Source: a virus
Taxonomy: Duplodnaviria > Heunggongvirae > Uroviricota > Caudoviricetes
Direction: 5' to 3' (one strand)
DNA: 8,857 nucleotides
Virus record (IMG/VR): IMGVR_UViG_2541047595_000014
Shown: piece by piece, positions 1-8,857 of the stretch
How positions within the stretch are numbered: the stretch's first letter is position 1
Layout: each line of letters starts with the position of its first letter
Program-made: the position numbers and the translations under genes
The notes under the pieces: model-generated
The model's input: the letters and a program-made list of their open reading frames with translations, nothing else
Told to the model about the DNA's origin: nothing
Databases searched by the model: none

Positions 1-119
1 AGCAGGTATGCCTGAAAGCGTGCGTATTGCCTGAAAACACAACCCGCTACGGGGGAGACTTACCCGAAATCTGATTTATTCAACAAAGCCGTTACGCTGC
101 TCACCATCCGGATCGCAGC

Positions 120-147
120 AATAAAAAAGGCCACCCGAAGGTAGCCT
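120..147 (-). terminator. Candidate rho-independent terminator downstream of the head morphogenesis gene
   Basis: Minus-strand RNA would read A-GGCUACC UUCG GGUGGCC-U followed by UUUUUAUU: an 8-bp stem with one G-U wobble, a UUCG tetraloop, then a U-tract, about 20 nt after the stop codon at 167-169. Seen directly in sequence; no folding energy computed. Confidence 0.5.
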
Positions 148-166
148 GTTGTAATAAATGATTTAT

Positions 167-1282
167 TTAAATCCCTGCTTTTCTGAATACCTGTGCATCA
201 CGCTCACGGAGCTGCTTCAGCGTCAGCCATTCGCCTTTATCGGTGTAAAATTCATCTGGCGACATACCACCATCCCGAATCAGCTTTGCTCGGCTTTCCC
301 CCACAATCTGTTTTTGTCTGGTGTAAGGCTGACGCAAAAACCATTCCCTGTAGGTTGTATCTCCGGCCACCACGCCATCCATGCTGGCCCGCTCAGCCGG
401 GGAAATATCGCGAACATCAATACCCAGTTCCTTCGCTGATTTCAGAATGAACGTTTCCGTTGAGCGGCAGCAGAAATGAATTTTTCCCGGCCCCTGCAAA
501 TAAGGCACGCTGTGACCTACAGGTTTATTATTCAGCGTATATTTGAGGCGATCCCTGATTCGACATTGTGGCGTAGTACGATTATCAAGCGTTGATAACC
601 ATTGCTTACCCTTAATCAAATCATTATTCGCGCTGGCAAAACTCTCACGGGCAGTAGCAGCAAGATGTCCAACCGCTGTTTTTGCAATGCTGGCCGCATT
701 AGCCCGGCTCATCTGCAATGCACCATCCTGAAATCCCTTACTGACATGTCCCCGAATTTTTCTTGCGATCTGCTCATTGGTATCCCCCAGCAAAAAACCC
801 TGACGCACTGTATTTGTTATGCGTCTGAGCCGATCCGCCTCAAGATCTGAGGCCCACTCACTGAGCAGTCGTCCCTGGAATGGTCGCGCCATTGCAGCGG
901 CATAAAGTGCATCAGGAGAGATACCAACCAGAGGGTGAACATCAGCAACAAAATCAGGTAGCATAGAATCAAACAGACTTAACTGATAACCAGCCTCATA
1001 AATTGCCAGCTCGTTCAGCTCTCCGGAGAGACTGGTAAACATGCTGTTAATAGCAGTGCGGTTAACCTCTCTGACGCTCGCCAGAAGTGACTCCAGGCGC
1101 TTAACGGTAAAACTACCTGGATCGAGGCTGTCCAGTGCTATCAGCAGGCGAGCAGTAAGTTCCGCATCGCTGTCATTCAGTATTTTCACCATTCTGGCAG
1201 CCACGCCAGTGCTATAGCGGGATATCCAGACTGCATGAGCAATTGATTCATCACGCAGCCGTTCATTCACGGTTTGCATCAT
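167..1282 (-). CDS. Phage head morphogenesis protein, Mu F / SPP1 gp7 family (minor head protein)
   Basis: 371-aa ORF immediately downstream of the portal gene, overlapping it by 20 bp. The C-terminal half carries the motifs I associate with the Mu F domain: LDNRTTPQCR (D-x-R-T-x-P-x-C) and GKIHFCCRS (H-x-C-C-R). Start is ATG at 1282, with a second in-frame ATG at 1279. Synteny terL-portal-MuF matches Mu and SPP1-type head modules. Confidence 0.75.
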   Translation of the reverse strand: MMQTVNERLRDESIAHAVWISRYSTGVAARMVKILNDSDAELTARLLIALDSLDPGSFTVKRLESLLASVREVNRTAINSMFTSLSGELNELAIYEAGYQLSLFDSMLPDFVADVHPLVGISPDALYAAAMARPFQGRLLSEWASDLEADRLRRITNTVRQGFLLGDTNEQIARKIRGHVSKGFQDGALQMSRANAASIAKTAVGHLAATARESFASANNDLIKGKQWLSTLDNRTTPQCRIRDRLKYTLNNKPVGHSVPYLQGPGKIHFCCRSTETFILKSAKELGIDVRDISPAERASMDGVVAGDTTYREWFLRQPYTRQKQIVGESRAKLIRDGGMSPDEFYTDKGEWLTLKQLRERDAQVFRKAGI

Positions 1283-2669
1283 TGATTTCCATCAGCATTA
1301 CACTCTGATTTTTTAATTCATCGATCACTTCCTCTGGACGGGAATCCTGATCGATAAATTTCAACGCCTGCAACACCCGAACCGCATCAATCTGACGTAT
1401 ATCACCGCCCTGACGCAATGACTGAACAGCCAGCGCGGAGGATGAGTCAAACACCTGGGCAGATACATCCAGTTCAGTGCGCACATCCACATTGCCACCG
1501 CAACTCTCTCCGATCCATTCCGCCATTATCTGGAGAATATTATCGAGGGCATCTTCGAGGGAGTTCGCCATTGTATAAAGCGGCGAGTTTTCCTGCATTC
1601 GCTCTTCATTAGTCTGATCAACAGATTTGGTGGATGTATTTTCAGCACGCAGAAGTTTAGCGCCGGCATGACGCATCTGATTTTCCAGCTTCTCAAGTGA
1701 TGTTTCGCCAGATTCTATCGCTGCGCCACTATGTTCAACATATTCGAGGCCATTTTTTGTTCTGTCCTCAAAAATCGTAGCGGTGGATGCACCAACCGTC
1801 AGTTCTTCATTCCTGTCCAGCCCGTAGGCCACCAGCAATGGAACGCGGGCAACATGAAGAATATTGTCCTGCTCGCTCTGGCTTTGCCAGTGCTTGATAT
1901 TCAGCAAGCCAAGATTAAGCAATGGCGGTGTACCACGCATAAATCCTGTTTTCTTCGTGTACAGTGTTACCAGAGGAATATCATCACGGCTGGTATTCCA
2001 TGACTCATGAAGCGTCCAGACAGATTCGCCATTAGTGCCTTCGCTACGTCGATAAATTTCAACTCGACGGGGCATAATATGGCGGATCTGCTCCACCTTC
2101 TTCTGCCCGAAATCATCACCATCAATAATGATGACCTCTTTTATACGCAAATCAGTGAGAACAACTTTCCCTTTTTCAACTTTCGATTTCCATCCAATAA
2201 CCTGGCGTGGATTCAGCATCGTAACGTACGGGCGACCACCGGCCGCGTTTTCATCGGCTTTTGTCCGAATCTCGTTCATATCCGTTCGTGGATAGTCCAC
2301 CAGCGCATGTGCCACACCATACTGAAATGCGAGACTGAAAAATTGCTGCGCCCACACATCCAGTCGGCTCCCCTCCATGTCGATATTTTCTGCATATTCC
2401 CTGATTTTTTCCGGCGTTTCCTCACTCAATACTGTCGGCTCTGCAAATATGCGCCCAATATTTTGTTTGATGCTTTCTTCATACACAGGAAGTAACGTAG
2501 CCACAGACAGGCGTTTTTTATAAGCGTCTTCATCTTCATTAGGCCATTTGGGGAGATAATTTTCCCCCTGCCTGCGCATTTCAAGCGTACCGCCCATCAA
2601 TGCGTCGTTAATATCCCACGCCTCCAGCATATCGTTATAGTCGAGGTTGGGTGTTGATATATCAGCCAT
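1263..2669 (-). CDS. Phage portal protein
   Basis: 468-aa ORF whose ATG at 2669 sits 2 nt after the terL stop (TAA-TT-ATG), indicating translational coupling. Size and position between terminase large subunit and the Mu F-like gene are typical for a portal. Family assignment is by synteny and size, not by a recognised motif. Confidence 0.7.
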   Translation of the reverse strand: MADISTPNLDYNDMLEAWDINDALMGGTLEMRRQGENYLPKWPNEDEDAYKKRLSVATLLPVYEESIKQNIGRIFAEPTVLSEETPEKIREYAENIDMEGSRLDVWAQQFFSLAFQYGVAHALVDYPRTDMNEIRTKADENAAGGRPYVTMLNPRQVIGWKSKVEKGKVVLTDLRIKEVIIIDGDDFGQKKVEQIRHIMPRRVEIYRRSEGTNGESVWTLHESWNTSRDDIPLVTLYTKKTGFMRGTPPLLNLGLLNIKHWQSQSEQDNILHVARVPLLVAYGLDRNEELTVGASTATIFEDRTKNGLEYVEHSGAAIESGETSLEKLENQMRHAGAKLLRAENTSTKSVDQTNEERMQENSPLYTMANSLEDALDNILQIMAEWIGESCGGNVDVRTELDVSAQVFDSSSALAVQSLRQGGDIRQIDAVRVLQALKFIDQDSRPEEVIDELKNQSVMLMEINDANRE

Positions 2670-2671
2670 AA

Positions 2672-3979
2672 TTAAATCCGAAGTGATGTGACTCTTCCGG
2701 TCGGTTTGACAATAGGGAATTGCTTAACGATGAAATAACCTCCGGCATCATTCGGGTGATCATTGCCAGATTTTTTATCAGGCTCCCCCTTATCATCCCA
2801 GACCTGTTGCTCCAGAGATTCGGCATATACCGGACAACGCTTCACATTAACTTTATAGCGACGCTCACCATTGGCATTGCAGAACATTGCATTCATTGAG
2901 TTAACGCGATCTTTTACTGGCGGGTTCGAGCTGTTCACCACAACGTTAAAACCTGCCTGCTTAAGCTGGGCTATATCCGTCGTACTTGCGTTACTTGATT
3001 TTCTGGAATCTCCGGAAGCATCTGGATAAATATAAATCTCCCTCACTTTCCGGTAATCATGCCCGTCATACAGCCAGAAGCGTTCTTTAATGAGGCGGAT
3101 CATATCCGGCGTATCGTAGGCATTGATGATTTCAGTTACCGCACATGGAAGCCCCAAACGCAGCACATGGACGATTCCCGCCATCTTTCCAACGTTAAAA
3201 TCCATCCCAATATAAATCGGCTCCCCTGGCTGCTCCACTTCTTCGCAATTATTCAGTTTCCGGTCAAACTGATGGTAAACAGTACCACTTGTCAGGTTAG
3301 TAAACCGTCCTAGAAGATAGGCTTTAATCAGCTCTGGAGGGTATGATTCAAGAAGTGAAGGAATGTAATCTGCTGGCAGGTTCTTTTCATTATCGAAAGT
3401 AGATGCCTGCACCAGACCATACAGTGAGGCCAGCTCTGTTTTTTCACGCACGGCTTTAACAAACTGCTCGTAGACAAATTTGAATCCTTCCGGCGTGGTT
3501 GTAACGTCAATACCGTTGCGAAGTCCATCAATCTTATAACGCATACGCGCAATTATCTTGCGCCACGCCGTTCTGGCTTTTTCCTTCGGCAAAATGTCCA
3601 GTTCATCCACCAGCGCATTACCAATTTTGAAACCGACGATCGTTTGTGGCTTCTCCATCGATCTGCAGATAGTGGTTCCCCGATACTGGCGTCCGTAATA
3701 AAAGTGAACCTCTTTATTTCCCTCATTAATTTTTACGTTCAATCCCCAGTCAGCAGCAACTTCTTCCACTGTAGGGTAAAAAATATCGCGAATTTGGGGA
3801 TACGTTGGCGCAAAATATCCCTGATTTATACCTGGATGCTCCCAAATCCCCTTGCATATGCCGCCACACCCAACCCATGTTTTGCCCGAGCCAAAACCAG
3901 CAATATAGGCTTTAAATTTATGGGGCATTGAAAGAAATCGCGCCTGAGGCACATTAAGCGTCGGAGAGATCATCTTCAT
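2672..3979 (-). CDS. Terminase large subunit (ATPase plus nuclease)
   Basis: N-terminal Walker A motif AGFGSGKT (encoded around 3878-3898), a hydrophobic-DELD Walker B-like stretch (LVDELD), and C-terminal acidic motifs (IGMDFN, YPDASGD) consistent with an RNase H-like nuclease domain. The ORF track starts at a GTG at 3982; I prefer the ATG at 3979 (AAGGAG Shine-Dalgarno just upstream), though the ATG at 3973 is also possible. Overlaps terS 3' end by 26 bp. Confidence 0.9.
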   Translation of the reverse strand: MKMISPTLNVPQARFLSMPHKFKAYIAGFGSGKTWVGCGGICKGIWEHPGINQGYFAPTYPQIRDIFYPTVEEVAADWGLNVKINEGNKEVHFYYGRQYRGTTICRSMEKPQTIVGFKIGNALVDELDILPKEKARTAWRKIIARMRYKIDGLRNGIDVTTTPEGFKFVYEQFVKAVREKTELASLYGLVQASTFDNEKNLPADYIPSLLESYPPELIKAYLLGRFTNLTSGTVYHQFDRKLNNCEEVEQPGEPIYIGMDFNVGKMAGIVHVLRLGLPCAVTEIINAYDTPDMIRLIKERFWLYDGHDYRKVREIYIYPDASGDSRKSSNASTTDIAQLKQAGFNVVVNSSNPPVKDRVNSMNAMFCNANGERRYKVNVKRCPVYAESLEQQVWDDKGEPDKKSGNDHPNDAGGYFIVKQFPIVKPTGRVTSLRI

Positions 3980-5048
3980 CACTCCTTAATCTGGCATCAA
4001 CCACATTAATATTGATCGCCACAGGCTGGGGATGTTCATTATCCTCCACCGTTTCGATCTCTTTGCGCAGCTTCTGGTTCTCTATTCTGCGCCGTTCAAT
4101 TTCCAGTTCCTGTAGCCGCTTATCTGCACATAATGCCCCGCCAGCAGAAAGCAAACGCAACAATTCACGCCGGGCGGCAGCCTTATCCTCCAGCAGGATC
4201 TCAACACCGTATTTTCCGAGCTTTGACCCTGCATATAATTGCCGCGCATCCCCATCAAGCAGTGTGGTATCAGCCATATAAAGCTGTCCTGTTCCCTCAC
4301 CGCAGCACTTCGGGCAATCAGGATTGGGTATGGCGTTATCAACAAAGCCGAGGCCTCCATATTCCGGCTCGGGTTTACCATCTCTGGAGGCCTGTGCCGC
4401 AGCCTTATCGAATTCTGCAATATCACGCCACTGGTAGAGATGATTCTCGCCCCAGCAATAACGGCAGTTAACACGGCGAAATTGTGCCAACTGATTGGGG
4501 TCGGCCTGGACAATGGCCATCAACTGGCTCACCAGTAAATCCAGGTCTGCGGTATAGCGTTTCTGGTACTGATTGCGGAAGTAGCTGATAGCACGATAAA
4601 CCCTGGCATTTCTAAGCATACGGCTGGCGTTGCTGTTAGCTGTCGCACCTTGCCCCTCATAACCAGCCAGTCGGTATGCCTCTGTCGGCTTTTTCCCCTG
4701 AGCAACCAACATGGCGAATTTTGCCTGCTGGTCAGAAATACCGAATTCATCGGGGCAGAACGAAATTTCTTCCGTGTCCCCCTCAATCAGGAGTGCATCG
4801 GATACAGCCTTTTTTTTCTGAGATTTTCCGTTCTGCCTTTGCGCAGTCTGCGCAGTTTTTTTTCGCGCACTTTTTTGCGCAGTTTTGCGCATTTCTTTCT
4901 GCGCATTTTTCGGAGTTTTTTTGATGTAACGACGGGCTGTTGCGTAGTTCAGTCCCCTTGCTTCACACCATGCCACCGGAGATATACCGGAGCGGGTGTA
5001 TTCAGCAATATACTCCTGCTGCAACGCCCCCCAGTCCGGTCTGCTCAT
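3954..5048 (-). CDS. Terminase small subunit, unusually long multi-domain form
   Basis: 364-aa ORF directly upstream of and overlapping terL. The central region (FAMLVAQGKKPTEAYRLAGYEG...SNASRMLRNARVY) resembles the Terminase_2-type small-subunit DNA-binding fold. It also has an N-terminal HTH-like segment, a Lys-rich low-complexity linker, a C-terminal Cys-x2-Cys...Cys-x2-Cys-Cys motif (CRYC...CPKCC) and a charged coiled-coil-like tail. ATG at 5048 with AGGA about 8 nt upstream. Confidence 0.75.
   Translation of the reverse strand: MSRPDWGALQQEYIAEYTRSGISPVAWCEARGLNYATARRYIKKTPKNAQKEMRKTAQKSARKKTAQTAQRQNGKSQKKKAVSDALLIEGDTEEISFCPDEFGISDQQAKFAMLVAQGKKPTEAYRLAGYEGQGATANSNASRMLRNARVYRAISYFRNQYQKRYTADLDLLVSQLMAIVQADPNQLAQFRRVNCRYCWGENHLYQWRDIAEFDKAAAQASRDGKPEPEYGGLGFVDNAIPNPDCPKCCGEGTGQLYMADTTLLDGDARQLYAGSKLGKYGVEILLEDKAAARRELLRLLSAGGALCADKRLQELEIERRRIENQKLRKEIETVEDNEHPQPVAININVVDARLRSDEDDLSDA
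4805..4925. repeat. Low-complexity repeat tract inside terS (T-runs and GCGCA repeats on plus strand)
   Basis: Plus strand shows tgcgcag / ttttgcgca units interspersed with T homopolymers of 6-8 nt (for example 4810-4817 and 4856-4863). On the coding strand this encodes the Lys-rich linker KKTPKNAQKEMRKTAQKSARKKTAQTAQRQNGKSQKKK. Seen directly in sequence. Confidence 0.8.
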
Positions 5049-5051
5049 CAG

Positions 5052-5303
5052 TTAGTCCTGATTTTTATCCACCCTGAGTAGTTCGCGCAGAGCAAAGGCA
5101 TCCCCTTTTCTGGCAAGCTTAAACAATGCCGCTCGTAACTCGGCTTCACCTTTCGCTCTGCCCTTACGGATGGCCGCATAAAAATCTGTCATTGCTTCCC
5201 GATTTTCTTTCAGTCGGTTCAGATCAACATCCAGAACGTCAGCGATTTGTTGTGCAGTCATCCGGCACGCTGCCAGAGACTCGACTTTCGAATACGGAAT
5301 CAT
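5052..5303 (-). CDS. Small hypothetical protein (83 aa), possibly helix-turn-helix, leading the packaging operon
   Basis: ATG at 5303 preceded by GGGGGTGA (Shine-Dalgarno-like). Stop TAA at 5052-5054 is separated from the terS ATG by one codon (TAA-CTG-ATG) and is in the same reading frame as terS. Basic, helix-rich sequence (TAQQIADVLDVDLNRL...). Function not recognisable from sequence. Confidence 0.5.
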   Translation of the reverse strand: MIPYSKVESLAACRMTAQQIADVLDVDLNRLKENREAMTDFYAAIRKGRAKGEAELRAALFKLARKGDAFALRELLRVDKNQD

Positions 5304-6171
5304 TTGTCACCCCCATTGATATGCAGGGTGTCTTCTTCCTGTATTTTTCGTGAAGGATTTTTACTGCAGCGTTGTTCCAGGTGACCTGATGGTGAATGCG
5401 TTTATGGCTGGCACCCATCAGTGAGATTTTTACGCACGACGGCGAATACATGACGGAGTAAAAACTTTTAACGTAGGTTCCGGAATCCAGATACAGCTCG
5501 GTCATTCCGCCGCTGTTTTTCTGAGTCTGTTTCTGCCCTAACTGGACAGCACCGATCGTCATAAACAATTCACCACAGCGACCGAGATTCGTGTACGTAT
5601 TCACATCCTCGTTAATGCGCCCCATGAATGAGAACGGTCGATCAACCGAACAGATAAAGCTGTTCATTGCCTTGCGTTTCACCCACGAAGCATGGCCGCC
5701 ATTGTCACCAAGAAAATCCCCGCCCTGCGACATAGCGATGGAAAGCGCGGGTATTGATTCGTAATACGCCAGCATTTCAGAAAGGATCGCATCCAGTTTC
5801 CTTATCGGGAAATAGGCCTGGTCATAGTTGCGATCCACCCGAAACTGGAACTCGTGATAATCATCATCGAGCTGAATGAAGTATTTACACCCGACCAGTT
5901 TTGCCAGGTCGAAACAGGCATTACGGGCGTAAAAAATTGAGCGGCGATCACCAAAATTATCGGCTTCGTCAAAACGACTGGCAATATCGGCTTTGGAAAA
6001 TACCAGCACCTGTTCACCAAATTCAGCCATGTACTGATGCCGTGTCTTATCTTCATCATCAACAACGATAAAAATTTTCCCGGTATAGCCAGCACGACGC
6101 AACGTCCGGTAAGTCAGAACTTTGTCCGGTCGCCCGTGAGTCAGAATAAAGGCGCAAAAATCATCACGCAT
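5239..6171 (-). CDS. GT-A-fold (GT2-like) glycosyltransferase-like protein, apparently soluble
   Basis: Preferred start is the ATG at 6171, immediately preceded by GGGAGGAGGAGGAGG (strong Shine-Dalgarno); the ORF-track start at 6195 is rejected. The N-terminal ~105 aa show the GT2 motif order: AFILTHGRP (first strand), KIFIVVDDED (acidic nucleotide-binding loop), then FYARNACFDLAKLVGCKYFIQLDDDY with the DDD (DxD) encoded at 5860-5868. No obvious transmembrane segment. Function is inferred from motif pattern only. Confidence 0.55.
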   Translation of the reverse strand: MRDDFCAFILTHGRPDKVLTYRTLRRAGYTGKIFIVVDDEDKTRHQYMAEFGEQVLVFSKADIASRFDEADNFGDRRSIFYARNACFDLAKLVGCKYFIQLDDDYHEFQFRVDRNYDQAYFPIRKLDAILSEMLAYYESIPALSIAMSQGGDFLGDNGGHASWVKRKAMNSFICSVDRPFSFMGRINEDVNTYTNLGRCGELFMTIGAVQLGQKQTQKNSGGMTELYLDSGTYVKSFYSVMYSPSCVKISLMGASHKRIHHQVTWNNAAVKILHEKYRKKTPCISMGVTNDSVFESRVSGSVPDDCTTNR

Positions 6172-6958
6172 ATTCCTCCTCCTCCTCCCCGCCATGCATG
6201 ATCTCCACCATGCGCTGCGTCATTCGGACAAATCCATTTTCAATAGCCTGCTGATAATCAATGATCACCAGCGCCGACTCCTCGAAAAGGCACTGAATTT
6301 CAGCGGGGGCATGAGCGTAATAGTCCGCAATTCTGCTGAAATTAAACACTGTGTGACGTTCTGCCGCACACAGGAGGAATTTCTCAATATCAGGATCAAG
6401 GGACGCCGAACGTATCCGGCTGATCAGCTCCTGAGTTTTCGTATCGTCGTACAGTTCACTGATATCCGGTTTACCGCCCGACGGCTCATAAACAGGCGTA
6501 TCAATTTTCGTCGTATACGGCTCCTCCTCATTTCCTGTACCGGGCAAAACATCCGTCAACAGTTCATCAATTTCTGTCGGGATGAAGCCTGTCAGGGAGA
6601 CATCAAAATCAGCATTGATTAGGTCCGACAGCTCCATCCGCAACAGATCTTCATCCCAGCCAGCATTCATCGGCAGGCGATTATCTGCCAGGCGGTACGC
6701 CTTTTTCTGCTCATCCGTCAGGCCAGACAGAACAATGACCGGAACAGAATCCATTTTGAGCATTTCAGCCGCCATAACACGACCGTGACCCGCAATAATT
6801 TTGCCCTTTTCGTCAATCAGCACCGGATTAGTCCAGCCGAATTGCTTAATACTTTCTACCAGTTGTGCCACCTGCTCAGTACTGTGCGTCCTGGCATTGT
6901 GCGCATACGGTGACAATTCTTGTAATGGGCGATAGACTATCTTTAATTTCTCGCTCAT
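6164..6958 (-). CDS. ParB-like nuclease domain (ParB/Sulfiredoxin fold) protein
   Basis: N-terminal ~90 aa (YRPLQELSPYAHNARTHSTEQVAQLVESIKQFGWTNPVLIDEKGKIIAGHGRVMAA) match the ParB N-terminal domain pattern, including the GHGR motif. The C-terminal ~170 aa have unknown function and end in an acidic tail (GGEEEEEYA). ATG at 6958 with AAGG upstream; overlaps the next gene by 8 bp. From memory this may be the full-length counterpart of the short ynaK ORF of the K-12 Rac prophage, but I cannot verify that without a search. Confidence 0.8.
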   Translation of the reverse strand: MSEKLKIVYRPLQELSPYAHNARTHSTEQVAQLVESIKQFGWTNPVLIDEKGKIIAGHGRVMAAEMLKMDSVPVIVLSGLTDEQKKAYRLADNRLPMNAGWDEDLLRMELSDLINADFDVSLTGFIPTEIDELLTDVLPGTGNEEEPYTTKIDTPVYEPSGGKPDISELYDDTKTQELISRIRSASLDPDIEKFLLCAAERHTVFNFSRIADYYAHAPAEIQCLFEESALVIIDYQQAIENGFVRMTQRMVEIMHGGEEEEEYA

Positions 6959-6974
6959 ACAGCCTTGCTTTATG

Positions 6975-7012
6975 AATAAAACGCACCCCAGCAGCCAGTG
7001 CTACTGGGGGCG
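6975..7012 (-). terminator. Candidate rho-independent terminator downstream of trkG
   Basis: Minus-strand RNA: CGC-CCCCAGUAG, loop CACUGG, CUGCUGGGG-(U)-GCG, followed directly by UUUUAUU. That is a 9-bp core stem with one G-U wobble, extendable to 12 bp with a single bulge. It lies between the trkG stop (7096) and the ParB-like gene's ribosome-binding site. Confidence 0.45.
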
Positions 7013-7095
7013 GAGGTGTTGCTGGTAAAGTTAGGTATTGGATCAATGAGTGAGTCAACATAATATTAAACTCACAATTATAAATCAGCCATATA

Positions 7096-8553
7096 TTAGG
7101 AGCGCCAAAAAAAACCTGAAAACAATATAATAACAGGATAAATTTCAAGGCGACCAAGAATCATAGCTATGCACATTAAATATTTTGCAATGTCATTAAG
7201 CACTCCGAATGACGATGCAGTAGCCCCAAAACCTAATCCCATATTATTAATACATGCAGCCACTGTTGCAAATGATGTAAGAAAATCATATCCCATACCA
7301 TTTAACACCAGTATAAAAAACACCGTGAAGAGAGTATAAAGAAAAAAGAAACTCCATACAGACCTCATTACACGATCTGTAACTATCTTCCCTCCTACAT
7401 TTACACTTAACAACGCTCTGGGATGAGAAAGTTGATTTATCTCGTGTTTGCTTTGTTTGAAAAGTATAAGAAATCGAAGTGACTTAATTCCACCACAGGT
7501 TGAACCGATACATCCCCCAAAGAAACTTGACAACAGCAAAAACACTATCGTGTGCGTGGGCCAGTTTGCATAATCCTGCGTAGCTAAACCATTATCAGTG
7601 AGCATGGAGCTGGCAAGAAAAAACGAATGAATAAAACTTCCATGCAAGTCATACATACCTATATGCCAGACCTGGAAAGAGGTAACAATGATCACCCCTA
7701 AGGCTATTAACAGAAAGAAACGAAGTTCAATATCTCTGATTAAAGGTTTTATCGTTTTTCTGCTAATAACAATATACCAAAGAGTGAAGTTGAAAGCCGA
7801 TAGCAGGGAAAAAGAACCAGCCACCAGCTCAACCAAATAGTTATTAAAATATCCGATACTCTCGCTATGAGTTGAGAAACCACCAAGCGAAACTGTGGAA
7901 ATCCCGTGACAAATAGCATCAAACAAAGACATTCCTGCAAGTCTATAACAGACAATACAAGCAATACCTAATAAAGAATAAGTTATCCACAGTGTCCGTG
8001 ACGTATCGGCCAGGCGGGGAGTGAGTTTGTCATCCTTAAATGGCCCCGGCATTTCTGACTGATAAAGCTTTGCACCACCAATACCCAATAATGGCAATAC
8101 AGCAACCGCCAGAACAATAACTCCTAAACCACCTATAAAATTTAACTGTGACCGATAGTACAAATATGCCCGAGGTAATGAACTAACATCATCAATTACA
8201 GTTGCTCCTGTTGTTGTTATTCCAGAAACCCCTTCAAATAGAGCATCAATGAACGTTAAATTAAGTTCTGAGTCAATCCATAAAGGGAATGCACTAATAA
8301 CAGAAAACAAAATCCAAAACATTACAATTATAATAAACCCATCACGGGTACGTAATTGAATGCCAGATTTCTTAGTTGTATACCACGCTCCGCCACCAAT
8401 GCAAAAAAATATAACGAAAGTTATAAAGAAAACGAACAGGCTTTTTTCTTTATAAAACAATGCTACAACCATTGGTGGCAACATTGAAAGACTATAGAGC
8501 CAAACCAGGAACCCACACATATGAGTAACAACTCTTACATGAGATGTATTCAT
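7096..8553 (-). CDS. trkG: Potassium uptake protein TrkG (TrkH/KtrB-family K+ transporter)
   Basis: Translation begins MNTSHVRVVTHMCGFLVWLYSLSMLPPMVVALFY..., which I recognise as E. coli TrkG, the Rac-prophage paralogue of TrkH. It is a multi-pass membrane protein with repeated glycine-containing pore-loop-like segments (TTTGATV, SLGGFST, NNMGLGFG). The ORF track's upstream start at 8571 is a TTG; the ATG at 8553 gives 485 aa, the TrkG length as I recall it. The region is visibly AT-rich relative to the flanking phage genes. Confidence 0.95.
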   Translation of the reverse strand: MNTSHVRVVTHMCGFLVWLYSLSMLPPMVVALFYKEKSLFVFFITFVIFFCIGGGAWYTTKKSGIQLRTRDGFIIIVMFWILFSVISAFPLWIDSELNLTFIDALFEGVSGITTTGATVIDDVSSLPRAYLYYRSQLNFIGGLGVIVLAVAVLPLLGIGGAKLYQSEMPGPFKDDKLTPRLADTSRTLWITYSLLGIACIVCYRLAGMSLFDAICHGISTVSLGGFSTHSESIGYFNNYLVELVAGSFSLLSAFNFTLWYIVISRKTIKPLIRDIELRFFLLIALGVIIVTSFQVWHIGMYDLHGSFIHSFFLASSMLTDNGLATQDYANWPTHTIVFLLLSSFFGGCIGSTCGGIKSLRFLILFKQSKHEINQLSHPRALLSVNVGGKIVTDRVMRSVWSFFFLYTLFTVFFILVLNGMGYDFLTSFATVAACINNMGLGFGATASSFGVLNDIAKYLMCIAMILGRLEIYPVIILFSGFFWRS

Positions 8554-8570
8554 ATCTAAATATTCTTTCA

Positions 8571-8604
8571 ATTATAACCACCTTGCTGCAATATTATGAT
8601 TATA
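8571..8604 (-). promoter_or_regulatory. Candidate promoter region for trkG (two perfect TATAAT hexamers on the minus strand)
   Basis: Minus-strand TATAAT at 8599-8604 and again at 8571-8576, in an AT-rich leader upstream of the trkG ATG. No convincing -35 (TTGACA-like) hexamer found at 16-18 bp spacing, so this is a weak call. Confidence 0.25.
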
Positions 8605-8690
8605 CTGTATAAAATTTAACTCCTCTTAGATCTTACTTCACTGTTCCTTATGAAACAATCATCAAAATGAATCATATTGTAGTTAAGATT

Positions 8691-8857
8691 TTACTTTAAA
8701 CACTGCTCGGTTATGTATTGCTGAGCACCTTCAAGTTGGGCCTGCATCATTACCAGTCGTTCCCGGAGGGTGAAATAATCCCGTTCAGCGGTGTCTGCCA
8801 GTCGGGGGGAGGCTGCATTATCCACGCCGGAGGCGGTGGTGGCTTCACGCACTGACT
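8691..8857 (-). CDS. rzpR: Spanin inner-membrane subunit Rz (i-spanin), 3' portion; gene runs off the right edge
   Basis: Minus-strand frame ending at the TAA stop at 8691-8693 translates ...SVREATTASGVDNAASPRLADTAERDYFTLRERLVMMQAQLEGAQQYITEQCLK, closely matching the lambda Rz C-terminus as I recall it. The start lies beyond the window, so it is absent from the ORF track. Symbol follows Rac-prophage naming and is an inference from the trkG neighbourhood. Confidence 0.85.
   Translation of the reverse strand, partial: SVREATTASGVDNAASPRLADTAERDYFTLRERLVMMQAQLEGAQQYITEQCLK
8750..8857 (-). CDS. rzoR: Spanin outer-membrane lipoprotein subunit Rz1 (o-spanin), 3' portion, embedded in the +1 frame of Rz
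   Basis: Frame ending at the TAA stop at 8750-8752 translates ...SQCVKPPPPPAWIMQPPPDWQTPLNGIISPSGNDW, the proline-rich Rz1 signature. It is nested entirely within Rz in a different frame, as in lambda. Start lies beyond the window. Confidence 0.85.
   Translation of the reverse strand, partial: SQCVKPPPPPAWIMQPPPDWQTPLNGIISPSGNDW

What the first reader, a model, noticed from the sequence alone, without database searches (positions are those of the whole stretch)
3954..5048. Terminase small subunit with atypical length and extra modules
Small terminase subunits are usually about 100-200 aa; this ORF is 364 aa. It appears to combine an N-terminal HTH-like segment, a Lys-rich disordered linker, a Terminase_2-like core, a Cys4 motif (CRYC...CPKCC, possibly a zinc ribbon) and a highly charged C-terminal tail. 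That could reflect a fusion of a DNA-recognition protein with terS, or extra regulatory functions.
Basis: partly seen in the sequence, partly recalled or inferred. Interest (0 to 1): 0.5.

Follow-up and report, generated by a model that had tools for sequence, protein, structure and literature searches.

The report
Modular small terminase with built-in pac repeats
This is a real and common E. coli prophage small terminase, long because it joins a P1 PacA-like DNA-reading domain and an uncharacterised four-cysteine domain to a standard SPP1/SF6-type core, and the DNA encoding its "lysine-rich linker" carries a hexamer array that looks like the phage's own packaging signal.

Summary
The ORF is real: minus strand, 3954-5048, 364 aa, good Shine-Dalgarno, translationally coupled to terL. 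RefSeq already calls it "terminase small subunit", and it occurs in 899 of 5426 complete E. coli genomes (Rac-like prophage).

- **Cys4 motif.** It is not an extra of this ORF. C195, C198, C245 and C248 are invariant in 100 diverse relatives. They sit in a ~100-aa domain inserted between the two oligomerisation helices of an SF6/SPP1-type (Terminase_2) TerS. This subfamily is large (F116, Bcep22; usually 240-270 aa). The domain has no solved structural relative.
- **N-terminal ~45 aa.** This is the real add-on: an HTH homologous to the N-terminus of phage P1 PacA and 933W TerS, found on at least three unrelated TerS cores.
- **C-terminal tail.** It follows the TerL type.

The "Lys-rich linker" DNA holds 5 exact TGCGCA hexamers plus one variant in 66 bp. 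Arrays of one hexamer sit at the same place in every gene with this HTH. They occur in different reading frames, exceed what the peptide requires, and track the HTH motif (ARRYIK with TGCGCA, AKRYIK with TGCGAA, P1/933W with TGATCR). I infer a P1-type pac-recognition cassette. This inference is untested.

The parts
3954..5048 (-). terS, 364-aa small terminase subunit (stop codon at 3954-3956)
   Evidence: ORF list. Pfam Terminase_2 1.2e-8. phrog_51 'terminase small subunit' 6.4e-75 over residues 1-364. RefSeq WP_000089446.1 'terminase small subunit' at the identical locus.
5056..5059 (-). Shine-Dalgarno AGGA, 7 nt before the terS ATG; the upstream ORF's stop codon (5052-5054) lies between them
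   Evidence: Read directly from the sequence.
4914..5048 (-). N-terminal PacA-like HTH module (residues 1-45; motif TARRYIK at 37-43)
   Evidence: AF2 helices 6-20, 24-30 and 35-38, pLDDT 88-95. hhalign against P1 PacA residues 3-42: probability 92.8%, E 4e-7. phrog_1711, phrog_370 and phrog_2606 match the N-terminus only. tblastn hits to the N-termini of 933W-type TerS. NCBIfam IS66 TnpA HTH match below cut-off.
4755..4913 (-). Flexible linker (residues 46-98): Lys-rich at 46-82, acidic at 83-98
   Evidence: Composition. pLDDT 80 falling to 44. The sequence and charge of this segment are not conserved among homologous cassettes.
4840..4905 (.). Array of palindromic hexamers: exact TGCGCA at 4840, 4849, 4876, 4886 and 4900, and a variant (CGCGCA on the + strand) at 4864. 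Spacing is 9-15 bp, with A-tracts between copies. This is the candidate pac recognition site.
   Evidence: - 5 of the 9 TGCGCA in the window lie here, against 3.7 expected in the whole window.
- It is the only cluster in the 32.8-kb prophage locus.
- 0 of 2000 synonymous-codon shuffles reach 5 copies.
- One copy is in another reading frame, coding MRK rather than xAQ.
- Homologous arrays lie at the same place in all 11 reference genes and in 62 IMG/VR variants.
4608..4754 (-). Second HTH: SF6/SPP1 G1P-type DNA-binding domain (residues 99-147)
4500..4607 (-). First oligomerisation helix (residues 148-183)
   Evidence: AF2 helix 148-181. It aligns with SF6 TerS residues up to 102.
4182..4499 (-). 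Cys4 insertion domain (residues 184-289) between the two oligomerisation helices. CxxC no. 1 is at 4455-4466 (C195, C198). CxxC no. 2 is at 4305-4316 (C245, C248).
   Evidence: - C195, R196, C198, G200, C245, C248, G250 and G252 are invariant in 100 representatives at 26-52% identity, plus one at 91%. This is the best-conserved part of the family.
- About 95 profile positions here correspond to 14 residues in SF6 TerS.
- The domain model has pLDDT 93.
- No Pfam family matches it.
4041..4181 (-). Second oligomerisation helix, extended into a probable coiled coil (residues 290-336)
   Evidence: AF2 helix 289-336. Its start aligns with SF6 TerS residues 117-153.
3957..4040 (-). Disordered C-terminal tail (residues 337-364, ...PQPVAININVVDARLRSDEDDLSDA), inferred to dock TerL
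   Evidence: - The same tail occurs in Klebsiella and PHB10 TerS, whose cores are only 39-44% identical. The Klebsiella TerL is 88% identical to the window's.
- E. coli alleles 83-87% identical in the rest of TerS carry a different tail (..IIHNSLPMPG..), shared with Yersinia and RothC. They also carry a different TerL, 59% identical to the Yersinia TerL and unrelated to the window's.
2672..3973 (-). terL (large terminase). Its ATG at 3973 overlaps the end of terS by 20 nt, and its AAGGAG SD lies at 3982-3987.
   Evidence: Pfam Terminase_6N 3.5e-32 and Terminase_6C 7.8e-11. Start as in RefSeq. Sequence read directly.

Best explanation
The ORF is the small terminase (TerS) of a Rac-like, headful-type E. 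coli prophage. It is a mosaic of four exchangeable modules.

1. **N-terminal HTH (residues 1-45).** It is homologous to the N-terminus of P1 PacA. A flexible tether of about 55 residues follows.
2. **SF6/SPP1 G1P-type HTH DNA-binding domain (residues 99-147).**
3. **G1P-type two-helix oligomerisation hairpin.** Its tip carries a ~100-aa domain with four invariant cysteines. I infer a structural Zn site, which would place a crown on one rim of the TerS ring.
4. **A coiled-coil helix and a disordered tail** that docks the cognate TerL.

Inferred mechanism:
- The tethered N-terminal HTHs of the ring read the array of six TGCGCA-type hexamers that lies in the DNA encoding the tether itself (window 4840-4905). 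This corresponds to P1, where the pac site is an array of TGATCA hexamers inside pacA.
- The ring of G1P-type HTHs adds weak, non-specific DNA binding.
- The tail recruits TerL, which makes the first cut nearby and starts headful packaging.

Shown here: the module boundaries, the homologies, the invariance of the cysteines, module shuffling, tail-TerL co-variation, and the existence, non-randomness and conservation of the hexamer array.

Inferred only: Zn binding, ring assembly, HTH-hexamer binding, and the pac function.
For: **Identity and context**
- The window is 100% identical to an E. coli chromosome. There the gene is annotated terS, between a small ORF and terL, portal and MuF genes in a Rac-like prophage.
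- Terminase_2 scores above the Pfam cut-off.

**Core**
- The family profile hits SF6 TerS 3zqp at E 8e-17, in two pieces separated by the insertion.

**Cys4 domain**
- The four cysteines and neighbouring glycines are invariant in 100 representatives.
- The subfamily holds 1261 clusters at 50% identity with E <= 1e-10.
- The models are confident: pLDDT 86.5 for the full length and 93 for the domain.

**N-module**
- hhalign against PacA gives probability 92.8%.
- The module sits on Zn-type, 933W-type and PSTCR3-type cores.

**Tail**
- The tail type follows the TerL type in both directions.

**Hexamer array**
- 5 exact TGCGCA lie in 66 bp.
- It is the only such cluster in 32.8 kb of the prophage.
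- With the protein held fixed, 0 of 2000 synonymous shuffles reach the observed count. The same holds for Yersinia, RothC and PSTCR3, and the two Klebsiella genes give 1-2 of 2000.
- The same hexamer is coded in different frames: TAQ, MRK/LRT and CAE/CAK for TGCGCA; SAN versus CET for TGCGAA.
- The densest hexamer cluster falls at gene nt ~110-260 in all 11 reference genes, including P1. In P1 this is the experimentally defined pac site, with cleavage annotated at pacA nt 276-285 between the two hexamer clusters (PMC10028697).
- Arrays are homogeneous within a phage and match the HTH motif: [ST]ARRYIK with TGCGCA in 50 of 50 distinct 5' regions, and [ST]AKR[YH]IK with TGCGAA in 10 of 10. 933W (ARTRIK) and P1 carry TGATCR.
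- Linker charge ranges from +12 to -9, so the peptide chemistry is not what is conserved.
- The SF6-type HTH alone binds DNA weakly and without sequence specificity (PMC4737164). That leaves room for a separate specificity module.
Against: - No experiment on this protein or its close relatives was found.
- The window has one hexamer array, not the two arrays flanking a cut site that P1 has. The Klebsiella relatives do have a 6+3 arrangement.
- TGCGCA holds no GATC, so P1's Dam control cannot apply.
- The R/K-to-C/A association may rest on only one or two evolutionary events. The HTH and the array are about 100 bp apart and are inherited together.
- Slippage in a low-complexity linker can make and homogenise DNA repeats without selection.
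- By the same shuffle test the P1 positive control is not significant (304 of 2000). PHB10, PhiR12_3, Pmp11 and 933W are weak too.
- Zn binding is inferred from sequence only.
Confidence: 0.62

Rival explanations
1. The hexamer array is only a by-product of a repetitive, low-complexity peptide linker produced by replication slippage. The N-terminal HTH binds elsewhere or serves another purpose, and pac lies somewhere else.
For: - The array coincides with a peptide repeat, (T/S)A(Q/N)K.
- Most copies are in one frame.
- Closely related E. coli alleles show point losses of single copies (TGTGCA, TGCACA) without loss of the ORF.
- The shuffle test is not significant for P1, PHB10, PhiR12_3, Pmp11 or 933W.
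Against: - Copies occur in other frames and code unrelated peptides (MRK, LRT, CAE, CET).
- 0 of 2000 synonymous shuffles reach the observed count in four genes.
- Spacing is irregular (9-15 bp), not tandem.
- Two of the three hexamer types (TGCGCA and TGATCA) are palindromes, and TGCGAA pairs with its inverse into TGCGAATTCGCA in Yersinia and RothC.
- The peptide chemistry flips from +12 to -9 while the array stays in position.
- In P1 the corresponding array is the proven pac site.
Confidence: 0.2
2. The N-terminal HTH and the hexamer array form an autoregulatory operator. TerS would bind inside its own gene to throttle late-operon transcription or translation. The array would not be the packaging signal.
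For: An HTH has its likely target inside its own coding sequence. terS is translationally coupled on both sides. Nothing here separates binding for regulation from binding for packaging.
Against: - The module is found only at the N-terminus of proteins that sit directly upstream of terL, in every annotated locus examined.
- Its best-studied relative, P1 PacA, uses the corresponding array for pac cleavage.
Confidence: 0.08
3. The true start is an internal methionine after the linker. That would give a TerS of normal size, with the N-terminal part untranslated or an annotation artefact.
For: M113 lies near the start of the Terminase_2 region. Many family members start about there.
Against: - The N-module is conserved as protein at 35-58% identity across genera, with W6, W27 and C28 invariant.
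- It folds confidently.
- AGGA lies 7 nt before ATG 5048, and no internal Met has a comparable site.
- M113 lies inside the first helix of the G1P-type HTH, so starting there would truncate that domain.
- RefSeq calls the 364-aa product.
Confidence: 0.03

Closest known systems
Bacillus phage SF6 / SPP1 G1P small terminase (Pfam Terminase_2; PDB 3ZQP/3ZQQ, 2CMP)
   Same: - Two-helix oligomerisation hairpin: the profile aligns to both helices, E 8e-17.
- The gene sits directly upstream of terL in a headful-type module with portal and MuF genes.
   Different: - A ~100-aa Cys4 domain replaces the short connection between the two helices.
- An extra N-terminal HTH and tether precede the G1P-type HTH.
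- A long C-terminal helix and a TerL-specific tail are present. No match to the C-terminal part of SF6 TerS was seen.
- 364 aa against 164.
Phage P1 PacA and its pac site (hexamers TGATCA/G, HEX4 and HEX3, inside pacA)
   Same: - Homologous N-terminal HTH (hhalign probability 92.8%).
- An array of hexamers in the coding DNA just after the HTH codons: P1 nt 194-228, window nt 144-209.
- The array is read in more than one frame.
   Different: - Only the first ~45 residues are homologous.
- The hexamer is TGCGCA, without a Dam site.
- There is one array, not two flanking a cleavage site.
- The partner large subunit is a Terminase_6-type TerL, not PacB.
- pac function is shown for P1 and only inferred here.
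Pseudomonas phage F116 and Burkholderia phage Bcep22 TerS (phrog_51 subfamily)
   Same: Same core, with the same invariant CRxCWG...CPxCxGxG domain. These are annotated TerS directly upstream of terL (F116) or at the head of the packaging region.
   Different: They lack the PacA-like N-module and the hexamer array (271 and 259 aa). The module is not a separate gene nearby. Their C-terminal tails differ.
933W / Stx-phage small terminase (L0112) and relatives (RothC, PhiR12_3)
   Same: Same N-terminal HTH module, followed by a hexamer array at the same gene position. 933W has four TGATC[AG] with a 12-bp period; PhiR12_3 has TGCGCA.
   Different: The remainder of the protein is unrelated: no Terminase_2 HTH and no Cys4 domain.
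Herpesvirus terminase subunits pUL28 / pUL56 (zinc fingers)
   Same: In the 2022 TerS review these are the only terminase accessory subunits described with zinc fingers (PMC9611059). The resemblance is functional only.
   Different: No sequence or fold relation was tested or expected. The architecture and assembly are quite different.

Membership tests
Terminase_2 (SPP1/SF6 G1P-type small terminase, PF03592) | Scores above the curated Pfam gathering threshold | tested here: met
   36.1 bits against a cut-off of 26.1, E 1.2e-8.
Terminase_2 (SPP1/SF6 G1P-type small terminase, PF03592) | G1P-type helix-turn-helix DNA-binding domain | tested here: met
   [not shown]
Terminase_2 (SPP1/SF6 G1P-type small terminase, PF03592) | Two antiparallel oligomerisation helices following the DNA-binding domain | tested here: met
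   The profile aligns to SF6 residues 20-102 and 117-153. AF2 gives helices 148-181 and 289-336, separated here by a ~100-aa insertion.
Terminase_2 (SPP1/SF6 G1P-type small terminase, PF03592) | Assembles into a ring (nonamer in SF6) and stimulates or targets TerL | not testable with these tools
   Only single-chain prediction was available, and there is no biochemistry.
Terminase_2 (SPP1/SF6 G1P-type small terminase, PF03592) | Gene directly upstream of, and coupled to, the large terminase gene | tested here: met
   The end of terS overlaps the start of terL by 20 nt, and the AAGGAG SD lies inside terS.
Cys4-insertion TerS subfamily (phrog_51; F116/Bcep22-like) | Full-length match to the family profile | tested here: met
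   phrog_51 E 6.4e-75, residues 1-364 against profile 1-261.
Cys4-insertion TerS subfamily (phrog_51; F116/Bcep22-like) | Invariant CRxCWG ... CPxCxGxG motif pair about 50 residues apart | tested here: met
   C195, R196, C198, G200, C245, C248, G250 and G252 are invariant in 100 representatives. Nearly every full-length representative has two CxxC motifs about 50 residues apart.
Cys4-insertion TerS subfamily (phrog_51; F116/Bcep22-like) | Metal (Zn) bound by the four cysteines | not testable with these tools
   Inferred from invariance only.
Zinc-ribbon fold | Structural match of the Cys4 domain to known zinc ribbons | tested here: inconclusive
   [not shown]
P1 PacA-type pac recognition | N-terminal HTH homologous to PacA | tested here: met
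   hhalign probability 92.8%, E 4.1e-7 over 40 columns. phrog_1711 'terminase' E 2.4e-4, N-terminus only. Pairwise BLASTP is weak (E 0.045).
P1 PacA-type pac recognition | Array of identical hexamers within the gene just downstream of the HTH codons | tested here: met
   TGCGCA x5 plus 1 variant at gene nt 144-209. 0 of 2000 synonymous shuffles reach this count.
P1 PacA-type pac recognition | Two hexamer clusters (HEX4/HEX3) flanking the cleavage site | tested here: not met
   No second cluster in the window gene; the nearest is a single one-mismatch site at nt 345. Klebsiella relatives do have 6+3.
P1 PacA-type pac recognition | Hexamers contain GATC, and cleavage is controlled by Dam methylation | tested here: not met
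   TGCGCA has no GATC. 933W's array does: TGATC[AG] x4.
P1 PacA-type pac recognition | Homology to PacA beyond the N-terminal domain, and a PacB partner | tested here: not met
   BLASTP finds only the N-terminal segment. The partner is a Terminase_6N/6C TerL.
P1 PacA-type pac recognition | Terminase cleavage at or next to the array | not testable with these tools
   This needs mapping of virion DNA ends.

The most novel reading that the evidence does not exclude
Recombination has grafted this cassette onto at least three unrelated TerS scaffolds in enterobacterial and Pasteurella phages, including Stx phages. Its specificity is re-tuned in step: ARRYIK with TGCGCA, AKRYIK with TGCGAA, and 933W/P1 with TGATCR. 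If so, pac sites of hundreds of prophages can be read from sequence. Separately, the invariant Cys4 domain would be a new metal-binding fold that crowns the ring of a very large TerS subfamily.
Probability: 0.45. Interest if true: 0.75.

Novelty: new variant of a known kind. Interest (0 to 1): 0.55.

Why it matters
- **pac-site prediction.** pac sites are known for only a handful of phages, and how TerS achieves specificity is still debated. The SF6-type HTH binds DNA without sequence specificity (PMC4737164). A TerS that carries a second, P1-like HTH, with a matching hexamer array inside its own gene, gives a concrete prediction for where packaging starts in a prophage family present in about 17% of complete E. 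coli genomes. By extension the same applies to Klebsiella, Yersinia and Stx phages.
- **Applied uses.** It suggests a simple swap experiment: R39K plus TGCGCA to TGCGAA. That bears on generalized or lateral transduction, and on building phagemids and transducing particles.
- **Cys4 domain.** It is conserved in more than a thousand TerS clusters at 50% identity, yet has no Pfam model of its own and no solved relative. In the 2022 TerS review, zinc fingers are mentioned only for herpesvirus terminases (PMC9611059).
- **Limits.** As given, the finding is ordinary: the gene is a correctly annotated TerS.

Tried and rejected
- **Single-sequence PDB search.** It gave only a marginal hit (Pam5 TerS, E 0.13). 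The family profile was needed.
- **Pfam scans of the isolated segments.** Neither the N-segment nor the Cys4 segment matched anything usable.
- **Second hexamer cluster as in P1.** None was found in the window gene.
- **N-module as a separate gene.** It was not found near F116 or Bcep22 terS.
- **Literature searches.** Searches on zinc-binding phage TerS, on F116-type TerS and pac, on pac sites of Stx phages and on the Yersinia phages found no experimental data on this family.
- **Internal start.** Considered and rejected.
- **E. coli alleles.** They are too close (mean column identity 97% over the first 270 nt) to test selection on the array.
- **Other repeats in 3700-5500.** The remaining direct and inverted repeats were short two-copy matches and were not pursued.
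Full report
**1. Where the window comes from**

The window matches E. coli chromosomes at up to 100% identity (positions 91-8857). It lies in a Rac-like prophage. All genes are on the minus strand, in this order:
- trkG (7096-8571)
- a ParB/YnaK-like gene (6164-6958)
- a TAGT-family glycosyltransferase (5239-6195)
- a small ORF (5052-5303)
- the ORF in question (3954-5048)
- terL (2672-3973)
- a DUF4055 portal gene (1263-2669)
- a MuF-like head protein (167-1282)

RefSeq annotates the ORF as "terminase small subunit", WP_000089446.1, with exactly these ends. The first 449 nt of the gene occur in 899 of 5426 complete E. coli genomes.

**2. Checking the observation**

The ORF is 364 aa. AGGA lies 7 nt before the ATG, and the upstream ORF stops 3 nt before it. 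The terL ATG lies 20 nt inside the 3' end of terS, behind an AAGGAG.

- A folded N-terminal helical segment (residues 1-45, pLDDT 88-95).
- A Lys-rich, low-confidence linker.
- A Terminase_2 match above the Pfam cut-off. It spans 195 residues for only 110 profile positions.
- C195-x2-C198 and C245-x2-C248.
- A long C-terminal helix and a disordered acidic end.

The claim that the length is atypical is not. In an exhaustive search, 1261 clusters at 50% identity match at E <= 1e-10. Relatives without the N-terminal module cluster at 240-270 aa, and those with it are mostly 306-381 aa. F116, Bcep22 and 933W TerS are 271, 259 and 268 aa.

**3. The core is an SF6/SPP1-type TerS with a large insertion**

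- A profile of 100 representatives finds Bacillus phage SF6 TerS (3ZQP) at E 8e-17, in two pieces. The HTH domain plus the first oligomerisation helix forms one piece (profile 8-90 against chain 20-102). The second helix forms the other (186-222 against 117-153). About 95 profile positions thus replace 14 residues of SF6.

**4. The Cys4 motif is a family hallmark in a domain with no known relative**

- In the 100-sequence alignment (26-52% identity to the query, plus one sequence at 91%) the invariant columns are C195, R196, C198, G200, C245, C248, G250 and G252. The insertion (about residues 181-290) is the best-conserved part of the family, more so than the HTH.
- Nearly every full-length representative has two CxxC motifs about 50 residues apart.
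- Modelled alone (residues 184-289), the domain has pLDDT 93. It has a strand before each CxxC, one helix between them, and a closing beta-hairpin.
- In the 2022 review of small terminases, zinc fingers are mentioned only for herpesvirus subunits (PMC9611059).
- A structural Zn site is the obvious inference, but it is not shown. "Zinc ribbon" as a fold is not supported.

**5. The N-terminal segment is the real add-on, and it is PacA-like**

- tblastn with residues 1-84 finds the N-termini of 933W-type Stx-phage TerS and of several "hypothetical" proteins directly upstream of terL.
- An alignment of nine such N-termini (35-58% identical to the window's; W6, W27 and C28 invariant) matches the N-terminus of phage P1 PacA by hhalign: probability 92.8%, E 4e-7, over 40 columns.
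- The module sits on at least three unrelated cores: the Cys4/Terminase_2 core (window, Klebsiella, Yersinia, PHB10), a 933W-type core (933W, RothC), and a PSTCR3-type core.
- It is not present as a separate gene next to F116 or Bcep22 terS.
The protein has two HTH domains of different origin.

**6. The C-terminal tail goes with TerL**

- Klebsiella and PHB10 TerS are only 39-44% identical to the window's. They nevertheless end in the same ...PxPVxININVVDAR... tail. The Klebsiella TerL N-terminus is 88% identical to the window's TerL.
- Conversely, E. coli alleles 83-87% identical to the window TerS switch after about residue 300 to a ...IIHNSLPMPG... tail, shared with Yersinia and RothC. Their TerL is 59% identical to the Yersinia TerL and unrelated to the window's.
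- Yersinia and RothC share the tail and an 87%-identical TerL, although their TerS cores are unrelated.
- From this I infer that the tail docks TerL.

**7. The "Lys-rich linker" is coded by a hexamer array**

*In the window*
- The stretch 4840-4905 holds five exact copies of the palindrome TGCGCA and one variant, spaced 9-15 bp, with A-tracts between them.
- Only nine copies occur in the whole window (3.7 expected). This is the only cluster in 32.8 kb of the prophage.
- With the protein sequence fixed and synonymous codons permuted, none of 2000 shuffles reaches five copies in 90 nt.
- One copy is in another frame (ATG CGC AAA, coding MRK).

*In other genes with this HTH*
- In all eleven reference genes that begin with this HTH, the densest hexamer cluster of the whole gene lies at nt ~110-260. 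Only three hexamers occur: TGCGCA, TGCGAA and TGATCA/G.
- In P1 that cluster is the experimentally defined pac site: seven TGATCA/G hexamers inside pacA (PMC10028697). Cleavage is annotated at pacA nt 276-285, between the clusters at 194-228 and 324-347.
- The same hexamer is read in different frames in different phages. TGCGAA codes Ser-Ala-Asn in Yersinia but Cys-Glu in Pmp11. TGCGCA codes Ala-Gln, Leu-Arg-Thr or Cys-Ala.
- The net charge of the encoded peptide runs from +12 to -9.
- Klebsiella relatives have a 6+3 arrangement, like P1's 4+3.

*Match between HTH motif and hexamer*
- Across 63 distinct 5' regions, the conserved motif at the third helix predicts the hexamer without exception among the 60 with an RRY or KR[YH] motif outside P1 and 933W.
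- [ST]ARRYIK goes with TGCGCA (50 of 50). [ST]AKR[YH]IK goes with TGCGAA (10 of 10). Each class spans several core types.
- One TAHRYIK variant also carries TGCGCA. 933W (ARTRIK) and P1 (ARRYLR) carry TGATCR.

*Caveats*
- The HTH and the array are adjacent and inherited together, so the number of independent switches may be as low as one or two.
- The shuffle test is weak for P1 itself (304 of 2000).
- E. coli alleles occasionally lose a copy.

**8. Most likely mechanism**

TerS forms a ring through the G1P-type helices (inferred from SF6). The Cys4 domains sit at the hairpin tips. Several tethered PacA-like HTHs bind the phased hexamers in the DNA that encodes the tether. The G1P-type HTHs add non-specific contacts; the SF6 domain binds weakly and without sequence specificity (PMC4737164). 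The tail brings in TerL for the first cut and headful packaging.

I put about 0.9 on the modular architecture and about 0.55-0.6 on the pac reading. The rivals are a slippage by-product (0.2), an autoregulatory operator (0.08) and an internal start (0.03).

**9. Comparison and novelty**

- The protein passes the tested criteria for Terminase_2 and for the Cys4 TerS subfamily.
- It is not a PacA family member. Only the N-terminal domain and the array principle are shared. The two-cluster layout, the Dam sites and the PacB partner are absent.
- The gene itself is already known and correctly annotated.
- Two things were not found described in the searched literature: the PacA-like reader-plus-site cassette on an SF6-type scaffold, and the conserved Cys4 domain with no solved structure. 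Hence the rating "new variant of a known kind", with interest 0.55.

Noticed in passing
L006:2641-2682 (phage 933W terS L0112, gene nt 141-182): 933W small terminase carries four TGATC[AG] hexamers with an exact 12-bp period, right after its PacA-like HTH. Read on the opposite strand, this is the same hexamer as the P1 pac site, Dam GATC site included, and it codes (I/T)DH(E/K/D) repeats. It suggests a P1-like, possibly methylation-controlled pac site in Stx phages. No mention of it was found in the searched papers.
   Followed up: partly
L008:738-801 and 960-1003 (Klebsiella phage ST974-OXA48phi18.2 terS); likewise L013: The Klebsiella homologues have two TGCGCA clusters (6 + 3 copies) about 160 bp apart. 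The second lies inside the codons of the G1P-type HTH. This resembles the HEX4/HEX3 layout of P1 pac. The window gene has only the first cluster.
   Followed up: partly
window 5052-5303 (-); RefSeq start at 5261: A small ORF (83 aa, or 69 aa in RefSeq) ends 3 nt before the terS ATG. It matches the middle of phrog_309 'terminase small subunit' (8e-23) and, weakly, a Pasteurella phage 'terminase small subunit'. It has no Pfam hit. It is conserved upstream of terS in the E. coli alleles but absent from the Klebsiella and Yersinia loci. It may be a second small DNA-packaging accessory protein.
   Followed up: partly
window 5239-6195 (-) and 6164-6958 (-): A TET-associated-type glycosyltransferase (Pfam TAGT 6e-35; phrog_842 'beta-glucosyl-HMC-alpha-glucosyltransferase') and a ParB_N/Srx-like protein sit just upstream of the packaging genes. 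No TET/JBP gene is in the window. They may form a DNA-modification module.
   Followed up: no
window 6164-6958 (-): The ParB-like ORF is intact here (264 aa). In the identical RefSeq record only its first ~86 codons are annotated, as an 'incomplete' ynaK pseudogene, and the rest is left unannotated. The call was probably modelled on the truncated K-12 ynaK.
   Followed up: partly
window 1-90: The best E. coli matches start at window position 91, although they are 99.4-100% identical from there on. Only a more distant record covers 1-8857, in three pieces. This suggests a mosaic junction near the 3' end of the MuF-like gene.
   Followed up: no
L055:1501-1767 (IMG/VR contig 2529292883_000002): In this variant a 1-nt shift after the HTH codons truncates the ORF to 88 aa, while the five TGCGCA copies stay in place. 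They are then read as Cys-Ala repeats. This is either a pseudogene or a sequencing error.
   Followed up: no
window 7096-8571 (-): trkG (a TrkH-family potassium transporter) lies inside the prophage, next to the lysis and packaging genes. This is the known Rac-prophage cargo gene.
   Followed up: no

Follow-up and report, generated by a model that had tools for sequence, protein, structure and literature searches.

The locus described here raises a simple question: what do a ParB-like protein and a glycosyltransferase, encoded by overlapping genes upstream of the terminase genes of a prophage, do together? The window, meaning the whole 8,857-nucleotide stretch of DNA that was analyzed (IMG/VR record IMGVR_UViG_2541047595_000014), comes from an intact Rac-type E. 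coli prophage.

Layout of the locus

A preliminary description of the sequence had placed a ParB-like gene and a glycosyltransferase gene side by side between the trkG moron and the terminase genes terS and terL. The open reading frame (ORF) listing found both genes there at the same coordinates, on the minus strand, as are all features described below. Upstream of the pair is trkG (8571..7096, identified by its ORF and Pfam), and downstream are terS (5048..3954) and then terL (3982..2672), with Pfam matches to Terminase_2 and Terminase_6N/6C in the terS/terL block (2672..5048). The first gene of the pair is of the ynaK type and encodes a ParB-like protein of 264 aa (6164..6958). For the second gene, the longest ORF opens at 6195 and corresponds to 318 aa. 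However, because all homologues begin at an MRDDF motif, the ATG at 6171-6169 was taken as the start codon, giving a 310-aa glycosyltransferase (5239..6171). With the stop codon of the ParB-like gene (TGA) at 6166-6164, the two genes share 8 nt, ATGCGTGA, in agreement with the overlap reported earlier. The coupling region read from the sequence (6164..6189) also includes a purine run, GGGAGGAGGAGGAGG, at 6189-6175, 3-6 nt 5' of the glycosyltransferase ATG. This run doubles as the coding sequence for a poly-Glu tail (EEEEE) on the ParB-like protein.

A sequence scan located a terminator-like hairpin (6986..7009; 10 pairs, 7 of them G-C, followed by a T-rich tract) between the trkG stop codon and the start of the ParB-like gene. 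No promoter-like site was seen between this hairpin and the ParB start. From this arrangement, with terS/terL next in line, the pair reads as part of the late operon. Between the glycosyltransferase gene and terS lies an additional ORF of 83 aa (5052..5303), which encodes a basic protein (pI 9.25) resembling part of a small terminase subunit (PHROG 309, E 8.3e-23). Its start was set at 5303 because its N-terminus is conserved, and it shares 65 nt with the tail of the glycosyltransferase gene. That tail, comprising 20 non-conserved residues and the stop codon (5239..5301), extends beyond the point at which homologues end (about residue 289), and in E. coli it overruns the start of the next ORF. 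Homologues of the 83-aa ORF were found in four loci only (L004, L005, L016 and L037), and judged by this distribution it is an enterobacterial neighbor outside the universal module.

The glycosyltransferase and its ParB-like partner

The second protein of the pair had been labeled GT2-like. A GT-A glycosyltransferase with a DxD motif is what we found, but the GT2 label proved imprecise: the family is PF20691 (TAGT, for TET-associated glycosyltransferase), which matches residues 8-222 with 121.6 bits against a cut-off of 27.5 (E 5.5e-35). PHROG 842 covers residues 1-298 (E 1.4e-103), and the RefSeq name is "GREB1-related protein". The best viral matches in Foldseek are TAGT-domain proteins (E 3e-21, TM 0.64-0.70). 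The AF2 model used is confident in the N-half and unreliable in the C-half, and no solved structure for the family was found by sequence search. The metal/nucleotide-sugar motif DDD is formed by D102-D104 (5860..5868, GATGATGAT on the minus strand), and R14, D102-D104 and N187-E188-D189 do not vary among 15 aligned sequences, the most distant of which is 61% identical. The R...DDD...ED(Y/F) signature is therefore kept, except that the residue following ED is Val rather than Tyr/Phe. The R...DDD...ED motif was defined in earlier work, where the same motifs are present in the base-J glucosyltransferase and in phage GT-A enzymes whose glycosylation target is 5hmC in DNA (bioRxiv 10.1101/2023.12.21.572611). 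On the basis of the profiles and the predicted fold, the protein is best classed as a member of the TAGT/base-J-GT-like DNA glycosyltransferase family and not as a generic GT2 enzyme. Beyond the Pfam model, residues 216-290 (5302..5526) form a conserved basic region (pI 9.7), which is a candidate DNA-contact region in a part of the protein where the AF2 model is poor.

The PDB fold matches of the glycosyltransferase are ordinary GT-A enzymes such as SpsA. Such matches would also suit an enzyme that glycosylates a small molecule or the cell envelope (a metabolite, a nucleotide, or a surface polymer, as for the prophage enzyme TarP), with the ParB link being incidental or regulatory. TarP is the top solved structural match of related phage GT-A enzymes (bioRxiv 10.1101/2023.12.21.572611), and nucleotide-activation enzymes are present in some relatives. 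However, glycosyltransferase identity remains at least 48% across phyla with different envelopes, neither membrane segments nor envelope genes are found in the module, and the enzyme has an obligate ParB-fold partner and late expression. We consider an envelope or small-molecule target highly improbable. Identity this high across phyla points to a substrate that every host possesses, DNA being one example.

The first protein of the pair had been described as a ParB-like nuclease. The ParB domain was detected (Pfam ParB_N, 28.0 bits against a cut-off of 26.3), but "nuclease" is a historical domain name, and Pfam and PHROG searches detected no nuclease family in either protein of the pair. No result points to nuclease activity, and the recognizable nuclease domain of HNH-type accessory proteins associated with terminases was not detected in either protein. 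PHROG 620 covers the full length of the ParB-like protein (E 4.8e-90), RefSeq names it ynaK or "ParB/Srx family N-terminal domain-containing protein", and it is strongly acidic (pI 4.5). Residues 1-135 (6554..6958) constitute a predicted nucleotide-binding domain with AF2 pLDDT values of 75-93. Foldseek matches this domain to Noc, ParB-CDP, KorB and PadC (E 5e-7 to 1e-5), and PDB profile searches match it to Noc and ParB (E 2e-5), with the GHGR motif (residues 57-60, nt 6779-6790) aligned to GERR. Profiles and the model together indicate a ParB-CTPase fold. The box residues N21-A-R23, G57-H-G-R60 and D92-N93 are kept, as are W101-D102; across phyla, N21, R23, G57, D92 and N93 are conserved in at least 90% of the sequences and R60 in 60-90%. 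According to the literature, the nucleotide binding and specificity of ParB-fold proteins are not predictable from sequence.

The relatives of this N-terminal domain are informative. It matches PHROG 498, a DNA methyltransferase family, with E 1.9e-50, and the MTase_II model of PADLOC matches residues 3-144 with E 1e-38, while the partition model TIGR00180 reaches 37.3 bits against a cut-off of 58.45 and stays below threshold. By these scores, the domain is most like ParB domains fused to phage DNA methyltransferases, far above partition ParB models. A partition (ParABS) function was rejected: Pfam detected no helix-turn-helix (HTH) family in the protein, no ParA was present in the neighborhoods, TIGR00180 is sub-threshold, and His58 takes the place of the GERR Glu. 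Of the three roles proposed in the preliminary description, glycosyl-type modification of phage DNA emerged as the best supported, through the TAGT family of the enzyme and the methyltransferase-type ParB domain of its partner.

The N-terminal domain is followed by a predicted disordered linker, with pLDDT below 50 for residues 137-167. Within the linker, residues 148-159 (6482..6517) form the linear motif Y-T-x-K-I-x-x-P-x-Y-E-P, and its Y, P and Y residues are invariant in a 16-sequence cross-phylum alignment, marking it as a candidate docking site or acceptor site. Next comes a helical C-terminal domain (residues ~160-255, 6194..6481). It is better conserved across phyla than the N-terminal domain. 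At 50% identity it is present in at least 1,000 clusters (1,195 among 1.84 billion representatives), nearly all of 250-310 aa with the domain placed at the C-terminus. Pfam searches with this domain returned only noise up to E 10, and a PDB sequence search gave no match over it. The fold search informs on the N-terminal domain only because AF2 confidence is low in the C-terminal domain. The profile and fold searches suggested earlier thus led to TAGT for the glycosyltransferase and to the ParB-CTPase fold for the ParB N-terminal domain, and left the ParB C-terminal domain without a match.

Pairing, neighborhood and the search for an acceptor

A co-occurrence census, also suggested in the preliminary description, showed that the two genes are conserved as neighbors. 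All 38 genome loci found via the glycosyltransferase have this ParB-like gene directly upstream, and all 80 viral loci found via the ParB C-terminal domain have the glycosyltransferase downstream. The pairing is obligate in these samples, far beyond chance. Automatic location of the start motif succeeded in 46 diverse loci (33 of 79 were dropped for failed location), and 39 of these 46 show a stop/start overlap of 8 or 11 nt. The paired loci are spread over Proteobacteria, Bacteroidota, Firmicutes, Planctomycetota, Saccharibacteria and Chlorobi. The pair is also carried by isolated viruses, among them HHTV-2, which infects archaea, and Lactobacillus phage phi jlb1, as well as by Nocardia phages. 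Intact copies were found in 889 of 5,426 complete E. coli genomes, or about one in six. In some loci additional domains are attached to either partner: L023 has a SAM-methyltransferase-like domain joined to ParB, and L034 has one joined to TAGT. A His-phosphatase plus cytidylyltransferase-like protein has its own gene, inserted between the two partners, in L103/L104, while in L100 it forms a fusion with ParB. The earlier suggestion that the glycosyltransferase might be doing something unrelated to its neighbor is contradicted by the strict co-inheritance, the translational coupling and the fusions to either partner.

Terminase genes of unrelated families are usually found downstream of the pair, and in most loci the module lies directly 5' of terS/terL, whatever the terminase family. 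The ParB-like protein could therefore be a packaging accessory that helps the terminase to recognize, cut or organize DNA, in the manner of terminase-adjacent HNH proteins, with the glycosyltransferase in a supporting or regulatory role; a role for ParB proteins during packaging has indeed been proposed (PMC8256090). However, no nuclease family was found in either protein, the ParB-like protein has no HTH and is strongly acidic, it never appears in the samples without the glycosyltransferase, and in HHTV-2 some 3 kb separate the pair from terL. The pair is also missing from many phages that have the same terminase families, and a 44%-identical glycosyltransferase has been placed without ParB in the replication module of Vibrio jumbo phages. 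In light of these points, a packaging accessory seems very unlikely. The Vibrio jumbo-phage enzyme has no ParB neighbor, and the genome carries an annotated thymidylate synthase.

If DNA is the target, an acceptor group would be expected, and to our knowledge canonical DNA has no hydroxyl group that would obviously serve an O-glycosyltransferase. Enzymes that could make such an acceptor were sought by Pfam scans of 36 diverse loci, covering three flanking genes on each side and further ORFs of 140-420 aa within 6 kb. Neither a TET/JBP enzyme nor a thymidylate-synthase-like hydroxymethylase was found within 6 kb in these loci (among the best 25 of 40 families for the outer ORFs). A C5 methylase was present in only three loci, with no consistent C5-methyltransferase, and no primary alpha/beta-glycosyltransferase was detected among the flanking ORFs. 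The Rac-like phage ON470614.1 gave the same picture: over the 38.7 kb of its record, which stops in the tail genes, the annotation and Pfam searches with ten less informatively annotated proteins revealed no TET/JBP enzyme, hydroxymethylase or primary alpha/beta-glycosyltransferase. On these two scans a hidden enzyme of this kind was rejected for the loci as a group, although one confined to a single locus may lie among the lower-ranked families.

One response to this result is that the acceptor comes from elsewhere. The glycosyltransferase might act on hydroxymethylated or glycosylated DNA, either the hmC/hmU DNA of a superinfecting phage, which would amount to prophage-mediated exclusion, or DNA made with a precursor that the host or genes located elsewhere supply. 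Known TAGT-type enzymes use 5hmC, 5hmU or glucosyl-hmC, an anti-phage role for prophage glycosyltransferases has been suggested in the literature, and E. coli, in which the pair is common, is infected by T-even phages. On the other hand, expression of the pair in a lysogen is not expected because it sits in a late operon, behind a terminator-like hairpin and with no promoter-like site of its own. The same module is also carried by an archaeal virus isolate and by phages of Lactobacillus and Nocardia. PADLOC returned no defence-system match apart from that of the ParB domain to the methyltransferase model, and none for the glycosyltransferase. A foreign acceptor is accordingly viewed as distinctly unlikely. 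The broader idea of a defence or exclusion cassette, one of the roles offered at the outset, gained no positive support from the PADLOC result or the late-operon position, and for the same two reasons was rejected as the main explanation.

Alternatively, the acceptor may be a protein. The glycosyltransferase would then modify its own ParB partner at the linker motif (Y-T-x-K-x-x-x-P-x-Y), or else a packaging or virion protein, with the ParB domain serving as a nucleotide-regulated scaffold. The related GREB1 glycosyltransferase domain O-GlcNAcylates a protein, the low-confidence linker of the partner contains the invariant motif with Tyr and Thr, a strict 1:1 pairing is what would be expected if the partner were the substrate, and no enzyme forming a DNA acceptor was found in the loci scanned. 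However, the linker motif could equally be a docking peptide, and a conserved packaging-protein target is unlikely because the downstream terminases belong to unrelated families. In addition, the nearest relatives of the ParB N-terminal domain are fused to DNA methyltransferases, and the phage members with experimentally shown activity discussed in the cited literature act on DNA. Protein glycosylation, including the scaffold role for ParB, is on balance unlikely.

A possible role in DNA glycosylation and related systems

We propose that the pair is expressed late and, with ParB assisting, attaches sugars to phage DNA ahead of packaging, a proposal to which we give about an even chance. Both genes would constitute a single late-expressed DNA-modification module, in which the TAGT-family GT-A enzyme would move a sugar from a nucleotide-sugar donor to phage DNA that has been replicated, either before it is packaged or while packaging proceeds. 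The enzyme's dedicated partner would be the acidic ParB-like protein that lacks an HTH: the ParB-CTPase-fold N-terminal domain may provide a nucleotide-dependent switch or clamp, and the family-specific C-terminal domain may tether or activate the glycosyltransferase on double-stranded DNA. The presumed benefit would be progeny DNA shielded from host nucleases. DNA as the acceptor, activation or targeting of the glycosyltransferase by ParB, and nuclease protection are what we infer from several lines of evidence, namely the glycosyltransferase family and motifs, the kinship of the ParB N-terminal domain, the reciprocal pairing, the gene overlap, the fusions, the late position and the precedent discussed below. 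Together they appear to make this the best supported reading. What argues against it is that the acceptor-forming enzyme was not found within 6 kb in the 36 loci or in the ON470614.1 record, that canonical DNA presents no evident hydroxyl acceptor, that the related GREB1 domain glycosylates a protein, that the models of the glycosyltransferase C-half and the ParB C-terminal domain are of low quality, and that in the dioxygenase precedent no stable complex of ParB and enzyme was trapped. A more specific version, in which a ParB clamp guides the glycosyltransferase to sugar DNA without any hydroxymethyl-pyrimidine precursor (on a canonical base, at packaging ends or nicks, or on an unrecognized acceptor), is rather unlikely.

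Recent papers report that phage glycosyltransferases of the TAGT type are in many cases encoded without the makers of known acceptors (bioRxiv 10.1101/2023.12.21.572611), and such "solitary" TAGTs have been noted in the literature as functionally undefined. The present analysis indicates that one large, highly conserved TAGT clade is never alone in the samples and is always accompanied by a dedicated ParB-fold partner, the C-terminal domain of which is specific to this clade. Under the proposed mechanism, assistance by ParB, a principle newly recognized for DNA-modifying dioxygenases, would apply to glycosyltransferases as well. If the sugar is indeed placed on DNA, prophages that are common in E. 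coli and gut bacteria have a DNA modification that escaped notice, with a bearing on restriction evasion, transduction, sequencing artefacts and phage engineering. If the sugar is added without a hydroxymethyl-pyrimidine, DNA modification would gain a new chemical class, encoded in about one-sixth of sequenced E. coli genomes, as well as in gut Bacteroidota prophages and an archaeal virus. Inducible Rac-type E. coli prophages with the pair have already been isolated and sequenced and offer an easy test system.

The initial claim that no characterized system has this exact pairing holds for the searchable literature: no functional study of the pair was found in work on ynaK, the HHTV-2 ParB, or GREB1-related and ParB-like prophage proteins. 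The pair is thus experimentally uncharacterized, but its glycosyltransferase family, the link between ParB and modification, and a ParB-dependent enzyme have already been described. By RefSeq naming and the literature, the same glycosyltransferase superfamily includes JGT, the kinetoplastid base-J glucosyltransferase, and GREB1. Unlike the present enzyme, both are eukaryotic; JGT requires 5hmU made by JBP, and GREB1 acts on protein. According to the literature, the characterized member of the TAGT family is the T2/T6 beta-glucosyl-HMC-alpha-glucosyltransferase. The enzyme studied here shares the Pfam family, PHROG, GT-A fold and R...DDD...ED motifs with it and with the GT-A enzymes associated with 5mYOX, although T-even-type homologues are only 23-26% identical. 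T2/T6-type enzymes use hmC or glucosyl-hmC from dedicated phage pathways that were not found here. Further distinctions of the present clade are the additional basic region conserved at the C-terminus and the obligate pairing with ParB.

On the ParB side, residues 3-144 strongly match the ParB domains of phage and prophage ParB-domain/DNA-methyltransferase fusions, which the literature reports to be enriched in prophages. In contrast to those fusions, the enzyme here is a separate, translationally coupled glycosyltransferase that would be engaged via a dedicated C-terminal domain. The fold of the N-terminal domain and its conserved phosphate-binding residues are shared with the CTP-dependent clamps partition ParB, Noc and KorB. 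The present protein differs from them in having no HTH and no ParA neighbor, in falling below the TIGR00180 cut-off, and in the changes of the GERR Glu to His58 and of the box-I Gln to Asn21.

The closest precedent is the family of ParB-dependent phage thymine dioxygenases, or 5mYOX/ParB pairs (O'Toole et al., PNAS 2026, PMC13229309), in which the dioxygenase needs a ParB with a nucleotide-binding and a C-terminal domain, and no DNA-binding domain, to act on double-stranded DNA. No stable ParB-enzyme complex was trapped in that system (PMC13229309). Earlier work, as cited in PMC8256090, suggests that ParB proteins may direct modification machinery to DNA during packaging. As in the 5mYOX/ParB pairs, an HTH-less ParB with a nucleotide-binding and a C-terminal domain is encoded here beside a cognate enzyme of DNA-modifying type, and the N-x-R motif and the box-II arginine are kept. 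The neighborhoods of 5mYOX/ParB pairs often include terminases and glycosyltransferases, just as a terminase and a glycosyltransferase are found here. The two systems differ in that the partner here is a glycosyltransferase, with no dioxygenase in the loci scanned, and in that the C-terminal domain belongs to an apparently separate, very conserved family tied one-to-one to TAGT.

Arrangement of the pair in the prophage

All long genes of the window share the minus strand and are transcribed in the order trkG (8571-7096), the gene for a ParB-like protein of 264 amino acids (6958-6164; ynaK in RefSeq, ParB/Srx family N-terminal domain-containing protein), the glycosyltransferase gene (6171-5239; "GREB1-related protein" in many RefSeq genomes), a basic 83-amino-acid ORF (5303-5052), terS (5048-3954) and terL (3982-2672), followed by a portal gene and a Mu-F-like head gene (167-1282). 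The head protein is called "NAD+--asparagine ADP-ribosyltransferase" in the annotation of phage record ON470614.1; Pfam gives a Phage_Mu_F domain only. The window represents an intact lambdoid prophage of the Rac type. Its identity to ten induced phages, of which nine are from E. coli (e.g. ON470614.1) and one is a Salmonella phage, is 98.6-98.7%. The 1.7-kb pair was found at a coverage of at least 80% in 889 of 5,426 complete E. coli genomes. Of 1,596 matches to the pair in E. coli, sixteen are plasmid-borne rather than chromosomal, possibly on phage-plasmids. In genomes of the K-12 type, the match is confined to the initial ∼250 bp of the ParB gene (window 6705-6958), annotated as ynaK and directly adjoining ydaY. 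K-12 ynaK is thus a 5' remnant, the Rac deletion having taken out the glycosyltransferase and terminase genes.

A terminator-like hairpin (7009-6986, minus strand) divides trkG from the pair, and a scan of the region from this hairpin to the start of the ParB gene found no promoter-like site. The trkG gene is AT-rich (GC content 0.34-0.41) compared with the pair (0.47-0.51) and with the neighbors of trkG (about 0.49). We infer that trkG is a separate insertion and that the late packaging operon starts with the pair. With its own terminator-like hairpin, the trkG insertion is flanked by the lysis genes on one side and by the ParB gene on the other. Certain enterotoxigenic E. coli have the LT-IIc toxin operon flanked by a lysozyme gene and a parB-like gene (PMC3252337), apparently in the slot that trkG takes up here.

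The preliminary description of this region reported two overlapping genes, the second with a strong ribosome-binding site, and both features hold. The glycosyltransferase start (ATG, 6171-6169) is backed by homologues, all of which begin with MR[DEN]DF, and the ParB stop (TGA, 6166-6164) gives an overlap of 8 nt, ATGCGTGA. Ahead of the ATG, the purine run GGGAGGAGGAGGAGG (6189-6175) doubles as code for the poly-Glu tail of the ParB-like protein. In this stretch (6167-6189, minus strand) the codons GAG-GAG-GAG-GAG-GAA serve as both acidic tail and Shine-Dalgarno-like run. Across phyla, many members of the ParB family end in an acidic tail, and the stop and start overlap by 8 or 11 nt in 39 of the 46 diverse loci where the glycosyltransferase start motif was locatable automatically. 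At its other end, the E. coli glycosyltransferase carries a 20-residue C-terminal tail (5239-5303) that homologues lack and that overlaps 65 nt at the start of the following ORF in a different frame; it looks like the product of a stop codon lost in the E. coli lineage. The N-terminus of that next, 83-amino-acid ORF (M-I/L-P-Y-x-K-x-E-x-L-A-A) is conserved in relatives. The ORF matches the middle of a small-terminase family (phrog_309, E 8e-23), is restricted to enterobacterial loci plus one other, and may be a DNA-binding piece split off the small terminase.

The two proteins

The second gene product is a clear member of the TET-associated glycosyltransferase family (TAGT; PF20691, 121.6 bits, E 5.5e-35) and falls in PHROG 842 (E 1.4e-103). 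Among the members of the family is the T2/T6 enzyme, which attaches a second glucose to glucosyl-hydroxymethylcytosine, and a "solitary" TAGT of undefined function was counted in 288 of 753 glycosyltransferase-encoding phage genomes (both from a 2026 paper). Phage GT-A enzymes with R...DDD...EDY/F motifs glycosylate 5hmC in DNA directly and resemble the base-J glucosyltransferase (bioRxiv 10.1101/2023.12.21.572611, a preprint from the NEB group). In our alignment, R14, D102-D104 and E188-D189 of the window protein are invariant among relatives. Its N-terminal half is predicted to adopt a GT-A fold, with TAGT-domain proteins as the best structural matches among viral proteins (E 3e-21), and a conserved basic region (residues 216-290, pI 9.7) extends past the Pfam model.

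The N-terminal domain of the ParB-like protein has the ParB-CTPase fold (Pfam ParB_N, 28 bits), with Foldseek matches to Noc, ParB-CDP, KorB and PadC. The GHGR (residues 57-60) and DDD (residues 102-104) motifs implied by the preliminary description are present in the two proteins. Phosphate-binding positions are retained (N21-x-R23, G57-x-x-R60 and D92-N93), and the Glu of the canonical ParB GERR motif is replaced by His58. Unlike partition ParBs, the protein has no HTH domain, and it scores below the threshold of the partition-ParB model. No neighboring ParA was found in the scanned neighborhoods. The N domain gives much higher scores against the ParB domains of phage DNA methyltransferase fusions (E 1.9e-50 and 1e-38) than against the partition-ParB model. 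With a pI of 4.5, the protein is acidic.

A predicted disordered linker follows, holding an invariant Y-T-x-K-I-x-x-P-x-Y-E-P motif. The enzyme might instead glycosylate a protein, possibly this partner at the Tyr and Thr residues of the motif; given a family with members that glycosylate DNA, we consider this reading rather unlikely. Beyond the linker lies a helical C-terminal domain that is more conserved across phyla than the N domain. It matches no Pfam family, and a search of 1.84 billion representatives with this region returned 1,195 clusters at 50% identity, nearly all of 250-310 amino acids with the domain at the C-terminus.

Conservation of the pair and its neighborhood

Whether the two genes are conserved as neighbors, a question raised by the preliminary description, was answered by a census in both directions. 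When the glycosyltransferase alignment was searched against one genome per species, 38 loci were found at ≥48% identity (Proteobacteria, Bacteroidota, Firmicutes, Planctomycetota, Saccharibacteria, Chlorobi and others), and this ParB gene lay immediately upstream on the same strand in 38/38. Searching IMG/VR with the ParB C-domain alone gave at least 555 matching stretches, and in the best 80 of these (43 of them diverse) the TAGT-type glycosyltransferase gene was downstream in every case; both samples are closest relatives by pattern search, and more distant members may differ. The genes directly adjoin or overlap in most of the 80; in two loci, L103 and L104, an inserted gene lies between them. 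Among isolated viruses, the pair is present in Lactobacillus phage phi jlb1 (ParB-TAGT-TerS-TerL) and in haloarchaeal virus HHTV-2, and glycosyltransferase homologues occur in several L. delbrueckii phages and Nocardia phage NTR1. Conservation is very high even between E. coli, Bacteroides and Haloarcula hosts, which points to a substrate that would be universal.

Vibrio jumbo phages (∼195 kb) encode a 44%-identical glycosyltransferase in a replication module, without a recognizable ParB. In Vibrio phage VB_VaC_SRILMA (4459-5888 of locus L041) and a further locus, L123, this TAGT has an N-terminal extension and lies between exonuclease and helicase genes; the Vibrio phage genome has annotated thymidylate synthase, DHFR and dNMP kinase genes.

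The one to three genes that follow the pair encode terminase subunits, small and large, from several families unrelated to each other (Terminase_6N 13, Terminase_3 9, GpA 2 and TerL_ATPase 1 among 88 ORFs scanned). This position would suit a packaging accessory, a role that we regard as very unlikely. Genes on the 5' side vary, with replication, recombination and lysis functions represented along with a few DNA methylases.

Several relatives carry additional domains. A SAM-methyltransferase-like domain is fused to the ParB N-terminus in locus L023 (189-1739), a homologous one (E 1e-48) is fused to the glycosyltransferase C-terminus in L034, and in L107 (1-468) it forms an ORF of its own, truncated at the contig end, immediately before ParB. 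L034 also has two tandem TAGT genes (3581-5275 and 5190-6161), which together with the methyltransferase-like domain suggests a two-sugar or methylated-sugar product. The gene inserted between the pair in L103 (2942-3895) and L104 (5314-6309) encodes a 317-amino-acid histidine-phosphatase plus cytidylyltransferase-like protein, and the same domains are fused to the ParB C-terminus in L100 (4566-6248). Such a protein may make a special activated donor; the relatives that have it are marine or environmental. Shuffling of domains between partners is as expected for proteins of one pathway, and the accessory enzymes belong to types that modify or activate sugars. Such enzymes would also fit glycosylation of a small molecule or of the envelope, which we find highly improbable beside an obligate ParB-fold partner.

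Proposed mechanism and relation to known systems

We favor a mechanism in which the glycosyltransferase would modify progeny phage DNA before or during packaging, assisted by the ParB-like protein, whose C-domain would act as adaptor for the enzyme and whose N domain would act as a nucleotide-dependent switch. Four points make this reading the most likely one: the chemistry of the enzyme family, the kind of ParB domain, the obligate coupling of the two genes, and their late position ahead of the terminase genes. It also draws on analogy with a phage thymine dioxygenase that requires a ParB without a DNA-binding domain to act on double-stranded DNA (PMC13229309). ParB proteins have been proposed to direct modification machinery to DNA during packaging, in work cited in PMC8256090.

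Known TAGT members need as acceptor a hydroxymethyl base or a sugar that the DNA already carries. Pfam scans of flanking ORFs (36 diverse loci; best 25 of 40 families for further ORFs) and of the Rac-like phage record ON470614.1 (38.7 kb; annotation plus ten proteins by Pfam) revealed neither a TET/JBP dioxygenase nor a thymidylate-synthase-like gene. Because no acceptor-forming enzyme was found, we hold ParB-assisted glycosylation of progeny DNA at roughly an even chance. An enzyme acting on foreign or otherwise supplied hydroxymethylated DNA would do without an acceptor maker of its own; with the pair placed just ahead of the terminase genes, we think this unlikely.

The searchable literature, which does not include the 2013 TAGT-defining paper, contained no functional study of the pair, in agreement with the earlier statement that no characterized system with this exact pairing was known. 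Nor did it offer an explanation for the missing acceptor-forming enzyme of this TAGT clade, or recognition of a large TAGT clade strictly tied to a dedicated ParB C-domain, a neighborhood that the 2013 paper may show. The pair matters because it is widespread and directly testable in E. coli. Earlier work already covers the glycosyltransferase family, the broad connection of ParB domains with DNA modification, and the ParB-dependent activation of a modifying enzyme.

Follow-up and report, generated by a model that had tools for sequence, protein, structure and literature searches.

A glycosyltransferase gene overlaps a ParB-like gene ahead of the terminase genes

The window, by which we mean the whole 8,857-nucleotide stretch of DNA analyzed, comes from a Caudoviricetes virus (IMG/VR record IMGVR_UViG_2541047595_000014), and all the features described below lie on its minus strand. 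The gene at 5239..6171 encodes a 310-aa protein (hereafter GT), recorded in RefSeq as "hypothetical protein" (WP_001204033.1). Its start is likely the ATG at 6171; this codon (6171-6169) is preceded by a GGAGGAGGAGGAGG run, which reads as Shine-Dalgarno-like GGAGG repeats (6175..6188), and both PGAP and the phage records in GenBank have the identical 310-aa product. The list of open reading frames also holds a longer version starting at 6195. Immediately upstream, the gene at 6164..6958 encodes an acidic protein of 264 aa (pI 4.5), which we refer to as the partner and of which truncated copies are labeled "ynaK" by PGAP. The GT start codon precedes the partner TGA (6166-6164), giving an 8-nt gene overlap, and abutting or overlapping GT and partner genes are the rule in related loci.

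Downstream of GT, a small ORF (5052..5303; 83 aa in the ORF list and 70 aa in GenBank ON470614) matches phrog_309 (8.3e-23), resembles the middle of long terminase small subunits, and overlaps the extra C-terminal tail of GT. It is followed by the genes for the small (3954-5048) and large (2672-3982) terminase subunits, which together occupy 2672..5048 and match Pfam Terminase_2, Terminase_6N, and Terminase_6C.

GT is a soluble member of the TAGT family

The original prediction had recognized in GT a constellation of SpsA-like GT2 motifs, and translation from 6171 to 5239 indeed places all four of them where they had been read, that is, ILTHGRP at residues 9-15, VVDDED at 36-41, ARN at 82-84, and DDD at 102-104. 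GT matches Pfam PF20691 (TAGT, TET-associated glycosyltransferase) with an E value of 6.1e-35 and 121.5 bits, against a curated gathering cut-off of 27.5 bits, over profile positions 4-205 of 205, which supplies the GT-A family profile match on which the prediction hinged. PF20691 is also present in all the listed GT homologues. Because of this match and of the residues that are invariant in homologues (see below), the motif constellation is not due to chance. The family is reportedly defined in Iyer et al. 2013.

The GT2 part of the prediction fared differently, with the fold being upheld but not the sequence family. The Glycos_transf_2 profile gives no match to GT at E<=0.1, TAGT is the sole Pfam family found there, and, judged by its sequence, GT is thus a TAGT and not a CAZy GT2 enzyme. 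When the AlphaFold model of GT, whose C-terminal (acceptor) half is of low confidence and unreliable, was compared by Foldseek to the PDB, the best match was SpsA (1qg8; E 1.2e-4, 11% identity), a likeness that the model suggests to be at the level of the fold only. Other structural neighbors in GT-A superpositions include glycogenin, SunS, POMGnT1, ColGalT1, TarP, and GT2 enzymes. GT nevertheless differs from SpsA/GT2, TarP, GnT-I, and other GT-A enzymes, whose acceptors are glycans or teichoic acid, since it shares with them only 6-16% identity and no GT2 profile, and a profile of the GT clade finds no match among PDB sequences. Taken as a GT-A/TAGT enzyme, GT is almost certainly assigned correctly.

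Conservation was read from two alignments, A1 (26 GT homologues, 60-82% identity) and A3 (10 divergent sequences, including archaeal-virus and Gram-positive phage members, with 26-44% identity to the first sequence, the HHTV-2 GT). The DxD metal/nucleotide-sugar motif D102-D104 (5860..5868; codons GATGATGAT at 5868-5860) is invariant in both. A82-R83-N84 (5920..5928), which contains the conserved "R" of the family, is invariant in A1, as are A82 and R83 in A3, where N84 is at least 90% conserved. In the acidic VVDDED loop, correctly located by the original prediction, conservation is weaker than had been implied, with just D38 and D41 invariant in the close set (A1). Two further motifs had escaped the prediction. 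E188-D189 (5605..5610, within INEDVNTY), the "ED" motif of the family, is invariant in A1, with D189 also invariant in A3; by analogy with the family motif, it is a candidate catalytic base. The C-terminal pair H260-H261 (5389..5394) is invariant in both alignments and could possibly provide a third metal ligand. Experimentally active phage GT-A DNA glycosyltransferases share an R...DDD...EDY/F motif set (bioRxiv 10.1101/2023.12.21.572611), and GT displays it through R83, D102-D104, and E188-D189, except that the next residue is V190 rather than Y/F. The GT tail past ~288 aa is missing in the A1 homologues.

GT is a basic protein (pI ~8-8.6). Its 19-residue Kyte-Doolittle mean peaks at 1.08 and stays below 1.6 throughout, compared to a maximum of 2.62 and 73 windows above 1.6 for TrkG in the same window of DNA. 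There is thus no hydrophobic helix or transmembrane segment in GT by this measure, in line with the prediction that a GtrB-type enzyme is unlikely. Conversion of the lysogen surface (O-antigen or teichoic acid, of the GtrB/TarP kind) would fit a prophage-borne enzyme that counts TarP and GT2 enzymes among its structural neighbors. However, GT has no membrane-anchoring region and no GT2 Pfam match, it is flanked by the ParB-like and terminase genes with no gtrA/gtrC-like genes beside it, and it occupies a place in the late operon rather than in a lysogenic-conversion module. Moreover, it is also found in Lactobacillus phage c5, 191-kb Vibrio phages, and an archaeal virus. We therefore rejected GtrB/O-antigen conversion for lack of a transmembrane segment, a GT2 profile match, and the right neighbors, and regard a surface role as extremely improbable.

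The partner joins a ParB/Srx N-domain to a dedicated C-terminal domain

The most informative feature of the locus, absent from the original prediction, is the upstream ParB-like gene with its dedicated partner domain. The partner matches phrog_620 over its full length, and ParB_N is the single Pfam domain found in it. Its ParB/Srx (ParB-CTPase fold) N-domain, spanning residues 1 to ~140 (6539..6958) with motifs GHGR and ADNR, matches PF02195 and PDB entries for ParB/Spo0J. This is followed by a small helical domain of ~110 aa (CTD; residues ~145-250, 6209..6526), located after a YTxKIxxPxYEP motif, which is the dedicated partner of this GT clade. The motif is conserved and Tyr/Thr-rich, with its Tyr and Thr not invariant (a Porphyromonas phage has neither). 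The CTD matches nothing in Pfam at E<=1, ParB dimerization domain included, or among solved structures, and we found no description of it in the literature searched. We detected no helix-turn-helix (HTH) or other recognizable DNA-binding domain in the partner, and no parS-like inverted repeat of at least 12 bp near the pair (within 4900-7200).

The N-domain is of a type that is fused directly to DNA adenine methyltransferases in many phages. It is closely related to the N-terminal part of these ParB-methyltransferase fusions (phrog_498, 1.9e-50; PADLOC MTase_II PDLC03229, 1e-38), with 131-173 bits over ~140 aa, and in Streptococcus phage Javan488 such a fusion occupies the same pre-terminase slot as the pair. 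However, while the fusions attach a catalytic domain to the N-domain, here the N-domain carries an adaptor-like CTD and the enzyme is encoded by a separate, translationally coupled gene. A defense-system component was considered and rejected, since no PADLOC model matches GT and the sole match of the partner is to the ParB portion of a methyltransferase model. Among 50 CTD representatives of atypical length, ParB_N is the only domain found fused to the CTD, and in Vibrio phages the CTD is a stand-alone gene beside GT, with no ParB domain. A few CTD proteins have an N-region with no domain assignment (L137, L203).

GT and the CTD are paired across unrelated viruses

The CTD lies upstream of GT in each of the 78 testable GT-seeded viral loci and, reciprocally, GT lies downstream of the CTD in all 77 testable CTD-seeded genomes. 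Identity matrices of GT and CTD correlate (rho 0.41), whereas no such correlation is seen between GT and the ParB N-domain (0.07). On the basis of this obligate synteny and co-variation, GT and the CTD are very probably functionally paired, and would be expected to make physical contact. The GT family is a known one; its variant with a CTD partner is new.

Pair-bearing prophages are present in about one-sixth of complete E. coli genomes, and the viruses that have the pair infect four or more bacterial phyla as well as haloarchaea; among them are the Rac-like phage vB_EcoS-666R9, Lactobacillus phage c5 (31.8 kb), and the halovirus HHTV-2. When the single protein was used to look for related loci, nothing but near-identical E. 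coli prophages came up. The pair sits just ahead of the terminase genes in phages of Proteobacteria, Firmicutes, Bacteroidota, Actinobacteria, and haloarchaea, and these conserved downstream neighbors belong to at least four unrelated Pfam families. In the 191-kb Vibrio phages, it is found between primase/exonuclease and helicase genes, at a distance from the terminase. Neither terminase nor structural families show co-variation with the pair, and no third gene family, hydroxylase included, is conserved within 4-5 kb on either side of it in 165 loci. Some variant loci also encode tailoring enzymes, namely a radical SAM protein, a class I methyltransferase, or a GT-methyltransferase fusion.

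The pair is not accompanied by genes that make a hydroxylated base

GT resembles the 5mYOX/TET-associated phage GT-A enzymes that form the core of PF20691. It is a central member of the same Pfam family by its score, and shares with them the GT-A fold, the R...DDD...ED motifs, solubility, and a length of ~280-310 aa. However, those enzymes are encoded beside a C5-methyltransferase and a TET-like dioxygenase, which produce the 5hmC acceptor, while here no such genes are found in the phage genome or in the 165 loci, and there is an obligate CTD partner instead. The annotations of the 38.7-kb Rac-like phage and of phage c5 contain no acceptor-making gene, whether for 5mYOX/TET, dCMP/dUMP hydroxymethylase, or another enzyme, and no alpha/beta-GT.

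In the PHROG collection, GT matches phrog_842, named after the T2/T6 beta-glucosyl-HMC-alpha-glucosyltransferase. Taken literally, the label would have GT add a second sugar to glucosylated hydroxymethyl-cytosine, as in T2/T6, or a sugar to 5hmC/5hmU made by another enzyme. The T6 enzyme does score above the PF20691 threshold like GT (37.2 bits). However, neither pairwise nor profile comparison detects any similarity between GT and the T6 enzyme (BLASTP E 1.6; hhalign, 0.2% probability), T6 encodes a dCMP hydroxymethylase and an alpha-GT and uses glucosyl-5hmC as acceptor, neither the prophage nor c5 has a dCMP hydroxymethylase, alpha/beta-GT, or 5mYOX, and the T6 and Ah1 loci have no CTD. We therefore rejected membership of the T6-type second-sugar transferases, and consider a literal reading of the PHROG name very unlikely.

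What the pair may modify

Our main reading is that GT might be a DNA glycosyltransferase that is expressed late and depends on its partner, in analogy to the ParB-dependent thymine dioxygenases, and we give it about an even chance; DNA as the acceptor is, in our estimate, equally finely balanced. The characterized TAGT members all act on DNA, as illustrated by the T2/T6 beta-glucosyl-HMC-alpha-GT (PMC13216743) and the 5mYOX-associated GTs (bioRxiv 10.1101/2023.12.21.572611), and a phage DNA thymine dioxygenase needs a ParB-like protein with no HTH to act on double-stranded DNA (PMC13229309). In that system, 5mYOX176 adjoins ParB176, which has an NTP-binding N-domain followed by a C-terminal domain, and terminases are frequent neighbors there too. 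Here as well, an adjacent, co-directional ParB-fold partner with no HTH is present. The enzyme differs, since 5mYOX176 is an Fe/2OG dioxygenase and not a GT, and the GT-associated dioxygenases were ParB-independent. The CTD also differs from ParB176 in having no match to the ParB dimerization domain and in occurring with no ParB domain at all. Nothing specific to a ParB-glycosyltransferase system came up in the literature that we covered, which did not extend to Iyer et al. 2013, a paper that PMC13229309 cites just for the broader concept of ParB steering modification enzymes.

In such a two-gene unit, GT would be the soluble, metal-dependent enzyme, holding the nucleotide-sugar via its DDD/Mn2+ site, and R83, E188-D189, and H260-H261 would make up the remainder of the active site, as the family motifs suggest. 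The CTD of the upstream-encoded protein would serve as a GT-specific adaptor or activator, and the ParB/Srx N-domain would couple the enzyme to DNA. The pair would be the first to be transcribed in the packaging/late operon, and for that reason its most likely job would be post-replicative glycosylation of phage DNA shortly before packaging, protecting it against host nucleases.

Speaking for DNA glycosylation are the kinship of the N-domain with ParB-methyltransferase fusions, including the one in the pre-terminase slot of Javan488, the position of the Vibrio-phage pair among replication genes, the combination of a basic GT with an acidic partner, and the presence of tailoring enzymes typical of modification pathways. 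Speaking against it, canonical DNA lacks a hydroxyl of the type that every characterized family member uses, and neither an acceptor-making gene (Rac-like phage, c5) nor a third conserved family (165 loci) was found. In addition, the partner is acidic with no recognizable DNA-binding domain, the acceptor half of GT is unreliably modeled, and in the 5mYOX precedent the ParB-dependent clade is the one with no GT association. We found no report of modified DNA in any pair-carrying phage in the literature searched.

The constant place of the pair beside terminase genes of unrelated families could instead mean that the substrate is a packaging protein. More broadly, GT could glycosylate a phage protein that serves in packaging or in the virion (terminase, portal, or capsid) or a host protein, with the CTD as substrate adaptor or even acceptor. 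Precedents for protein targets exist in soluble GT-A toxins and in mycobacteriophage virion glycosylation. Such a target would require no hydroxylated base, none being available in these phages, and would suit both the Tyr/Thr-rich motif of the CTD and the protein- or peptide-modifying enzymes (glycogenin, SunS, POMGnT1, ColGalT1) among the structural neighbors of GT. However, the terminase is distant in the Vibrio phages, and co-variation with the pair is seen for neither terminase nor structural families. The CTD motif does not have an invariant Tyr or Thr, the partner has an N-domain of the type fused to DNA methyltransferases, and all characterized TAGT members act on DNA. On balance, we consider a protein target unlikely.

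The partner could also act not as a DNA clamp but as a regulator that binds NTPs, with GT modifying or consuming a metabolite or signaling nucleotide, for example in counter-defense. ParB-CTPase folds bind ATP, GTP, or CTP and have many non-segregation roles (PMC12704722), the partner is acidic with no DNA-binding domain, and gene context puts no constraint on the acceptor. Nevertheless, no TAGT relative is known to have such an activity, no defense or counter-defense model is matched apart from the ParB part of the methyltransferase model, and both the conserved place of the pair in the late/packaging region and its tie to methyltransferase fusions better suit the modification of a polymer, which makes a small-molecule target distinctly unlikely.

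Returning to DNA glycosylation, a bolder version, which we think would probably prove wrong, is that the TAGT enzyme and the CTD adaptor, which in most cases is joined to a ParB-CTPase-fold module, sugar-tag canonical, non-hydroxymethylated DNA directly. If true, DNA modification would gain a new chemical class, in which, for instance, an ordinary base or a DNA end is N- or O-glycosylated, and the ParB-like module might confine the mark to phage DNA during packaging.

Significance for solitary TAGTs

TAGTs with no hydroxymethyl-base pathway, known as "solitary," are a recognized loose end. They occur in 288 of 753 GT-encoding phages (PMC13216743), and ~65% of GT-containing contigs have no 5mYOX or thymidylate-synthase-type enzyme beside the GT (bioRxiv 10.1101/2023.12.21.572611). 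The association with a TET/JBP (5mYOX) dioxygenase, from which the family takes its name, is therefore not universal. Our findings show that one large, highly conserved clade of these enzymes is not solitary but is bound to an obligate partner domain. This points to a tagging system in two parts and makes the question testable in a defined two-gene unit of an ordinary E. coli prophage. Should the target be DNA, ParB-dependent phage DNA modification would widen from dioxygenases to glycosyltransferases and the pair might reveal glycosylation of unmodified bases, with relevance to restriction evasion, sequencing artifacts in prophage-rich genomes, and enzymatic DNA-labeling tools. If the target is a protein, the pair would represent a widespread system for glycosylation of virion or packaging proteins.

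The glycosyltransferase is a soluble, SpsA-like protein of the TAGT family

The open reading frame of the glycosyltransferase (GT) is listed at 5239-6195 on the minus strand (318 aa), and its most likely start is the ATG at 6171, since GGAGG repeats at 6175-6188 precede this codon, it overlaps the stop of the upstream gene (TGA, 6166-6164), and RefSeq and GenBank records annotate this same 310-aa product. Counting from this ATG, all the motifs named in the original prediction are present at their predicted places: ILTHGRP (residues 9-15), VVDDED (36-41), ARN (82-84) and DDD (102-104, codons GATGATGAT at 5868-5860). The expectation that the enzyme lacks a membrane anchor is borne out as well, the highest 19-residue Kyte-Doolittle mean being 1.08, against 2.62 for TrkG of the same window, with no hydrophobic segment.

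The sole Pfam match is to PF20691 (TET-associated glycosyltransferase, TAGT), covering nearly the whole profile (E 6.1e-35, 121.5 bits, cut-off 27.5), and no GT2 profile in Pfam is matched; in PHROGs, the protein falls in phrog_842 (1.5e-103). All 120 relatives among the matches listed in a protein search carry PF20691, some bearing UniRef names such as "GREB1-related" or "TET-associated glycosyltransferase domain-containing." Residues R83, N84, D102-D104, E188-D189, and H260-H261 are invariant in 26 homologues (60-82% identity), while A82, R83, DDD, D189, and the HH pair persist in a far more divergent set from a haloarchaeal virus and Lactobacillus, Nocardia, Porphyromonas, and Vibrio phages. 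The GT has in common with experimentally active phage GT-A DNA glycosyltransferases their R...DDD...ED motif set (bioRxiv 10.1101/2023.12.21.572611). Its AlphaFold2 model, confident for the N-terminal ~150 residues and poor for the C-terminal half (mean pLDDT 67), has SpsA (1qg8) as top PDB match in Foldseek (E 1.2e-4). Given the conserved motifs, the PF20691 match and SpsA as best structural hit, the proposed GT-A/SpsA-like structure holds, but not the GT2 assignment: judged by its profile match, the GT is a TAGT. Its family, fold, conserved catalytic-type residues, and solubility are established.

PF20691 also holds the T2/T6 beta-glucosyl-HMC-alpha-glucosyltransferase and GT-A enzymes that glycosylate 5hmC produced by TET-like dioxygenases of phages (PMC13216743, PMC13390438, bioRxiv 2023.12.21.572611). 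The T6 enzyme scores 37.2 bits, above the Pfam threshold, and so shares the family, yet neither pairwise nor profile similarity to the GT clade was detected. As for the C terminus, the E. coli GT extends ~22 residues (5239-5310) beyond its homologues, all of which stop at about residue 288. This extension runs over the start of a small ORF (5052-5303) that resembles the central part of long terminase small subunits (phrog_309), and it may have arisen by reading through an ancestral stop codon.

The ParB-like partner consists of two domains

Directly before the GT lies a gene for a 264-aa ParB-like protein (6164-6958). Its N-terminal domain (residues 1-~140) is a ParB/Srx domain with a ParB-CTPase fold, whose close relatives form the N-terminal part of phage DNA methyltransferase fusions (phrog_498, 1.9e-50; PADLOC MTase_II, 1e-38). 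Many of the 517 phage records matching the partner are such fusions, above all those from streptococcal prophages. The C-terminal domain (CTD, residues ~145-250) is a separate conserved domain, with the consensus YTxKIxxPxYEP...FLxxAAxRHxVFxFxxIAxYYAHAxxExQxLMExSALVIID...AIENG, for which no Pfam family was found and whose model is small and helical, with a confidently predicted core. The 191-kb Vibrio phages encode the CTD by itself, in a 139-aa gene that directly precedes the GT; it shares 45-55% identity with its E. coli counterpart, and no ParB domain is present.

An exhaustive search found the CTD in 1,196 cluster representatives, nearly always at the C terminus of ~250-300-aa proteins or alone at ~130-200 aa. 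ParB_N, the only Pfam domain seen fused to it, is present in roughly 80-85% of cases, the remaining CTDs being stand-alone or preceded by a region of no assigned domain. Two CTD proteins (L137:4169-4993 and L203:758-1579, in related loci) have a ~150-aa N-terminal region without a ParB_N match in Pfam, and the CTD may therefore also be fused to a further module. The partner is acidic overall (pI 4.5; N-terminal domain 4.8, CTD 4.3) and the GT basic (pI 8.0-8.6), pointing to an electrostatic complex or perhaps to DNA mimicry. A poly-glutamate tail, GGEEEEEYA (6167-6190), closes the partner protein.

The CTD and the GT are encoded together

A ~245-285-aa "ParB-like" gene also overlaps or abuts the GT gene in halovirus HHTV-2, Nocardia phage NTR1, a Porphyromonas phage, and the Lactobacillus phages phi jlb1 and c5. 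Among 80 diverse viral contigs collected with the GT profile, the CTD is encoded upstream of the GT in all 78 with upstream sequence (the other two end at the GT), abutting it in 77 and separated by a radical-SAM gene in one. Seeding with the CTD, in 80 loci from a collection with one genome per species, gave a downstream GT in 77 of the 77 with room for it; it is adjacent in 75, including three with an interrupted or extended GT, the exceptions being an inserted class I methyltransferase gene and a 557-nt gap. Across 102 loci with all three domains, and uncorrected for phylogeny, the pairwise-identity matrices of GT and CTD correlate (Spearman 0.41), those of CTD and ParB-N do so weakly (0.16), and those of GT and ParB-N are uncorrelated (0.07), the three comparisons serving as mutual controls; mean identities are 49% (GT), 47% (CTD), and 35% (ParB-N). 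T6 and Aeromonas phage Ah1 have no CTD at their TAGT loci. From both seeded tests, the share of ParB fusions, the co-variation, and this absence, we conclude that the CTD is the cognate partner of the GT, and the ParB domain an exchangeable module on it.

The pair usually precedes the terminase genes

The terminase genes immediately follow the pair in most of the jlb1, c5, HHTV-2, NTR1, and Porphyromonas loci, with several small genes in between in HHTV-2; in c5, the pair starts 90 bp from the cos site. A terminase is the first large downstream ORF in most pair loci, and these terminases belong to unrelated Pfam families (Terminase_3 and Terminase_6N, 28 members each; gpA-type and TerL_ATPase, 2 each; long Terminase_2 small subunits, 7). 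Streptococcus phage Javan488 has a ParB-N/methyltransferase fusion in the same pre-terminase slot. Within +/-4-5 kb of the pair, 165 loci contain no further conserved gene family and no upstream gene able to make a hydroxylated base, for which no candidate is annotated in c5 (31.8 kb) either.

In rare variants, a radical SAM protein (L103:924-1901) or a class I SAM methyltransferase (L206:4302-5180) lies between partner and GT, or the GT is fused to a methyltransferase (L191:3518-5272, 585 aa); such additions resemble the tailoring enzymes of a modification pathway. In Vibrio phage pv27 (L255; OR413349.1, 191 kb), which has a stand-alone CTD and GT, the parts covered (up to 100 kb and from 170 kb on) include genes for a metal-dependent phosphohydrolase and for a PurZ-like enzyme whose annotation reads "2-aminooxy adenylosuccinate synthetase" (L255:30930-32042 and L255:39401-39928). 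The phosphohydrolase and the PurZ-like adenylosuccinate synthetase together hint at a 2-aminoadenine (Z) genome. Its thymidylate synthase homologue beside DHFR looks like a genuine TS by its best PDB matches (1e-45).

From base 91 to base 8857, the window is 100% identical to an E. coli chromosome. The locus belongs to a Rac-like lambdoid prophage that is intact. Lysis genes, a trkG moron, the ParB-like gene, the GT, and the small ORF are followed by the small and large terminase subunits, the portal, and a MuF-like protein. Of 5,426 complete E. coli genomes, 996 have the GT at >=90% identity, with at least 80% of the gene covered in 869 of them. The induced phage vB_EcoS-666R9 (38.7 kb) has the same arrangement, and its annotation lists no TET/JBP dioxygenase, dCMP/dUMP hydroxymethylase, or other glycosyltransferase.

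Several features of the region deserve mention. Bases 1-90 differ from the best-matching E. coli genomes, since all such matches start at base 91, and could mark a mosaic junction lying downstream of the MuF-like gene (167-1282, minus), whose product is named "NAD+--asparagine ADP-ribosyltransferase" in ON470614 and matches only Phage_Mu_F in Pfam. Between trkG (7096-8571) and the ParB-like gene, roughly 30 nt before the start of the latter, the minus strand has a strong terminator-like hairpin (6986-7009) whose 10-bp stem contains 7 GC pairs and is followed by TGCGTTTTAT. The moron seems to have its own terminator, which late transcription would need to read through, as expected under Q antitermination. 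PGAP labels truncated forms of the partner gene ynaK (window 6164-6958; L001:21463-21720). In degraded Rac prophages, the GT can remain intact with the partner annotated as a pseudogene and with IS3 and tail-fibre remnants in place of the terminase region.

A possible role in DNA modification

The GT shows obligate synteny and co-variation with the CTD, the pair is placed before the terminase genes, and no gene that would make an acceptor was found with it. We consider the chances that the acceptor is DNA to be about even. The main obstacle is chemical, in that canonical DNA does not offer the hydroxymethyl group that all characterised relatives use; the partner's acidity (pI 4.5) and its lack of a recognisable DNA-binding domain also count against DNA. 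Its chief rival, with a packaging, virion, or host protein as the acceptor, fits the adjoining terminase and the protein-modifying enzymes among GT-A structural neighbours, but we think it unlikely, as Vibrio phages have the pair among replication genes and the partner's N-terminal domain is kin to methyltransferase fusions. In the proposed mechanism, the GT would bind a nucleotide-sugar at DDD/Mn2+, the CTD would bind or activate the GT, and the ParB module, by analogy with ParB-methyltransferase fusions and a ParB-dependent dioxygenase, would couple the pair to DNA; replicated phage DNA would be marked late, ahead of packaging.

That dioxygenase, a phage thymine dioxygenase, acts on dsDNA only with an adjacent ParB-like protein, which has an N-terminal NTP-binding domain and a C-terminal domain but no HTH (PMC13229309, 2026). 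The dioxygenases that are associated with GTs in that study were the ParB-independent ones (PMC13229309). One survey of the ParB-CTPase fold lists fusions to methyltransferases in phages and is silent on glycosyltransferases (PMC12704722), and no description of a ParB/CTD-TAGT unit was found in the literature searched, the 2013 TAGT-defining paper being outside that scope. "Solitary" TAGTs have been flagged as unexplained; they are reported for 288 of 753 GT-encoding phages (PMC13216743), and ~65% of GT-containing contigs in a 2023 survey have no neighbouring 5mYOX or thymidylate-synthase-type enzyme (bioRxiv 2023.12.21.572611). The original interpretation of the GT was right as far as stated, and the finding is real. 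Taken by itself, the GT gene adds a new member to a known family; coupled to its obligate partner and lacking a hydroxymethyl-base pathway, it represents a new variation on known phage modification systems. The pair offers a well-defined, experimentally tractable way into the unexplained "solitary TAGT" class.

Follow-up and report, generated by a model that had tools for sequence, protein, structure and literature searches.

A ParB-fold phage protein with a separate C-terminal module tied to a TAGT-family glycosyltransferase

Phage 5mYOX thymine dioxygenases can depend on a ParB-like phage protein, which is obligatory for activity of its cognate DNA-modifying enzyme on double-stranded DNA (O'Toole et al., PNAS 2026, PMC13229309). 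It consists of an NBD, a helix-helix segment, a disordered linker of ~50 aa and a CTD, without a DNA-binding domain, and mutations in its NTP pocket did not abolish activation (PMC13229309). A second family that bears on the locus described here is that of the TAGT glycosyltransferases (PF20691). The family owes its name to an association with TET/JBP dioxygenases. Besides base-J glucosyltransferases, it comprises the protein O-GlcNAc transferase GREB1 (PMC7968844).

Here, we analyse a gene for a ParB-fold protein that is encoded directly beside a TAGT-family glycosyltransferase. The pair lies in a stretch of 8,857 nt (the window) from the Caudoviricetes record IMGVR_UViG_2541047595_000014. 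We found no functional study of the gene pair in the literature.

The ynaK gene and its ParB-fold module

An intact open reading frame of 264 codons runs along the minus strand of the window from the ATG at 6958 to the TGA stop codon at 6164–6166, and its product ends in GGEEEEEYA. The frame had been marked in the first-pass annotation, made from the letters alone, and proved to be a true gene with thousands of homologues. It matches the PHROG profile phrog_620 with an E-value of 4.8e-90, residues 1–250 aligning with profile positions 3–217 of 217; the profile is annotated as 'ParB-like partition protein' only. The ynaK-type protein is also matched by the 98%-identical cluster P0102, which has 1812 member sequences. 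Of the 5426 complete E. coli genomes, 1610 (~30%) gave a match to the 2.1-kb locus, and in 867 (~16% of the 5426) it is essentially complete, with at least 80% of its length covered. In several E. coli strains the gene is interrupted by IS3. The features of the locus are listed in Table 1.

Table 1. Features of the ynaK–TAGT locus in the window
Feature	Position	Strand	Basis
Intact ynaK-type gene encoding 264 aa, made up of ParB-fold module, linker, TAGT-partner module and acidic tail	6164..6958	-	ORF, phrog_620, cluster P0102, PGAP name
ParB/Srx-fold NTP-binding-type domain (1–~100) and helix pair (103–134), residues 1–135	6554..6958	-	Pfam, AF2, Foldseek, PADLOC, conserved boxes
Linker, acidic, poorly conserved, residues 136–147	6518..6553	-	AF2 pLDDT <50 for 145–152; position and length variable in alignment
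TAGT-partner module, residues 148–257: YTxKIxxPxYEP, then helical bundle	6188..6517	-	Stand-alone relatives, AF2, TAGT linkage
Disordered acidic tail EEEEEYA, residues 258–264	6167..6187	-	Sequence, pLDDT <50
TAGT-family glycosyltransferase of GT-A type (310 aa), coupled in translation to ynaK by the overlap 6164–6171	5239..6171	-	PF20691, phrog_842, RefSeq CDS
Terminator-like hairpin between trkG and ynaK: 10-bp stem, 7 G-C pairs, then T run	6986..7009	-	Sequence

PGAP names the window gene ynaK, or ParB/Srx family N-terminal domain-containing protein, and it is the full-length form of the E. coli Rac-prophage ynaK. In K-12 the same gene stands in the same place, after trkG; its product, YnaK, is an 87-aa N-terminal remnant. 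For a genome that matches the window at 100% identity, PGAP annotates just the first 86 codons (258 nt), as a pseudogene, although the reading frame is intact for 264 codons. This call is consistent with the 87-aa remnant in K-12. Both the label 'partition protein' and the label 'ynaK pseudogene' are misleading for a gene of the ynaK type.

The window gene lies between trkG and the TAGT gene, inside an integrated prophage. A terminator-like hairpin separates it from trkG, and the Rac prophage encodes a Q-antiterminator-like DUF1133 protein. The ynaK–TAGT module is probably reached by late-operon read-through past this hairpin.

The sole Pfam domain in the protein is ParB_N (PF02195), which covers residues 23–90 with 28.0 bits against a cut-off of 26.3. 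The ParB-like part had initially been put at ~90 aa. This was an underestimate, as both the Foldseek columns and the homology to ParB–methyltransferase fusions, which extends to residue ~135, give it a length of ~135 aa. Foldseek returned a probability of 1.0 for ParB (6sdk, 7bnk), Noc (7nfu), KorB (8qa9) and sulfiredoxin, with 140–146 columns to ParB, Noc and KorB, and the pLDDT of the AF2 model is mostly above 90 across residues 1–135. The N-terminal region of the PADLOC model MTase_II (PDLC03229) matches residues 10–144 (E = 1e-38), and phrog_498, which represents ParB–methyltransferase fusions, matches the ynaK-type protein with an E-value of 1.9e-50. Identity between these fusions and residues 1–135 is ~40% in the alignment and 47–51% over the aligned N-terminal region by tblastn. 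No methyltransferase catalytic domain was found behind the ParB module; the matches end at residue ~141–144, and the sequences diverge after ~135. The ParB module is of the subtype that occurs in many phages as a direct fusion with a DNA methyltransferase.

In an alignment with Spo0J, N21/R23, G57-H58-G59-R60 and D92-N93 correspond to QPR (Box I), GERR (Box II) and EN (Box III), and these positions are kept in nearly all diverse fused homologues, from E. coli to an archaeal virus. Exceptions are HHTV-2, with a lysine in place of the Box I arginine, and NTR1, which lacks the Box II arginine. The two arginines and the Box III asparagine are the phosphate-contacting positions of the NTP pocket. 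The canonical catalytic residues are replaced, glutamine by N21 and glutamate by H58. Behind the N-domain, the AF2 model shows only the helices at 103–134 and no complete helix-turn-helix (HTH) DNA-binding domain.

Some database records name the protein a 'chromosome (plasmid) partitioning protein', which would make it a genuine partition ParB. The names, the ParB_N match and the ParB-like fold agree with this, and the protein resembles the CTPase clamps ParB/Spo0J, Noc and KorB in the fold of its first ~140 residues and in its phosphate-binding Arg and Asn positions. However, it differs from them in its catalytic residues (Asn and His for Gln and Glu) and has neither a full HTH nor the canonical ParB dimerisation domain; its C-terminal part matches no ParB domain at all. 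The NCBIfam model for partition ParB, TIGR00180, scores 37.3 and thus below its cut-off of 58.45, Box II reads GHGR rather than GERRxR, and there is no parA neighbour in what is an integrated prophage. A role in partition is therefore hardly credible.

The C-terminal module and its glycosyltransferase neighbour

Behind the linker, the protein contains an autonomous, separate and previously unnamed helical domain, the TAGT-partner module. The first-pass annotation had described the C-terminal part as uncharacterised and as matching nothing recognisable. The latter agrees with our searches, in which the C-terminal part alone had no significant Pfam or NCBIfam match, and no relatives of the module outside its own family were found in Pfam, NCBIfam, PDB, BFVD or PADLOC. 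'Uncharacterised' holds in that no known domain matches, but the whole protein, C-terminus included, falls within phrog_620. A hit to the Pfam family Phage_Gene47 (13.8 bits against a cut-off of 27, and weak in 3 of 149 representatives) was taken as noise. In a protein family widespread among phages, ~110 residues are therefore without any domain model.

The module opens with the motif YTxKIxxPxYEP, which is invariant yet predicted to be unstructured, followed by a helical core with the consensus FLxxAAxRHxVFNYxKIADYYAH...LMEESALVIID..AIxxGF and a pLDDT above 90 in the AF2 model. Alignments place the module at the C-terminus of the protein, with Y157, R201 and D234 among its invariant residues. 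Assignment of the motif to the ParB module was ruled out, as the motif is absent from the ParB–methyltransferase fusions; these enter their catalytic domain exactly where the ynaK product has the TAGT-partner module.

The module also occurs on its own, in proteins of ~130 aa that are 50–60% identical to it. A profile search yielded 1401 cluster representatives, and among the best 149 of these ~28% were stand-alone, while in ~70% the module was joined to a ParB fold, for which several Box II subtypes were seen. In marine phages and Vibrio jumbo phages, the stand-alone forms have replication genes as neighbours. The pair of module and TAGT is carried by Rac-type prophages, by phages of many bacterial phyla and by haloarchaeal viruses.

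The gene downstream of ynaK encodes a clear TAGT, with E-values of 6.1e-35 for PF20691 and 1.5e-103 for phrog_842. Its translation contains HGRPD, QLDDDY and INEDV, corresponding to the GT-A motifs R...DDD...ED[V/Y/F] as defined in a preprint. When loci were sampled by the TAGT-partner module only, a TAGT was located directly downstream in 83 of 83 viral loci (80/80 from IMG/VR and 3 others). The same arrangement was present in 30/30 phage records (28 by tblastn, together with Porphyromonas phages by HMM), which include the archaeal virus HHTV-2 and Nocardia NTR1. GTDB loci from many phyla gave a similar picture, with TAGT adjacent in 75 and nearby in 1 of 77 informative loci; the one locus without TAGT belongs to an element that breaks off at host genes. 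After TAGT, the next commonest neighbour occurred in 18 of the 83 viral loci, and no third gene family was common to all.

Translational coupling of the two genes is conserved as well. Of 78 junctions, 58 overlap by 11 nt, 8 by 17 nt and 6 by the 8 nt seen in the window. Three independent deletions in Cequinquevirus (Lactobacillus) phages each remove the module together with part of TAGT; the pair is intact in phages c5 and phiLdb and deleted in LL-Ku, Ld17 and Ld25A. A natural fusion of module and TAGT was not found among the best 149 of the 1401 representatives. The link of the C-terminal domain, a point missed in the first-pass annotation, is with the glycosyltransferase downstream and not with ParB. 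That the partner is absent from distant TAGTs was borne out in part only: Porphyromonas phages have it, and only Aeromonas T4-like phages lack the module. The TAGT-like proteins of the latter carry an N-terminal extension with a PRYEP-like motif, a resemblance that is not statistically significant.

The adjacency to TAGT would be incidental if the protein served in packaging, as a nuclease or DNA-binding protein of ParB type that assists terminase in the recognition or cutting of pac/cos DNA. Some database entries carry the name 'ParB nuclease'. TerS/TerL follow shortly downstream of the gene in the window, in NTR1, in a Porphyromonas phage and in c5, where the gene comes directly after cos; in HHTV-2 the gene lies ~3 kb upstream of TerL. 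TerL clusters are present in ~25 of the 83 viral loci. This linkage is, however, far weaker than that to TAGT, which is found in all 83. The protein has no complete DNA-binding domain, the stand-alone forms reside among replication genes, Cequinquevirus phages that have lost the gene are viable, and IS3 interrupts it in several E. coli strains. We regard a packaging role as very unlikely.

The acidic tail and the start of the TAGT gene

The tail residues E258–E262 are encoded by GAG GAG GAG GAG GAA at 6173–6187. The first-pass annotation had proposed that these codons double as the Shine-Dalgarno sequence of the downstream gene, and they are indeed the same nucleotides, as can be read directly: TAGT starts with the ATG at 6171–6169, and its mRNA reads GGGGAGGAGGAGGAGGAAU-AUG. 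The ATG lies within the codons for Y263-A264 (TAT GCG), and ATGCGTGA (6171–6164) carries the start of TAGT as well as the stop of ynaK, giving an overlap of 8 nt. The start at 6171 is backed by the RefSeq CDS, which has the same start, and by the PHROG alignment, which begins at that methionine; the start of the longest reading frame of the glycosyltransferase gene, at 6195, was rejected.

As to whether the tail is conserved or a by-product of the ribosome-binding site, the answer is mixed. The exact glutamate run is lineage-specific and polymorphic in length. Among 80 near-identical E. coli prophage copies from a single-sequence scan of viral contigs, its length was three residues in 11, four in 54 and five in 12. 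Enterobacterial homologues end in a [Y/N/D/H]-A dipeptide, and its codons, NAT-GCN, have the downstream ATG within them. The acidic character of the C-terminus, on the other hand, is found family-wide: across 66 junctions, acidic residues make up 37% of the last 8 residues compared with 18% in the rest of the domain (p = 1.6e-12), and only 15 of these 66 have a Shine-Dalgarno-like 4-mer in the corresponding stretch. Because the tail codons also serve as Shine-Dalgarno and start codon of TAGT, the exact sequence EEEEEYA is largely dictated by the overlap. The tail is predicted to be disordered (pLDDT <50 in the AF2 model).

The TAGT-partner module itself is acidic, with a median net charge of −5.5 in the family and −14 in the window, and is therefore unlikely to bind DNA. 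TAGTs are mostly basic (family median +8, pI 9.1), though the one in the window has only +2 and a pI of 8.0. These opposite charges, together with the highly acidic, disordered tail, would suit a negative regulator, in which the module forms a DNA-mimic-like cap over the basic DNA-binding surface of TAGT until the right time or place, for example until the ParB module engages phage DNA or terminase. Strict 1:1 coupling is equally compatible with a stoichiometric inhibitor and with an activator. A dedicated inhibitor that is encoded upstream and made first is, however, unusual. The deletion variants damage TAGT along with the module instead of keeping the enzyme alone, and the closest precedent is an activator. 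We thus consider inhibition unlikely.

A proposed adaptor role and its relation to known systems

On balance, the analysis favours a reading in which the TAGT-partner module is an adaptor that binds TAGT, and the ParB module delivers or activates TAGT on DNA. The data show the architecture of the protein, the strict linkage and overlap of the two genes, their joint loss and the lack of known-domain matches; physical binding, activation of TAGT and DNA as the target are what we infer. The module may contact TAGT through YTxKIxxPxYEP and ESALVIID...AIxxGF, its most conserved and least confidently modelled segments, and a roughly 1:1 complex would be made from one mRNA. The ParB module, by NTP-dependent self-association or by clamping on DNA, would then deliver TAGT to phage DNA or activate it there, late in infection and near the packaging genes. 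An NTP-gated clamp is speculative, since the catalytic residues are replaced and the 5mYOX system kept activation after mutation of the NTP pocket. Such a complex would be a non-covalent version of the ParB–methyltransferase fusions and a parallel to the ParB-dependent thymine dioxygenases. Against this adaptor reading, the stand-alone forms show that the ParB module is dispensable for the role of the TAGT-partner module, and adjacency of phage genes could in principle reflect shared regulation without a complex.

The acceptor raises a chemical question, namely what a TAGT member modifies in a genome without a TET-type hydroxymethyl-base enzyme. No TET/5mYOX, hydroxymethylase or DNA methyltransferase was found in the Rac prophage, where unannotated proteins were checked individually, and none recurs among the neighbours of the pair elsewhere. 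5hmC or 5hmU, on which TAGTs usually act, is thus lacking, and DNA is a putative target only. The TAGT family also has a member, GREB1, that acts on protein.

One alternative is that the module is itself the acceptor, with TAGT glycosylating YTxKIxxPxYEP, for example at Y157 or T149/T150, much as GREB1 acts on protein and glycogenin on tyrosine. The family has a proven protein glycosyltransferase (PMC7968844), neither the prophage nor the neighbouring genes offer a source of hydroxymethylated bases, and the motif combines invariance with predicted disorder; the PRYEP-like motif of the Aeromonas proteins, not significant statistically, would fit as well. Yet the phage GT-A family members tested so far glycosylate DNA, the nearest relatives of the ParB module sit on DNA methyltransferases and so point to DNA, and a glycosylated small acidic protein has no apparent role. 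Modification of the module by TAGT seems quite improbable.

An extension of the adaptor reading, which we put forward tentatively and with some doubt, is that the TAGT-partner module and TAGT may form an obligate two-subunit glycosyltransferase. This would be a partner-dependent TAGT subclass, a counterpart to the 5mYOX subclass that depends on ParB, which works without a hydroxymethyl-pyrimidine precursor and installs an undescribed glycosyl mark on a canonical DNA base or backbone, or on protein.

With this locus, glycosyltransferases become the third enzyme class tied to ParB-fold proteins, after the phage dioxygenases that they activate and the methyltransferases to which they are fused. 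A separable, enzyme-associated module provides a handle on how ParB-type domains are recruited to DNA-modification enzymes, and the system is a convenient one, with two small genes in a common E. coli prophage and natural deletion mutants in dairy phages.

Compared with the TAGT, base-J glucosyltransferase and GREB1 family, the downstream gene is a typical member in its GT-A motifs; despite the association that gave the family its name, no TET/JBP, thymidylate-synthase-like or DNA methyltransferase family was a recurrent third partner among the 25 most frequent neighbour Pfam families of the sampled module loci. The phage ParB–DNA methyltransferase fusions (phrog_498; MTase_II) share homology with residues 1–135 (40–53% identity by tblastn) and, like ynaK, often lie near terminase genes. 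They differ after residue ~135, where they continue into an N6/N4 methyltransferase domain, whereas the ynaK product has the TAGT-partner module and its enzyme is a separate protein.

The 5mYOX-associated ParB activators, compared by description only, have the same layout of NBD, helix-helix, linker and CTD as the AF2 model of the ynaK product, again without a DNA-binding domain, and are likewise encoded beside a DNA-modification enzyme as a cognate pair. The neighbour of ynaK is, however, a TAGT glycosyltransferase and not a dioxygenase, and where 5mYOX depends on ParB, the linked genes encode kinases, GATases and aa:DNA transferases, not glycosyltransferases. In addition, the TAGT-partner module also occurs without a ParB domain and was always found with TAGT, and is therefore presumably a different, partner-specific module from the CTD of the 5mYOX-associated ParB.

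The ynaK-type gene and its prophage

The target ORF is intact and encodes a protein of 264 aa (MSEKLKIVY...GGEEEEEYA). Pfam recognised only a ParB_N domain at residues 23–90, barely over threshold, and PHROG 620, the 'ParB-like partition protein' family, was matched over residues 1–250 (E 4.8e-90). Direct reading of the sequence bears out the first-pass annotation of this ORF, with the strand corrected to minus. For a genome that matches the window at 100% identity, PGAP lists 'ynaK' as a pseudogene with 'missing C-terminus' and annotates the first 86 codons only (window 6701–6958, 10702–10959 of locus L002), whereas the ORF is actually intact through 264 codons. K-12 YnaK is a truncated version of the target protein, and the pseudogene call is probably an artefact of using it as the reference. 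In phage records the target goes under the name 'chromosome (plasmid) partitioning protein'.

Read on the minus strand, the window corresponds to the late region of an E. coli prophage of the Rac type (Table). E. coli FDAARGOS_1249 holds a stretch 100% identical to it, within an element that extends to intR beside ttcA and has recET, ralR, kilR and sieB aboard. Of 5426 complete E. coli genomes, 1610 matched a 2.1-kb query around the target, 867 of them over at least 80% of its length. Several E. coli strains (genome matches H8–H14) carry an IS3-family element inside the ynaK-type gene, with the ParB annotation split in two; these are natural knock-outs in otherwise similar prophages. In the database proteins P0171, P0210, P0174, P0183, P0191 and P0205, the first ~165 residues of the target (97–99% identical) are joined to Ail/Lom, tail-fibre-assembly, TerL or other domains; these proteins look like prophage-deletion products, as in K-12 Rac, or assembly or frameshift errors.

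Genes of the prophage late region and predicted regions of the target protein
Feature	Position	Strand	Remark
trkG, TrkH-family	7096–8571	minus	first in reading order
Target ORF	6164–6958	minus	after trkG
TAGT-family glycosyltransferase	5239–6171	minus	after target ORF
Small TerS-like ORF, 83 aa (69 aa in RefSeq)	5052–5303	minus	between TAGT and TerS
TerS	3954–5048	minus	
TerL	2672–3982	minus	
DUF4055 portal protein, then Mu-F-like head protein			after TerL in minus-strand reading order
ParB-type domain	residues 1–100		confident, AlphaFold2
Helices	residues 103–134		AlphaFold2
Stretch of low confidence	residues ~135–165		AlphaFold2
Helical bundle	residues 166–230		pLDDT >90, AlphaFold2
Final helices	residues 230–257		confidence lower, AlphaFold2
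Disordered tail	residues 258–264		AlphaFold2

A strong terminator-like hairpin (6986–7009, minus strand; 10-bp stem with 7 G-C pairs, followed by a T run) lies in the trkG/ynaK gap, about 28 nt ahead of where ynaK starts. trkG resembles a moron that has inserted between the lysis genes and the packaging genes and carries a terminator of its own. Because the Rac prophage carries a Q-antiterminator-like DUF1133 protein, the genes downstream of the hairpin probably depend on read-through. The 83-aa ORF overlaps the 3' end of the TAGT gene and matches the middle of phrog_309 (terminase small subunit; E 8e-23); it may be a split-off or additional TerS-like DNA-binding piece. The early region of the Rac prophage of NZ_CP069459 (L168 7020–9279) encodes a NACHT-domain protein and an adjoining Mrr_cat-like protein with a restriction endonuclease fold (E 4e-4), likely a prophage-borne defence cassette.

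Two modules in one protein

An AlphaFold2 model was built from a 67-sequence alignment (mean pLDDT 83.9; Table). Foldseek aligned 140–146 columns of it to ParB, Noc, KorB and PadC with probability 1.0, and the ParB-like part therefore spans about 135 residues rather than the ~90 first proposed. Where canonical ParBs have a full HTH domain, the target has only a helix pair. In a pairwise alignment with Spo0J, N21/R23 correspond to the Box I Q/R, G57-H58-G59-R60 to the Box II GERR and D92-N93 to the Box III EN; the target retains the Arg, Arg and Asn that contact phosphate, whereas it has Asn and His in place of the catalytic Gln and Glu. Conservation of these positions extends to almost every fused homologue, in hosts as far apart as E. 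coli and a haloarchaeal virus's, with the exceptions of HHTV-2 (Lys at the Box I Arg) and NTR1 (Box II Arg missing).

The closest kin of residues 1–135 are not partition proteins but the N-terminal modules of phage ParB–DNA methyltransferase fusions (phrog_498, E 1.9e-50; PADLOC MTase_II, E 1e-38; 40–53% identity by tblastn). Direct alignment showed that the sequence is common up to residue ~135; the fusions then continue into their methyltransferase domain, whereas the target continues with YTTKIDTPVYEPSG and a helical module. The target belongs to the ParB/Srx superfamily and to PHROG 620. It is not a canonical partition ParB, since several features that define one were tested for and are lacking, and a partition role is poorly supported.

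The C-terminal module (residues 148–257), previously described as matching nothing recognised, indeed gave zero significant matches to Pfam and NCBIfam when searched alone, and no Pfam family covered it in any of 149 family representatives. A weak sub-threshold match at about residues 201–220 to Phage_Gene47 (mycobacteriophage L5 gp47-like, PF23887), seen in 3 of the 149 (best E 0.00029; 0.041 for the window), could be noise or very distant kinship. A protein search with the module alone returned many proteins of 116–145 aa that hold little else and are 50–60% identical, and when a profile was run exhaustively against 1.84 billion cluster representatives, 1401 matched at E <= 0.001, 845 of them at E <= 1e-30. 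The module nearly always lies at the extreme C-terminus. At least 70 residues precede it in 108 of the best 149 members, and an iterated profile placed 104 of these 108 with the ParB N-domain family, with Box II subtypes GHGR, GHQR, GNMR, GNQR and others. About 41 of the best 149 are stand-alone modules, and one member has a DUF3102 N-terminus. The module is thus a domain in its own right, as yet without a name. At L088, L123, L129 and L149, where the module stands alone, a ParB-N-like ORF is encoded separately, about 3 kb downstream of the module–TAGT pair; some phages may provide the ParB function in trans.

Linkage, overlap and joint loss with the TAGT gene

The gene downstream of the target encodes a GT-A glycosyltransferase of the TAGT family (Pfam PF20691). 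Its association with the module is our main result. Loci were picked by the module only and then profile-scanned. A same-strand downstream TAGT ORF was present in 80 of 80 diverse IMG/VR viral contigs, adjoining or overlapping the module gene in about 76; one gene intervenes in three of these contigs and in the metagenomic locus L003. It was also found in two metagenomic contexts and in Lactobacillus phage c5. Among 80 independent GTDB loci from many phyla, TAGT was adjacent in 75 and 838 nt off in one, and three contigs end before it could be judged; the only exception is L183, where the element ends at host housekeeping genes directly after the domain gene. Sequenced phages gave 28 of 28 domain-bearing records with adjoining TAGT, including E. 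coli and Salmonella phages, Lactobacillus c5, phiLdb, PMBT4, jlb1, JNU_P11, ~190-kb Vibrio phages, Nocardia NTR1 and archaeal HHTV-2. Conversely, 20 TAGT records seemed to lack the domain. Two Porphyromonas phages have a diverged, ParB-fused copy (E 5e-15) with a 17-nt TAGT overlap, six are deletion variants, and 12 Aeromonas T4-like phages have a distant TAGT-like protein (23–26% identity) with its own N-terminal extension. In p093 of Aeromonas phage Aeh1 (L177 5689–6888), this ~100-aa extension holds QQMPRYEPKDIIDAY, which resembles PxYEPxxxxPxI of the partner domain, although the HMM match falls short of significance (E 0.18). Possibly the partner motif is here fused straight to the enzyme.

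Clustering of all neighbouring ORFs revealed no third shared component: the next family reached 18 of 83 loci, and two TerL clusters reached 15 and 10. A packaging-nuclease role for the target protein is poorly supported. No TET/JBP or thymidylate-synthase-like family was among the recurrent neighbours. In one metagenomic phage lineage (L003 6001–8074), a SAM-methyltransferase-like gene separates TAGT from the stand-alone domain gene, and an HNH gene and a C5 DNA methylase follow directly downstream; the locus may represent a more elaborate modification cassette.

On the minus strand the junction reads ...ATG CAT GGC GGG GAG GAG GAG GAG GAA TAT GCG TGA. TAGT starts at the ATG within TAT GCG (6171–6169), which is also the RefSeq start and the first position of the PHROG alignment, giving an overlap of 8 nt (ATGCGTGA). 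The stop-start overlap itself is conserved: among 78 junctions it measured 11 nt in 58, 17 nt in 8, 8 nt in 6 and 14 nt in 1. The five Glu codons (6173–6187) form a (GAG)n repeat offering GGAGG 3, 6 and 9+ nt from the ATG, which bears out the claim that they double as the downstream Shine-Dalgarno (SD) nucleotides; the nucleotides of the TAGT start codon in turn specify the terminal Y-A.

Whether the acidic tail is conserved or a by-product of this ribosome-binding site has a divided answer. Eighty near-identical E. coli prophage copies carry three Glu codons in 11 cases, four in 54 and five, as in the window, in 12; one variant changes EYA to ECA and the TAGT start to GTG. Nearly all enterobacterial homologues end in [Y/N/D/H]-A, that is NAT-GCN with ATG inside. 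The tail is predicted to be disordered, and the distant, non-overlapping L134 and L136 proteins stop right after the last helix with no acidic tail. Together, these points suggest that the overlap dictates the tail. Across 66 non-redundant overlapping junctions, however, the last 8 residues are 37% acidic against 18% in the rest of the domain (p = 1.6e-12), and an SD-like 4-mer occurs in their codons at only 15 of 66. The acidic C-terminus is therefore a family trait, which in enterobacteria takes the form of a pure poly-Glu run that also serves as a strong SD; from sequence alone the two constraints on the tail are inseparable.

Both genes are intact in the Cequinquevirus phages c5 and phiLdb, and three relatives carry independent deletions. 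LL-Ku joins ParB residues 1–36 to TAGT from residue 69, Ld25A joins residues 1–91 to TAGT from about residue 210, and in Ld17 the ParB/domain gene is missing and TAGT has an internal deletion. It follows that lytic growth does not require the pair and that the two genes decay together, which is what an accessory function with two components would lead one to expect.

Proposed function and known systems

The most likely explanation is that the module would be a TAGT-binding subunit and that the ParB module would deliver TAGT to DNA or activate it there. This reading is based on the autonomy of the domain, its near-absolute linkage and translational coupling to TAGT, their joint loss, and its position where the sister fusions carry a DNA-modifying catalytic domain. 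The most conserved segments, YTxKIxxPxYEP and ESALVIID...AIxxGF, have the lowest confidence in the monomer model, which is typical where ordering comes upon binding; they would fit segments that order on contact with a partner. The net charge of the module is -14 in the window (family median -5.5), and most TAGTs are basic (median +8, with just +2 for the one in the window), which argues against the module as the DNA-binding part. That the acidic module inhibits TAGT rather than activating it is a live alternative.

A second live alternative concerns the acceptor. Characterised TAGT relatives so far act on 5hmC or 5hmU, whereas the Rac TAGT resides in a prophage that encodes no TET/5mYOX, hydroxymethylase or DNA methyltransferase. 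The family also holds a protein O-GlcNAc transferase (PMC7968844), and TAGT may glycosylate protein, possibly the conserved Tyr/Thr motif of the module itself. We found no paper on the module or its exclusive TAGT linkage, and the 2013 TAGT-defining study may mention ParB-TAGT adjacency. With just two genes in E. coli, the pair makes a clean system that lends itself to testing, and it poses the acceptor question for TAGT.

An earlier proposal was that phage ParBs guide enzymes of DNA modification while the genome is packaged (Iyer et al., 2013, as cited in PMC8256090). The subunit reading also has a direct precedent. Phage ParB-like proteins are cognate-specific activators of thymine dioxygenases (5mYOX), needed only on double-stranded DNA, and structural predictions place the dioxygenase between two ParB domains (PMC13229309). 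These 5mYOX-ParB activators, described in 2026, share the layout of the target and have no DNA-binding domain (PMC13229309). The target is like them in layout and presumed role but has a different partner and a module specific to that partner. Since the dioxygenases that depend on ParB go with other enzymes of hypermodification and not with glycosyltransferases, the ParB-TAGT pair is a parallel case rather than the same system.
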